Shown here piece by piece: positions 1 to 64,000 of a DNA stretch of 64,000 nucleotides. The notes under the pieces are model-generated. The model worked only from the letters and a program-made list of their open reading frames with translations. It had not been told where the DNA came from and ran no database searches. Made by a program: the position numbers and the translations under genes. The DNA comes from Thecamonas trahens ATCC 50062 (taxonomy: Eukaryota; Protista; Apusomonadida), in contig NW_013657676.1 of NCBI RefSeq assembly GCF_000142905.1, positions 310,001 to 374,000 on the forward strand, in the 5' to 3' direction. Positions within the stretch are counted from its first letter, which is position 1. Every line of letters begins with the position of its first letter.

Positions 1-28
1 CACTTTCTCTCTCTCTTACATTGCACGT

Positions 29-1147
29 TCACTGTGGCGCCCCAAAGAACGCACTCAGCTTCTTCACCCCTTCAGGTTCGTTTGCGACAGCCGCTTCTGC
101 GCCGGTGTCATCTTGGACGCAGCCGACGCGGTCGAGCTCGACTTTTTGAATCCCTTGGAGTAGTCCTCCAGCGGTGCAATGTCGGCATCGGTTGCCGCCC
201 CGCTGCTCGCGCTTGTCTTGGCCTTCTTGGCTGCTGCTGCCCGGTCGCCGCTCGTCGTCACCCCGGTCACTGCCTCGCTCAGCTTGGCAGCCCACGTCTC
301 CGACACGTAGTCTGAGACCAGCGCGACGGCAAAGCCTGCAAGCTCGTCGCTCCGCTTGCGCTTCTTGTTGCGCGCCGACGACGAGCGGAAGCCTGAGACC
401 GCCGCCGCAGACACCAACGCCATCTCGCTCGCCCCGAGTCATCGTCGTCGCCCTGCGCGCTCACCGCCGCCACCACCGCCTCGACCTTGGTCTTGAGCCA
501 TGCGACCACACGCGCCTCGTCCAGCCGCCAAAGCGAGCTGTCATCGCCCACCGCCTCCTTGCCCTTGCGCTCGCACAGCGGGCTAAAGTCCGCCACCAGC
601 GCCCCGAGCGTCCGCCCGAGCGCCGGGCACGACTCGCAACTGAGGATCTGGTCCCGTCGATGGAACGATGTCTCAATGCTCGGACACCGCTCCAGCACCG
701 CCAGCATCAGAAACAGCGGATCAAATGGCGTTGCAGCATACATCTTGCCATCTACACCCTCCCCATGTCAGCCCCCGATGCCCCATGTCAGCCCCCAATG
801 TCCCTCCCCTCTCCCGTCAGTCAGCCCGACGCAATGAATCTACACACATACACCGCCTCCACCCCCCCCTTCCTCCCCCCCCCTCCCCCATCCTCCCCTA
901 CACCCTTGAACCGCCGCATACCTGTATGAACACGATCATTAACAAACCACGAGGCCTTGTCCTTGTGGGCCATGTACGCGTTGACCTCCATCAGCCGCGT
1001 TCCCCGCAGCAGGTAGTACACCAGGCGGTCATAAGCTCGCGGGTGAGGGAGCCGCAGCAGATGGCCTTGGCTGCTTCCTCCACTGGGCACCACCCACACC
1101 CGTCCGGATGGCAGCGGTGGTGTCGAGCTCACCACAGGGCCGGGCAT
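29..1147 (-). CDS. RNASEH2B: Ribonuclease H2 subunit B; intron 752-921; two apparent 1-nt deletions (G-runs at 432-435 and 67-70)
   Basis: Exon 1 has LLRLPHPR...SWFVNDRVHT. A GTATG...GTAG intron joins it in phase to DGKMYAATPFDPLFL...LWRLDEARVVAWLKTKV. Downstream frames carry LVSDYV and a C-terminal PIP-box-like KG-VKKLSAFFG. Confidence 0.85.
761..800. repeat. 20-nt tandem duplication in the RNASEH2B intron, each copy with a branch-point-like GCTGAC on the - strand
   Basis: ccccatgtcagcccccgatg / ccccatgtcagcccccaatg. Confidence 0.8.
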
Positions 1148-1475
1148 GGTCGTCTCGACTCAGTGTCGGTGTCGTCTCGAGTGGGGTGCTCCGTGTGATG
1201 GGGCGGGGGGGGGGGGGCGAANNNNNNNNNNNNNNNNNNNNNNNNNNNNNNNNNNNNNNNNNNNNNNNNNNNNNNNNNNNNNNNNNNNNNNNNNNNNNNN
1301 NNNNNNNNNNNNNNNNNNNNNNNNNNNNNNNNNNNNNNNNNNNNNNNNNNNNNNNNNNNNNNNNNNNNNNNNNNNNNNNNNNNNNNNNNNNNNNNNNNNN
1401 NNNATCGTCCTCCTCCTCCCTCCCCCCCCCCCGCCCACCGCCCTGCGGATGGAAGTCCTTCGAATGACTCGTCCT

Positions 1476-1511
1476 GCCCGCCGCAAAATACCGGCCCGCC
1501 GCAAAATACCG
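1476..1511. repeat. 18-nt direct repeat in the divergent RNASEH2B/GNAT region
   Basis: gcccgccgcaaaataccg x2. Confidence 0.75.
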
Positions 1512-1571
1512 CCTCCGCCCAATACGTTTGACAAGCGGACATCGTGGGTCACTCAACCACGGAAATTGGCC

Positions 1572-2501
1572 ATGGCTGGTCCTGCTCCTGGCCTCCCTCT
1601 CCCGGTCCCTGTTCCCACCACCTCCGCCCTTGCATCCTCCACCACCATCACAGACACTATGCTTGCCACTGCTGATGCCTCCTCGTCGGCATGCCCTTCC
1701 TCTGCCGAGCCCACTCCGCCGCTCCCGGCTCCTGTCCCTGCACATGATCCTGTCGGTGAGGACGGCCTGGCGCCATCCATGGCCGAGCCATGCCGGCAAC
1801 CGCTGGCGCCGCTGCCAGCACTGTGCTGCGTGGTTGCCTATTCGGATGTAGCGCCTCGCTTCCAGGCGGGCGTGCTCGATCAGGTCCGTGCCGCCTCGCT
1901 CGACGTCTTCTTCGAGTCCAAGTATGTCGACGAGGTGCCCACCCGTACCTCCGGCGCCTCCCGTTTCGCATGGCGCCTCGACCTTGTCTTTGACGCCGCC
2001 GCGCCCGTTACTGCGAGCGCGGTTGCTGCCGCAAACGCCGTGGCCTCGGGCTCAGAGCCCGAGTCCGAGCCCGAGTCCGAGATCTCCGAGCCGGCCGCTC
2101 AGCCCGAGGTCTACGGCTTTATCCTCTACCGCCTCGGCGGCGAGCTTGCCGACGCCAAGCACCTGGTCGGTATTTCCAAGCTCTGGGTCAACGAGGGCGT
2201 CCGCTGTCGCGGCCTCGGCCACGTCCTCGTCAAGCGCGCCATCTCCTGGGCAAAAAGCCACCGCGCCCTCTACGTCACCCTCTGGGCCTACAACGACGCC
2301 ATCCGCTTCTACAGAAACATGGGCTTTAAGCTTGGCATCGCCTCCGAGGACAGCATCGCCGCTCAGGCCGAGGGCACCTTTCACAACGAGGTCTCCAAGT
2401 ACATGGAGAAGTTTGTTGGAACCCGCAAGCAGCGCAAGGACATGAACCGCGGCATTTCCTCCCGCCGCAACAAGCGCAAGAACCGCACGCGCTATCGTTG
2501 A
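1572..2501 (+). CDS. GNAT-family N-acetyltransferase (start could be 1449)
   Basis: ISKLWVNEGVRCRGLGHVLV (acetyl-CoA motif A) and NDAIRFYRNMGF (motif B); basic C-terminal tail. Confidence 0.8.
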   Translation: MAGPAPGLPLPVPVPTTSALASSTTITDTMLATADASSSACPSSAEPTPPLPAPVPAHDPVGEDGLAPSMAEPCRQPLAPLPALCCVVAYSDVAPRFQAGVLDQVRAASLDVFFESKYVDEVPTRTSGASRFAWRLDLVFDAAAPVTASAVAAANAVASGSEPESEPESEISEPAAQPEVYGFILYRLGGELADAKHLVGISKLWVNEGVRCRGLGHVLVKRAISWAKSHRALYVTLWAYNDAIRFYRNMGFKLGIASEDSIAAQAEGTFHNEVSKYMEKFVGTRKQRKDMNRGISSRRNKRKNRTRYR

Positions 2502-2545
2502 TCGTCACGCTCGCCAAACTCCGGCTCGTTTGACTACTCAAGCTT

Positions 2546-5500
2546 TCAGCGCTGATCGCGCCCGCTGTATCGCCGGCGGCCCGGCCCACGCTCCCACACC
2601 CCGGCCTCGGTCCGCGCCGCAAATTGCGCATCGTCGCCCGCACCCTCGCCGCCGTCGCTTCCGCTGCCGCCGCCCGCCGCCGCTGCCCGGCTTGACCCAG
2701 CGAACCGGACATACCACGACTTGCGCGCACTCCGGCCGTCCGTCCCGGTCAGCTCATAGCACTGCTGCTTCATCCGCGTCGCCGCCGCCGCCCGCCGCGC
2801 CCCAGATCCGAGTTCGGCATAGCCCGAGCCACCAACTCTCGCCACCCGCCGATCGGCGTTGAGCAACTCACGAAAGTCGGCCTGCTGCCCTCGCTCACTC
2901 GCTCCCCCGGCCCGGTCCCCTGCGTCGGCCCCGACCAGTGAGACCGCAATGCCGCCGACCCGCGCCAGCGCGTCCGACCCACTAATCGAGACCCTGACCC
3001 GGTCAAACAGCTCGATACGCGCAAGCTCGGCATCGCTCCCACCGCGCGCCACAACCCGCAGCGAGCCCGCGTCGAGTTCGACCGCATACCCGCTGCCGCT
3101 GCTCTCAAATTGAGCAAACCACGGGTGCTCGCCGCCAGCAAGCTCGGTCGCAGACACATAGACCGGCGCCCGGAGCCCGTACTCGGCCACGTACACCTCG
3201 AATCCGTTGTCAAAGAACGAGTATGCCACTCCGCTCGCCTCGACAGGCCCGTGCAGCTTAAAGTACAGGTTGCGGAAGAGATCCACCGAGTCACGCTGGG
3301 CCGCCTTGGCCACCCGGTTGCGGTCGTTGAGGTGCGCCGCCAGAAGCTCCACCCCGCGGTTCGCCAGGCTCGGCACCACCGGCCCGTCGCCCACCGCAGC
3401 AAGCAGCTCGCGGTGGACCATGACGTCGGCGTACCGCCGAATTGGAGACGTAAAGTGCGTGTAGTACGCCGCTGCAAGCCCGTAGTGGTAGAACTCATCC
3501 TCGGCCACAGAGCCCGTCGAAAAGTACACCGCCTCGGACATCGCCGCCGTCGCGAGCTGCCGCAGCAGCTGAAGCGTCTCGCCGTCACCCACCATCGCTG
3601 CAGAGAGCGACGCCGCAAGGCCCGCGTTCGACGACGTGTCCAGCGCGTAGCCACGAAGTGTCGCCACACGCACAAGATCCTCAAACGCCTCGTTGCGCGG
3701 CAGCGGGTGCCGCCGCAGCAGCGCCGCCTCGGGGTACGCCACATACACTCGCTCGGCAACAGCCTCGTTGGCAAGAATCATAAACTCCGCCACAATGTCC
3801 ATCATCTCCAGCTGGACCTTGGCTGAAAGCCCGACAACACTCGACGTTGCCACAGCGCTTCCGGCAGTGCCTTCGGAAAACTGCACCCGCATCTCGTCCG
3901 AGTGCAGCTCGAGCGCGCCGCGCGCCCGCCGCTTCTCTTTCAGCGCACGCCCAAAGCCCACAAGAAGTCCAATGTCGCGCCGCAGCTGCGCCAGGTCGTC
4001 TTGCGAGACGCCTGCAAATGGTGCAAAGCGCGCCACCTTTGCCGAGCCCACGCCCTCGTCAAACAGTGCTTGCGCTTGCCCGTACTCGAGCTGGTACGAC
4101 GAGTTGATCACCGTCCGCCCAAACCACACGTCTCTGACCGAGAACCCCTTGCTCACGTCGACCGTAAAGATTGCCGACACCGCAAGCCGGTCCACGCCGC
4201 CACGAAGCGAGCACAAGTCCTCTGACAGCACAGCAGGCAGCATGTCATACCGTCGGTCCGCGAGGTAAACCGTAGTCCCGCGCTGCCGCGCCTCGGCGTC
4301 GAGCACAGACCCGGCCGCCACAAAGTGCGACACATCCGCAATGTGCACCCCAAACTCGACGCAACCAGCGTGCTTCCCGCTTGTCACTTCGCACACAGAC
4401 AGCGCGTCGTCGACGTCCTTGGAGCCCGGCGGGTCGATCGACGCCACACGGTGCAGCCCGCGCACATCGCGCCGCGCCGCAACCTCGGCAGCAGGAACCT
4501 CCCACGCCGCGCCGATCTCGTGGTCCGGCAGCTCGGCCAGTGCCGCCGGCGAAAACGGCTCGACCACAATGGTATTGGCCAGCAGTAGCGCCTCCATCTC
4601 CACCGCAGCGTCGCCCACAGCACCTAGCGCCCGGACCACGTGGCCCGACGGGTACGCCGACGACGCACGCCACTCATCGAGTGACACAAGGAGCCGCTGG
4701 CCAAACAGGCTCGCCAACCGCGAAGACGACACACGGATCTTAGGCAGCCGGATGTCCATCGGGACTGCCAGCACAGAGTTTGGCACCAGCGCCCCGTCAT
4801 TCAGCGCCGGTAGCGTGGCAATCATCGGTCCGCTCAGCGTCCGCCGCATCACCGCCACCACACTCCCGGTCATGACCGCGTCCTCAGAGCCGGTTCCGGA
4901 GTCGCCGCCCTCGCTCGCCCCGCTGCCTTCGGATCCGCCGCCGCGCCCGCGCGACATCGACTGTGGCGGCACCTCCCACAGTGACCGCGGCAGAATCCTC
5001 ACAGCAACCTCGTCGTCTTGGATCGCTCGGTTGCGCGCCTTGAGCGACGAAATGTAAATGCGCTCTCCGGTCCGGCTCGTCACAAACGCTGCCCGTCGGT
5101 TCCGCCGCGATACCGCGAGCACGCCCGCAACTAGCACCCCAGACTTGAGCCCGGCCTCGACCACAGCCTCGGACGCATGCGGCTCAAACATGAGCGACTC
5201 GCTTCCGCCTTCACCCTCACCTGCAGCTCGCGCAGCTTCTTGCTCGCGCTTTCGCGCCAGCAGCTCGTCCAGCGACTCGTTGAGCAGCGCTGCCTTGTCC
5301 ACCAGCGCGGCATCGCCGCTCCTCAGCATGTGGCTCAGCCTGCTCCCAGCCTGCAGCGCCCGCAAATACTCGGCAGTCGTCAGAACCTCGACCACCGGCG
5401 CGTCGGGAGTCACCGCAGGCCGGTCCTCGCTCGCCGCCTCGTTGGAGAGGACGACCACCGAGACGTCCGGACCGAGGCCCAAATGATCGGCGTAAAAGTT

Positions 5501-6175
5501 GCCGAGAACAACCGCCAGATCGCGCGCAGCTCCCGGCGTTGCTCCGCCAGACAGTCGCTGAACCTCGCCGGCCAGATCCTCGCAGGCGTGGTCGGAAAAG
5601 ACTACCACCGACCGCCGGGTGTCGGCAGTCAGCGTTCGAATCTCCTCCAGCGTCCGCGTGTATCCAATGTCCTGCAGCCGCGTGATGGCCGAGCCAGAGA
5701 CCACCACGTTGTCAAACAGCGCTGGATACGCCGTGAAGAGCTGCGTATGCTCGCACAGCACGCCAAAGTCCGGCACCAGGATCAGCCGCGCTCCGCTCAC
5801 TCGCCGGGCGAGCGACGGGAAGGCACCCCACAGGTCGCCGGCATCGGCCGTCGCCTGTCCCGCGCACCGCTCACACCCTTCCGTCCGGCACTCCCAGTCC
5901 TGACGGACATACCGTTCACGGACCACCCGCGTCACTCCGTTCCGTTTCGACCGCACCGCAAACACCTTGTCTGCAGCCTTGGCAAACCGGCCCATGCCCT
6001 CCACCCCGCGACCACGCTCGCTCATGCCCCGTCCGCCGTGCTCTCCTCCTCCTCCGTCGCCCAACTCTAGCCGCTGGCTCCATGCCCCGAGCTCGCCTAC
6101 GCCACCAGCTGCACCTGCTCCATCCCCGGTTCCGCTCGCCACACCCGCCATTGCGCGACAAGAGTGCCCGACCAT
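2546..6175 (-). CDS. DIS3L: DIS3-like exonuclease 1 (degenerate PIN + CSD + RNB + S1); start uncertain (6175, 6025 or 5995)
   Basis: N-terminal VVRERYVR..C....C; PIN-like LVPDFGV; RNB motifs SIDPPGSKDVDDALS, TTVYLADRRYDMLPAVLSEDLCSL, HYGLAAAYYTHFTSPIRRYADVMVHR. Confidence 0.85.
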   Translation of the reverse strand: MVGHSCRAMAGVASGTGDGAGAAGGVGELGAWSQRLELGDGGGGEHGGRGMSERGRGVEGMGRFAKAADKVFAVRSKRNGVTRVVRERYVRQDWECRTEGCERCAGQATADAGDLWGAFPSLARRVSGARLILVPDFGVLCEHTQLFTAYPALFDNVVVSGSAITRLQDIGYTRTLEEIRTLTADTRRSVVVFSDHACEDLAGEVQRLSGGATPGAARDLAVVLGNFYADHLGLGPDVSVVVLSNEAASEDRPAVTPDAPVVEVLTTAEYLRALQAGSRLSHMLRSGDAALVDKAALLNESLDELLARKREQEAARAAGEGEGGSESLMFEPHASEAVVEAGLKSGVLVAGVLAVSRRNRRAAFVTSRTGERIYISSLKARNRAIQDDEVAVRILPRSLWEVPPQSMSRGRGGGSEGSGASEGGDSGTGSEDAVMTGSVVAVMRRTLSGPMIATLPALNDGALVPNSVLAVPMDIRLPKIRVSSSRLASLFGQRLLVSLDEWRASSAYPSGHVVRALGAVGDAAVEMEALLLANTIVVEPFSPAALAELPDHEIGAAWEVPAAEVAARRDVRGLHRVASIDPPGSKDVDDALSVCEVTSGKHAGCVEFGVHIADVSHFVAAGSVLDAEARQRGTTVYLADRRYDMLPAVLSEDLCSLRGGVDRLAVSAIFTVDVSKGFSVRDVWFGRTVINSSYQLEYGQAQALFDEGVGSAKVARFAPFAGVSQDDLAQLRRDIGLLVGFGRALKEKRRARGALELHSDEMRVQFSEGTAGSAVATSSVVGLSAKVQLEMMDIVAEFMILANEAVAERVYVAYPEAALLRRHPLPRNEAFEDLVRVATLRGYALDTSSNAGLAASLSAAMVGDGETLQLLRQLATAAMSEAVYFSTGSVAEDEFYHYGLAAAYYTHFTSPIRRYADVMVHRELLAAVGDGPVVPSLANRGVELLAAHLNDRNRVAKAAQRDSVDLFRNLYFKLHGPVEASGVAYSFFDNGFEVYVAEYGLRAPVYVSATELAGGEHPWFAQFESSGSGYAVELDAGSLRVVARGGSDAELARIELFDRVRVSISGSDALARVGGIAVSLVGADAGDRAGGASERGQQADFRELLNADRRVARVGGSGYAELGSGARRAAAATRMKQQCYELTGTDGRSARKSWYVRFAGSSRAAAAGGGSGSDGGEGAGDDAQFAARTEAGVWERGPGRRRYSGRDQR

Positions 6176-6184
6176 GTCCCTGAC

Positions 6185-6244
6185 CTCGCCATCGCCCTCG
6201 CGATCGCCCTTGCGATCGTCCTCGCGATCGCCCTCGCGATCGCC
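6185..6244. repeat. 5 x 12-nt tandem repeat (ctcgcgatcgcc consensus) with palindromic GCGATCGC cores
   Basis: ctcgccatcgcc ctcgcgatcgcc cttgcgatcgtc ctcgcgatcgcc ctcgcgatcgcc. Confidence 0.85.
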
Positions 6245-6635
6245 GCCAAATGGCCCCGATCCCTCCCTCCCTCCCTCCCCCCCCCCCCCCCCCACCAAGG
6301 GGGGATTGGGTCGGACTATAAAACATGCACCCCGAACCGGTACTCAAGAAAACGAGACGGAAAGGAAGCGTCCAAATCCCACAGCATTGATAAGAACCAG
6401 GATANNNNNNNNNNNNNNNNNNNNNNNNNNNNNNNNNNNNNNNNNNNNNNNNNNNNNNNNNNNNNNNNNNNNNNNNNNNNNNNNNNNNNNNNNNNNNNNN
6501 NNNNCCGGCCCGGACCCAAACTACCGGACCGCCTCCCTCCCCTCCCTCCCCCCTCCCCCCCCCACCCACCACCACCACGCAGCCGCAATAAAACCACCTC
6601 TCCCACCGTCTCCGCTGCCACCCGTTCCAGGCCGT

Positions 6636-9600
6636 ATGGCCTCCATCGTCCCCACCGCCAACCACACGCCCGCCCGCGCACTTGCCTTTCTTCCACCCCC
6701 GCTCCCCCCGTGGCTTCTTGCCGCGCCGGGCTCGACACTCGCCTTAGTCGACCCCGCAGCCGGGCGAGGCGACTCGGTCCTCGCACAGGTCGACCTCCTC
6801 CGCGGCTCGGTACTCCATCATCTGGCCATTTCCCGCCACACGGATGTGACCCCTTCCGGTGCTGATGCGCTGATTGTTGCCGCCGGCGGCAAGTTTGTCG
6901 CCGCTCTCGCGCTCACGGTCGATCCGCCAGCACTCGACCTCGTGTTCTGCACCTCGCTGCGTGACTTTGTCACCGATGTGGCTGTTGCGGGCGACGGTGC
7001 GCTGGTCATCGCCCTTGCATCGTCGCGCATTCTGGTTGCTGATTTGGCGGCCACACTGGCTTCTGCCGCCGCTGCGCTGTGTCCGCCGTCGCCTGTCGTG
7101 ACCCTTGCCTCGGGCGCGGTGCTGCCGGCCACTGCGCCGCTGGTGCTCCTCGCTCAGTACACTGTCGCCGACTGGTGCATCCTGTACGCTACATCGATCT
7201 TTGCCCCCTCTCGTGATGCTATCGTGGTTGCTGTCGGCTCGGCGTTTGGCGACGTCAACGTCTGGCGCCTGCCTCCACTGCCGGCCGAGCCGGGCACGCC
7301 CATCGTGCTGGACGCTGACCACGTTGAGTCTGTTGTGGTAGGCCAGGGCAACCGCGGATGCGGCGCCATTGCCAACGTTCTCTGGTCGCCGTGCGGCCGG
7401 CTCCTTGCGGTCGCCTCGGACGACCGCCTCGGACGGATCTGGGTGCCATCTCACGCCGAGACGAGGCCGGCGACCTGGTCGTGCCTGGCTCGGCTGGCAG
7501 GCCACTCGGCGCGGGTCTGCGATGTGGCCTTTGTGGTCCCATCTCCAGGCGAGCTGCCGACCCACGCCATTACGGTCGGTGAAGACGTGCTCGCAGCAAT
7601 GTGGCGGCTCAACGCTTCCACCCCGGCTTCGCTAGACGGCGAGCTGGCCGAGTGTACCGCCTTGTGGTCATCTCACGTCGGCAAAAACATCTGGCGCGCC
7701 GCTGTTTCCCCTCGGCTTGGCGTCGTTGCCACTGCAGGCGGCGACGGCGGCATCAAGCTCTGGCCTCTCGACCAGCCTCGCATTCTGCGCGAGAGCACCA
7801 CGCACTCACCTCGCGTGGGCAGCGATGGCACCAACACCATTCGCGCCCTCGCCGCCCTGCCTGACGCATCATACGTCGCCGCAACTCGCGACGGCCGGAT
7901 CCTCGCCTTGCAGCGCCCAGACTGTGTGTGGTCCGAGCTGCTGGCACTGCCAGCCACCGCCGCCCGGCCGGCCCGTGACTTTGCTGCACTCGCAATCCAT
8001 CACACCGCCTCAGACGCGCTAGTTGCGGCAGGTAATCGGGTCGGCGATGTCCACCTCGTGCAGATCTCTGCTGGCAACGAGCCCCTGGCGGCTGTTGTTG
8101 AGGCGAGCGAGGCATCGGCCATCATCGGCGTCCACTGGATCGAGTGGAACTCAGCATGGAGTGAGGGTCCGGGCCTAGCAATAGCACACGCCAATGGTGT
8201 ACTCGTCATCTGGTCCGTCAGCTACCAGCCGCTGGCGTTGCGGCCGCTAGCCCGCATCGCTTTCTTGCATCGTCGCAAGGTGACGAGTATGGCGCATGCC
8301 GTCTCGCGGGCAGGTGACGTTGTGACGCTCGCCTGTGGCGACTGCCGCGGCCGAGTTACTGCCGTGCAGCTCGATGTTAACGCAAGTGCGCTCGGCTTTG
8401 ACGTCACGGGCGCCGCCTCTCCGGCACCGTCGCCGGCATCCACGCCGGCAAGCCCGTGACCTCGCTCGCAATCTCGGCTCGTCCACTGCCGCAAGGACTG
8501 GATGCTGTTCGAATGTACTCGACCGGCCGCGATGGCACTGTATCAGCTCTTATCCTCACTACCGCCCACTGCGACGCTGTTGTCGACTCGGGCGTCGCCT
8601 CACAGACCGCCGACGGCATGTGGGTGCTTGATGCTGTTGCCACTCAGCTGTACGACGTTTCGCGGCAAGCATCGATCGGGCTCCAGCTCGGGCACAAGTG
8701 GCGGCTGACTGACGAGCTGACTGAGATTGTGGCCGTGGCCGAGGATGCCGAGACCGGCGACGTCATTGTTGCTGGCCATCGCGGCGGCTGGTTTGCTGTG
8801 GTCGATTTGACGTCTGGCGCGGCGCTGGTCAAGTTTCACACCTCGTCAGCGGGCTACCAGGCTCCGACGGTCTTTAGCGCCTGCACGCCGCATGCCGAGT
8901 CTTGGCGGGTCGCCTTTGCCCGCGCCGACGGCGTAGTCACCGAGCTTGCGCCGGTTTCGCTGCTGGGGCGGGCGGCGGAGGTGGTTACGAGCAGGACGCT
9001 CCGGCCGTCGATCCACGGCCGCAACATCGGCGCCATTGCTGTGGCGACGCCGGGCGGCGACGACGACGCTTTGCTGTACACCTTTACCGGCTCGATCGAC
9101 GGCATGGTCCAAGTCTGCCGAGTCGCCGGCGATGGCAGAGCACTCGAGCCGATTACACGCCTCGACGCGCACGACTCGATCGTGCGAGCGATCGCGGTGC
9201 TCGAGCACAGCAGAGGCCGGCTGGTGGCGACTGGCGGTGGCGGCGACGGGCTGACCGTGTGGCGCGAGCGCGGGATCGGACGCGATAGGCTGTACGAGTG
9301 TGTGGTCCACGTTCACGCGCCCAAGGCCCAGACCAAGTCACGGATCATGGCGCTTGAGGCGTATGAGCTCGGCAACGACGGCGGCTGGCTCGGCCTGGTC
9401 GTTGCGGCTTCGAACTCGCGGGTCTCGCTAGCGCGAGTTGAGCTTGCCACTGGCATCCTTCACTGGCGCCCACGCGGATTCGGCTCGAGCGCGGCCGCGC
9501 CGACCTCGATCGATGTCGGATCGTGCCCGCTGGCGTCGGCGTCGGACGCTGTGCCGGGCACAGCTTGCAGCCTGGCCGTTGTCGGGCTCACTTCTGGTGA

Positions 9601-10126
9601 GCTTGCTGTCTTTATCGTCGATCGCGACACAATCGACGGGCTGACGCTTGGCGTCACAATTGCGGCGCACGCGACCGGCGCAAACGCGGTGGCGCTGGAA
9701 CGGGCGCCAGAGTACGACGACGCCGCCGCTGGCACGCTTGCGTGGTGGGTGGCGAGCGGCGGCGACGACCATGCCCTGGTGGCGAGCCTGGTGCATGCGA
9801 CGGTGGCCGGCGGCAGTGTGTGTCAAGTGACGCACGAGAGCCAGCGGACGCTGCGATGCAGTGGCGCGGCGGCGTCGGCCATCACCGGCGTGGCGCTGGC
9901 CATGCCGTACGCGGTCGTGTCGGGTCCAGATCAGCGCGTGGCAGTGTTCGAGGTGAGTCCGCGCGAGGCGCCAAGTGAGTGGACGTGGGTGACAGGCTAC
10001 TGCGCCGACGTCGGCGACGTCGGAGCGATTGCGGTCGAGTGGCAGAGCGGGACCGTGGTTGTGGCCGGCGACGGCATGCAGGTCTTCCGCGTGACAGTCA
10101 CAGAGCCAGAGAGGGCTTCCACTTGA
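6636..10126 (+). CDS. WDR6: WD40 protein WDR6/Trm734 (tRNA 2'-O-methyltransferase partner), split by an apparent 1-nt deletion near 8408-8417
   Basis: WCILYA, ASDDR..RIW, GHSARV, HVGKNIWR, TAGGDGGIKLW. The second frame continues GIHAGKPVTSLAI, SIHGRNI, SGGDDHAL, DVGDV. Confidence 0.8.
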
Positions 10127-10952
10127 AGATGGCGTCGGCGATCTGGGCCGGGGTGTTGTCTGCGCCGAACAGCTCGACGACGTGGCCCTCGGGCGAGACC
10201 AGGTAGGTAAACATCGAGTGGTCGATGACGTAGTCGTCGGCAGCCATCTCGTCGGCGGAAAGGGCGCGAACGTAGACCTTGTACGCCTTGGCCAGACGGG
10301 CCATTTGCTCGTCCGAACCGGTCCAGCCGACCAGCCGCTGGTGGAAGCCGGCCACGTACTTGCGCATCAGCTCGAGGGTGTCACGCGGCGGATCGACCGA
10401 GGCAAAGACGAGCTGGACGTGGCGGGCGAGCTCGGGCTCGACCGTCTCCAGTCGGCGGAGCGCCTTGCTCAGCTTGGTCAGCTCGGTGGGACAGATGTCC
10501 GGGCAGTGGGTAAAGCCAAAGTACAGTAGAGTGAGCTTGCCCAGCAGATCGGCCTCGGTCACGACTGGCGCGCCGTCGGCCGTCGACACGGCATCAAACG
10601 CCCCGCCGAGCTCCGGGAACGGGTTGCTCGGGTCGACGCCCTCCTCGGCCTCGAGCACCGGCTTCTCCGGATTGAGCGCCTGGTACGTAGCGGCGCCCAT
10701 GGCCGCCGAGATGGCCACCAGGACTCCGGCAAGCACCTTTTGCGCTCCCGATGGGCCCGCGCTCCCACCTGCCGCAGCTGCACCCTCCCCGCCGGCAGCA
10801 TCCTGCCCAGCCGCCTCGGCCATGCTCCTGCGCTGTGACGCGTACTCCGCCTGCCGCCCGCCAGCCCGCCTAACACCAATGGCGCCCATCCCCCGCATCA
10901 TCGCCATCCCCCGCATCGTCGCCATGACTGGTGTCGCAACCATCCGCAGCAT
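10098..10952 (-). CDS. SCO1: Mitochondrial copper chaperone SCO1/SCO2
   Basis: Arg/Met-rich presequence, one TM segment, YFGFTHCPDICPTEL (CxxxC), SVDPPRD, YVIDHSMFTYLVSPEG. Confidence 0.95.
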   Translation of the reverse strand: MLRMVATPVMATMRGMAMMRGMGAIGVRRAGGRQAEYASQRRSMAEAAGQDAAGGEGAAAAGGSAGPSGAQKVLAGVLVAISAAMGAATYQALNPEKPVLEAEEGVDPSNPFPELGGAFDAVSTADGAPVVTEADLLGKLTLLYFGFTHCPDICPTELTKLSKALRRLETVEPELARHVQLVFASVDPPRDTLELMRKYVAGFHQRLVGWTGSDEQMARLAKAYKVYVRALSADEMAADDYVIDHSMFTYLVSPEGHVVELFGADNTPAQIADAIFKWKPSLAL

Positions 10953-11273
10953 CTTCCCTCAGCTTTGTCGAATATGGTGGCGGGTGGAGCGTATAGTCGA
11001 GTAGTGTCTGCCGACAATGTCGGCGCCGGTCCCCCTCCGCTGTTTGCTCCGCTGCCGCCAGCCAAACCAACCCGCCAGCCTCTTCCCGCCAGCCAGCCAG
11101 CCAGCTACCCGCCGCCAGCGGCGTGACACACGCACCGCCAAAAAAGGGCCGCCCGACATTGGCACGTGTTCCCCCCTCCCCCTCCCCCCGCACCTCCCCA
11201 CCCCCCCCCCCCTCCCACACCCACACCCACACCCACACCCATACCACTCGCCACCCCCTTCTCTCTCGCACGC

Positions 11274-12559
11274 ATGCGGACGTCGACAGAGCAGCGGCGG
11301 CAGTTCCTTGCGGCGGCCAACCCTGCTGCTGCCGACGAGTTTGCCGACATCAACTGGTTCCACACTGTCCTCCTCACCGTCACCCCAGCCTTGGCTCTCT
11401 ACGGCTACCTCACCACACCGCTGACCTGGCCTACTCTCGTTCTGGCCATTGTGTGGTACTTTGCCACAGGCTTGGGCATCACCGCCGGTACGCCCCCCCT
11501 TCCCTCTCCCCCCCCCCCCCCCAACACACACGCACAGGCTATCATCGGCTTTTTGCGCACAGGGCGTACCAGGCTACCAACGGGGTGCGGGCGACACTGC
11601 TGGCGTTTGGTGCGGCGGCATTCCAGGGATCGGCGGCCTGGTGGTGCCGGGCGCACGTCCTCCACCACCGCTTCACCGACACGCCCAAGGATCCGTACAA
11701 CGTGCACAAGGGCTTCTGGTGGGCGCATCTGGGGTGGATGATCACCCAAATGGACAAGTCCAAGTGGGGCAAGACCAACATCGCCTTTCTCAAGAACGAC
11801 CCCATGGTCTCCTTCCAACACAAGCACTACGTCAAGATCGCCCTCACCGTCGGCATTGTTGTCCCCACACTCATCGGCGCAGCCTACGGCGACGCCTGGG
11901 GCGCCTTCTTCTACGCCTGCATGCTCCGCATGGTCTTTGTTCACCACGCCACCTTTTTCGTCAACTCGCTCGCCCACACTGTCGGCGCCAAGCCCTTCTC
12001 GCACCTCACTTCGGCCTCGGACTCGATCATCACTGCCGTCCTCACCCTCGGCGAGGGCTTCCACAACTACCACCACGTCTTTCCCTCCGACTACCGTAAC
12101 GCCATCAAGTACCACCAGTACGATCCAACCAAGTGGCTCATCGCCTTCCTCTCTTACTTTGGCCTCACTTACGGCCTCCGCCGCATCGACGACGAGGAGA
12201 TCGACCGCGCACGCGACTTTGTCGCCACGGGCTGCTGCCACCAGCCGCCGCAGGACCCCGCCCTCCCGCCTATCTCCGTCGACCTATTCCGCGCCCGTGT
12301 CGCTGCCGGCGAAGCCCTCATCGTCATCGAAGGCACCGTCTACGACGTCAAGCCGTTTGCCCTCTCGCATCCTGGCGGATACGCCACCGTCATGAACGAG
12401 GTCGGCAAGGACGCCACTGCCGCCTTTCGTGGCGAGGAGCGCTCCTCCGACACCTCGCTCAACCGCCACACCCAAGAAGCTCGCGCCATCCTCAAGACCC
12501 TCGCTATTGCCCGCCTCGACGGCATGTACCGCCTCCCCGTCGACCACGCCTCGTCGTGA
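11274..12559 (+). CDS. OLE1: Delta-9 acyl-CoA desaturase with C-terminal cytochrome b5 (OLE1 type); intron 11488-11537
   Basis: A GTACG...CAG intron restores GITAG|YHRLFAH. His boxes HVLHH and GEGFHNYHH; DPTKW; b5 heme motif HPGG..GKDAT..F..HT. Confidence 0.93.
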
Positions 12560-12620
12560 TCGCGCGTTCCGGCCATTTCATTACTCGCAAATACACACAC
12601 TGTTTTCGATCGCGCTGCTG

Positions 12621-14120
12621 TTACTCCTCGTCGTGCGTCAGCAGCAACACAATCTGCTCGTGGCCGGCCGCCCGTGCCACCTCTGCCGGTGTCTGGTTCC
12701 GCTCAGACAAGGCATCGGCCCTGGCTCCAGCCTTGACCAGTACCACAGCAGCCTTGACTCGCCCGTGCAGCGCAGCAATGTGCAGCGGCGTAAAGCCGTG
12801 GCTGTCGGGCGCGTCGACGTCACCGCCGGCCGCCAACAGCTTCAGCAGCATCTCGGCACTGCATCCGGCCGCCACGCCGCAGTGAAGCGCCGTGTGACCC
12901 ATGTCGTCGGCCACGCTACTCCTTGCTCCCGCCGCCAGTAGCAGCGCCATCATTGTCTCCTTTCCCTCCACCGCTGCAAGATGCAGCGCTGTCTCGCCGG
13001 TGCGCGCTTGTGGAACATCGACCGCAGCTCCTGCCCGCAGCAGCGCCAACGCAGTCTCAAAGTGACCTGCCCGCGCCGCCAGATGCAGCGGCGTGTAGCC
13101 TGCTGCGTCGCGATCTTCGCGGACCTGCTCGTGCGGCGTCTCCACAGGCAGCTCCGCCAGCGCTAGCGCCGTGAGTACCCGGCCCTCGTCGTCGGCACTT
13201 AGCCGCTCGGCATCGGCCTCGCCGGCGTCCGGGTCCGCGAGTGTGCGCTCAAACTCGACCACCAGCGGTCTAAGCTCGACGCCCCATCCCGCCCGCAGGC
13301 AAGCATACATCGACCGGATCCGACCGTGCAGCGCCGCCTCGTGCAGCGCACTCCGCCCTCCGCTATTCGGCGCCTGTACCAGCTCCAGCGGCGACGGTGT
13401 AGCCTCCAACAGCATGCACGCCACCTCGACAAACCCGCGCCCGACCGCCAGGTGCAGCGGCGTGTCACCGGCATCGGCGCCCTCAGTCGCCACGCCCGGA
13501 TCCGCACCCAGCTCCAGCAGCAGCCGCACATCCTCCACAGCGTTGGACGACGCCGCAAAGTGCAGCAAGGCCCAGCCCTCCGAGTCGCGGGCGTTAACCG
13601 AGGCGCCGAGCCCGACCAACGTCGCTACCGTCGCCGTCTGCCGCGCCAAGAACGCCGCCATCAGTGCTGTCTCGCCAGTCTCCGAGTTGCGCTCGTCGAT
13701 GGCGGCATCATGGAGAGCGAGGACACGCACAACCTTGCCAAAGCCCGCCACCGCCGCCACATGCAGCGGTGTGTCGCCGCCCGACGAAAACGTCTGCGTC
13801 CGTGCTCCGCTTTGCAGCAGCAGCCGCGCCACTTCAGCATGACCCTCCTGCGCAGCCACATGCAGCGCCGTGTACCCGTCCTCTGTAAACGCGTCCACAG
13901 ATGCCCCGCCCGCGAGCCACTGGCGCACCCCCTCCGCGTCTCCCCGCGCCGCCGCCCGCAGGCACTGCAGGTCCTCCGCCTTCGTCGCCGCAGCTTGCAC
14001 CAGCCCGCTACCGCTACTCACTAGACTGCTCATGTGTCGCGACGCATTGTACCGCACGTCCGAGATCGCTGCCGCCCCGGCTCCCTTGATTGCTTTGGAG
14101 TGCTGCTTCCACAACGCCAT
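12621..14120 (-). CDS. Ankyrin-repeat protein (about 11-12 repeats)
   Basis: Repeated GxTPLHxAA / TALHxAA motifs throughout. Confidence 0.9.
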   Translation of the reverse strand: MALWKQHSKAIKGAGAAAISDVRYNASRHMSSLVSSGSGLVQAAATKAEDLQCLRAAARGDAEGVRQWLAGGASVDAFTEDGYTALHVAAQEGHAEVARLLLQSGARTQTFSSGGDTPLHVAAVAGFGKVVRVLALHDAAIDERNSETGETALMAAFLARQTATVATLVGLGASVNARDSEGWALLHFAASSNAVEDVRLLLELGADPGVATEGADAGDTPLHLAVGRGFVEVACMLLEATPSPLELVQAPNSGGRSALHEAALHGRIRSMYACLRAGWGVELRPLVVEFERTLADPDAGEADAERLSADDEGRVLTALALAELPVETPHEQVREDRDAAGYTPLHLAARAGHFETALALLRAGAAVDVPQARTGETALHLAAVEGKETMMALLLAAGARSSVADDMGHTALHCGVAAGCSAEMLLKLLAAGGDVDAPDSHGFTPLHIAALHGRVKAAVVLVKAGARADALSERNQTPAEVARAAGHEQIVLLLTHDEE

Positions 14121-14139
14121 GTCTCTACAACAGCCCTCC

Positions 14140-17100
14140 TCAACCTCCCGCCAAAAGACAAGTGCTGCGCAACGAAAACCCGCTCACCGGTTTACTCCAC
14201 TTGGCCTTGGTCACCTCGATCAGCGCCTCCGGCGACCGGTACAGCTGCACAAGCTCCTTGTACAGCTCGGCTTCCAGAACCAGATCTGGTGGGTTCGACT
14301 GCCTCGAGAGCATCAGGTCCTTGACCAGCCGCAGAATCGCCTCAACGTTTGGCTTCAGCTCCTCGTACACAATCCGCGCAGACGAAGACTCCACGTAGAC
14401 CCGGAGGAACTTGCCGATGGTGAGAACAAGACCGAGGTAGAGCGAAAGCACACCGCCAGAAACAAACGAGCCAAACAAACCAGCCGCAATGAGGTCCGAC
14501 TTGGCCACAAACTGGACCCGGTAGTCGGTCCCGTCGTTCGGATCCACAAAGATCGAGTCGGGCGAGACCAGCTGCTGGAACTGCCACCACTCACGGAGCG
14601 CAAATGTCCGATTGTCAACAGTCACCACCTCCTCCGACGCAATGAGCGAGAGGCTGGCGTCGAACCGCTCGTTCGACGGGAACACCTCAGCAGGATTGTC
14701 CGGGCCCAGATGCATGAACCGCGCAAACGCGCCCCGGAGCACCACTGTCGACACATTGCCGTACCGGAGCAGGTTGTACATCTGCACCGTCTCGTCGAGC
14801 GTGAGCAGGTGCAACTGCGACGCCTCGACCACCCGCGACGCCTGCGTCTGCTGCCGCGTGTACGCCATCGAGAGCGAGACCCGCGGCCGCAGTGAGGCCT
14901 TGTCTGGTGCATCGATGTACCGCGCCAGCATCGCCTCCATCCCCAGTCGCGACGATGGCGGAATGCCCCACACTCCGTTCGAGTTGCGGTTGAGAACAGA
15001 GACCTGTACGTTGTCCTTCTTAAAGTCGTCTTGCTCAAACACACTCGGGTAGCTTTCCGCGAGTACTGTAAAGTTCGTTCGCCCGCGCACCGTCGGGAAC
15101 GCCAACTCGGCCACCTTGTTGTTCGTTACCCGTCCCGACCACAGCGCAGCATAGCCCGACACGTACAGGTTCATCTCCACAGATGCGATCGTGTTCGGCT
15201 TCACCGCGGGATTCGCTGACGAGAACAGCAGCAGCGGGAGCCAAAGAACCAGCGCCAGCAGAATGAACAGGCACACTCCGGTCGTGCACTTGGCAGACCG
15301 GCTCTGCTTCTCGCCAGGAGCCCGCGGGTGTGCAAGGTCATAGTTGACTCGGCACTTGACCATGAACAAGTTAGCGTAGATCTCCTCCACACGCAGCCAG
15401 TGGTAAAACTCGAGCGTAGTGTCCGAGCAAATCCAGTCGAGCAGCGTCCGCAGCTCGTACACAAACGGAATCGCGCGATAAACCACAAACAGCTTCGAGT
15501 ACACTTCGTCCGCATGCCGCGTCAGGAACTGGCCCTTGTTAAACTGTGGGTATCCGTACCGGATTTGCAGGGCGTAGCAGGCAAAGGAGACTGCCTTGAT
15601 AAAGTAAAAGAGTACCACAAGCGGTGACGAGAGAATCGGCGCCCGATTGTGGAGCGGGAGCACCACAAAGAGCGTCAGGTGGAAGCCCACAACGACAGCG
15701 TACTGCAGCACAACCTTGCTACGGAGTGACCGCAGCAGGTAGATGCATCGGTCCGCGATCATGATCCCAAAGTTCGCCATCAGCACAAGCACAAACGAGA
15801 ATGGGATTTGCGACGACGTCACAAACGACACAAAGTTCTTTGACGACGCGGAGCCCGATCCCGGCGAGGCCGCCACAAAGTAGCCCCAGCCAAACACAAG
15901 AACAAGAAAGCCAATGAGGTCAAAGAGGAATGACGCCATGTACAGGTCGCGTCCCATCTTGGCCTGCTCAGACTCGAGCCGCTTGAAAAGGATGCCACGG
16001 CCGCAGGCGCCGCAGCGCACCTCGCCGTCAGGCCGTCATCGTCCTGCCCCGCATCCTCGTCTTCGACATCGCTCTTGCTCCCGATGCACAGCCCAGCCTC
16101 AGCGTCACCGCTCGCGCTCATCCCCACCTCATCCTCATCCTCCTCCTCTTCCGAGTAAGAGCCAAAGATTGAGCCCGACGCCGCAGACCGCGCTGCCGCT
16201 TGTGGGCTTGGCCGTCCGCCCTCGACCAGAATCTGCGTCTCGGCCTCAACATCGCCCTCGACACCACGCGCCGCCGCCAGCCGCTCCGCGCGCTCCTGCG
16301 CCGCAACTTCCAGGTCAAAATCCCAAACGCCCTGCGCCTTGAGGATGTAGCGATGCGTGTTGAGCGCAAGCAGAATGAGAAAGTCAAACACTACGCCGCC
16401 AAGGAATCGCGTGTCTACCACCTTGGAGAATCCGAGCATGTTGGGCAACGAGAGCTCCAGTTGTCCGCCCGAGAACGATGACGGGCAAACAGGCTCCAGT
16501 CGGCTGTTGAACGTGTACACGAGTTCGCGCTGCTGCGAGTACCACACGTCCTCATACCCGACGCAAATGAGAGGGAACTGCATAACAAACTTGGCCACAA
16601 GCACAACTTCGGTGTACAGCAGCATGGCTTGCCAGTACCACTTGCGAGGCCGCGGATTCATCACAAGCCCTGCAAGCAGCGCTGAGACAGGGAACACCAT
16701 CGCCGCCACAGACCCATACACCACACAATCGAGGACAAACAGAGCAAAGCACATCCAAATGGTGTTGTGCGCAGAGACACGCCACAGGCCATACCCGAGC
16801 ACCCGCGCGCGTGACACAGCATACGCCTCGACCTCCGAGTCCTCGTCTGCGCCCACGGCCGCCGCTGCCGCTTCGGCTGCAGCCAATGCCTCGAGCTCGG
16901 CACGTGCCTCCGCCGTGTTGGCCAGTCGCGCCTGAAGCGAGAGCCGGGTCCGCGCAACAAGCTCACTCTCAAACGTCTCCTCCTCCTCGGTTAGTGGCGT
17001 GTCACACGGGAACCGCAGCAGCGCGACAATGAAGAGCTCGAGCGCAGTCGACGCCCACCGGACAATCATGGCCCAGTACGACTCGCTCTCCTCCTCGTTT

Positions 17101-20100
17101 GCATCACCGCTCGCGTCGCTTCCGTCGTTGGCACCGCGCTCGACCTCGCCGCCGTCACTGCTCCTGCTGCTACTCGCACTTGCACGCGCCATCAGCAGTG
17201 GCTGGTCACGGCGCGACGTCAGCCCGCTGCCACCACTGCCGCCGCGCCTCAACACTGCCGTTGAGCTGCCAATGTCACCACTGCCGCTGCAGCTCCCGCT
17301 GGCGTCGTCGTAATCGTCGAGGCCTGACGACGAGCAAGACGCCTCAGCGGCAGCGGCAGCCACCTCGGCGGCTAGATCGACGGGTGCAACCGTGCCGACG
17401 CCGGCAAAGACCGCCTCACGACGCCGACGGTCAGCCCGAATCGCCCGCAGCCGCTCGTTGCGGATCTTGGCCTGCTCGCGCGCCTCCTCGCGCGCCGCCA
17501 CCAGCGAGTCGTGGTACACGTCAAAAAGCGCCACCGCATGCCGGTACGCGCCGCTCTGGTTCCGCTCTACATACGCCACAACCTTGTCGTAGTCGGCCGC
17601 CGCAAAAATGGTGTTCTGCAGGAGAAGGACCACAAAGGCGATGATGTCCATGCCGACGCCGGCCGCAGAGAACGCAATGTTGTTTCCGTTTGGCGGCGCC
17701 AGCTTGAGCAAGCCAACCATGGCAAAGACCCATGGTGTCTTGCCGCCCATGTCTGTCGCTGCAAATGGCGTTTGGAAAAGGGCGTGCAGCAACAGTGCTG
17801 TGTAGTTGTACAGTCGCAGCACCTTCCAGTACATCATCCGCTGCCGGTTGAGTCCATCACCAAGGTGCAAATACACCAGCGAGAAAACAAGATAGCCAAG
17901 CGAGATGAGGTCGACTCGTGTGTGTGAGGTGTCGCCGCCGTCGCGCCGCGGAGTCTCCACCGTTGCGATGATAAAGAGAAACGCAAGCGCAACCTTGACC
18001 GAAAACCGCATGACCACAAACCGGATGGCATCGATGAACGAGCGCGGAACAACGGTAAAGTCGTTCTTGACCAGAGGCTCCCAGTCGGCGGCAGTTACCA
18101 CGCCGTCTGCTTGAGCCAGACGCCGCCGGACCCGCTTCTCGGCGAGGAAAGCCCGGAGTTGGAGCGACCACAGGAGCACAATAACAAAGTCGATGTACGA
18201 CGCCGATGCGGACGAGGCAAAGAGGCCGAGCCACTTGAGCACAAGCGTGTTGCTCGTTCGCGCATGCCACCACGGCGACGAGTCGTCGGCGTGCGAGCTA
18301 TCGCGCGCCTGGCACGCATCGCCCTTGAAGCCAAACACACAGACGCAAGTGCCCGAGAACGAGCACTCGCCGTGTGGGCCGCATTTGAATGGCACGCTCG
18401 ACTCGCAGTAGACCTTGGCCGGGAGGCCGAGGACAAGTGTGTACTCCCAGAAGAGCACGAGCACAAGCACAACAAGCACCGTCCGCCACACCTTGGCAGC
18501 ACGCTGACGCCCGAGCACCATCAGCACCCCGCAGAGCAGCAGATACGCCAGCCCGATGATGTCGAGCCGCACAAAGCAGCCGATGACCAGGAAAGTGGTC
18601 ACCACGTGGTAGCCGCACCATCGGAACGCGTGCGACGCATAGTATGCGCCGATGACAAGCAGGTTGTTGACGCCAGTCTCCACCCGGTTGCCCTCCTCGT
18701 CGCGCGCGTTGAGCTCGTCATCCGCCGGCGCCGGAATGATGAACAGCGTGCACGGTCCCGACACCGCACACCGCCGCTCGGCGGCTGTCAGCAGGGCACC
18801 GAGTCGCTCCGAGTAGTGCTGAATGAGAATGGCGGTCATGACCAGGAGCTCCGAGCCGAGACCGTGCCAAACCAGCTGCGACGAGGTCAGCTGTGTAAAG
18901 CCCAGCCAGTGAGCCTGCTGCGTCCGCCGCTCCGAAAGTGAAAACTTGTCCACCTCGTACGCCAGCTGGAACACCATGTGCGCCAACGAGTACACCGTGC
19001 ACCACAGCATGAGCGGCGCGTACACGCCGCGCGAAGTCCGCGGAAAGACCACCATCGACGCCAGGAAGATGAGGTACACCACCGAGGCAAGCCGCACGTC
19101 GCGGACAACCACAAAGAACATGGTGAGCATGGTCAGCTTGTCGGCATGCAAAATAAGCGCCCGCATGCCGAGCCGCACCAGCGTCTTGATAAAGATCGGG
19201 ATCGGGACCGCCAGCTCGGGCATCGCGCCTGACGCTCGCCGGCGGAACTCGCGCAGCTGCGCCACTACCACCGCGAGCACAACCGTGTAGCCAAACATGG
19301 CCTTGACCCGGTACCACGCCGCTGACGCCGACGAGCTCGACGCCGCGCTCGATGCGTCGTACGTGAGCCCAGTGATCGACGGCTGCGCTCCGAGCGAGGT
19401 CACAAACGAGTTGGTGTGCTTGCGGAAAAACTCAAACTGGTACAGGTACATGGCGATGACCACCACTCCCGAGTAGAGAACGAGAACGTACCAGAGCTTG
19501 TGGACTACCACGTGCGCAGACTTGGTCAGCTGATGCACCACAATGCACGCGTAGAGCAAGAGCGCAAAGCCGAGAGTGATGACCGAGACCCGCGCGCGGA
19601 AAAAGATGACCACCACAAGAACACCGTACGAGATCCACATGCCGTACTTGCGAAAGTACGCCATAAGCACAACAAGCAGCTCGCGGGCGAGTCGCGGCAG
19701 CTCCGCCCGCGAGCACAGGCCAAGTTTCTTGCCACCGGCCTCGTCGTCAAGATCCTCATACGACGCGTCAGAGCGGCTGCTCGCGCCCGACGCCGGGCAT
19801 TCGGCGCCATCATCATGTTCGGACACAGTGCCTGTGTCTGCTCCCGCACCCGCGCTGGGGTTGATGGGTGAGATGAGGAGCGCGGCCGCGGACGTTGCGT
19901 TTCTTGCCCGCGCCTCAAGTTTGGCCTCCACCCTGTCGAGCATGACGTACGCATGGTGCTGGAGAACGACAAAGAAGAGAATGGCCAGATGCCATGAGAG
20001 CTCGGCCCAGAGCGATACCGACTTTTGACTCAGGTTGGCCACGCCAATGTCGTCGGCCGTCTCCCGCGACACGTCGTCGGTCGCCGGAAACTGCCAAAAG

Positions 20101-22001
20101 TACACCAGCAGAATCGCGCTCTCGGTGTAGATGACAAGTGCGATCCAGCATGAACGCGCGACGCCGGGCGAAATGACAAAGACGATGAAAAAGAGCATGT
20201 ATCCCGCGTTGATGTACGAGACGCGCGCGAGGCCAAAGACAAAGAGCGCAAGGAGGGCCAAAAAGTACGCGTGCTCGAGGCAGAGTCGCCCGATGCTCAG
20301 CAACGTGTATCGGACTGAGTCGTACGTGACCGACCACGCCGATCGAGCCGACGGCGGCTCAGGTCCAGCCGGCATTCGCTCGTTCAGAAACAGGTAGTCG
20401 CCGGCCGAATCTGGCCGGCGCGCACGTGCACTCTGGGTGGCAAACGGCGGTGCGTCAGACTCGCCCAAAATGTACGGCTCGAGGTGCGCAGCAAGGGCCA
20501 TGAGCCACGCTGTGATAAGATAACCAGTCAGCGGGAGCCATCGCCATTGAAGCGACCAGACCTTGAGTCCAGCAGTCGCCAGCGGATCGCGATGGAATGC
20601 CAGGTCACGGATGCCGACACCGCTCACTGGGCTCCCACACCACGTCGAGTTGCTCGCTAGAAACGAGCTCTTCTCGGTACAAGCCAGTGCATCTGGGCAC
20701 CACACGCATGCTGTGTATGCCACGCACGCCGACTCGCGGCTCGCGTCACCCTGCAGCGACTCATCCGAGCACGCGCCATACGAGTACTCGGAAACGCCCT
20801 GGATGTTGTACACATAGAGGCCGAGGAGGACGCCGACGAGGGCCAGTGCGAGCGGCTGTGCAAAGAGCACAAAGGTCTTGTTGGGCAGAACAAAGCCCAT
20901 CATGACAAAGCCGAGGAAGAGAACGCCAAGGTAAGACGGGAACAGCAGCGTCGACGCCAGCAGGGCAAGAATGGCAACCTTGAGCGAGTGGCGAAAGACA
21001 AACCGCAGCGGCAACCAGAGAAGCCCGGAGCGCCGCGACCGCGGCGGCCGCGAAATCCGAGCGTTGAGCTCCGAGTCGGTCCCGTCCGACACTTCGTCCG
21101 AGCCCAGCAAGAGCGGGACTCGCTGCGACGCCGGCGCCGCCGCCCGCGCCGCCCGCCGACTCACCTTTGCGCTCCAGAACGTGAGCACCGCATACAGGAG
21201 CAGGAGACACGCCATCGAGAGATAGAGAGGGAGAAAGGTGCTTGAAAACCCGGTCGGGCGAACAAGACCAAGCGTGTTGCGGACTTCAGACGCTGGCAGC
21301 GACGGGAACTGCGCTGCATAGAGCGCGATGCCGTGGAGCGTGACGTAGAGCCGAGCGACAATGAGCGCCGCCCATGATCCAAGCGGGAGGCTCCCGGCCG
21401 GCGAAGACCACCGCAGCAGCGTCCAAGCCACCGCAAGGAGGTAAGGCGCCGCCAGCGCCGACGGCCACAGAAGCGCTACCGCAGCGGCGACGATGCAAGC
21501 GACAACCGAGTGCGCAAGCGGAGACGTCGCCGCCGAACCATCAAGCGTCGAGACGAGGGCGTTGAGCACCGCCGACTGTACCCGCTCTCGTCCGTCAGCT
21601 CCTGGTCTGCCGCGAGCTATCCGGTACGCGACAATGCAGACAACAAGCGCCAGATCGGGTGCAAAGGCCGCTGCAACAGCGCCGCCTGCTGACGACGGGT
21701 CGTAGCCGAGTGCGGCGAGGGTGGCAGCGTGCGGCGCGTGCGGCGCGAGGTCGTCGACACCAGCGGCGCCAGCAATGTGCAACGCAGCTTGGACAACGAG
21801 GGCCAGGGCCGCCACACTTGCCACAACACTCGCATGTCGCAGCTGGGCGATGAGGCTCTGCGGGTGGGCGGCGAGGAGCGGGAAGTACGCCAGAGTGGCC
21901 AGCAGGTGCATGCCGCCGACTGCGTTGCACTTGACCGCCCAGGCCACAACCAGGAGCAGCGGGTACAGCCCACGCAGCACAAGCGTGTCTACCATGCCCA
22001 T
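14140..22001 (-). CDS. PIEZO: Piezo mechanosensitive ion channel (about 2620 aa), split by an apparent 1-nt deletion near 15986-15989
   Basis: Many TM segments; DR..YL; QIRYGYP; PFEW signature PFVYELRTLLDWICSDTTLEFYHWLRVEEIY; cap domain; C-terminal LE.ELYKELVQLYRSPEALIEVT. Confidence 0.93.
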
Positions 22002-22404
22002 GGCTATGGCTTGTTACAGACGAGATGAGTGGAGGTGAAGATGAGTGCGACTGCTGGAAGCAAGGCGGGGGGGGGGCGGGGGGAGAGGCTTTCGAAGCAA
22101 AGATGTCATGATGGATGGCATGCGTGGGCAGCGGGGAAGGCACGCATGTGCCAGCCCAGTGGGTCCGAGTGAGGCAAGAGCGGAATCAAGGCCATGAGTT
22201 TGCAGATGGAGAGGGTATTAGCACGATGGTGGTGGTGGTGGATGGGGGGGGGGGGGAACTGCAGTGCGGCGGTAGCATCAAGCATCCCGATGATGATGAT
22301 GATGATGATCACGGCAAGGAACACAAGGGCTGGGGGCAGGCCCAGCTGGGAGGCTGCACCGCCTCCAGCTTGCGAGCCAGAGCAAGGACCAGATCCAGCG
22401 TGGC

Positions 22405-23088
22405 TCACAGCTCATCCTCGTCGGCATCCTCGTAGCCGTCGCCGCTAGAGCCGGCGCCGGCGGCGCGTTCAGCTTCAGCAGCCGCTTGCGCGCGCTTGGC
22501 AGCCTCGAGCTGCTTGCGAAAGTCCTCGGTGGCCGAGGCGACCGACTCCTCGGCGTTGGCGAGCTTGATTTTGTCCATAACGTTGGCAGAGACTGGTGTG
22601 ATGTTGCGCCGCCCAATGGGCTTGGACGGCGATGAGATCGAGCGGCGGCGGCCAGTTGGCACGCCGCTCCGGATACGATCGGTAACCGGGGTGGCCGGCG
22701 ACTGCGAGGTCTGGCGGCGAAAGGCCTCGAGCTGAGCGTGGACCATTTCGACGGCGTCAGCCAGCTTGGCCTCCTCCAGCACTGATCCTGCCCGTGCAGA
22801 CCGGACTTCTTGCTGGCGATGGATCTTGCCGTCGTTGAGCTCGTCGAGCCGCGCCTCGAGCTCGGCCTGCTTCTGCTCCAGCTCGTCGCGATGGATCTTG
22901 TGGCGCGATGGGAGCAGCGAGTTGGCCCGCGTCCGGCGGACCGCCGTCTCTGGCCGCGGCACCACACCCTCGCACTCTACCTTAGTTGTCAGATCGGCTT
23001 CAAACTTGGCCCGGAGCTCGGCGACCGCCAGCTCGGCCCGCAGGTGCTCGACATGGTCCGGCACCGCCGGCACGCCATGGTCACTCAT
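22405..23088 (-). CDS. Hypothetical coiled-coil protein (227 aa)
   Basis: Open frame with coding-like codon bias and E/A/L/K heptads; no recognisable family. Confidence 0.6.
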   Translation of the reverse strand: MSDHGVPAVPDHVEHLRAELAVAELRAKFEADLTTKVECEGVVPRPETAVRRTRANSLLPSRHKIHRDELEQKQAELEARLDELNDGKIHRQQEVRSARAGSVLEEAKLADAVEMVHAQLEAFRRQTSQSPATPVTDRIRSGVPTGRRRSISSPSKPIGRRNITPVSANVMDKIKLANAEESVASATEDFRKQLEAAKRAQAAAEAERAAGAGSSGDGYEDADEDEL

Positions 23089-23361
23089 GTCGCCCAGCCC
23101 AGAGTCCGCACGTGTAAGGGAAAGCCAAGACAAGGCGTGGGGGAAGGAAGGGAAGAGGGGGAGGGGGAGAGACAGGTGCCATACGCGGGCACCGTTGCCG
23201 TTGGGAGGAGGGGGGGAGGGAGGGGCGGGGAGGAATGCGTTCGCATGTCGCGGGGAATCCGTCAGTGACACTCGCCTCCGCGCGCTGGGGGTAACGGCCA
23301 GAGGGGGGGGGGGGGGTTAGTAGAAAGAACGAGGAGGATTTAGCAAAGCTAGAGAAGGCAA

Positions 23362-24435
23362 TCACGAGAGGTAGTTGGCGAGCCAGTTGAAGCCTGCGCC
23401 GTAGCCCTGGCGCATCTTGACCGAGCACATGAAAACCTCGATGGGTCGGACGCCGCCGAGGTCCCCGCCGTCCTGGCCCGTGGTCAGCCCAGAGAGGCCG
23501 AGCTGGAAGCGCAGCTCTTCGTCGGAGACGGCCTCCGGGATGTCGACCTTGTTGCCCAGGATGAGGAACGGCACGTCGGCCAGCTCGTCCGAGCCGAGCA
23601 GCGACTGCAGCTCGGTGGCCGACTCCTCGAACCGCCACGCGGCCGAGGCGTCGACAAGAAAGACCACGGCGTCGACGGTGGTAAAGTAGTCCTGCCACAC
23701 CCGCCGGGCCTGCGTGTGCCCGCCCAGGTCAAACGTGCGGAACTTGATGTTGCCAATGTTGAGCTCCTCCATGGTCGGGTGGATCGTCGGCTGGTGGATC
23801 GCCATGCGGTCGTCCTTGAGCATGTGCAACAGCGTCGTCTTGCCGGCATTGTCCAGGCCCAGGAACAGAATCTTGGCGCTCTTCTGGTACAGCCCTACTC
23901 ACCCCCCACACCCACCAACCCCACCGACAGCCGTATGCCCCATCCCGTACCCGTCACACACGCCCCAGCCCTCGTTCTCTGTCAGTCGTCGTCCTGCAGA
24001 ATTTTCGGCAAGCTTTGCCCCTCCGCCCGCTGCCACCTCCAAGCCCACCCGGTCGCCGCCCTGCCACGCCGCACGCCCTACCCGCCCTGCTCCACGCCCA
24101 GGCTTGAAACCACCTCCGCTTCCCCTCCCTGAACGAGACCCTTGGTCTTCTGCATGTGCCACTCTTCCCTGCCTGTCTTTTCAGAGCACGCATGCGTAGG
24201 GAGAGCGGAACGGGGAAGGGGGGGGGAGGAGGGGGGGGGTGAACCAGGAAAGGAGGAGAGCCCATCTTCGTCATTGGCGACGTGGTGGAACACTCGGCAA
24301 AAGGGGGGAGGCAAGGGGAGGGGGGGAAGGGAGGGGAGGGAGGGGGGGGGGGGGGAACAAACTCCTCCCACACCATAGCAATTACGTACCCAGGAAGGAC
24401 AGCGCCCCGTACACCCAATCCATTACAAAGGCCAT
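23362..24435 (-). CDS. SAR1: Small GTPase Sar1 (COPII); intron 23895-24389
   Basis: [16 protein letters not shown]|[48 protein letters not shown]. Confidence 0.97.
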
Positions 24436-24651
24436 GGTCTGTCTGTCTGTGTACCACGAGTGGTGTGCTCGAACTGGACCTCACCAAGCCGTCAGAGTTC
24501 TGCCACTGTCAGTCTCCGCCATTCTCCTCAGCCCATTCGTTCCCAATCGCACCAAACGTCCCCCAAACGCCCTAAACCCGCTGCTCCCCCCCCCCTCCCC
24601 CCTCCTCCACACACACACATCACACACTACCTCCAACACCCCACGCCCAGG

Positions 24652-27531
24652 ATGAGCGGCAAGCATCGCAGGCGGAAGCGGAAGCACAAGAAGGCCAGTG
24701 AGCGCAGTGGGGATGGCAAAGAGCAGGTTGGACAGTCGCCTGCGCGGGCTTCCGGTACGGCGTCGCCAGCTCGAGGCGCAGCGGCCGTTGTTGACGAAAT
24801 GGGCCCGCTCCATGCGGCAGCTGTCCGCAACGACGCCGAGCTGCTGACTACGCTGCTACGGGCGGGTACTGCCGGTGATGTTGATGCCGTTGACTCGGTC
24901 GGCTGGTCACCGCTCAACTATGCGGCATGGTACGGTGCGTCGGACGCGCTGCGCATCCTGCTAAAGGAAGGCGCCTCGCCGAGCGTGGCCGACGACGAGG
25001 GCCTCACTCCGCTGCACTGCGCCTCGCACGAGGGCCACTACGAGGCAGCCGCTGCCCTGCTTCGTGTTCCGGCAGTCGCGCGCAATGTTGACGTGCCTTC
25101 CGTCGACGGCACCACTCCGCTACACTACGCCTGCTCCCAGGGCCATACCGCAGTGGCTCGCCTCCTTCTTCGTGCAGGCGCCTCGCTCAAGACCCACTCG
25201 GAGAACGGCGGGACGGCGCTCTACTTTGCTGCTTTCCAGGGCCACGATGCTCTAGTCCACATGCTACTCGATGAGTATCCGCAAGCGGCGCGGGCGTCCA
25301 TCAACGTGCCAAACGCCAAGGGCGTCGTCGCCCTTCACGGCGCCGCCTTTAACGGCCACCGAGACGTCGTCGCTGCTCTCCTGGCCGCAGGCGCCGACCC
25401 CAACATCAAGACTGCAACCGCACATACCGCCCTCTTCTATGCCATCACCCAGGGCCACGAGCAAGTTGTCGCCCTCCTCGCTCCGGTCACCTCGGGCGAC
25501 GACTCGCCTGTCGTCACCCAGTACCTCGCCACCCGCAACGCCGCAGATGGCCCGGATCCGGACGCAACCTCGCCATCGCGCCGGCGCAAAAAGCACCGCA
25601 AGCGCTCGGCTCGCCGCAACAAGGACTCACCGTACGCGCCGCCACCCGAGCCGCCGACCGCACCGGTCCCGGCATCAGGCCCGGCGCCAACACCCAGCCA
25701 TCGCACTCCACGCAACAAGCCGCGCCCGGCGTCGGCCGCTGGGTCAGAGCCGGCTCAACCGGCGCCCACTACTTTGTCGTCCCCGCCGCCGGCCTCGCCA
25801 GCCCTCACATCGGCCACACACACGCCGAGTCATCCGCCGGCCTCGGTCGTCCTTGACATGCGCAAAGCAAGCAGCCGGCGAAACACGCCAAGCTCGGCGC
25901 GAAAGAATCCGGAAGTTGCTCCTCCGCGGGAAGCACGCAAGGCCTCGCGCCCGCCGGCCTCGCCGGTCACCCCGCAGCGGCAGACCGGCGCGGCCTCGCC
26001 GTCGTCAGGGGTCGGCACCCCCGGCCTCGGCATCGTGCCGGACATGGGCGAGACGTCCAAGCGCATGGCCTTTATGTGCGCCTCACTCAAGAAGCGCGCT
26101 CGCGAAGAGGTCCAGCGCCGTGAGCGCATGGAACAGGCCCGCCGCAGGCAAGAGGCTGCTCTCGCCCAGGCCGCTGCCCAGGCCAAGTCGTCCAAGACCG
26201 CCATGCTCCGCCACCAGGCCGCCGCCTACGAGCGCGAGCTTGCCAAGGCCCGTGAGGAGGAAGAACGACTTCGGGTCGAGCGCGAGCGCGCCCGCAAAGA
26301 GCTCCTCGCAGCCGAGGCCGCCGCTGAGGCTGAGCGTGAGGCCAAGCGCCGGGCCCGCGAGAAGCAACACGCCGAGCGGCTGGCTCAGGAGCGCGCCGCC
26401 CGTGAAGCCCGCGAGGCTCAGATTGCCGCCGACAAGGAGGCATTTTACCAGGCGAGACTCGCCGAGCTCAAAGAGGGCATCGAGGCCTCAGACCGCAATG
26501 TGTTCCAGGCCCGCGAGGCCCGGCGGACCGCGGCGCTCCAGGCCAAGAACCGCGAGGCCAAGAAGAAGGAGCTCGTCGACGAGCACCGTCGCCGGCGCGA
26601 AGCTGCGCACGCCGCAAAGCTGGCCGAGTTTGAGGCCCGTGAGGCCGAACGCGAGGCCGCGTACCAGGCCCACAAGCGTAAGCAGGCCGCCGAGGCTCGC
26701 CGCGCCGCCAACGAGCTCAACACACAAATCTCCCGAGTCCGCTCGCGGTACGACGAGCAGGAGCACCAGCGCCGGGAGGCTGCCAAGCGCCGCGACGAAG
26801 AGCGCGCCGAAGCTGCGCGCATCAAGCGCCAGCAGCAGATCGACGCCCGCCGCGCCAAGCTTCGCGAAGCTCACCGGATCGAGGAGGAGCGCGCGGCTGC
26901 TGCAGCCGCAGAGCGGGCCCGCCAGGCTGAAATCGACAGACTTTACAAGATCTCGCTTGTCGACGCCTACGAGGAGCGGGTCGGCCGCATCGAAGCCATC
27001 CAGGCCAAGCGTGCCAAGCTCCTTGCCGCCTACCGCGCCGACGAAGACGCATTCCACAAGCGCCGCCGCGAACTCATCGAGGACATGGAGACACGCCACG
27101 AGTTCTCGCTTGCAGACATGGAGGCTGCCATCGACGAGCTCGACGGCCACATGCAGGCCCAGCTCGCCGCCCGCAAGGCCGAGTTTGACCGCCTGCAGGC
27201 CGAGGCTGCCAACGCTGCCGCCGAGCACTCGCATGCCGCCGCCTCACGCACCGAGCGTCTTGCGCACCTCAAATCACTGCAGGGCAAGACACTGACCAAC
27301 ATTCGCGCCTCGAACAGCTCGCTCACCAAGGCCGGCTCGCCCGATCAGGCTCAGCCGGTGTCCCCGGTCTCTGTCTCACGCCCGGCGCCGCAGCCGTCCC
27401 CCGCCCTAGCCCCTGCCCCGGCTCCTGCCAACGCTGGCGCCGCCGACGGCGGCGACGATGCCAACGAGAACGGCAAGAAGAAGAAGAAGCGCAAGAAGCG
27501 CAAGAAGCACAAGAACAACAGCCAGTTCTGA
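24652..27531 (+). CDS. Ankyrin repeats + Pro/Ser linker + long charged coiled coil, with basic NLS-like clusters
   Basis: About 7 ankyrin repeats (SPLNYAA, TPLHCAS, TPLHYAC), an E/R/A-rich helical region, and K/R-rich tracts at both ends. Confidence 0.8.
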   Translation: MSGKHRRRKRKHKKASERSGDGKEQVGQSPARASGTASPARGAAAVVDEMGPLHAAAVRNDAELLTTLLRAGTAGDVDAVDSVGWSPLNYAAWYGASDALRILLKEGASPSVADDEGLTPLHCASHEGHYEAAAALLRVPAVARNVDVPSVDGTTPLHYACSQGHTAVARLLLRAGASLKTHSENGGTALYFAAFQGHDALVHMLLDEYPQAARASINVPNAKGVVALHGAAFNGHRDVVAALLAAGADPNIKTATAHTALFYAITQGHEQVVALLAPVTSGDDSPVVTQYLATRNAADGPDPDATSPSRRRKKHRKRSARRNKDSPYAPPPEPPTAPVPASGPAPTPSHRTPRNKPRPASAAGSEPAQPAPTTLSSPPPASPALTSATHTPSHPPASVVLDMRKASSRRNTPSSARKNPEVAPPREARKASRPPASPVTPQRQTGAASPSSGVGTPGLGIVPDMGETSKRMAFMCASLKKRAREEVQRRERMEQARRRQEAALAQAAAQAKSSKTAMLRHQAAAYERELAKAREEEERLRVERERARKELLAAEAAAEAEREAKRRAREKQHAERLAQERAAREAREAQIAADKEAFYQARLAELKEGIEASDRNVFQAREARRTAALQAKNREAKKKELVDEHRRRREAAHAAKLAEFEAREAEREAAYQAHKRKQAAEARRAANELNTQISRVRSRYDEQEHQRREAAKRRDEERAEAARIKRQQQIDARRAKLREAHRIEEERAAAAAAERARQAEIDRLYKISLVDAYEERVGRIEAIQAKRAKLLAAYRADEDAFHKRRRELIEDMETRHEFSLADMEAAIDELDGHMQAQLAARKAEFDRLQAEAANAAAEHSHAAASRTERLAHLKSLQGKTLTNIRASNSSLTKAGSPDQAQPVSPVSVSRPAPQPSPALAPAPAPANAGAADGGDDANENGKKKKKRKKRKKHKNNSQF

Positions 27532-27550
27532 GCAGACGAAGCGTCGGCCT

Positions 27551-29924
27551 TTACTTGCGCTTCGAGCGCTTCTGCTTCTTTCGGGTGAGATACTCATCAA
27601 GCGAGACGCCGTTGTTGGTCTTGCGCTTGCGCTTGCGCGGCTCGGCGCTGCCGGCGGCATACGGCTTGGGCACGTACGACGAGGTGCCGCGTGCGCCCTT
27701 GCTGCTACCAGCGGCCTCGCGTGCGCGCTGCTGGACAGCCCAGTCCTCAGGCCGGGTCTTGAACAGCCGGATGGCGGCGGTCCGCAAAATGAACTTGCCA
27801 AAGTACGACGACGAGAGGGAAACCTCGTGGTCAGCGAGCCCGCGGGCCATCAGCTCCTTGACCCGCATGCCGACCGACTTGTAAACGGTGTCGAGGACGC
27901 GCGAGCCGTACTTGTCCTGGGCCAGAGTCACCCACGATTCCTTGAACTTTTGCGCGAGCTTGCCCTTGAGGTGGCGCGGGACGGCATCCGAGGTGCAGAA
28001 CGCGTCCACGATGTGCGAGCCGGCCGCCGAGCACGCCAGCGCCACCACAAACGAGGTCGGGAGCGAGAGAAAGTCGTTTGCCACCGGGCACTCGGCATCC
28101 TTGCCGCCGATGCCACGCCACCGCATCAGCGCCTGCACCATCCGCGAGCCGAGATAGTGCACCCGCGGCGAGGCGAGCGTCGCCTCACGAGTCACGCCCT
28201 GGTCCACCGCCAGCCACGCCACCCACGACACGTGGTCGGCCTCGGGCACGCCCTCGTTGAACCGTGCACCCCAGGCAGCAAAGGCCTCGAGCACCTCAGT
28301 CTTGATTCCGTCGCTCACGGCGCCGGCGCTGCCGTCGACCCGCGCAATCATGTCAAGGAGGGCGACCACAACGCCGCCGCGGGTGTCCAGCAGTGAGACG
28401 ACCTGCGGTGCGAGCTTGCTCGCCAGCGCCGAGCTAATGGCGCCCTCGGACGGCCCGACTGCCTCCAGCAGCGACTGGACCACAAAGTTGCCCGTCGGTG
28501 ACGTCACTGCCTCGGCGAGCATCGACTGCAGCGCATCGTCCCAGAGCAGCTCCCGGATCTCGCGCGAGCCGGCCTTGAGCACCGCCTGCATCAAGTGCGA
28601 GCCAACAGGGTGCTGCACAAGCCCCGGCACGTGCTTGGCACGTGCCGCCGCCGCCGCCTCGGCATCCATTCCGCCTGCCTTGTACAGCAGAATCTTCTTG
28701 ACAATCTTGTCGCCCTCCTTCTTGGACTTGCTGTACTGCGCCTCCACAAGGTACTGCAGCATCGGTGAGCCGTATGTGTCCACGGCAAGGTTGGCAAGCT
28801 GGAACGGCGCGTCGTCAGGCGTGAGCGCCTTGACAACCTTAGACACCAGCTTACGCGCCTCGTCCGATGCCCCGTCCGCCGAGCACAGCTCCACCACCGT
28901 GCGCACCACGTGCGAACCCGACGCGTCCCGCACAACCTCGCCCATCCGCGCCGCCCACTCGTCCACCATCCCCGCCACAAGCACAAGCATCGACGTCGAC
29001 GCCTTCTCCTCGCGCATCAGAGGCGCCGCCGTCCCAGGATCAGGATCCGAGCTCGAGCCAGAGTCAGAGCCAGAGCCGGTGCTCGAGCCAGAGCCAGAGC
29101 CAGAGCCAGAACCAGAGCCAGAGCCAGAGCCAGAGCCCGACCGGCGCTTGCGCGGGCCGCGGACATCTGACTGCCATTGTGCATACAGGTCCTGGATGGA
29201 AGCACCGAACGCGTCGCCCGACGGATGGACCTTGCGCATCATAAACTCGAGCACGTGCGACGCACGTGGATCCTTGACCAGAGGCGCGGTGTGTCCACGA
29301 ATGTAGGCCATGATCGAGACTACCACCCACGCCGGCGCCACGCCCAGAATGGTCTCCAGATCCCGACAAGCAAGAGCGTCACACATGATCGACTTGGGAT
29401 TCTTCCGCACCGTCCGCATCACCTGAGCAAGCATCAGCCTCCGTTCTGTACCCCGCATACCATCCGACCCCCCTTCCGTGAGTCGTTACGCTCCTTCATC
29501 CTTCCCTCCCTGCCCTCCACTACCCTCTGTTCCCCCCCCCTCCTTGGCCCTCCTCCCCCAAAAGATGGATGCGGAAAGGATGGCGAGTGCCATCCATGGC
29601 GGTCAGAGCCAGCAACGTACGGGTGGGGTTGTTCTCAAAGAACGAGCCGTCCTGGGCGACCTTGGCCATGTACGCAAGGTACTCGCGAGTGTCTGGGTCA
29701 ATACGCCTCCGGACTCTCTCGCTGCTTGCTGCATTGGCCTCAGAGTCCGAGCTAGACGTGCTGGTCGAAGACGAGCTGCTAGCCAACGACGACGACGACA
29801 CCGCAGACGACGACGATGACGATGATGATGCCGCCACTTCCGGCTTGTTCACCGGCTCGGTATCCACAACGATCGACGCAGACGATGCAGACGATGCACC
29901 CGTCGAGCTTGAAGCCTTTGCCTC

Positions 29925-29969
<45 letters not shown>

Positions 29970-29987
29970 CGACGACGACGAAGACAT
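27551..29987 (-). CDS. NOP9: Nucleolar PUF protein NOP9; predicted GC-AG intron 29446-29590
   Basis: IDPDTREYL in exon 1; PUF-like repeats ASHVLE, GSHVVR, GSPMLQ, GSHLMQ, GNFVVQ, GSHIVD, DKYGSRVLD. Confidence 0.85.
29055..29138. repeat. (GAGCCA)n-like coding repeat (Gly-Ser tract in NOP9)
   Basis: Visible hexamer repeat. Confidence 0.85.
29926..29980. repeat. (GAC)n microsatellite encoding the N-terminal poly-Ser of NOP9
   Basis: gacgacgac run. Confidence 0.9.
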
Positions 29988-30037
29988 GGTTGGTGTCGGA
30001 GAGGAGAAGTGGCAAACTGGCTAGTCGTCCACCACCA

Positions 30038-30038
<1 letters not shown>

Positions 30039-30102
<64 letters not shown>

Positions 30103-30116
30103 TAGCCAGCCAGCCA
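30039..30116. repeat. (GCCA)n microsatellite in the NOP9/WDR53 divergent intergenic region
   Basis: About 19 near-perfect copies. Confidence 0.95.
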
Positions 30117-30150
30117 GGACGCCACTCATCTTGACACCGTTCTTTGTAAC

Positions 30151-31584
30151 ATGGCTGCAGAGTCTGGTGCGTCTGTTGTGCGCTCGGTGCGGGTAGCCAC
30201 CGAGGCGGCGGTCATGTGCTTGGCAGCTGCAGGGGGCATGGTGCTGTCGGCGGACGAGGTACTCCTTGGGCGAGCTCGCGGGCAAGGGACTNNNNNNNNN
30301 NNNNNNNNNNNNNNNNNNNNNNNNNNNNNNNNNNNNNNNNNNNNNNNNNNNNNNNNNNNNNNNNNNNNNNNNNNNNNNNNNNNNNNNNNNNCGATGGGGG
30401 GGGGGGGGAGAGAGAGAGAGATTGGCATCGGCTCACTTGTGGATGTGGTACGGGTTGGGGTGTAGGATAACGGCGTGATGCTCTGGGAGGTGGGGACCGA
30501 GATGGGGTGCGTGGGGCAGTGGCGTTGCCCGGCTGGCGGTGAGGGCGGCGAGGACGATGATGAGGTCGGCGTGCTGGCTTGGATTCCGGTCGATGATGAC
30601 GGCGGGCAAGCGATGGGAGGCGGGAAGAAGGGAGGGAAGAAGAAGAAAAAGGGTGGCAAAAAGAAGAAGGTCAAGGCTCCGCCGTCTCTGCGTCGTCCGA
30701 CCGATGCTCTGATCACCGTTGGTCGCCAGGTCATGCGGGCGGTGGGCCTAGCGCCGGGACATGATGGCGTCGACAGTGAAATCCTGCCAGTCGCCTGGTC
30801 AGTGGCACTGCTTGGTGACGATGCCGCAGGCATTTCGATCAACTCGCGCGGAAGCCGGGCTGTGATTGCCGACGATGCGGGCACGGTGACAATCTTGGAG
30901 ACCCGGACCGGTGCGCCCGTGGGCGCGCTCTCGGTGCACGGCTCGCTGGCTGGCGATGTGGCGTTTGCTCCTGCGCTTGGCGCTGCAGCCGTGGTGAGCG
31001 GCGGGTACGACTCGATTCTGGCGCTGTCGTACCTGCCGGCGAGCAAGGCTGGCAAGACCAAGCCGTTCCGGCTCGATTTTACGCCGCCAGCCTCGAGCGT
31101 CGAACTGACCCAGATGGTCAACCCGCCGTATGTGCACGCAGTTGAGGTGGTGGCGTACCTGGCGGTGGTGGCGCGCGGTGATGGAGTCGTCTCTTTTGTC
31201 AACCTCAAGACTGGCGCGGTGGTGCGCAACGTGCGCGGGCACCGGGCACGGGTGACCCAGATTGCGGTCGCCAAGCTCGAGCCGACAAGGGCTGCTGGAG
31301 TGTGGGAGGCAGTTGTGGTTTCGGCGTCGGACGACACAACGCTCCGGGTCTTTGCGCTGAGCTTGGATCTGAATGCTTCTGCTGACGCGCATGTGCTCGA
31401 CGACCCGGCTGCCGAACTTGTGCGTGACGACGCGGTGCTGGTGGTCGACCACGGGCTCAAGATCAACTGGATCGCGACATCGCCTCTGAGCAGCGGGTCC
31501 GGCCTGGAGGTGCTGGTGGCCGACACTTCATGCTCGCTCGCGCGCTACGAGCTCGCGCTCGAACTCGGATCCGGGCATGTCTAG
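30151..31584 (+). CDS. WDR53: WD40 protein, WDR53-like; intron 30259-30465 (contains a gap)
   Basis: SADE|DNGVMLWE in-phase splice; ADDAGTV, VSGGYDS, QMVNPPYVHAV, DHGLKINWI, VADTS. Confidence 0.65.
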
Positions 31585-33050
31585 CTTTTTGCTGAGCGCC
31601 GCGACTTGCGCGAGCGGCTACGGCGGCTACGGGTCTCGCTGCGCGGGGGCTCGGGCCCGGCGCCGGCGCTTGCCGCCTGCTTGGCTCCGAGCTCGGCGTC
31701 TGCAGCAACGGCGGTGGCGTCGCCGACGAGCTTCTTGAGCGCAAGGCATGCCACAAGCTTGTGCGAGTCCATGGCGAGGGTGGCGCGGTGGTAGAGCGCG
31801 TCGACAGCGGCAGCAGCTGGTGCGAGGAGCGACGGCGCGCTGCGGATGTCCGAGGCGAGGACATGGTGCAGGCAGGCGACCATGGCGTCGTGCATCTGCC
31901 GCGAGACCTTAAAGCCACAGCTGGGCCGCGAAGAGACAGGCGCCAGAGTGAGACCGGTCGCCTGGCTCGGCAGCTCGTCCTCGGCGTCGAAGAAGCTGTC
32001 CGAGTCGGACTCGGACCAAGCCGAGTCCGAGTCAAGAACCGAGCTCATAACTCGCTGTGACATGGCGTGGTCGGCGGCGGCGGCCGACGCCTGCGGCGAG
32101 GGTGGGAGGGACGGAAGGGCGGCAAAGGCAGCTGCAGCGCTGCCGGCCGCTGCTGCAGCAGTCATCTCGCAGAAAATCTCCACAGCAGAGCCCGATAGCG
32201 AGCCGGCAATGAGTGCGTCGCGGACAAGCCCAAGCGCAGTGGCGAGAACCATCGACATCGACGTCCACGTCGTTTCGGCGGTGGTGCGGAGCGGGAGGTC
32301 AACAGCAACCGGGAACGGCGCAGCGTCAGAGGCATCGACATCATCGCCTGCGGCGACGCCGGTCATGACAGCCGGATCGTGGAAGACCGATGGCCGCGAG
32401 AGAACCGGCAGCGTCATCCGCTGCGGCTCCGAGGCGCGGAGGGCGGCCTCCTTGTTGTGAATCATGAGCAAGAGCGCCTCCAGGCCGGGCAGCGCCGCAC
32501 CAGTCGCCCATCCGTGAAGATACCGCGCCACAAAGACCGGGACGAGCGGGACGACGACGGCGGCGTCGAGGGCGGCGGCGGCAGCGGCCTCCCGGGCACT
32601 GGTGCGACTGCTGCTGCTGCTCCCACCGCCACCGCCGCCGCCGCCGCTCTTACGCGATGGCGAGGCCTTACGCGGCGCGGCATCCGATGCCCGAGCCACT
32701 GTCTGAACCCATCCATACATGGCGGCACAGACCGGGTCGTCGGCGCCTCCAGCGGTCGGGTTCAGCAGCCAAACCTTGAGCGCGTCGAGCACGTCGCGGC
32801 GGCCGACGTCGGCGGCAGCTGCCGCTGCGGCGGACTTCATGGCGGTGCATGCCTTCTGCGACGGGAACGGGTGGATGGGTATGGATGAGAGGAGGAGGAG
32901 GGGAGGAGAAATAGGGAGGGCGGAGAGAGAGAAGAAGGACGGACGGATGGAGGCGTACCAGCAGGTCGTCCAGGGCGAAGCGCACGTCCTCGTCGGCACC
33001 AGCAACCAGTGCCGTAGCCAGGTCCGAGGCCAGAGAGGCGAGGGTGGACA

Positions 33051-33051
<1 letters not shown>
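31581..33051 (-). CDS. FAM126: Hyccin/FAM126 family (PI4KA complex subunit); intron 32856-32958
   Basis: LVPVFVARYL, GLEALLLMIHNKE, TLPVLSRPSVFHDP resemble hyccin core motifs. Confidence 0.72.

Positions 33052-33054
<3 letters not shown>

Positions 33055-33082
<28 letters not shown>
33055..33082. repeat. (GT)n microsatellite immediately upstream of the hyccin ATG
   Basis: gtgtgtgt run. Confidence 0.9.
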
Positions 33083-33089
<7 letters not shown>

Positions 33090-33404
33090 TGGTGGGTTGG
33101 GGTGAAGGGTTGAAGGGTGGAGATGTGGAGGGGGTGGAAGTGTGTAGGTGCGAGGGTGGGGTGCGTGGGTGTGGGTGGGGGGGGGTGGTGGTGGGGGGGN
33201 NNNNNNNNNNNNNNNNNNNNNNNNNNNNNNNNNNNNNNNNNNNNNNNNNNNNNNNNNNNNNNNNNNNNNNNNNNNNNNNNNNNNNNNNNNNNNNNNNNNG
33301 GAGGGAGGGGGGAAGGACAACACAACACAACCATGGAACCCGCACCGCCACCACCATCACCACACACACACCACATAGGCAACTAGAACTCATGCTCCTC
33401 CTAG

Positions 33405-35632
33405 TGTAACTTTACCCACGAGGGCCCGCCCGGAGGCGGCGGAGCGGCGCCAGGCGTGGCGGCGGCCGGGACGACCGGGCCTGGCGGCCTGTCGTCGGCT
33501 GAGCTGCACCAGCTGGCGGCCGCGTCGGCGGCGCTTCCCAAGGCATCGCGCCTCTGTCGCAATGTTGCGTCATACTGGTCGTGCAAGTACGAGGGCGCCG
33601 GATGCGAGTTCAACCACGACGTGGCCGCGGTCCAGGCCGCACTGCAGCAGCTGGCGGCGTCGGCGCCAACACCGACTACCGCCATGAACGCCAACGCACC
33701 CGAGTTTAAGGCTCCCAGTCGGGCTGAAAGTAGCGTCGACACACCCGACGCCGCAGCCGGATCGGCGCCGTCGGCATCGGCGCCGTCGTCGGCGATGCAG
33801 CTCGCCGCAGCCGCGCCTGAGTTTGTGCCGCCGAGCATGGCCGCCGCCGCGCCCGGTCCGCCGCCGGCCGCGGTGGTCCACACCCAGTCCGGTGCATCGT
33901 ACCTGGTAGTCGGAAGCCTACCACCAGCCGAGCTGAGCGTGGCCGCCGCCGCGCAGTCGGTTCCGGCCGAGGCGGCCGGCGCGCCGGCCAAGTACGTCCC
34001 GATCCCCATGCACTACTACGCGGCGCCGCCGCCGTCGGCCGGCGCGCCGTCAGATGCACAGCGCGCACTCGGCGAGGCTTTTATGGACCAAGGCGTGCGC
34101 AACAGGCTGGCCAAGAACAACGCCCTCGTCCTTGCCCACACCGATGCCGAGGACGGCTCGGTCCCGCTCCGAGCCGGACGGTACCACACCCTCTTTCCGC
34201 TCGACGACGCCGTTGCGCGCCAGGCCGTCTCGGACATTTTTGGCATGCGGACCTCGGTTTACAAGGCGATTTCCGCCGAGGACGGCATGCCGTACGCGCT
34301 CCGTAGAGTCGATCGCTTCCGCCTCACCAACGAGTACGCCGTCTCGCTCGTCGACATGTGGCGCCAGGTCCGCCACACCAACGTCATCGCGCTCCGCGAG
34401 GCTTGGACAACCAAAGACTTTGGCGAGCGGGCTCTTTGCTTTGTCTACGACTACCATCCAGGCGCCAAGTCGCTGACACAGCTCTACTTTCGCAGCCCAC
34501 AGACAGCGCTCGTCCCCGAGGCCCGCCTCTGGTCGTTTGCCGTCCAGCTCGTGGCCGGCCTTTCGGCCATCCACGGCGCCGGCCTCGCCCACCGCGCGCT
34601 TGTCGCCTCCAAGGTCGTCCTCACCCCGGCCTCGCGCCTCCTCATCTCATCGGCGGGTATGGTCGACGTTCTCACGCCGACGTCCAGCAGCCGCAGCTCG
34701 CCGCGCTCCAGGCCGACGACATCTTTGCGCTCGGGAAGCTCCTGCTGGCCCTCTCCTCGGTCTCGCTCGGCCCGGCCGAGCCGAGCACCGCGCTGTCCTT
34801 TGTCGAGCCGCGGTACTCGCCCGAGTGGACAAACTTTCTCCGCCTCATGCTCACAGGCCCAGTCGCCGGCAAGTACACCACCGTCGCAGACCTCACGGCA
34901 ACCCTCGCGCCACACATCCTCGACGAGCTCAACCGAGCGCAGCTCGCCGCAGATCTGCTCGAGGCCGAGCTGGCCAAGGAGCTCGAAAACGGCCGCCTCT
35001 TCTCGCTCGTCACCAAGCTCGGCATGATCAACGAGCGCCCGCCCGAGGACATGCCCGATCCCAACTGGGCAGAAACGGACGACCGCTACCTCTTGCAGCT
35101 CTTCCGCGACTACGTCTTCCACCAGATCACCGAGGACGGCGTGCCCGTCTGCGACATGGGCCACGTCGTTGAGTGTCTCAACAAGCTCGACATCGCCTCC
35201 GACGAGCAGATCATGCTTCTTTCCCGCGACGGCCAGTCCATCATCGTCGCCTCCTACGCTCACCTCAACCGCGCCATCGGCGCCGCCGTCAACGACCTCC
35301 TCCGCGTCTCCACCGCACCGCCGCCCGCGCACACCCCGTCGTCTCGCGACCCGCCGCCCTCCGCCTTCCCGGGCCCGCACGCCCGCCACGCCCACGCCAT
35401 GCCCGGCCCCGCCCATCACCACATCCGCCCGCAGATGCCGCAGCACGGTCACGCCCAGCGCCACACCCACGCCCACCAGCACAGCTACCCCGCAGGCGCC
35501 TCGGCTGGCCACGCACACACCCACCACCGCGCCCATCAGCACGCCCACCAGCACGCCCACCAGCACCAACAGCCGCAGCATCAGCACCATCACCACCACC
35601 AACACCAGCAGCATCAGCAATGGCATCAATAA
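33405..35632 (+). CDS. PAN3: PAN2-PAN3 deadenylase subunit PAN3; 5' exon missing (gap); apparent 1-nt deletion near 34677
   Basis: CCCH finger CRNV...CKYEGAGCEFNH; PAM2-like NANAPEF and AAAPEFVP; pseudokinase YHTLFPL, SVYKA, FVYDYHPGA; knob KELENGRLF, WAETDDRYLLQLFRDYVFHQ. Confidence 0.93.
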
Positions 35633-35930
35633 CACACACACACCCATCACCACCATCAACACACACAAAAATATGTGGCATGCACAGCTCAAGTGCCCGA
35701 ACCACCGCCACTCCCTGGCCTCTCACCCCGAAAAAGCCGTTGTTCGCTCGCTCGCTCGCGCACACGCCGCAAGCCAGTACCGCCCCGCTACGCCGGCCGT
35801 ACACCACCCGACACCACAACCACAACCCAGCTCCACCCGCAGCTCCGCATAGTCCTCTCCCTTCCTCCTCTCCCTTCCCCTCCCCCTCCCTCTCCCACAC
35901 ACCCACACAGCCACAGCCACGTCCTGCACC

Positions 35931-38900
35931 ATGCCTGCTCGAGGCCGCCCCAGGACTAGGGTCCCCTCGCGGCAGTCGTCACGACGCCGCGAGACTACCC
36001 GAGCCCCACCCTCACGCGCAGGCACAGTGAGCCGGACAAGGAGGACGCCAGACGCAGGTGACTCGCGGAGGGACGACGGCGTGGGCGGAGAGACGCTCGC
36101 AGAGTTTCGGGAAAAGGTCCGCGGCATCGTCTCGGACACCCCGTTTGACGCGGCGACCGACCCGCGCCGCTCGACCGTCGAGCGCGAGCTCAACTGGGAT
36201 GCGACGCCTGCGCGGCCGCCGTCACGCGCCGCGGCGCCGCGGGCTCACTCTGCACTTGATTCGCGACAGGTTACGTCAGTTCGTCGCGGTATCGACCCTC
36301 GCGATGCCGCCCTCATCGACGCCGTCGACGCCGAGGTCAACTCGGTCGTCCGCGGCCGCGGCCCGCTTGCCTCGTTCGACTACGGGTACTCGACCCAAGG
36401 CGGCCAGGCGTCGGTCTCGGCCGCCGCCGCCGCGCGCTCACCAGCCACGCTTATGGCTGCCATTGACAAGCTCTGGTCCGAGCTCCACCTGCCGCCCATC
36501 GAGCGGGCCATGTACGCGGCGTCGTGGTTTGCCACCGTCGAGCCCAACCCCGCTGATGCCGGCGTTCTCCAGCCGCACGCCTGGGACGAAATGATTTCCA
36601 TCTACGACGCGCTTCTCGTCCACCGTAAGCGTACGCTTGCAGTGCTCAAGGCCATCGAGCTCCGCGAGATGGCACTCGATGCCATGGCTTCGCTCCCCGA
36701 GTCTGCCTCCAAGCTTGCTGTCACCACGGCCGCTGACGACTTGCGTATTGCCTCGGTCTCGGTCGTCGAGGCCATTGTAGAGTGGCGCGACGGCCTCTCC
36801 GACGCCTACGGCTTTACCTGGCGCGGCTCAAACTATCTGATCAAGATGCTCGCAGACGCCAACATCCTCGCTAACCTCGGCTTTGAGAGCTACTTCCCGT
36901 TCTCCTTCCGCAACAACCCGCTCCTGCTGGACACTCGCTTCCACTACAAGGAGCCCGAGCTTCGTGGCACCCTTGCCTCGCAGATGTCTGCCGCTGCACA
37001 GTTCAAGATCCTTCTCCGCCGCCGGCAGGAAGAGGCCCACAATCTGCTCCTCGCCGAGGAGCGACGTGCCGCCCGCCTCCATCGCCTCCGTGAGGACCTC
37101 TCGCTCCAGCGCTATCTCGTCCCGATCCTTGCCGTTGGCTCGATCCCCACCGGCCTCCCGGTCTACTTTGATCCGTCCTCGCCCGACGACCCCTTCACGC
37201 CACCCGTTGATTCGGTCTTTCACTACACCTCGGGTGTCGGCGCGCCCTTCGATGACGACACTACCCCGACACATGCCGAGGCCACATCTTCGGCCACCGC
37301 ACTCCACGGCCGCGACTTTGAACCGTACGATGTCGGCTCGAGTGCAGCCGCCCCCGTCCCGGCTCCGCGCTCGGAAGCCGCAACTGGTGCGGGTGCTATT
37401 GCCTCGCGCACCTCGCCACTCGCTTCACCCTCGGTCTCGGCCTCGGCCTCGGCCGCCTCCGCTTCAGCTCCTGCTTCTGCATCTGCATCTGCATCTGCAT
37501 CTGCATCCGCCTCCAACTCGGCCTCGGCCTCGGCCTCGGCTTCCAACTCGGCCTCGGCTTCCAACTCGGCCTCGGCTTCCAACTCGGCCTCGGCCTCTCC
37601 CTCAGCTTCAGCCTCCAACTCAGCCTCAGCCTCGGCCTCCAACTCAGCCTTGGCCTCTCCGTCCGCCTCTCCGTCCGCCTCGGCCTCCGACTCTGGCTCA
37701 GACTCAAGTTCGGACTCGGTCTCGGCCTCTGGTTCTCCATCCCCCGCTCCCGTCCCGGTCCAGGCCGGCCAGTTCAACGAGGTCGAGACCGCGATTGAGG
37801 CGTCGGCCCTCGCGGATGCAGACAAGTTTCGCGCAGACAGCCTCGAGCCCGTCGAGGGCGACGACGTTGCCGAGCCGATGTTCGACTCGGATATGCATCG
37901 TTCAGTCCTTTCGCCCGAGGACTACGACGTGGCGCGGACAGATGCCTTTCTGCGTAAGCACGACGCCCGGTTTGGCGAGCTGCCCCAGGTCGAGCTCGGA
38001 AGCCGGAGGGCACTCGCACTAGCGCTCACGGATGCTGACGGGCGCCCCGCCGGTGAGCTCAACGTCGAGATCGCCTACGACGCCATGCAGGTTAGCCCGG
38101 GCCAACTGCCCGAGTGGCCGCTGCCTGCCGATGCCAAGGACAGTGCGACGCGCTCGATTCACCGCAGTGGCCACGCCAAGGGTAAGTCCGAGTCTGGCTC
38201 GGATCCCAGCCTCGCGGTGGTCGAGGACACACTCCGAGTGGTCATTGTCGGTGCCGCGGGTCTCCACGACGCCCGCGAGGCCTCGGGCGCTGACGCGTAC
38301 GTCAAGCTAGAGCTTGGGTCGTCTGAGATTGTTCGCGGCAAGACCAAGCCGGTGGCCAACTCGGCCGATCCAGTCTTTAACGCCACCTTTGAGTTTGATC
38401 TCCTGGCTGCCGCACGTGAGCTCGGCCTGTCATCGCTCTCCAGAACCCGCGCTCCGCTCAAGTTCTCAGTCTTTGACGCCGACGTCGGCCGCGACGACCT
38501 GCTCGGCTCGGCGCTTGCTGAGCTCTCCAAGCTCGAGCCGAACCAGACCGCCGACCTCTGGCTCGACCTCATTCCGCCAACTGACCACAACGCCAAGGGC
38601 GGTACTGTCCTTGCACTCGCCGTCCACGACGTCAATCGCCTCTCCAAGAACGAGCAGCTTGGCACCGCGCTTGTCCCGCTCTCCACCGGCACCATCCCGG
38701 TCGATGGCACTTCGCGCGACATTGCCGTTGCCCTTGACACACCCGGTGTGCCGCAAACCGTCCACCTCCGCCTCTCGTTCCAGCAGCACGCGCTTGGCGG
38801 CGGCGTGCTCACCAAGACCGACACGCAGGCATCCTCGAGCTCGACGGCGCTCGCGCCTCGGCCGCGGCCTGCAGGCACCCTCCGCGTGGTTGTCGAATCG

Positions 38901-41900
38901 GCCACAAGCCTCGAAGCGAAGGACCGCAAGTCGTCCGACCCGTTCTGTACCGTGAGCGTCGGGGAGATCTCGGCCAAGACCGAAGTCATCAAGTCGACGC
39001 TCGACCCGGTGTGGAACGAGGTCCTCCAGCTTCAGCTCCCTGCCAGCAAAGCCGGCGAAGACGACACCCTTTGCTTTGCTGTCTTTGACTGGGATCGCGC
39101 GTCGGCCAACGATCCGCTCGGCATAGCCAAACTTGCACTCGACACCCTCGCGCTCGATGGCTCAGACAATGCGGTGCTCCTCCCGCTGGTTGGCTCGGCT
39201 TCCGGTGGCTCGGTTACAGCCAAGATCTCGTTTGTGGCCAACGGTAGTGAGTCGGCCAAGGTGGCCAAGTCATCAGCTGAGCCAGGTCGTGCGGCCCGGT
39301 TGTTCCGAGTCGACGTCAAGATCATGGCCGGGCTTGGCCTGGCGCTCGATGACGCCGGTGTGCCCTCTGCGCCGTTTGTTGAGCTGGCCCTCGGCCGGTC
39401 TCGGCATAAGTCGCGGATTCTCAAGGGCTCGGCCACGCCGGACCCGCAGTGGGACGAGCAGTTCTCGCTCATGTGCTCACCCGCCGAGCTCGACGCCGGC
39501 TTTGTGCTCGACGTCTTCAACTGGGATCAGTGGGGTGCCAACAAGCCGCTTGGTCGCGCCACGCTGGCGCTCGTCGACCTCAAGCCTGGCAAGCGAGCGG
39601 TGCGCAAGCTTGCGCTCGATCCGCAGCTTGGCTCGGGCGCGATTCAGATTGCGCTCTCAGTCAACGTCGAGGCCGGTGCGGGCCGCCGTCACTCGGTCCC
39701 GTGCGACGTCGGCATGGCCCCAACCGCCGGCACCCGCACTCGCGCGCTTCACAGCGGTTCCGCCGGTATTGTCGGTGCGCTCAAGGTTGAAGTCCTCTCG
39801 GCCACCAACCTCCGCAACAAGGCCGGCAAGGCGCCAGACGCGCGGGTTTCACTTTCAGTCGGCGCGTCGTTGTTTGAGACTTCCAAGATGTCTAACGCCA
39901 CCGACCCGGTGTGGGGCGGGAGTAAGGCGTCTACTGTGTTTGAGGGCGTCGCACTCGCGGCTGGCAGCGGCATGGCGGGCGATACCGCCGGCGCGCTCCA
40001 TGTCCAACTCACTCGCCACGTGGCGGCGGCAATCGAGGCCGAGACGGCGTCCGACCCGCAGCGCCCGGCCCGCAAGCAGAGTCCTCTGGTAGCGGTTAAG
40101 CTAGTCGAGGCTGAGCAGCTTCCGCAGCGGCATCCTGCCAAGGACATGTTTTTCAACCTCGTGCAGGCGCGGTTCGCGCTCGCTGGGCACGGTCCGGCTG
40201 CTGCTGACGCCCTGGCCAGAGTTGACGCCGAGCTCGGTGAGCGGTACCTGCAGAACGGGGCGGTGCTGCTGGTCGGCATGAACTTTGCCCTGACAACGGC
40301 CAAGTACGGAGTCGACCAGACCATCGCCAACATGCACGCCCTCACCCAGATCCTCTATCCTTTTGTTCTCTCGCTCAACGGGACCATCATCGAGGAGAAC
40401 ATCTTTTTCTTCTCAGATCCGCTTATTGCCGTCTCGGCTGCGCTCGGCGCCAAGGTGCTGCTGGCCCAATACAATGCCGGCCTGGGCAGTGGAGACGAGG
40501 CGGACCGCAAGGCGCTTGTTGTGCGTGGTCTCGGAGTGCACGTCGGCGACATGCTCATTGTGCCCGATACCAACGTCCACTGGGGTGATCCGCTCAACGT
40601 GGCGTCCAAGCTTGCAGAAGACTATGCACAGGACGGACAGTTGTTTGTCACCCGCGAAGTCCACGCTGCGCTCAAGTCGTCAGTCCAGTTTGGTCAGCTT
40701 GTCTTTGAGCCGCACTCGATCATCATCTCCAAGGTCGAACTCACTGCGTACACCGCTGTGGCCAAGGAAGGCACCAAGCTCGCCCGCCCGCCCAGCCTCG
40801 ATGCGGCCCCTCCGCAGAAGCATGGTACCGAGATTCACTGCCTCCGGTATCCTGCTGCCGGTGCCGTGCTTGTCTCGGACATGTCCGGCTTTACGCGCAT
40901 CACCAAGGCGCACGGCATTGTCCATTACGCCTCGCTCATCCTCAAAATGCGACAGGTGTGCTCAGCCATTTACGCTGCCTACGGCGCAAAGCACTTTTTC
41001 ACCGAGGCCGACAACTGCTTTGTCCTCTTTGACTCGGCGTGGAACGCGCTCGAGGCCGCCAAGGTTGCACAGGCCATGATGGCCGCGTACAACGCCAAAG
41101 TTGTTGACCCCAAGTTTACCATCAAGGTCGGTGGCTGGGGCCTCTCCTACGGCGACAACATCCTGCAAGATACCGAGAGCGGCAAGATGTACGGGCAAGC
41201 CGTCGACGAAGCCTTTGAGCTCGGCGAGGACGTGGCCGAAAACAACGTGCTCGCCACTGGCGCCATTCTGGCTGCCATGCGCGCCGAGGGCGGCTCGCTC
41301 GATGGCGTCACCCCCGCTCCAGGCTCACTCGACGAGTGCACCGAGCTCATCAACGAGTACTACGCCATGGACGGCGAGCTTGCTCCCGGCGCGCAGCGGG
41401 TCTTTGTTCCCGAGCCGCCGCCGGTGGCGGTGGCCGAGCTGGACGCCGTCCTTGAGGGCAGTACGGGCAGGCAGCGCACGCCCGGCTCTTACGAGGCTCT
41501 CGTCAAATTCGACGGTCTTGTCCAGCTGCGGTCTCGACACGCGCCTGCATCGACATCGCCGGCCTGGCACGCCGGCGGCTCGCTGGCCAAGCCGCTCGCC
41601 CCAGGCGCGCTGCTCGAGATCGAGGTCCGCGACAACGACATATTCGGCGGTTCAGAGCTGGTCGGCCAGGCCTTTGTCCCACTAGACAAGCTGGAGACCA
41701 ATGTTCGCGCGGACGTGTGGGTCGATCTTGTTGGCGCTGGTGCGTCGGGCGAGACCGGCGCCGCCGGGCGTGTCCACCTCCATCTGGAAATCCTCGATCC
41801 CAGCGCGCCGTCATGGCTCCTGCATGGCCCGCCGCGCGGCGTCATCGAGCTGGCAGTCATCGCCGCCCGTGAGCTCGGTGATCCGGTCGAGGACGTGTTT

Positions 41901-42473
41901 GAACTCGCGCCGGCATGCAACGTCATCTTTGGTGCGTTCAAGGCCTCCACCGGTCCGATTCGGGGCACCGTCAGTCCACAGTGGGAGTACGATACCCAGG
42001 TGGTCGTTACCGGAACTCCGGGAGACGACCCGGCGTCGATCCTGTTCGAGGTCGTCTCTGGTGACCGGGTCCTAGGCTCGACCTCGCTGCCGGTCGAGCT
42101 GCTCCACCCTGGCGTCCCGCTGGATCTCTGGCTCCCGCTCTCGTCTGGGCGCGGGGCCGCCATCCACGTCGTCGCCTGCCTCCAGCACTGTGCAGCGCCG
42201 CCGCACGGTGCGCTGGCACTCACCCTGGTCTCCGCCTCAGGCCTCGCCCACAAGAGCGATGCCTATGTCGTCGCCCGCTGCGGCCACGGCGCCTCCGTCT
42301 CGTCGGCGGTTGCGCCCAAGTCTGCCGATCCCGAGTGGCACCAGAACCTCCAGCCGCTCTACGTCTACGGCCGGGTCGAGGACCTCGAGCTGGTTGTCAT
42401 GGACCAGGACAAGTTTACCAGCGACGACGAGCTTGGTCGTGCCTGTGTCATCGTTCGCGCCCCGAGCCCTTGA
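35931..42473 (+). CDS. 2180-aa protein: helical N-domain, Ser/Ala linker, about 7 C2 domains and two tandem class III nucleotide cyclase domains
   Basis: C2 motifs (DPVFN, DPVWNE, FDWDRASANDPLG, DPQWDE, MDQDKFTSDDELG); cyclase motifs GLGVHVGD...WGDPLNVASKLAED and VSDMSGFT...EADN...GLSYGD. Confidence 0.85.
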   Translation: MPARGRPRTRVPSRQSSRRRETTRAPPSRAGTVSRTRRTPDAGDSRRDDGVGGETLAEFREKVRGIVSDTPFDAATDPRRSTVERELNWDATPARPPSRAAAPRAHSALDSRQVTSVRRGIDPRDAALIDAVDAEVNSVVRGRGPLASFDYGYSTQGGQASVSAAAAARSPATLMAAIDKLWSELHLPPIERAMYAASWFATVEPNPADAGVLQPHAWDEMISIYDALLVHRKRTLAVLKAIELREMALDAMASLPESASKLAVTTAADDLRIASVSVVEAIVEWRDGLSDAYGFTWRGSNYLIKMLADANILANLGFESYFPFSFRNNPLLLDTRFHYKEPELRGTLASQMSAAAQFKILLRRRQEEAHNLLLAEERRAARLHRLREDLSLQRYLVPILAVGSIPTGLPVYFDPSSPDDPFTPPVDSVFHYTSGVGAPFDDDTTPTHAEATSSATALHGRDFEPYDVGSSAAAPVPAPRSEAATGAGAIASRTSPLASPSVSASASAASASAPASASASASASASASNSASASASASNSASASNSASASNSASASPSASASNSASASASNSALASPSASPSASASDSGSDSSSDSVSASGSPSPAPVPVQAGQFNEVETAIEASALADADKFRADSLEPVEGDDVAEPMFDSDMHRSVLSPEDYDVARTDAFLRKHDARFGELPQVELGSRRALALALTDADGRPAGELNVEIAYDAMQVSPGQLPEWPLPADAKDSATRSIHRSGHAKGKSESGSDPSLAVVEDTLRVVIVGAAGLHDAREASGADAYVKLELGSSEIVRGKTKPVANSADPVFNATFEFDLLAAARELGLSSLSRTRAPLKFSVFDADVGRDDLLGSALAELSKLEPNQTADLWLDLIPPTDHNAKGGTVLALAVHDVNRLSKNEQLGTALVPLSTGTIPVDGTSRDIAVALDTPGVPQTVHLRLSFQQHALGGGVLTKTDTQASSSSTALAPRPRPAGTLRVVVESATSLEAKDRKSSDPFCTVSVGEISAKTEVIKSTLDPVWNEVLQLQLPASKAGEDDTLCFAVFDWDRASANDPLGIAKLALDTLALDGSDNAVLLPLVGSASGGSVTAKISFVANGSESAKVAKSSAEPGRAARLFRVDVKIMAGLGLALDDAGVPSAPFVELALGRSRHKSRILKGSATPDPQWDEQFSLMCSPAELDAGFVLDVFNWDQWGANKPLGRATLALVDLKPGKRAVRKLALDPQLGSGAIQIALSVNVEAGAGRRHSVPCDVGMAPTAGTRTRALHSGSAGIVGALKVEVLSATNLRNKAGKAPDARVSLSVGASLFETSKMSNATDPVWGGSKASTVFEGVALAAGSGMAGDTAGALHVQLTRHVAAAIEAETASDPQRPARKQSPLVAVKLVEAEQLPQRHPAKDMFFNLVQARFALAGHGPAAADALARVDAELGERYLQNGAVLLVGMNFALTTAKYGVDQTIANMHALTQILYPFVLSLNGTIIEENIFFFSDPLIAVSAALGAKVLLAQYNAGLGSGDEADRKALVVRGLGVHVGDMLIVPDTNVHWGDPLNVASKLAEDYAQDGQLFVTREVHAALKSSVQFGQLVFEPHSIIISKVELTAYTAVAKEGTKLARPPSLDAAPPQKHGTEIHCLRYPAAGAVLVSDMSGFTRITKAHGIVHYASLILKMRQVCSAIYAAYGAKHFFTEADNCFVLFDSAWNALEAAKVAQAMMAAYNAKVVDPKFTIKVGGWGLSYGDNILQDTESGKMYGQAVDEAFELGEDVAENNVLATGAILAAMRAEGGSLDGVTPAPGSLDECTELINEYYAMDGELAPGAQRVFVPEPPPVAVAELDAVLEGSTGRQRTPGSYEALVKFDGLVQLRSRHAPASTSPAWHAGGSLAKPLAPGALLEIEVRDNDIFGGSELVGQAFVPLDKLETNVRADVWVDLVGAGASGETGAAGRVHLHLEILDPSAPSWLLHGPPRGVIELAVIAARELGDPVEDVFELAPACNVIFGAFKASTGPIRGTVSPQWEYDTQVVVTGTPGDDPASILFEVVSGDRVLGSTSLPVELLHPGVPLDLWLPLSSGRGAAIHVVACLQHCAAPPHGALALTLVSASGLAHKSDAYVVARCGHGASVSSAVAPKSADPEWHQNLQPLYVYGRVEDLELVVMDQDKFTSDDELGRACVIVRAPSP

Positions 42474-42705
42474 GCACCAGCCACTGTCAGACCAACAAAC
42501 GATACCCTGATGTGGAAAGCTGTCCGTCAAGCCGTCCAGACTTGAAGTCGCAGTCTGCCTGAACCTCGCGTATCTCGAGGCAGGAGGCCTCCAGCGGCAG
42601 TGGCGGTTGAATGTTCGTCTTCCACAAACCACACACGCACGGCCAGGAAGGGCAAGCCGTTGTCAGCCACCACATCACACTCCCCTCCCTCTCTCCCTTC
42701 CCCAT

Positions 42706-42707
<2 letters not shown>

Positions 42708-42746
<39 letters not shown>

Positions 42747-42752
42747 CACACA
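42708..42752. repeat. (CA)n microsatellite
   Basis: cacacaca run upstream of the DCX gene. Confidence 0.9.
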
Positions 42753-42823
42753 GGCACAGGCACACACACTACCACACTACCACGCAACCCCCTACATTCC
42801 CTCCCTCCCTTCCTTCCCTCGGC

Positions 42824-44910
42824 ATGTCGAGCGCATTCCGCACACGGGCCTTGCGCTCACGGCTCGCCGAGTGCACCCCAGACCAGCTCCGCGACATCAT
42901 CACACAGGTATGGGGGCAGCAATGGGGGCAGTGGGTGGTTTGGTGGGTGGTTGGATGACTGTTGCAAAGGGGAGAGGGGAGGAGGGGAGGGAGGGCGGGG
43001 GAAGACTCACTGGTGAGGCGGTGGCGCGGTGGTGTTCTGGCGCGGTGGCATTCTGGCGCGGTGGCCGTTCTGGCTGCGTGGGTGTGGCGCAGCTGTGTGA
43101 GAGCCATGGCAACATCCGGTTCGAGACCAATGTGATTCTGGATGAGATGCTGCAGCCCAAGACACGGACGCCTGCGCGGGCGCGGGCGCATGCCAAGTCG
43201 GCACTGGCCATGCGGTCAACCATGGGAGGCGAGTCGCCGTCGCCGGGAGGACGGTCGCGGTCAAAGTCGCCGTCGCATCTTAAGTCGGTCATGATGCAGC
43301 CGTCACTCTTCACCCGGCTCCCGCCCAAGGCTGCGCGGGTGAGAGTCTTCCGCAACGGATCAAACAACGAGTTTGAGATGGCGACGGTGGCGGCGTCGTC
43401 GATGGACGAGTTTCTGCGGCTGGCAACGGACAAACTCGGCCTGGTGGCTGCGGCCCGCAAGGTGTACGACGTAGAGGGCAACACAGTGACCACGCTCGAT
43501 GGGCTGGAGAACGATGCAGTGGTGTATGTCTCGGCGGGCGAGGCGTTCCAGGACCCGATGCGGCACGGCCCGCGGGTGACGACGTCGTCGATCGGCGCAG
43601 ACCACCGGCTGGTGCGGCAGACGACCAAGCGGCTGTACGCCAAGAAGAATGGCGACCCGTCCGACGATCGGTTCATCATTGTGGCGCCGCTGCCGGGCCT
43701 CTACACACCGGCGCAGGAGATGGAGATGCTGCTTACCGACTGCACGGCCAAGCTTAACCTGGTGGCGTGCGCCAAGCGGGTATTTACCGAAGAGGGCAAG
43801 CTTGTTGAGTCGGTGGCAGAACTGGCCAACGGACAGACCATTGTGGTCTCTGTTGGCGAGCCGTGGCACGATCCGGCCGACAAGTCGCCGATCAAGCGCG
43901 GGGTTAAGATTGCCGATGACCACCGGCTGCTTCAGGAGCCGGCAAAGGCCATCCGGGCGCTGCGCAACGGGCACAAGTCGCTCTCGCGGCAAGCAACGCT
44001 AGAGAAGCAGCTGGATGTCTTCCGCGGCGAGTCGGTTCTTGTGGTGGGAAACACTATGGAAAAGCTGCTAGAGTCGGCGACAACGCGGCTCTCCCTGACG
44101 TCTGCGGCGCGGCGGCTGTACACAGTGACTGGCGAGCTTGTCCATGAGTTTGACCGCTTTGAGCGCGGCCAGCTGTACTACGTCTCTGTGGGCGAGGGCT
44201 TTATTGATCCGATGGACCCGACGCAGCTGGCGGCCAAGCAGATTGCCGAGCTTCCGGCCTCATCGCACCTCAATCCCCCGCCGACAGCGCGGATGCTCGC
44301 CTTTCGCAACGGCGAGTCGGCCATCCGCGACGCGGTCCGAGTGGTGGCCTCGTCAATGCGGCAGGTGCTCGAAGAGTGCACCCGCAAGCTGCATCTTGTT
44401 GCGTCTGCGCGGCGGCTGTACACCACGTCCGGCGTGCCCATCAACTCGCTCAAGGACATCACCAACGACATGCACGTGGTTGTCTCGTGCGGCGAACCAT
44501 TTAAGCCGCTCGACGGCTCGCGTGTCGAGTCGCTCATTGCCCCCATCTCAGAGGGCTCGCGTCTACTGGTCAAAGGCAACATTCGGCTCAACGCCCACCG
44601 CAACGGGTGGGGCTCGCGGCAAGCCGGCCGCCACATCGTGGGCGCATCGCTCAAGGAGCTCCTCGACGAGGCGACTCGTGTCCTGGGCCTGCCGTCAGCA
44701 GCACGCCGCATGTACACCGAGGATGGCGTCCACATCAAGGATGTGAACCAGCTCTCGCGCGACATGACCGTCTACATCTCGCTCGGAGAGCAGTTTTCGT
44801 CGAGTGCGGCTCGCAGCGGTGCCGGCGGAGCTGGTGCCTCGTCGGCTGGCAGCCGTCGCAAGGGCGCCAAAGTCGGCTCCAAAACAGCAAGCACAGGCAC
44901 GTCGACGTAA
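42824..44910 (+). CDS. Doublecortin-domain protein with five DCX repeats (DCDC1/DCDC5-like); intron 42908-43092
   Basis: Exon 1 MSSAFRT...DIITQ splices in frame (GTATG...GCAG) to LCESHGN. Five repeats of [RK]NG...[AC]T.[KR]L.L...A[RK][RK].[YF]...G...VS.GE.[FW]. Confidence 0.85.
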
Positions 44911-44945
44911 ATCCCGAGAACTCCATTGCTCGTGCGGCAGCGCGC

Positions 44946-47900
44946 TCAAACTTCCTTGATCATGCGACAGAACGCGGCGAGGCGGCGGCCGAAGCGGTCA
45001 CGGTTCTTAACGTCTAGCGTGGAGTCGACGTCATCGAGGAGTGTCTCGTAGGCCTCGGCAATGCGCTCGCGGCGGTGCGGCGGCTCCCGGGCAACGATAT
45101 CAGCCTTGATCCGCTCAAACTCGTTCGAGTAGAGGACGATAAAGTTGAGGAAGGGCTTGGCGACCGCCCACTGCGGGAGACGCGAGTTGTCGATGAGGAG
45201 GTAGATCGAGGCGAGGACCTCGAGGATTTCTGGGTAGATTGCGGCGGCCTGTGAGTCAAGATGCTTCTGCAGCATCTCGGCAAGCTCCGGGTGCTTGCCG
45301 GCCGACGCCATCTCGTACTGAAAGGTGGTGAGGAACTCGAGCGCACCGCATGATTGGGTGAAGATCCGCCGCTGGAACGACTGCAAGCCCGACTTGAGCG
45401 AGAGCAGGATGCGGCCTAGCGTCTCTTCGCTCTGCCGCAACAGTTCGCGAGTGTGGGTCTTGGCCAGCACCTCCAAAAAGGCGTAGTATCCAGAGCAAAG
45501 CGTTGGGTAGAGGAGGAGGAGCTCGAACGGAATGGCGACGACAAGGGCGAGCGCGCAGTCGATGGCGTCGACAAGCGCCTTGTCGTCGTAGAGGTCAAAG
45601 ACGCCAAAGCAGCAGTAGTCACCGGAGAACGAGAGCCGGAGCATGGCGAGGCAGAGCTCGATGCCAGAAAAGGTGGCTTCGAGCTGGGCAGCGAGTGCGT
45701 GCGACGGGCCCTCGGCGTTGGCGTCGCCGTCAGCAGCGGTACGATCGGACGAGGGGCCTTGGGCCTGCGAGGCTGCGGCAAGGCGGACGGCGGCAAACTC
45801 CTCAACCGCGGCCGGGAAACCGTTCTGCAGCAGCTGGGCGGCGTAGGCGACCAGAATCTTGGACGTGGCCTTGAACAACAGGATGCCGTTGGGCGAGGCC
45901 GGCGGGAACTTGATGCGCCGCGACGGGTTGTTGACGAGGTCGGCCCAAAAAACAAGCATGGGGTTGACCACGCTCGGGTTGTCGTAGTACCGCTCGACGA
46001 GCGCGAGGATGAGCGGCGCAAAGTCGTGGTATATCCAGTCAAAGAAGATTCGGTAGTGATTGTCCTTCTTGGCCGCAGTGAGGACGCCGGTGAGGTCGAG
46101 GAACAGCGCCTGGAGCGCGTGCTGGAACTGCGGTGAGGCGAGGACACTCGCGTCGTCGGCCTCGAGCGCAGAGGCGATCGAGGCAAAGGCCTCGCCAAAG
46201 CACTGCATAAAGGCGTCAAACTTGGCGATGTTGTCGTCGCGGAAGATGACAATGCCGAGAATGTGGTAGAACTGCTTGCGCGGGCCGGCGTTGCCCGCAT
46301 CGGCAAGAAAGGCAAGCTCGCCGCTGCCGTGCGAATGGAGCAGATAGTCGATGGCGGCAACCTTGGAGAGGAGTGGAAGCGAGGTGTACGGCGCGGTGAC
46401 GAGGTCCATGAACAACGAGAGCGTCATGCTCAGCAGATCTTCGTTGGAAGACCACGCAGAGAGGTTGACACAGATCTTCTCGATCATGACCCGGAGGACA
46501 GCGGCCGAGTCGGGGAGGTTGAGTTCTGAGCCGAGGGCAGCGTACGCCCGCGAGAGCGAAAGAGCTTGGTCGCCGATGTGGGCCTTGCGGAACTTTTTCA
46601 TAAAGTACAGCAGAGCCCGCTCGAGGTGAACCGAAGCGTGGTCTTGCCCGCGCTCGCTCAGCACCTGGTCCGAGGTAGAGAGGAGCTGGAATACGCGGAC
46701 GGCAAGATGGCCGTCGAGCATGTCCTCATCCGGGTTCTTGCGCGAGGCAGTCCGGCCCGACACAAGGCCGCCGGCGAGGTAGACAAGCCACGCGAGCTGG
46801 CTCTCGAGCACGCCAAGTTGAAAGAGGACCTGCGGCGCACCGCCCGAGTCGTGGGCGGCCTGGACGGCGCCCATGTACTGGTCGATGAGCGGATCAAATG
46901 CCGAGAGGACGTACCGGCCGGCGGCCTCGTAGTGGAAGCGGCCGAGCGCGGGAAATGCTGCCAGCGTCTCCTCCAGCAGCGGCGGCGAGGATAGCGGATC
47001 GTCCATGACCTGGTGGTCGGCGACGGCGACAACAAGATTGAGCCGCGAGGCGACAAAGGCCTCGACGAGACCGGCCACCAGCGGCTCCAGCTTTGACGTC
47101 AACACGCCGCCGTTGGTCGTTGACATGCACATGGCGTTCCAAAAGTGCAAGATGTGGTAGATGGAGCCCGACGAGGTGCCGATCGACTCAAAGGAGACAA
47201 CCGAAAAGTTGGCAACCGCGAAAATCCACTGCTCGTACGCCGGCGCCTTGACCAGATAGGTGACGTGGAACTGCGACTTGAGGCGCGAGATGTACTGGCA
47301 AAAGTGGTGGTAGCACTCTTCGTCGCCAAGCGCAACCGAGTGTTCGAGAACGTTGATGACAAACTGCATGTGCTGGTTGAGGTACTTGAGGCGGACATCC
47401 TCGGACGAGAACAGCGAGCGGCGGACGGCGACAAAGAGAGTGATGACCTCGAGGGCTTTGGACGAGTAGACGGCGGCGTGCGAGTAGAGCGTAAATAGGA
47501 GCTGCAGTGTGTCCGGATCCTCAATCGACTCGCGCCAGCCGTCGGGAATCTGCAGCGACGAGTTCTTGGCCCGCTGGTCGTCGGTGAGGGTGCCGATAAA
47601 GTCAAAGCTGAAGCACTCTGCAACGACCCTGAGGGCATTGACGGCGAGCGCCTCTTGTGCAGCCGGATCCTCGTTGCCGTATGCGCCAGAAACAAGGCGG
47701 CGGAGCAGGGTGAGCGACGACGCATAGATGTCCGAGAGGGCCGAATCGCGGAAGGCCGTCACGTACTTGCGATGCTCAATGGGCGAGTGGCCGGTCCACT
47801 GCTGGTTGATCTCCTGGATGAGTTGCTCGTAGATGCGCATGCCGAGGACGCAGTGCGCAAACGAGGTATTGAAAAAGGTGGAGACGTCGTCGACAAGCGA

Positions 47901-48431
47901 GTTCATGCCGGACTCGTCGAGCCAGCCGAGCTTGCAGAGGCGGACTAGGAGGGCGATGAGAAAGGTCTCGTTGTACGGCTCGAGCTCACGCGCTCGCTCG
48001 TAGATGAGCTCAAGAACAAAGCTCCGAAGGCCATTCCTCTCATGGACCGAGAACGCGCTCCAGTTGTTTGGCACCAGCCACATCAGTGCCTGGGTGGCGT
48101 ACAGCAGCGCCGTCGGCTCGCGGGTCCTCACCATCACCGCCCGTGAGGTCTCCACCGTCTCGAGCGACGTCCGAAATGGAGCCAGCTCAGCCTCGGCCTC
48201 GGCCCGTGCTGCTCCGATGTCTAGGTATGCCGTCCGCGCCAGCCGCTGCAGTAGTGTCGCCGGAAGCGTCAAAGACCGTGAGAGGGAGGCTGTGAGTGGA
48301 AGGATGGCGGGGGGACGGGGGGGGGGGGAGGGGGGGGGAGGGGGGAGGGTAGGCAAGGGTGGGGGGGGAAGGGAGGAAGAGGGCAGGAGACGGCTTACCT
48401 CAAAGGCGGCCAGCTCTTCGTCGGTAGCCAT
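44946..48431 (-). CDS. XPO7: Exportin-7/RanBP17; in-frame 153-nt intron 48246-48398
   Basis: KLGWLD, SFDFIGT, QIPDGWR, VRRSLF, YHHFCQYISRLK, SPNGILLFK, KNRDRF. Confidence 0.92.
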   Translation of the reverse strand: MATDEELAAFEVSRLLPSSSLPPPPLPTLPPPPPSPPPRPPAILPLTASLSRSLTLPATLLQRLARTAYLDIGAARAEAEAELAPFRTSLETVETSRAVMVRTREPTALLYATQALMWLVPNNWSAFSVHERNGLRSFVLELIYERARELEPYNETFLIALLVRLCKLGWLDESGMNSLVDDVSTFFNTSFAHCVLGMRIYEQLIQEINQQWTGHSPIEHRKYVTAFRDSALSDIYASSLTLLRRLVSGAYGNEDPAAQEALAVNALRVVAECFSFDFIGTLTDDQRAKNSSLQIPDGWRESIEDPDTLQLLFTLYSHAAVYSSKALEVITLFVAVRRSLFSSEDVRLKYLNQHMQFVINVLEHSVALGDEECYHHFCQYISRLKSQFHVTYLVKAPAYEQWIFAVANFSVVSFESIGTSSGSIYHILHFWNAMCMSTTNGGVLTSKLEPLVAGLVEAFVASRLNLVVAVADHQVMDDPLSSPPLLEETLAAFPALGRFHYEAAGRYVLSAFDPLIDQYMGAVQAAHDSGGAPQVLFQLGVLESQLAWLVYLAGGLVSGRTASRKNPDEDMLDGHLAVRVFQLLSTSDQVLSERGQDHASVHLERALLYFMKKFRKAHIGDQALSLSRAYAALGSELNLPDSAAVLRVMIEKICVNLSAWSSNEDLLSMTLSLFMDLVTAPYTSLPLLSKVAAIDYLLHSHGSGELAFLADAGNAGPRKQFYHILGIVIFRDDNIAKFDAFMQCFGEAFASIASALEADDASVLASPQFQHALQALFLDLTGVLTAAKKDNHYRIFFDWIYHDFAPLILALVERYYDNPSVVNPMLVFWADLVNNPSRRIKFPPASPNGILLFKATSKILVAYAAQLLQNGFPAAVEEFAAVRLAAASQAQGPSSDRTAADGDANAEGPSHALAAQLEATFSGIELCLAMLRLSFSGDYCCFGVFDLYDDKALVDAIDCALALVVAIPFELLLLYPTLCSGYYAFLEVLAKTHTRELLRQSEETLGRILLSLKSGLQSFQRRIFTQSCGALEFLTTFQYEMASAGKHPELAEMLQKHLDSQAAAIYPEILEVLASIYLLIDNSRLPQWAVAKPFLNFIVLYSNEFERIKADIVAREPPHRRERIAEAYETLLDDVDSTLDVKNRDRFGRRLAAFCRMIKEV

Positions 48432-48714
48432 GGTTGCAGTCGCACTCGCCTGGCGACGGCTGTTGCTCGGTTGCCCAAGGTGCCATGCTGGCTGGGGTGG
48501 TGGGCAGGGAGAAAGAGCAGGACGGTGTGGGTCGCGCGGACGGATGAAACCGATTTAACATTTTTCGCACGGCTGACGAGCCGGGGCCGGCGACGAGCAG
48601 CTCTGATCAATTGTAGGAGGAGGTTGATTGTTGGAGAGGTAGGCAGATGGTGGAAGACGAACGGAGTACCAGGTATCGCGTGCTACTGGCAGTGAACTGG
48701 AAGAGGTTATTCAT

Positions 48715-49938
48715 TCACTTCTTGGCTTTGGGCTGGTCTTCGGGAGCAGCATTGGCGGGACGCTTGGAGCCGACGGGGGGGGATGCGGCTTGCGGGGCCG
48801 AAGGCTTGGCCTTGCGCTTGACGAGCGAGGAGAGGTCATTGACGGGGGCGCCTGCCGCCGGCTTGGCAGCTGGCTTGCGCTTGACAAGCGATGAGAGGTC
48901 GTTGACCGGCGCGGTCGAGGCTGCCGATGGCTTACCAAAGGCGTTGGTCGAGGCCGACGAGGCCGACGAGGCCGTAGACGAGAGGCGACGCGAGGGCGGC
49001 GGGGCAAAGTCGATGGTGGCGTTCTTAAAGCCAGCCCGGCCCGAGGCGACAGCGGCCGATGTGGTGGCGGCCTTGGCCTTGGCCTCAGCCTTGGCCTTGG
49101 CCAGCAGCTCCATCTCGCTGGCAAGCGCCTTGGTTTCAGCGATCTTGTCGGAGATTTCGGCAAGGATGCCGCGACGGTCGGCGATCTTGGACGAGAGCTT
49201 GGCCGCGTCTTCAGGCGAGGCCGTCTTTGCACGAGTCTCATAGTCAGAGATGGCGGCGGCGACGGCGTCGGCGGCCTTGGTGAACGAGGCCTCGGCATCT
49301 GTGTGGTGGCCGCCGAGCTGCTGCGAGGTGCCAAGCAGATAGTAGACCTCGGCAACGGCGCCATCGGTCTGCGGCAGCGTCTTGCTGTAGATCTCAGCGG
49401 CAGCAGTGTACTCCTTGATGGCACCGTCCATGTTGTCTGACTCGAGACAGACCTCGCCGATGGTGCAATGGACCTCAGCCTGACGCTGAGCGGCTTCGGC
49501 ATCTCCAGCTGCCGCCGCAGAGCTGTAGATGACCCGAGCCAGTTCAAGCACCTCCCAGGCAATAGTCAGATCATCAGCATCGTCACCATCGTCACCTCCG
49601 GCGCCGGCACCAGCGCCAGACATGCCCGAGAGCACGTTGCCCTTTGCCCGAGCGCAGTCGAGCAGTGCCTTGCCGTAGGCCACGTAGAAGGGAGCCGTCG
49701 AGGGATGTTGCTCACCAGCTGCCTGAACTTGCATGCCCAGGGCGTCTGAGAATGCATCCACCGCCTTTTCGTGCGCCTTGAGCTTCAGATGCCGCTTGCC
49801 TTCGACGAGCTGGATGGAAAGGAGGGGAGGGGGACGGTGAGTGGGCGTAGAATCAAACCCGTGACGGGACGTAGACCGGGGGAAGGGGGGGGGGGAGGGG
49901 GGGGGGGGGGGGGGGATGGTGGGTACCTTCTGGGATGC
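48715..49938 (-). CDS. NASP: NASP/Sim3 histone H3-H4 chaperone (SHNi-TPR); intron 49810-49926; 5' end in gap
   Basis: YGKALL, DDLTIAWEVLELARVIY, IGEVCLESDN, C-terminal VNDLSSLVKRK and basic NLS. Confidence 0.88.
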   Translation of the reverse strand, partial: ASQKVPTIPPPPPPSPPPFPRSTSRHGFDSTPTHRPPPLLSIQLVEGKRHLKLKAHEKAVDAFSDALGMQVQAAGEQHPSTAPFYVAYGKALLDCARAKGNVLSGMSGAGAGAGGDDGDDADDLTIAWEVLELARVIYSSAAAAGDAEAAQRQAEVHCTIGEVCLESDNMDGAIKEYTAAAEIYSKTLPQTDGAVAEVYYLLGTSQQLGGHHTDAEASFTKAADAVAAAISDYETRAKTASPEDAAKLSSKIADRRGILAEISDKIAETKALASEMELLAKAKAEAKAKAATTSAAVASGRAGFKNATIDFAPPPSRRLSSTASSASSASTNAFGKPSAASTAPVNDLSSLVKRKPAAKPAAGAPVNDLSSLVKRKAKPSAPQAASPPVGSKRPANAAPEDQPKAKK

Positions 49939-50472
49939 NNNNNNNNNNNNNNNNNNNNNNNNNNNNNNNNNNNNNNNNNNNNNNNNNNNNNNNNNNNNNN
50001 NNNNNNNNNNNNNNNNNNNNNNNNNNNNNNNNNNNNNNNNNNNNNNNNNNNNNNNNNNNNNNNNNNNNNNNNNNNNNNNNNNNNNNNNNNNNNNNNNNNN
50101 NNNNNNNNNNNNNNNNNNNNNNNNNNNNNNNNNNNNNNNNNNNNNNNNNNNNNNNNNNNNNNNNNNNNNNNNNNNNNNNNNNNNNNNNNNNNNNNNNNNN
50201 NNNNNNNNNNNNNNNNNNNNNNNNNNNNNNNNNNNNNNNNNNNNNNNNNNNNNNNNNNNNNNNNNNNNNNNNNNNNNNNNNNNNNNNNNNNNNNNNGGTT
50301 GGGGTGGGGGGGGGGGGGTGGAGTGGGGGGGTGACTGGAGCTGTGTGCGCGGGCGGGAGGAAAGGGGTTGGCGATCGGAAGGGTTGGCGATCGGAGGGGG
50401 GGGGTGGCTTAATGTGGGCAATGTGATGAAGAGATCACAGTTGAAGGGTGGGGGGGGGAGGGGGGATCATCG

Positions 50473-51870
50473 TCACATCGAGGCGGCCACACCATCGTAG
50501 GCACCAAGGTTGCCGCGGAGAAGCGAAAAGCCGGCGCGGGCAGCGGTGTGGGAGGTGTACGAGTGTGGGCGGGCGGCAGGAATGACGACCGGCAGGGTGG
50601 TGGCGTCCCGAGCAGTGGGATCAGCCGTGTTGAGGGTGATGATGCCAGCGCGCGGAATGTACATCGGGCGCGAGAGCGGGATGCGCGAGCCGTCGCCCGG
50701 ATAGGAACCAGGCGAGGCCGAGCGGCCGCGGCGGGCCGGCGAGCCGGCCTGGTTGACAACCAGCGGCTCGAGCTCAGTCTCCTCGTATTGCGGCACGTCA
50801 AAGTAGCGAAAGCCAAAGATGCCGGCGACAAGGAGGACGAGCGCGATGTAGGCGAAGATCGAGAGAGACTCAGCGTGCGAGCCCATGATGAACGAAAAGG
50901 TAAAGGCGAACGAGGAGACGGGCGTGACGACGGTCGAGACAAAGATCATAAATGAAGCCGAGGCATACTTGGTCGTCGCCGCCGACGCAAAGTTGGCAGT
51001 AAGCATAAAGCCGACGACGGCCAGGATGAGAATGCCGGCTTTAGAGCACTGGACCTGGTCGTTGTAGCCGAGTTGCGCCGGCGGATCGTTGCCGATGAGG
51101 CAGCCAAAGGCGGCCGCCATGTGCGGGCCAAAGGCTGCCGGGGACACCGTACCAAACGAAGGAATAAAGACCAGCGGAAGAGCAAAGGCGAGCGAGACAA
51201 ACTGCGCCACCGAGGAGTGGAACATGAGTGCGAGAAGGTGGACACGAGCGTGGGCAAACATGCGCTCTTGATAGATCGAGGCGAGCGAGGCCGGGAGCGC
51301 ACCGAGGAGAAATGCCAACGACCACATCAGCCGCGAAGAAGCCGAGCCGGGCACCGAGTCGTCGCCGCCATCAGCCTTGAGCGACGGCACGAGGCTGACG
51401 ATGATGCCGGCGACAATGACGACTGCCGATGCGTACTGACCGGGCGCATACTTGGTGCGGAGGAGCCAGAGCGAGAGAAAGAAGACCATGGGCACACCAG
51501 CCTGAGCCAGCACTGCCTGCACAACACCCGGCACGTGCGGATTGGCAAAGATAAGCAGGATGCCGTTGGCGGCGTTAAGGCCGCCGATGACCCAGTACGG
51601 CCGGAGCGGGAAGGTGCGGGTCTCGGCAGGGATGACCCCGCGCCAGCGAGCGATGGCATACGGTACGCCAAAGAGTGGCACAAAGGCAGCCGACATGGTG
51701 ATGAGAATGACAAAGGGAAAGGGGCCAAAGGCGTAGCCCAAGAGCTTGAAGCCCACCGTCTGCGCCGTCGATGCGAGAACGAGCAGCAGGGCGAGGACAG
51801 GAGCCCCGATCAGCCTGCTCACTACGCCCTTCTGTTGACTTGGCCGCCCTTTCACCGATGTGTTTGCCAT
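50473..51870 (-). CDS. CRT-like (chloroquine-resistance transporter family, DMT superfamily) transporter, about 10 TM segments
   Basis: IGGLNAANGILLIFANPHVPGVVQAVLAQ..PM...LS..LL..KY, ASIYQE, a Cys pair in the late loop (GCL...C), KYASA. Confidence 0.8.
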   Translation of the reverse strand: MANTSVKGRPSQQKGVVSRLIGAPVLALLLVLASTAQTVGFKLLGYAFGPFPFVILITMSAAFVPLFGVPYAIARWRGVIPAETRTFPLRPYWVIGGLNAANGILLIFANPHVPGVVQAVLAQAGVPMVFFLSLWLLRTKYAPGQYASAVVIVAGIIVSLVPSLKADGGDDSVPGSASSRLMWSLAFLLGALPASLASIYQERMFAHARVHLLALMFHSSVAQFVSLAFALPLVFIPSFGTVSPAAFGPHMAAAFGCLIGNDPPAQLGYNDQVQCSKAGILILAVVGFMLTANFASAATTKYASASFMIFVSTVVTPVSSFAFTFSFIMGSHAESLSIFAYIALVLLVAGIFGFRYFDVPQYEETELEPLVVNQAGSPARRGRSASPGSYPGDGSRIPLSRPMYIPRAGIITLNTADPTARDATTLPVVIPAARPHSYTSHTAARAGFSLLRGNLGAYDGVAASM

Positions 51871-52656
51871 GATGGGTGGTGGGCGGGTCAAGTGAGGTGT
51901 GGCGTAGCTGGATTCAAAGCAACGGGTCGAGAGAGAGGGAGGTGGGGGGGGGGGGGGGTGCCCGGAGAGCTTGCGGCCGACTCGGTGGGATGGACACGTG
52001 ACGAGAGGCGACTGTCGCGTCGGTCGGTCGATCGGTCGGTCGGTCGGGTGACGGCTGGTGGCCAGAGGCGCGACCAATGCGACTTGGGTGACACGGCAAG
52101 AGCCGGGGGGGCAGGGTCAGGGTCTGGGTCTGCGGGTAATACTTGTCTGGTGCTCGATCTGAGAAGGTATGGAATGGGTTGGGATGGGAGTGAGGTAGAA
52201 GGGGGGATTGGAGGTTGATGGTGTGGGTGGAAAGCGTAGTCGGAAGGGTCGGGGATGAGAGTGTGATTGGCGTGGTGCTGGCGACTGGGGCGCACGGCTT
52301 GGCGGCCGACCTTCCACGGGCAGGGCCTTGGAAGAACGGCTGTTAGCGGGGTTACACAGGCTCTCGGTTCTTCCTCGAGGGCAAAGGTGTATTATATCTG
52401 CTACCTTGTGGGTGGTGGGTGTTGGTTTGTGCACGCGGTGATGTAGGCGCGCGGGATGGCCGAGCAATGCGAAGGGGAGGACGGCGGGGCCGGGAAAGGT
52501 CGTGTTCGAGAGGCGCGAAAGGCACAGGGGGAGGAGAAGGGGGGGAAGGACTCACCGGGCGCGGCAATGGGAGCAGAGGGAAGCAGCAGCAGCAGCAGAG
52601 ACAGTAGACGCAGTAGATACGGTGTGTTCAGAGCAGAAGAGCAAGTTTGCGGATAC

Positions 52657-53385
52657 ATGTCCACCATGAACTTCCCCTTTAGCTTTGATACAGGGTCGTC
52701 CGGTGGCAACGGCGGGAACGGCGGCAACGGCGGCGAGGTGGATCCGGCCGATGAGCTGGTGGGCTTTATGCTCGGAATGGGCTCGGTGTCTGACAACAAG
52801 GAGGAGAAGATGCGGACGTTCCAGTCAGTGTGTGGATTTGATGAGGAGCAGGCCCTATTCTACCTCGAGGCCAACTCGTGGAACGTCGACCTGGCAGTCT
52901 CGTCGTTCTTTGCCAACCAGCAGGCGGCGCCGGTGGTCATCGAGTACCATCTGGCGGCCATGGCGACCGACCACGACCAGACGCAGACCGTCGAGGGCGG
53001 CGAGGTGTTCAGCAAGTCATGGAAGCTGGCCAACACAGGGACACGGGCGTGGCCGACGGGCTGCTACGTCTCACTCCACACCGGCGACCCGCACGGCGCG
53101 CAGCCGATCGAACTGCCCGGCGAGGTGCCGGCCGGCGCCGATGTTGACTTTTCGCTCCAGTTTGAGGCTCCGGCCGAGCCGGGCGTCTACACCGCCGCCT
53201 GGCGCATGTATCTGCCGAATGGCCAGCCGTTTGGTGACTATCTGCACGTCAAGTTTGTCGTCCGCGGCGAGCAAAGCCAGCAGCTCGCTACGTTTGGCGG
53301 CTTTGGCGGCGGCTCCGCCTTTGGCGGCGCCAGCAGTGCCGGTGCCGCCGGTGGTGACGAGAGCGGCGTCATGCAGATGGAATAA
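52657..53385 (+). CDS. UBA-like + NBR1-like (FW) domain protein (ILRUN/C6orf106-like)
   Basis: FQSVCG...A.FYLEANSWNVDLAVSSFF; FSKSWKLANTGTRAWP...PGVYTAAWRM...GQPFGD. Confidence 0.85.
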   Translation: MSTMNFPFSFDTGSSGGNGGNGGNGGEVDPADELVGFMLGMGSVSDNKEEKMRTFQSVCGFDEEQALFYLEANSWNVDLAVSSFFANQQAAPVVIEYHLAAMATDHDQTQTVEGGEVFSKSWKLANTGTRAWPTGCYVSLHTGDPHGAQPIELPGEVPAGADVDFSLQFEAPAEPGVYTAAWRMYLPNGQPFGDYLHVKFVVRGEQSQQLATFGGFGGGSAFGGASSAGAAGGDESGVMQME

Positions 53386-54574
53386 ATGCGAGTTTGAGCG
53401 CTCTACCAGCCAGAAAGAAGCGCGTGGACGCGCGGGAGTGCGTCGGCCAGCAAGGCCTGGACGAGCGCCTCTGTGCTCGCCAGAGACTCGCCGCGGCCCA
53501 GGGCGGCCGAGCCCTGGGCAATGAGCGCGCGCGNNNNNNNNNNNNNNNNNNNNNNNNNNNNNNNNNNNNNNNNNNNNNNNNNNNNNNNNNNNNNNNNNNN
53601 NNNNNNNNNNNNNNNNNNNNNNNNNNNNNNNNNNNNNNNNNNNNNNNNNNNNNNNNNNNNNNNNNNNNNNNNNNNNNNNNNNNNNNNNNNNNNNNNNNNN
53701 NNNNNNNNNNNNNNNNNNNNNNNNNNNNNNNNNNNNNNNNNNNNNNNNNNNNNNNNNNNNNNNNNNNNNNNNNNNNNNNNNNNNNNNNNNNNNNNNNNNN
53801 NNNNNNNNNNNNNNNNNNNNNNNNNNNNNNNNNNNNNNNNNNNNNNNNNNNNNNNNNNNNNNNNNNNNNNNNNNNNNNNNNNNNNNNNNNNNNNNNNNNN
53901 NNNNNNNNNNNNNNNNNNNNNNNNNNNNNNNNNNNNNNNNNNNNNNNNNNNNNNNNNNNNNNNNNNNNNNNNNNNNNNNNNNNNNNNNNNNNNNNNNNNN
54001 NNNNNNNNNNNNNNNNNNNNNNNNNNNNNNNNNNNNNNNNNNNNNNNNNNNNNNNNNNNNNNNNNNNNNNNNNNNNNNNNNNNNNNNNNNNNNNNNNNNN
54101 NNNNNNNNNNNNNNNNNNNNNNNNNNNNNNNNNNNNNNNNNNNNNNNNNNNNNNNNNNNNNNNNNNNNNNNNNNNNNNNNNNNNNNNNNNNNNNNNNNNN
54201 NNNNNNNNNNNNNNNNNNNNNNNNNNNNNNNNNNNNNNNNNNNNNNNNNNNNNNNNNNNNNNNNNNNNNNNNNNNNNNNNNNNNNNNNNNNNNNNNNNNN
54301 NNNNNNNNNNNNNNNNNNNNNNNNNNNNNNNNNNNNNNNNNNNNNNNNNNNNNNNNNNNNNNNNNNNNNNNNNNNNNNNNNNNNNNNNNNNNNNNNNNNN
54401 NNNNNNNNNNNNNNNNNNNNNNNNNNNNNNNNNNNNNNNNNNNNNNNNNNNNNNNNNNNNNACCCCCCCCAACCACCAAAACCCGCCTCCACCACTCGGC
54501 AGGCACAGCACGAGTCAGCACCAGCACCAGATAGAACCACTCCTCCACCACCTCCCCAACCCAACACTCTGACC

Positions 54575-56614
54575 ATGCCCTCCATGCTCACCATAACCCT
54601 GCCCCTTGCACTCGGTCTGGTCTTTGTTGTTGTCTTGGCTAGTCAGCCTGCTGTGGGTGAGAGCCTCACCGCTGTGGTGGCCGACGCTGGGCTGGGCCTC
54701 CGCTTTGTGGCTGCTGCCGACGGCACTGTCCGCGACCTGGCCACCAGTGGTGCGCCCACAGGGCTAACTCTTACTCGTCATGTGGGCTTTGTCTTCTCAG
54801 ACATCCAGCAGCATGTCCTCTACGCACTCTCCACCACAACCGGCAAGGTCTCCACCTACGCCGGCACCTTTGGCTCGTCCGGCACAGCCGACGGTCTCGG
54901 CACGGCCGCCCAGTTCAACGCTCCGCGCGCTCTTCTCGCTCATCCCTCTGTCGACGACATCTATGTCGCCGACACGGGCAACTTTCTCCTCCGCCGCATC
55001 ACCGCCTCGGGTGCCGTCACCACCCTCGTTGGTACTACCATCTCGGGCACCACCGACGGGACCGGAACCAACGCCCAGCTCAAGGGTCCCAACGCCCTCG
55101 CCTGGAACGCAGACGCCTCGGTCCTCTACATCGCCGACGTCGACCGTGTCCGCGCAGTCACCTTGCCGGCTCTCGAGGTCACCACCATTGCGACGAGCGT
55201 CGGAACAGGCCTCGTTGCCATCGGCTTTGACCCGCGCTCCTCGCTCCTCTACGTTGCAGGTGCAGGCCTGACCTCGGTCTCCTCGGTCTCGCTCAGCGGA
55301 ACTGTCACCAACATCCTCGGCACCGCCGCAGGCACCAACTTTGGCTCGGGCGAGGGCGATGCTGCCCGCTTCCGCGCCATCGCTGGCATGGCCCTCGACA
55401 CCACCTCGTCGACCACCGACACCACCCTTTACCTGTCGGACTCACACTGCTCGCCCACCGCCGGCAAGGCCACCGTCCGCAAGGCCACTCTGTCAGGCCG
55501 TGTCCTGTCCACGCTGGCCGGCGCCGGCGAGGCCTGCTCGCCTTCACCCATTGCGGCGCCCGTTGTCAGCCGCGGCGCTCTCGACAACGCCCTCGTTGCT
55601 GGCGGCACCGGCACGTCCGCCCGCTTCCTCGCGCCATCGACTGTCGTCATTGTCCGCGAGCTGTGCGGCTCGTTCAAGGCCCTCGACGACACCAGCGCGT
55701 GGGTCGTCTCGTGCTCGGGCGCCAACCTGGGCTCATCGGTCGAGCTCCCCGTGAGCATCTCCGAATCGACGCTCGCGCTCTCGTCGACAGTCCGCTTCGC
55801 TTCGGATGTGGTTGTGACCCAGTCGGGCAAGCTCTCGCTTGATACCTCTGGCAGTCTCACCGGCGCAGCAGGCTTTGCTGTCCAGGGCGTGCTGTCCATC
55901 AACGGTGGATCGGCCTCGCTGGCCTCGCTCACACTCCGCTCCACCGGCATCATCGAGTACATCTACGCCACCCGCGCTACCTCGGCCGTAGCCGTCACCG
56001 GCTCGGTGGTCACCGGTGGCGCCGCCGTTGTCACACTCGGCGCGAGCGAGGAGCTGGCCCCGGGCACCCAGATTGTGCTCTTCACGTGGACCGCGGGTGG
56101 GAGTCTCGACACCACCAACTCGGTTCCCATGCGTGGGTGGATCAACATTGCGCTCGGAGCGAGGTCCGTTCGCTCACGCTCGCTCCTCCAGGCCACCCGC
56201 CTCTCGGTCGACTGCACTGAGAACACCAAGTCGTGCGTAGCGACCGCCCTCGGCGCCAACATCGCCAACGACGACGACGACGAGCTCGGGCTCATTGTTT
56301 CGCTCACCATAATCGCCTCACTCTTCATCTGCACTGTCATCGTCTTTACCCTCTGCGGCCTCAAGTACTTCCGAGGCGGCTACGGCAACGTTGCCACCGC
56401 CCGCCTCGTCGAGCTCGACAAGAAGCGGAGCCAGGAGCTCAACCGCCGCCGGCAGCGCGCCGACGAGCTCGACGCCGCTATTGCGTCGTCGGCGCCCGAG
56501 TTTGCCCGCCCGGTCGCTCCTGGTGAGGCTGTTCTTCGCGACGACAACGACTCGTCATCGGGCCCGTTCGACGTTGACTCCTCGGGCCTCTACTCGGGCT
56601 CGTACTCGTCGTGA
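54575..56614 (+). CDS. Type I membrane protein with NHL-repeat beta-propeller ectodomain
   Basis: Signal peptide; GTADGLGTAAQFNAPRAL, YVADTGN, DGTGTNAQLKGPNAL; a single TM segment LGLIVSLTIIASLFICTVIVFTLCGL. Confidence 0.8.
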   Translation: MPSMLTITLPLALGLVFVVVLASQPAVGESLTAVVADAGLGLRFVAAADGTVRDLATSGAPTGLTLTRHVGFVFSDIQQHVLYALSTTTGKVSTYAGTFGSSGTADGLGTAAQFNAPRALLAHPSVDDIYVADTGNFLLRRITASGAVTTLVGTTISGTTDGTGTNAQLKGPNALAWNADASVLYIADVDRVRAVTLPALEVTTIATSVGTGLVAIGFDPRSSLLYVAGAGLTSVSSVSLSGTVTNILGTAAGTNFGSGEGDAARFRAIAGMALDTTSSTTDTTLYLSDSHCSPTAGKATVRKATLSGRVLSTLAGAGEACSPSPIAAPVVSRGALDNALVAGGTGTSARFLAPSTVVIVRELCGSFKALDDTSAWVVSCSGANLGSSVELPVSISESTLALSSTVRFASDVVVTQSGKLSLDTSGSLTGAAGFAVQGVLSINGGSASLASLTLRSTGIIEYIYATRATSAVAVTGSVVTGGAAVVTLGASEELAPGTQIVLFTWTAGGSLDTTNSVPMRGWINIALGARSVRSRSLLQATRLSVDCTENTKSCVATALGANIANDDDDELGLIVSLTIIASLFICTVIVFTLCGLKYFRGGYGNVATARLVELDKKRSQELNRRRQRADELDAAIASSAPEFARPVAPGEAVLRDDNDSSSGPFDVDSSGLYSGSYSS

Positions 56615-56624
56615 CCATCTGCCG

Positions 56625-59147
56625 TCACCCCGACTCGTACTCGTACTCCTCGCCGCCGGCGTCGCGGCGGACGCCAGCTAGGAACGCCTCGATCTCGGCC
56701 CGGTCCTTCTCGTTAAATTCCTCGAGCGCCACATTGGACTCAAAGTATGCCCGAACCGTGTCAAGCAGCGGGCGGATCGGCCGCTCGTCCTCGTACTGGA
56801 CCTGCTGCGGCGCGTCGAGTACCCCGCCGGCTCCGGGCGCCGAAGCTGTTCGCGTCGGCGCGGCGCGCAAGTTGCGCCGCATGGCAGGTAGCGGCGAGTC
56901 ACCAGCGGCCAGCTCGACAGACTGGTCGATGGCACCCGAAACGTCGCCAAAGTTCGGCTGGTGCGGCGACGACGGTGCTGAGACTGCGACCTCGCGGAGC
57001 GCGTCGAACCATGGGTGCATCATCAGCCACGCCGCCGTCGGCCGGTCGCGCGGGTTTGCGTGGAACATCTCGTTGAGAATGGAGATGCAGAGCGGCGAGA
57101 TGCCGTCCGGAAACGGCGGCGGCGACTTTTTCGTTCCGATGTGAAACAGGACGCCCATCGGCGACTGGTCGGCCCAAGGCGGCCGGCCCGAGAGCATCTC
57201 CACCAACGTGCACCCGAGCGACCAGATGTCGGCCTTACGCCCGTGGCCGGTCTGCAGCACGACTTCGGGCGCCATAAAGTGCGGCGTGCCGGCAAGGGTC
57301 TTCACCCCGCCCTCGGTCACTGACATGAGCGTGTTGAGATTCTTCGACGCACCAAAGTCGGCAATCTTAAGCGTAGACTTGCAAAAGCCGCCAAACGGCG
57401 CTGGCGAGATGAGAATGTTGCCCGGCTTGATGTCACGGTGGGCAATTTTCTTCTCATGCAAGTACTTGAGCCCATTGAGAATCTGGTATACGTATGCGCG
57501 AGCAATTGACTCGTCGAGTGCTCCGTTGCGACGGACAAGCGCTGCAAGCGAGCCGCCGGAGACGTACTCCATAAAAATGAGGAGGCCCGGCACGGCGTTG
57601 ATCGCCGAGCCGGCGTCCTCCATCCGCGCTGTGCCGATGTACCGCACAATGTTGCGGTGCTCGAGAAACTGGAGGACGGAGATCTCGTTCTCCACCAGCT
57701 CGATCTCGGCCTTGACCCGCGAGTCCTTCATCGAGACTGCCGACCCAATTTCGATGGTCTTGACTGCCATGAGCTTGCCCGAGTCGAGGTCAGTCCCGAG
57801 ATACACCTTGCCAAAGCCGCCCATGCCGAGTATGGCGCCGCGTTCCCAGCGGATCGGCCCGGTCCGCCGAATGATAGACTCGGTCGAGCGCCCCAGTGGC
57901 AACTCGCTCGAGACCAGCCGCTTGCCGCCGCCGCCGATGCCGCCGCCACCATCATCCCCGCCATCGTCGCCGTTGTTGACCGAAGCAAAGAGCGAGAGCT
58001 CGGCCGAGTCAAAGTCGTTCTTGTCCAGTAGTAGAAACGAGGCGAGCTCCGGCTCTTTCGACGGGCCTGTCGACGGCGACTGATCGCCGGTAGTCGGCCC
58101 GCCGCGGCGCGTCTCTGATGCAGGCATGCCCGCGCCGTCGAGTGGCGACGCCAGCCCAGCCCGTGAGCCCGGCGGATTCGGCGAGACAGACGCCGACCGC
58201 GAGGCCGAGATCGAAACCGAGACCGAAGCGGTTACCGTCGTCGCCGTCGCGGATGCCGACTCGCTCGTCTCGACACCGTCGTCGCCAAGCGGATGAGGCC
58301 CAGGGGTCTGCCGTCCGCCGTAGCCAGAGACTTTGACTGACGACGCCCGCGCAGGCAAGCCACCTGTTCTCCGCCGCGGCGAGGTGCTCGCTCCCGACAG
58401 CGCCGTCGACGGGCGCATTGGGAACTGCTCCGTTCCAGAGATGAGGCCGACCGCAGTGTGTGCTGGCGGTGATGGAAGGTCCGGCGGCAGCAGTGCCGGC
58501 GAGACCGCAGTCGTGTTGCGCACCCTCACGCTCGAGTTATTCCCCATCACCGACTTGTGGACAAATGTGCCGTCCTCGGTGAGCACCCACTCGGATGGAT
58601 CGGCACTGGGATCGAGGTCGGGAGTCTTGCGCGAGCTGCTTCCTCCACTGACGCGTCCTCTGCTCCTTCCACTCGTGCCGCTAGCGCCACCGTTCCCGCC
58701 ACGCCGCTTCCGCGACGCCGCCGACGATCGGTGCCTGGTCGGAGTAGCCGGCGCGTCCGGAGCGCCTGGCTCATTTGCACGGGAACGCCTCGAACGCGTT
58801 CTCCGCGGCACGCGCCTACTCGATCCGCCGCCACCTTGGCTCCGTCCGCCCTGTGAGTTGGTCTGTGGACGCGATGAGCGCGAGCCTGTTGTTCCGCTCG
58901 ACCGGCTCGGCTTGTCTGTTCTCCGCGAGAGCGCAGATGTGCGTAATCTTCCCGGCGACGCTCCTCCAGTGCCTGACATTGCCATATCCGTCGTGTCGGT
59001 CTCCGGCGCAACGGAACCTGTCCTTGCAGAGCGTGCTTGGCGACGACGACGACGCTTCTTCTTCCCTCCGTCGACGCCATTGAACATGGCCTTCTTGTCG
59101 GCCTCGTCGTCGAGGCTCTTTGCCTCCTGCGAGGCCCCACAGCCCAT
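56625..59147 (-). CDS. STE11/MEKK-family MAP kinase kinase kinase with N-terminal MGCGAS acylation motif
   Basis: WERGAILGMGGFGKVY, MAVK, IFMEYVSGGSL, HRDIKPGN, DFGASK, GTPHFMAPEV, GHGRKADIWSLGCT. Confidence 0.92.
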   Translation of the reverse strand: MGCGASQEAKSLDDEADKKAMFNGVDGGKKKRRRRRQARSARTGSVAPETDTTDMAMSGTGGASPGRLRTSALSRRTDKPSRSSGTTGSRSSRPQTNSQGGRSQGGGGSSRRVPRRTRSRRSRANEPGAPDAPATPTRHRSSAASRKRRGGNGGASGTSGRSRGRVSGGSSSRKTPDLDPSADPSEWVLTEDGTFVHKSVMGNNSSVRVRNTTAVSPALLPPDLPSPPAHTAVGLISGTEQFPMRPSTALSGASTSPRRRTGGLPARASSVKVSGYGGRQTPGPHPLGDDGVETSESASATATTVTASVSVSISASRSASVSPNPPGSRAGLASPLDGAGMPASETRRGGPTTGDQSPSTGPSKEPELASFLLLDKNDFDSAELSLFASVNNGDDGGDDGGGGIGGGGKRLVSSELPLGRSTESIIRRTGPIRWERGAILGMGGFGKVYLGTDLDSGKLMAVKTIEIGSAVSMKDSRVKAEIELVENEISVLQFLEHRNIVRYIGTARMEDAGSAINAVPGLLIFMEYVSGGSLAALVRRNGALDESIARAYVYQILNGLKYLHEKKIAHRDIKPGNILISPAPFGGFCKSTLKIADFGASKNLNTLMSVTEGGVKTLAGTPHFMAPEVVLQTGHGRKADIWSLGCTLVEMLSGRPPWADQSPMGVLFHIGTKKSPPPFPDGISPLCISILNEMFHANPRDRPTAAWLMMHPWFDALREVAVSAPSSPHQPNFGDVSGAIDQSVELAAGDSPLPAMRRNLRAAPTRTASAPGAGGVLDAPQQVQYEDERPIRPLLDTVRAYFESNVALEEFNEKDRAEIEAFLAGVRRDAGGEEYEYESG

Positions 59148-59372
59148 GCGCAGGAGAAGGAGTAGTTGTAGATTCCGGGGGGAGGTAGGGGGTGGGGGGA
59201 GGGGGAGGGGGAGGAGGGAGGGGAGGGGTGCCCGTGCGTGAGGGGCAGGCAAGGGAGGTGTGCGGGTGGAGGTGTCACTCGGGCGTGTGGCGTGTGGTGC
59301 CCGAGCGTGGGTTCACTCGTGCCACATTGACAAACAACAGAATGGGGGGGGGGGAGGGAGGGGAGGGGGGGG

Positions 59373-59572
59373 TCCAATCAATCAACAGCGAGCAGGTCAA
59401 TCACATCATCACAGACCACTGTGATTGTTGGAAGAATGGTAGTTTGAAGGGGGGAGAGGGGGGGGGGGGGTCCCAATCAATCAACAGCGAGCAGGTCAAT
59501 CACATCATCACAGACCACTGTGATTGTTGGAAGAATGGTAGTTTGAAGGGGGGAGAGGGGGGGGGGGGGGGG
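59373..59572. repeat. About 98-nt tandem duplication bounded by G-tracts, next to an assembly gap
   Basis: ccaatcaatcaacagcgagcaggtcaatcacatcatcacagaccactgtgattgttggaagaatggtagtttgaagggggg x2. Confidence 0.9.
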
Positions 59573-59995
59573 GCGGGAGAGGAGAGGAGAGGAGGAGGAG
59601 GAGNNNNNNNNNNNNNNNNNNNNNNNNNNNNNNNNNNNNNNNNNNNNNNNNNNNNNNNNNNNNNNNNNNNNNNNNNNNNNNNNNNNNNNNNNNNNNNNNN
59701 NNNNNNNNNNNNNNNNNNNNNNNNNNNNNNNNNNNNNNNNNNNNNNNNNNNNNNNNNNNNNNNNNNNNNNNNNNNNNNNNNNNNNNNNNNNNNNNNNNNN
59801 NNNNNNNNNNNNNNNNNNNNNNNNNNNNNNNNNNNNNNNNNNNNNNNNNNNNNNNNNNNNNNNNNNNNNNNNNNNNNCGGGTTGGTTCGCCGGCCGACCC
59901 TCCCCCCCCCCCCCCTCCACTCCCCGTCCCCCTCCCCCCTCTTCCCCCCCTCACAGACACATCCCAAACCACACCACACTCCTCCGCGCAACAGA

Positions 59996-60817
59996 ATGTC
60001 CGAGCCAAGCGAGCTACTTGTGCTGGAACGCGATGTCGTAGTCCGCATCGCCCGCGACCCGTGCTCGCCTGCGGCAACAGAGGCGGCTGAGGAGCTGGAC
60101 GAGGCGGCGGCTGTGGCCGCGACGGTGGCATCGGGCGAGGCGCAGGCGCACCTGCTTCCACTGCATGTGTGGGACAGGGCACTCGATGGGGAGCTGCTGC
60201 TGCCAGCGACACTGCTGTTGTCACATGATCAGCTGCCGCCGGTTCATATCGTCCTCACCGCCGCCCTTGCAGCCATGGCCCGTGCCGCACCTGCAGAGAC
60301 CCTCGCCCGAGCCGCCGCCGAGGGCACGCCCACCGTGTTCCGTTCCGAGGCCGTAGCTGCACTTACCATCGCCGCGGACGCCATGGCTGCCGACTCGCCG
60401 CCGCTCCAGGCTGCCCGTGCCCGCATTGCCTGGCTTGCGGTGGCCATCGTTCAGACTGCCGCTGCCTTTGTCGGCGATCTTGTCGCCGACATGGCTGCCA
60501 GCGAGCCGCACGGCACACTGCGCTCGCGGGCCTCGGCCGCCCTCGTCGAGGCATGTGCCATCGAAGACGCTGTTGTCTCGCTGGCCGTGGACGAGCCGCG
60601 CCCGGCCATGGAGGCTTGGCTGGCAGCAAGCCTCGACCTGCAGGGCACCATCGCCGCTCTGGCAGAGATCTGGGCCGCAGAAACGGCGGCTGCCCTCGCG
60701 CCGGACCTCTCGCTCGACGCGCTCTCGGCCGCGTTTACCCCGCCCGTTCCGGGCCATCCCATCATTTCCGCTGCCGTCACTACCGCAAAGCTCATTTCCC
60801 AGGCCCGCTCGGGCTGA
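59996..60817 (+). CDS. Hypothetical Ala/Leu-rich helical protein (273 aa)
   Basis: ATG after a C-rich tract; coding-like codon bias; no family recognised. Confidence 0.55.
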   Translation: MSEPSELLVLERDVVVRIARDPCSPAATEAAEELDEAAAVAATVASGEAQAHLLPLHVWDRALDGELLLPATLLLSHDQLPPVHIVLTAALAAMARAAPAETLARAAAEGTPTVFRSEAVAALTIAADAMAADSPPLQAARARIAWLAVAIVQTAAAFVGDLVADMAASEPHGTLRSRASAALVEACAIEDAVVSLAVDEPRPAMEAWLAASLDLQGTIAALAEIWAAETAAALAPDLSLDALSAAFTPPVPGHPIISAAVTTAKLISQARSG

Positions 60818-61778
60818 CGGTCAACGCCTCGAGAATGCCGTCGCAGTTTGTGAGCGCAGAGTGGAGCACAGCTGCGAGCTTGGGGTCGGCCTTTGCCTCT
60901 GCATCTCGGCCCTCGGCCCTCGCTCCCGCGCCTGTCGCAGCAACCTCGAAGATCGGGCTCGGACTTGTCTGTCGCTCTCCGAGCCTCGCCTGCAGCTTGG
61001 CCACGCGAGCCACCATCCGCGCCGCCTCGGCAAGCAGCGAGTCGTCGTTGCTCTCGTCAATCTCGTCGTCGCTCTCACCGTCCGACGCCGCAAACGCCGA
61101 CGCGTCCCACTCGCCGCTGGCTTCGCTACTGCCATTCAGAGTGCTGTGCCCCAGCGAGCTGATACCCGAGAGATCGTCAGCCGGCAACGACGAAATGTCA
61201 ATAAACGGGTATGACAAGCAGTCCGCGTCGCGCCAGTGCGCCGAGGATCCACTCCTGGGCCCGCAGTCCATGACGTCATAGTCGTCATCGTCGTCGCCCA
61301 CGCCCCCGCCAGCGCCAGTACCACCGAGCCCCACACTGCCGGTCGACTCTAGCTCCAGTGATGAGACCGAGAACAGCGTCGACGAGTACGGATACAGCGC
61401 TGTCGCCCGAGCCTCGTCGTCAAAGATCAGCACCGAGCTGCCGTCGGCAGCCACCTGTGCGCTCCCAGCCTCAGCCAGGACCGAGGCCACCAACCGTGAG
61501 CCCAACGCATGCAGCGACTCGTCGGCCTCGACAACCTCGGCCTCGAGCACCCCGTCTCTGTCCGCCAGCATTCGCCCGTCGTCCCAGCGGCGGCCATACT
61601 GCCCGTCGGCCGCCGCGTTGTGCGCCTCGTCGACGCCTCTCCCGCCGCTCCTTCCACCGGCCTCGCTGCTCGCACACGGCGCCGGAAAGCTCGCCATTTG
61701 CAACTCCCGTGCGTCCTGCCCCGTAATGAGCCGGATGACCCGGTCGAGGTCACGTGGAGAGGTCAGCACAAACCTCAT
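60792..61778 (-). CDS. Hypothetical acidic protein; 5' end uncertain (strong acceptor at about 61862 suggests an upstream exon)
   Basis: Long ORF with acidic tracts; CTGAC + pyrimidine tract + CAG upstream. Confidence 0.5.
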   Translation of the reverse strand: MRFVLTSPRDLDRVIRLITGQDARELQMASFPAPCASSEAGGRSGGRGVDEAHNAAADGQYGRRWDDGRMLADRDGVLEAEVVEADESLHALGSRLVASVLAEAGSAQVAADGSSVLIFDDEARATALYPYSSTLFSVSSLELESTGSVGLGGTGAGGGVGDDDDDYDVMDCGPRSGSSAHWRDADCLSYPFIDISSLPADDLSGISSLGHSTLNGSSEASGEWDASAFAASDGESDDEIDESNDDSLLAEAARMVARVAKLQARLGERQTSPSPIFEVAATGAGARAEGRDAEAKADPKLAAVLHSALTNCDGILEALTVSPSGPGK

Positions 61779-62290
61779 GCGTGTGCTCCTCGTCGTCGGC
61801 GTCTTCTGCGTCAAGTGGCGCCAAAACCATTGCCACCACCTCAACGAGTGACAATCATGGTCTGGCGGAGAACAGAAGGTGGAGAGTCAGATGCAGTAGA
61901 AGGGGCGGGCGGATGAGACAAGGTGATGTGACAGAGACGTTGTCCCAGAGGAGAGAGACGTTTAGACACGGTCCGATGGGCAGGCAGTGTGGCGGATGCT
62001 CTCAGAGGTGCCTCTACCAGAGTGAGGAAAGTGAGGCAGTGTCAACGATCAACGAGCGACGAAAATGCTGTCCACTTTCAGAGCCATTTGCTTGTTGATG
62101 TAAGAGAGACCAAGTATGTAAGGAGAGAGAGCTCTGTTCTTCGTCGCTATCACTTCACCACACCCTCTACCCCCCAGATCTACTCTCACGTGAGCTCAAC
62201 AGATGGTTTCTACTCTTGTGATTCGCTTCGATTTCGAATGCCAGGGAGGCGCCAAAGGCTGGACATCAGACACCAGCAGCTGCACTTTGA

Positions 62291-63011
62291 TCACGACTTT
62301 GCCTTGTTCTCCTTCTTGGCGCGCTGCTTGGCGGATGGTCCCGGAAGCTTGGCAAACTCATAGGTGCCCTCGATCGTGGTGGCGTTGTTGTTCTTGCGGT
62401 TCGGGAAGCACTCGATCTTAAACTTCTGCACCCCGCTCCTCAGTGGCAACCAGCCAGCCCGCATTGCCCGCCCCAAGCCGCGGCATCTCTCATGTGAGTC
62501 CGAATCCGTGCATTGCTCTACCCTCTTCCTCCTCATCACCCGCTCTGCGCATCATCGCCTCGTCTCAGCCGCGTTTCGAAGCTCGCTCACGTACCTTCTT
62601 GCCTTTGACTAGCAGCTCGAGCTTGACGCCAGCATGCTTTGAGTCACTGAGCGTCTCTTGAACCTCTATGGTGAACTTGTTTTGCCCGTTGATGAGCAGA
62701 TCGGTGACGGCCTTGACATCGGCCACCTGCATGTGGCTGTTCTCTTCAAACAGCCGGTCATTGACCAAGATGCGGAACTTGGCATCGGTCCCCTCGTACG
62801 ACAGCTCCGCCTTTTGCCCATCTACCCACAAATCCATCCCATCGTCAACACCTGTGAGCCTCTTGATCGGCCCCTCCACTCCCCCCCCCCCCCCTTCCCT
62901 TCCACCGTTCTTCCGCACAACGGACTCTCACGCTCGGCACCCCTCCCCTCCCCCCCCCCCCCCCGCCCCACATCCGCACCTACCCGCAGCTTTAGACGAT
63001 CCACAACCCAT
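62291..63011 (-). CDS. Three-exon 139-aa protein with MGCGSSK dual-acylation N-terminus (introns 62852-62983, 62426-62594)
   Basis: Exons 63011-62984, 62851-62595 and 62425-62291 join in frame via GT-AG introns: MGCGSSKAAG|VDDGMDLWVDG...LLVKGKK|KFKIECFPN...KAKS*. Confidence 0.75.
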
Positions 63012-63364
63012 GGCTATTCAATATCCCGCCCTCAAGCGCCAACAGAGTGCGGTGTGCTCTACGCCGGCGTGGTCCTCTCCCTCGGCCCTTTCCTGCTCCG
63101 CCGTGCTTGGTTTGGGGAAGGAGTGGGGGGTGCCACTCGCCGCCCCCCACAATTTTTTCGTCCTCCACCCCCCACCCCGGACGACCTTCGTAGATTCCTC
63201 CCTGCTCTGCGGGGCGGGTCGACGCCGATTTTCAGCGACAGACAGACGACGGCGAGACGGGGCGGAAGGAGTGCGGTAACAGCCCTCTCTTCCACCCCCC
63301 CCTCCTCACCCCCCCACGTCATCCTCCACCCCTCGCTTCTCTCTCTCTCTCTCTTACTCTGACT

Positions 63365-64000
63365 ATGGCAACCGCCCCCTCGGCCGCTCCGGCCGCGCCC
63401 CCTGCGCAGCAGACGCAGGTGGTGTGGGCGAGGATGGCGTCGTGGCCGGCATGGCCCGCTCTCCGGCTCGACGCTGTGGACGAGAACACGAACAGCGGCG
63501 AGGAGAGCAAGTGGCGGTGCGCGTTCTTTGGCTCGTACGACAACGCTGTCATCACCTCGCGCAACATCAAGCCCTTTGCCGCCACCGACGATGTCTTTGG
63601 CCCGGCGTCGGCGTCGACGTCCAAGTCCAAGAAGAAGCCGCGGAAGCGCAAGAAGCTGCTCAAGGCCCTGCGCGAGGCCAAGGAGTTCCTTGCATCGGGC
63701 ATTGTTCCACAAGTCATGAAGGTCCGCTACTTTCCTGAGCCGTCGCCGCCGCCTGCGTCCGCAACCGGTACGTCCGGCAGCAGCGGCCCCGAGTCGCTCG
63801 CAACCGGTGACGACGACAAGCCGGCCGAGAACGCGACAGAACCGGCCTTTACCCGATCCAAGGAAGACATGGAAGGCTTTGAACGCCGTCGCGCGTTCCG
63901 GCTCAAGATCATGAGTCGTCTCGGCCTCTCGGCCGTTGAAGAGGTGGTCGAGGGCGACTGGTGCTCGGATCTCATCCGCAAGCCGGGCCTCTCGGCCAAC
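63365..64000 (+). CDS. PWWP-domain chromatin protein (3' end runs off the window; absent from the ORF track)
   Basis: VVWARMASWPAWPA...CAFFGSYD...IKPF, then KSKKKPRKRKK NLS and KALREAKEF helix; no stop to the window end. Confidence 0.8.
   Translation, partial: MATAPSAAPAAPPAQQTQVVWARMASWPAWPALRLDAVDENTNSGEESKWRCAFFGSYDNAVITSRNIKPFAATDDVFGPASASTSKSKKKPRKRKKLLKALREAKEFLASGIVPQVMKVRYFPEPSPPPASATGTSGSSGPESLATGDDDKPAENATEPAFTRSKEDMEGFERRRAFRLKIMSRLGLSAVEEVVEGDWCSDLIRKPGLSAN

What the first reader, a model, noticed from the sequence alone, without database searches (positions are those of the whole stretch)
38226..42473. Candidate new signalling enzyme: soluble multi-C2 nucleotide cyclase with complementary, inverted half-sites
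Seen: about 7 C2 modules, some with Ca2+-ligand Asp residues (KDRKSSDPF...FDWDRASAND; SDAY...MDQDKFTSDD), flank two class III cyclase domains, and there is no TM segment. Domain A (about 40255-40690) lacks the metal Asp residues (LVGMNF) but keeps the transition-state motif WGDPLNVASK. Domain B (about 40860-41290) keeps both metal Asp residues (SDMSGFT, EADN) but has lost N/R (GQAVDEAFE). Established: class III cyclases form the active site across two such halves. In mammalian adenylyl cyclases the metal-binding half comes first; the reverse order is known from alveolate guanylyl cyclases. The DMSGF..GI.H / EADN / ASKL.ED style recalls stand-alone bacterial family-3 cyclases. The base-specifying position before WG is Val, not Asp or Cys, so the substrate is unclear. 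Inference: a Ca2+/phospholipid-recruited intramolecular heterodimeric cyclase, possibly from a duplicated bacterial gene. I do not recognise this architecture as described.
Basis: partly seen in the sequence, partly recalled or inferred. Interest (0 to 1): 0.85.

Follow-up and report, generated by a model that had tools for sequence, protein, structure and literature searches.

The report
Multi-C2 protein with split-site cyclase core
A single 2,180-residue gene of the flagellate Thecamonas trahens places a very divergent two-domain cyclic-nucleotide-cyclase core, with its catalytic residues split between the two halves, in the middle of a chain of calcium/lipid-binding C2 domains. I found no paper describing this layout, and its enzyme family is widespread but uncharacterised.

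Summary
One uninterrupted ORF (35931-42473, +, 2,180 aa) has 7 Pfam C2 stretches and no TM-like segment. A central 400-aa core holds two class III cyclase-homology domains.

Pfam's cyclase model misses the core (best E 0.029). A family profile hits solved cyclases (E 3e-23, 5e-18). An AlphaFold model (pLDDT 86.5, pTM 0.85) superposes as a two-domain unit on AC9/AC5/AC8 and soluble AC cores (Z 20-24).

Half A keeps Asn1556 and Lys1560 but no metal Asp. Half B keeps Asp1650 and Asp1694 but no Asn/Lys.

Two points of the reading need correction:
- The A-B order is not special. Among the 150 best relatives, B-A occurs 81 times and A-B 22 times, and longer arrays also occur.
- The core belongs to a large unnamed subfamily with Lys in place of the transition-state Arg (143 Lys, 1 Arg). 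It includes ~200-aa bacterial single-domain forms and about ten loci in this genome.

Half A also has Glu1488 where adenylyl cyclases have Lys, which hints at GTP. Activity, substrate, Ca2+ control and expression are all untested.

Earlier scan notes describe the same family on other DNA of this genome. My verdict is a new variant of a known kind, of moderate to good interest.

The parts
35931..42473 (+). Whole gene: 2,180-codon ORF, from the ATG after an in-frame stop to a TGA stop. No C2-like continuation in any frame after the stop.
36378..37190 (+). N-terminal helical region (aa 150-420). Weak lead to MAP65/Ase1-type modules only.
   Evidence: Atlas score 0.93 with low recognition; nothing in Pfam or PDB
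37410..37775 (+). Ser/Ala/Asn low-complexity repeat (aa ~495-614).
38226..38537 (+). C2-1 (aa 766-869). All five canonical Ca2+-ligand Asp positions are filled, by direct reading.
38547..38696 (+). Partial C2 (aa 873-922, C-terminal half only).
38874..39155 (+). C2-3 (aa 982-1075), the best Pfam C2 match. All five Ca2+-ligand Asp positions are filled (DRKSSD; DWDRASAND).
39306..39584 (+). C2-4 (aa 1126-1218). Ca2+ ligands mostly lost.
39774..39962 (+). C2-like N-terminal part (aa 1282-1344; C2 profile columns 1-50), directly upstream of the cyclase core.
40125..40763 (+). Cyclase-homology domain A (aa 1399-1611, including two N-terminal helices). No metal Asp (Gly1449 sits at the first position). 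Carries Glu1488, Asn1548/Val1549, Asn1556 and Lys1560.
40392..40394 (+). Glu1488 codon, at the position of the adenine-specifying Lys (Ma1120 K101).
40596..40610 (+). Asn1556 to Lys1560 (N-V-A-S-K): the transition-state pair, with Lys in place of the usual Arg.
40764..40838 (+). A-B linker (aa 1612-1636), low model confidence.
40839..41315 (+). Cyclase-homology domain B (aa 1637-1795). Carries metal ligands Asp1650 and Asp1694 and the family-invariant Arg1674. Asp and Glu sit at the Asn/Lys positions.
41460..41699 (+). C2-like C-terminal part (aa 1844-1923; C2 profile columns 35-101), directly downstream of the cyclase core.
41838..42107 (+). C2-7 (aa 1970-2059). Ca2+ ligands lost.
42207..42461 (+). 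C2-8 (aa 2093-2177). Four of five Ca2+-ligand positions are filled. The domain ends at the stop codon.

Best explanation
The gene encodes a soluble protein of about 230 kDa. Its central 400 residues fold as an intramolecular pseudo-heterodimer of two class III cyclase-homology domains and form one composite active site. Half B supplies the two metal-binding aspartates (Asp1650, Asp1694). Half A supplies the ribose/transition-state pair (Asn1556, with Lys1560 replacing the usual Arg) and the base-recognition residues (Glu1488 plus Asn1548 or Val1549). The symmetry-related second site is dead. The enzyme most likely makes a 3',5'-cyclic nucleotide; the Glu at the Lys position leans towards GTP over ATP. 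The flanking C2 domains, of which C2-1 and C2-3 keep the full set of Ca2+-ligand aspartates, would bring the core to acidic membranes when Ca2+ rises. Shown here: the sequence features, homology, the modelled fold and dimer geometry, and the family-wide complementary conservation. Inferred: catalysis, substrate, and Ca2+/lipid recruitment.
For: The family profile matches solved cyclases for both halves. The AlphaFold model has pLDDT 86.5 and pTM 0.85. The whole two-domain model aligns to AC9 (Z 24.3, 334 aa, 3.8 A), to AC5 and AC8, and to soluble AC (Z 20.9, 327 aa, 3.3 A). Of 303 family domains, 124 keep only the metal Asp pair, 122 keep only Asn+Lys, and 22 bacterial-type single domains keep both. 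Column conservation shows B-type domains keeping the N-terminal motifs and A-type domains keeping the C-terminal motifs. That is the pattern expected if one composite site is under selection. The window keeps all 10 invariant and 14 near-invariant columns of alignment A1. In the tree, A- and B-type domains cluster apart. K101E in Ma1120 shifts activity from ATP towards GTP (PMC4215837). The genome holds a large downstream toolkit: about 14 PDEase_I matches and more than 60 cNMP-binding matches. C2, IQ and EF-hand fusions recur in the family.
Against: No member of this Lys-variant subfamily is known to me, or was found in the papers searched, as a characterised enzyme. Arg at this position is described as highly conserved in class III cyclases (PMC4215837). 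PF00211 is below threshold. A structurally equivalent tandem from P. aeruginosa (6yii) is titled an ATP-binding protein, not a cyclase, and scores Z 22.4. The base-specifying pair fits neither the AC nor the GC rule. There is no evidence of expression: the only runs that hold the DNA are of unknown kind and look genomic. The C2 Ca2+ ligands were read by eye only.
Confidence: 0.5

Rival explanations
1. The pair is a non-catalytic nucleotide-binding module (a pseudo-cyclase). It binds ATP or GTP and acts as a sensor or scaffold inside a multi-C2 membrane-tethering protein.
For: Lys replaces the catalytic Arg and Glu replaces the base Lys. Pfam's cyclase model fails. The tandem-domain P. aeruginosa 'adenylyl cyclase-like ATP-binding protein' 6yii is among the best structural matches (Z 22.4, 352 aa). 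Many domains in paralogues are fully degenerate: 35 of 303 are 'mt'.
Against: Both metal Asp plus Asn and Lys are kept in a strictly complementary pattern across hundreds of sequences, and together in the bacterial single-domain forms. This is hard to explain without catalysis. Ma1120 is active even with Ala at the Asn position, so deviations from the consensus are tolerated.
Confidence: 0.25
2. It is an active enzyme of the cyclase fold but with a non-standard substrate or product, for example a pyrimidine cyclic nucleotide or another nucleotidyl transfer.
For: The base-recognition positions (Glu1488; Asn1548/Val1549) match neither the Lys/Asp nor the Glu/Cys rule. There are weak hits to Pycsar PycC models, E 5.7e-6. 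Lys for Arg is family-wide.
Against: The PycC hits are no stronger than the general class III similarity. No Pycsar-type effector context is seen: the bacterial neighbours are an ECF sigma factor, a beta-lactamase-family protein and DUF4377. The host genome's effectors are ordinary cNMP-binding and PDE domains.
Confidence: 0.15
3. It is an artefact: a chance ORF, a pseudogene, or an assembly join of a C2 gene and a cyclase gene.
For: No RNA evidence was found. The first ~150 residues are low-complexity and the true start may lie further downstream.
Against: There are 2,180 codons without a stop. All family-invariant residues are intact. Contigs of four runs are colinear across C2-4, the core and C2-7, for example 39244-42155, although these runs are probably from the source sample.
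Confidence: 0.03

Closest known systems
Mammalian membrane adenylyl cyclases (C1-C2 catalytic core, e.g. AC9 6r3q, AC5 8sl4, AC8 8bv5)
   Same: An intramolecular pseudo-heterodimer of two cyclase-homology domains, with one half giving the metal Asp pair and the other the Asn/basic pair, so there is one live and one dead site. These are the best structural matches (Z 22-24).
   Different: No transmembrane domains. Domain order is reversed. Lys replaces Arg. About 10-12% identity. The duplication is probably independent, because bacterial single-domain forms of the same subfamily exist.
Soluble adenylyl cyclase ADCY10 (4clf, 4cm0)
   Same: A soluble protein with tandem catalytic domains in one chain; Z 20-21 over ~330 residues.
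   Different: The order is metal-half first. Sequence relation is marginal (E 0.017-0.027). No STAND/TPR tail here. sAC responds to bicarbonate and Ca2+ directly, not through C2 domains.
Stand-alone or class IIIc-like bacterial cyclases: Ruegeria pomeroyi 3mr7, Mycobacterium avium Ma1120, M. tuberculosis Rv1900c
   Same: The closest solved sequence relatives of both halves (E 3e-23, 5e-18, 1e-7). Single-domain Z is about 20 at 2.3-2.7 A.
   Different: Those are homodimers with all residues in one chain and Arg at the transition-state position. The window's halves are specialised and fused.
Alveolate/stramenopile P4-ATPase-guanylyl cyclases
   Same: Tandem cyclase domains in the reversed functional order relative to mammalian ACs (PMC6592433 and PMC13466520 appeared; the order itself is established knowledge).
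   Different: Those are giant membrane proteins with a flippase domain and many TM helices, and canonical PF00211 domains. Here there are no TM helices, C2 domains instead, and a divergent subfamily.
P. aeruginosa class III adenylyl cyclase-like ATP-binding protein (6yii)
   Same: A two-domain cyclase-fold unit in one chain; Z 22.4 over 352 residues; profile E 0.001.
   Different: It is deposited as an ATP-binding protein/transcriptional regulator. I could not read its paper, so its catalytic status is taken from the title only.
Paralogues in the same genome (C43 poly-cyclase; C9 protein with C2 + IQ; C36 587-aa B-A)
   Same: The same Lys-variant subfamily and the same split-site logic. They are the nearest tree neighbours of both window halves.
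   Different: None has the core embedded in a run of 7-8 C2 modules. The C9 protein has 2 C2 stretches far upstream of mostly degenerate domains.

Membership tests
Class III nucleotidyl cyclase catalytic domain (Pfam PF00211) | Scores above the Pfam gathering threshold (21.9 bits) | tested here: not met
   Full protein: no hit at E<=1. Half A alone: 14.4 bits, E 0.029. Half B: none.
Class III nucleotidyl cyclase catalytic domain (Pfam PF00211) | Homology to solved class III cyclases detectable by profile | tested here: met
   Profile A1: 3mr7 at 3e-23 (half A), Ma1120 at 5e-18 (half B), plus 50 further cyclase chains.
Class III nucleotidyl cyclase catalytic domain (Pfam PF00211) | Cyclase-homology fold and head-to-tail dimer geometry | tested here: met
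   Model pLDDT 86.5, pTM 0.85. Two-domain alignment to AC9, AC5, AC8 and sAC at Z 20-24. This is a prediction, not an experimental structure.
Class III nucleotidyl cyclase catalytic domain (Pfam PF00211) | Two metal-binding Asp in one subunit of the active site | tested here: met
   Asp1650 and Asp1694 in half B. Both are 100% conserved in the B-type domains (so classed by carrying both) and in the bacterial single-domain forms.
Class III nucleotidyl cyclase catalytic domain (Pfam PF00211) | Transition-state Asn and Arg in the partner subunit | tested here: not met
   Asn1556 is present, but the Arg position holds Lys1560. Family-wide the count is Lys 143, Arg 1.
Class III nucleotidyl cyclase catalytic domain (Pfam PF00211) | Base-specifying pair Lys/Asp (AC) or Glu/Cys-type (GC) | tested here: inconclusive
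   Glu1488 sits at the Lys position. Asn1548 or Val1549 sits at the Asp position, depending on where the extra His is placed.
Class III nucleotidyl cyclase catalytic domain (Pfam PF00211) | Cyclisation of an NTP | not testable with these tools
   Needs a biochemical assay.
Soluble adenylyl cyclase (ADCY10-like) | C1 (metal half) before C2, closest sequence kin are class IIIb, and a long regulatory tail | tested here: not met
   The order here is A (non-metal) then B. sAC scores only E 0.017-0.027 against 1e-18 to 1e-23 for 3mr7/Ma1120. No other Pfam domain besides C2.
C2 domain (PF00168) | Pfam match above threshold | tested here: met
   E 1.7e-78, 259.9 bits, 7 stretches.
C2 domain (PF00168) | Five Asp Ca2+ ligands in loops 1 and 3 (synaptotagmin/PKC type) | tested here: inconclusive
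   By eye against the aligned copies: all five positions are filled in C2-1 and C2-3, four of five in C2-8, and they are lost in the others. No structural or binding test was done.
Pycsar pyrimidine cyclase (PycC) | Specific PycC model match and an adjacent effector gene | tested here: not met
   Only weak partial hits (E 5.7e-6, 24 bits). The bacterial relative's neighbours show no effector.
Alveolate P4-ATPase-guanylyl cyclase | P4-ATPase domain and multiple TM helices | tested here: not met
   No such Pfam hit. No TM-like hydrophobic window.

The most novel reading that the evidence does not exclude
The Lys-variant cyclase-homology subfamily, and within it the eukaryotic '[TS][DN][VI]HWG + hairpin Glu' class to which this core belongs, could be a functionally distinct, uncharacterised branch of nucleotide cyclases. 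It may have its own substrate preference (GTP or a non-canonical NTP). It is also repeatedly wired to Ca2+ sensors (C2, IQ, EF-hand) across protists. On this reading the window protein would be a Ca2+- and membrane-gated second-messenger source of a kind not yet described.
Probability: 0.25. Interest if true: 0.75.

Novelty: new variant of a known kind. Interest (0 to 1): 0.55.

Why it matters
If the core is active, it would be a soluble cyclase brought to membranes by C2 domains. That would be a direct Ca2+/lipid-to-cyclic-nucleotide link, built differently from the calmodulin-regulated animal enzymes, in a lineage sister to animals and fungi.

The core also belongs to a large family that standard annotation misses. 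The representative search gave 780 clusters at E<=1e-3, and at least 588 bacterial species genomes hold a single-domain form. Pfam scores it below threshold and NCBIfam has no model for it.

The family carries a systematic Arg-to-Lys change at a residue regarded as nearly invariant. Characterising one bacterial member and this core would show whether the family is a new source of cAMP, cGMP or other cyclic nucleotides. It would also give an independent example of how homodimeric cyclases evolve into split-site pseudo-heterodimers.

Tried and rejected
1. Single-sequence searches of the core gave almost nothing: Pfam, NCBIfam and the word-indexed protein search. Only the exhaustive HMMER search opened up the family.

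2. The upstream flank covers C2 profile columns 1-50 and the downstream flank covers columns 35-101. Each therefore has its own DPxW-type motif. The second AlphaFold job (aa 1270-1930) left both flanks below pLDDT 50.

3. A continuation of the last C2 beyond the stop codon: rejected. No C2-like frame follows 42473.

4. Expression: the only strong holders (X4-X7) are runs of unknown kind. Their low-depth contigs are colinear with the DNA, with some reaching the intergenic DNA just past the stop codon, so they say nothing about RNA. The three RNA runs hold only 6% of the sampled words.

5. Complex prediction (half A against half B, with controls): unreachable on six tries, so there is no result.

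6. Protein Atlas on the core: the machine was busy twice.

7. Literature searches found no description of a C2 + cyclase architecture, a Thecamonas/apusomonad cyclase of this type, or a paper on 6yii itself.

8. Pycsar membership: rejected.

9. 'Inverted order' as a defining trait: rejected.


Full report
**What is there**

The window is eukaryotic. Its neighbours are a five-DCX protein, exportin-7, PAN3, hyccin and Piezo. The finding lies in one uninterrupted ORF, 35931-42473 on the + strand, of 2,180 codons. An in-frame stop lies just upstream of the first ATG. Nothing C2-like follows the stop codon in any frame. The finding's start (38226) is the first C2 domain, so 2.3 kb of the gene lies upstream of it.

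The genome (G000, 28.7 Mb in 131 contigs) is very probably Thecamonas trahens ATCC 50062. Contig C16 has the same length (538,444 bases) as the contig recorded for the T. trahens protein AMSG_03955 (P0002). That protein aligns end to end with the C16 ORF at 98% identity.

**Checking the observation**

- Pfam reports seven C2 stretches (E 1.7e-78) and nothing else.
- An iterative self-search resolves five full C2 domains: aa 766-869, 982-1075, 1126-1218, 1970-2059 and 2093-2177.
- It also resolves three partial ones: aa 873-922, and 1282-1344 and 1844-1923, which directly flank the central core.
- No 19-residue window reaches a hydropathy of 1.6. The maximum (1.57) lies inside the cyclase fold, so 'no TM segment' holds by this simple test.
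- By direct reading against the aligned copies, C2-1 and C2-3 have all five canonical Ca2+-ligand Asp positions filled. C2-8 has four of five. The others have lost them.

**Are the two central domains cyclase domains?**

Standard tools barely see them. PF00211 gives E 0.029 for half A and nothing for half B. A phmmer search of PDB finds only 3mr7, at E 1e-4.

An exhaustive HMMER search of 1.84 billion representatives found 780 relatives at E<=1e-3 and 327 at E<=1e-10. A profile of the window core plus 21 relatives (alignment A1) then matched solved class III cyclases clearly. Half A hit 3mr7 at 3e-23 and half B hit Ma1120 at 5e-18. Rv1900c, photoactivated cyclases, Cya, sGC, AC9 and sAC followed.

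AlphaFold2 on A1 gave a confident model (pLDDT 86.5, pTM 0.85). The whole two-domain model superposes on single-chain catalytic cores:
- AC9: Z 24.3, 334 residues, 3.8 A.
- AC5: Z 23.8.
- AC8: Z 22.1.
- Human soluble AC: Z 20.9, 327 residues, 3.3 A.

**Catalytic residues**

I aligned 303 family domains to a profile of the bacterial single-domain members.
- Half A has Gly at the first metal position, a shortened hairpin without the second metal Asp, Asn1556, and Lys1560.
- Half B has Asp1650 and Asp1694, but Asp and Glu at the Asn/Lys positions.

This split is the rule in the family:
- 124 domains keep only the Asp pair.
- 122 keep only Asn plus a basic residue.
- 22 keep both; these are ~200-aa single-domain proteins.
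- 35 keep neither.

At the position of the transition-state Arg the family has Lys 143 times and Arg once. Arg and Asn are described as highly conserved in class III cyclases (PMC4215837).

Column-by-column conservation shows B-type domains keeping the N-terminal motifs (D, SGFT, GI.H, R, EADN). A-type domains keep the C-terminal motifs (GDPVN.ASKLGED and a distal Ser). The single-domain forms keep both sets. This is the signature of subfunctionalisation around one composite active site, and it is my main argument for catalysis.

The argument is indirect. No member has been assayed to my knowledge, and none was found in the papers I searched.

**Substrate**

A-type domains fall into two classes.
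- One class, which includes the bacterial forms, has the adenine-type pair: Lys 34/47 and Asp 32/47.
- The other class (76 domains, including the window) has the motif [TS][DN][VI]HWG, no Lys in the beta2-beta3 hairpin (71/76), and a Glu there instead (65/76).

In the window these residues are Glu1488 and Asn1548-Val1549. In Ma1120, K101E alone nearly abolishes AC activity at pH 7.5 and raises GC activity about four-fold. The Glu therefore leans towards GTP.

The second position is ambiguous because of the extra His: it is Val by spacing and Asn by motif conservation. I add a weak lean towards GTP.

**Domain order and family context**

Among the best 150 relatives, B-A occurs 81 times and A-B 22 times. 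Arrays such as B-A-B-A-B-A also occur. The A-B order is therefore one register of a repeating unit, not a special inversion.

The genome itself holds about ten loci of the family:
- a giant array on C43;
- C31;
- C36, a 587-aa B-A protein whose halves are among the nearest kin of the window's;
- C18, which also carries IQ motifs;
- C16, which is AMSG_03955;
- C11 and C19;
- C9, a 3,056-aa ORF with two C2 stretches, IQ motifs and mostly degenerate domains.

In a FastTree of 240 domains, A and B types cluster apart. Both window halves sit next to own-genome paralogues. The catalytic columns were included in the tree, so the clustering is partly circular.

Relatives come from Amoebozoa (Rhizamoeba, Phalansterium), Rhodelphis, and marine metatranscriptomes. 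Many small members begin MGC/MGN, which looks like N-acylation. Others carry EF-hand, IQ, CFAP97 or ZMIZ modules.

Single-domain forms with the motif N.ASKLGED occur in at least 588 bacterial species genomes. These include Anaerolineae, Gammaproteobacteria, Polyangia, Treponema and Verrucomicrobiales. One lies in an ordinary bacterial gene context. There is no NCBIfam model for them.

**Downstream context**

The genome has about 50 canonical PF00211 matches, over 60 cNMP-binding matches and 14 PDEase_I matches. A cyclic-nucleotide product would therefore have many readers and erasers.

**Mechanism proposed**

On a Ca2+ rise, C2-1 and C2-3 (and perhaps C2-8) bind acidic phospholipid and bring the core to a membrane. 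There the single composite site cyclises an NTP: the metals sit on Asp1650/Asp1694 of half B, and the ribose, phosphate and base contacts come from half A. The second, pseudo-symmetric pocket has lost all catalytic residues and may be regulatory, as in animal ACs and sAC; that last point is speculation.

Confidence by step:
- Fold and pseudo-dimer: about 0.9.
- Catalysis: about 0.55-0.6.
- Ca2+/lipid recruitment: about 0.5.

**Rivals**

- A non-catalytic nucleotide-binding module, as the title of the P. aeruginosa 6yii entry suggests for a similar tandem (Z 22.4).
- An enzyme with an unusual substrate. The PycC hits are weak (E 5.7e-6) and show no Pycsar context.
- An artefact. This is unlikely given the intact 2,180-codon frame, the intact invariant residues, and contigs colinear across the C2-core-C2 junctions.

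**Not settled**

- Expression. The runs holding the DNA are of unknown kind and look genomic.
- Whether the core is inserted into one C2 domain. The two flanks overlap in C2 profile columns 35-50, and the flanks were not modelled with confidence.
- The A:B interface against controls. Complex prediction was unreachable on six tries.

**Relation to earlier scan notes**

Other agents of this scan described the same split-site family on other DNA of this genome: the C43 poly-cyclase (s1-749522, s1-749540) and the C9 protein (s1-753694). I found these loci independently and agree with them. The architecture in this window, a live-looking pair embedded in a run of C2 modules, is a further variant.

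**Verdict**

It is a new variant of a known kind (class III cyclase pseudo-heterodimer), in an unnamed Lys-variant subfamily, with a C2 fusion that I found in none of the papers searched.

Noticed in passing
window 36378-37190 (aa 150-420 of the same ORF): The helical N-terminal region gives MAP65_ASE1-type clusters in the protein Atlas (score 0.93, 189/256 features), but with a low recognition value. Pfam and PDB sequence searches give nothing. If real, the protein could be microtubule-associated.
   Followed up: partly
window ~37410-37775 (aa ~495-614): A long Ser/Ala/Asn low-complexity repeat (SASASN-type). Its only matches are far-sub-threshold hits to staphylococcal SD-repeat adhesin models.
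   Followed up: no
window 38547-38696 (aa 873-922): The C-terminal half of a C2 domain directly follows C2-1 with no N-terminal half. It looks like a partial duplication or a decayed copy.
   Followed up: no
G000 contig C43:273000-292000 (L014 + L021): Two adjacent long ORFs (3,130 and 2,161 aa, with short ORFs between them) carry at least 14 alternating B/A cyclase-homology domains. Earlier scan notes treat this as one ~5,480-aa poly-cyclase.
   Followed up: partly
G000 contig C9:415000-431000 (L020 + L023): A 3,056-aa ORF combines two C2 stretches, IQ motifs and an A-B-A set of mostly degenerate cyclase-homology domains. It is the only other C2 + cyclase-pair combination I saw in this genome.
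   Followed up: partly
L025 5001-5630 and L026 1896-2525 (bacterial metagenome contigs); loci L027-L106: ~200-aa single-domain bacterial relatives carry the full catalytic set and the N.ASKLGED motif in at least 588 species genomes. A DUF4377 gene follows the cyclase in both contigs examined. There is no NCBIfam model.
   Followed up: partly
Proteins P0058, P0097, P0092, P0115, P0138, P0110, P0123 and others (alignment A1): Many small eukaryotic family members start with MGC/MGN/MGQ, which looks like N-myristoylation/palmitoylation. That would be a second route to membrane attachment within the same family.
   Followed up: no
Proteins P0031 and P0061: The cyclase-pair family is fused elsewhere to ZMIZ-type SP-RING modules (P0031) and to a CFAP97 ciliary domain plus an IQ motif (P0061).
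   Followed up: no
window 42607-44910: The next gene downstream encodes a compact protein made of about five doublecortin (DCX) domains.
   Followed up: no
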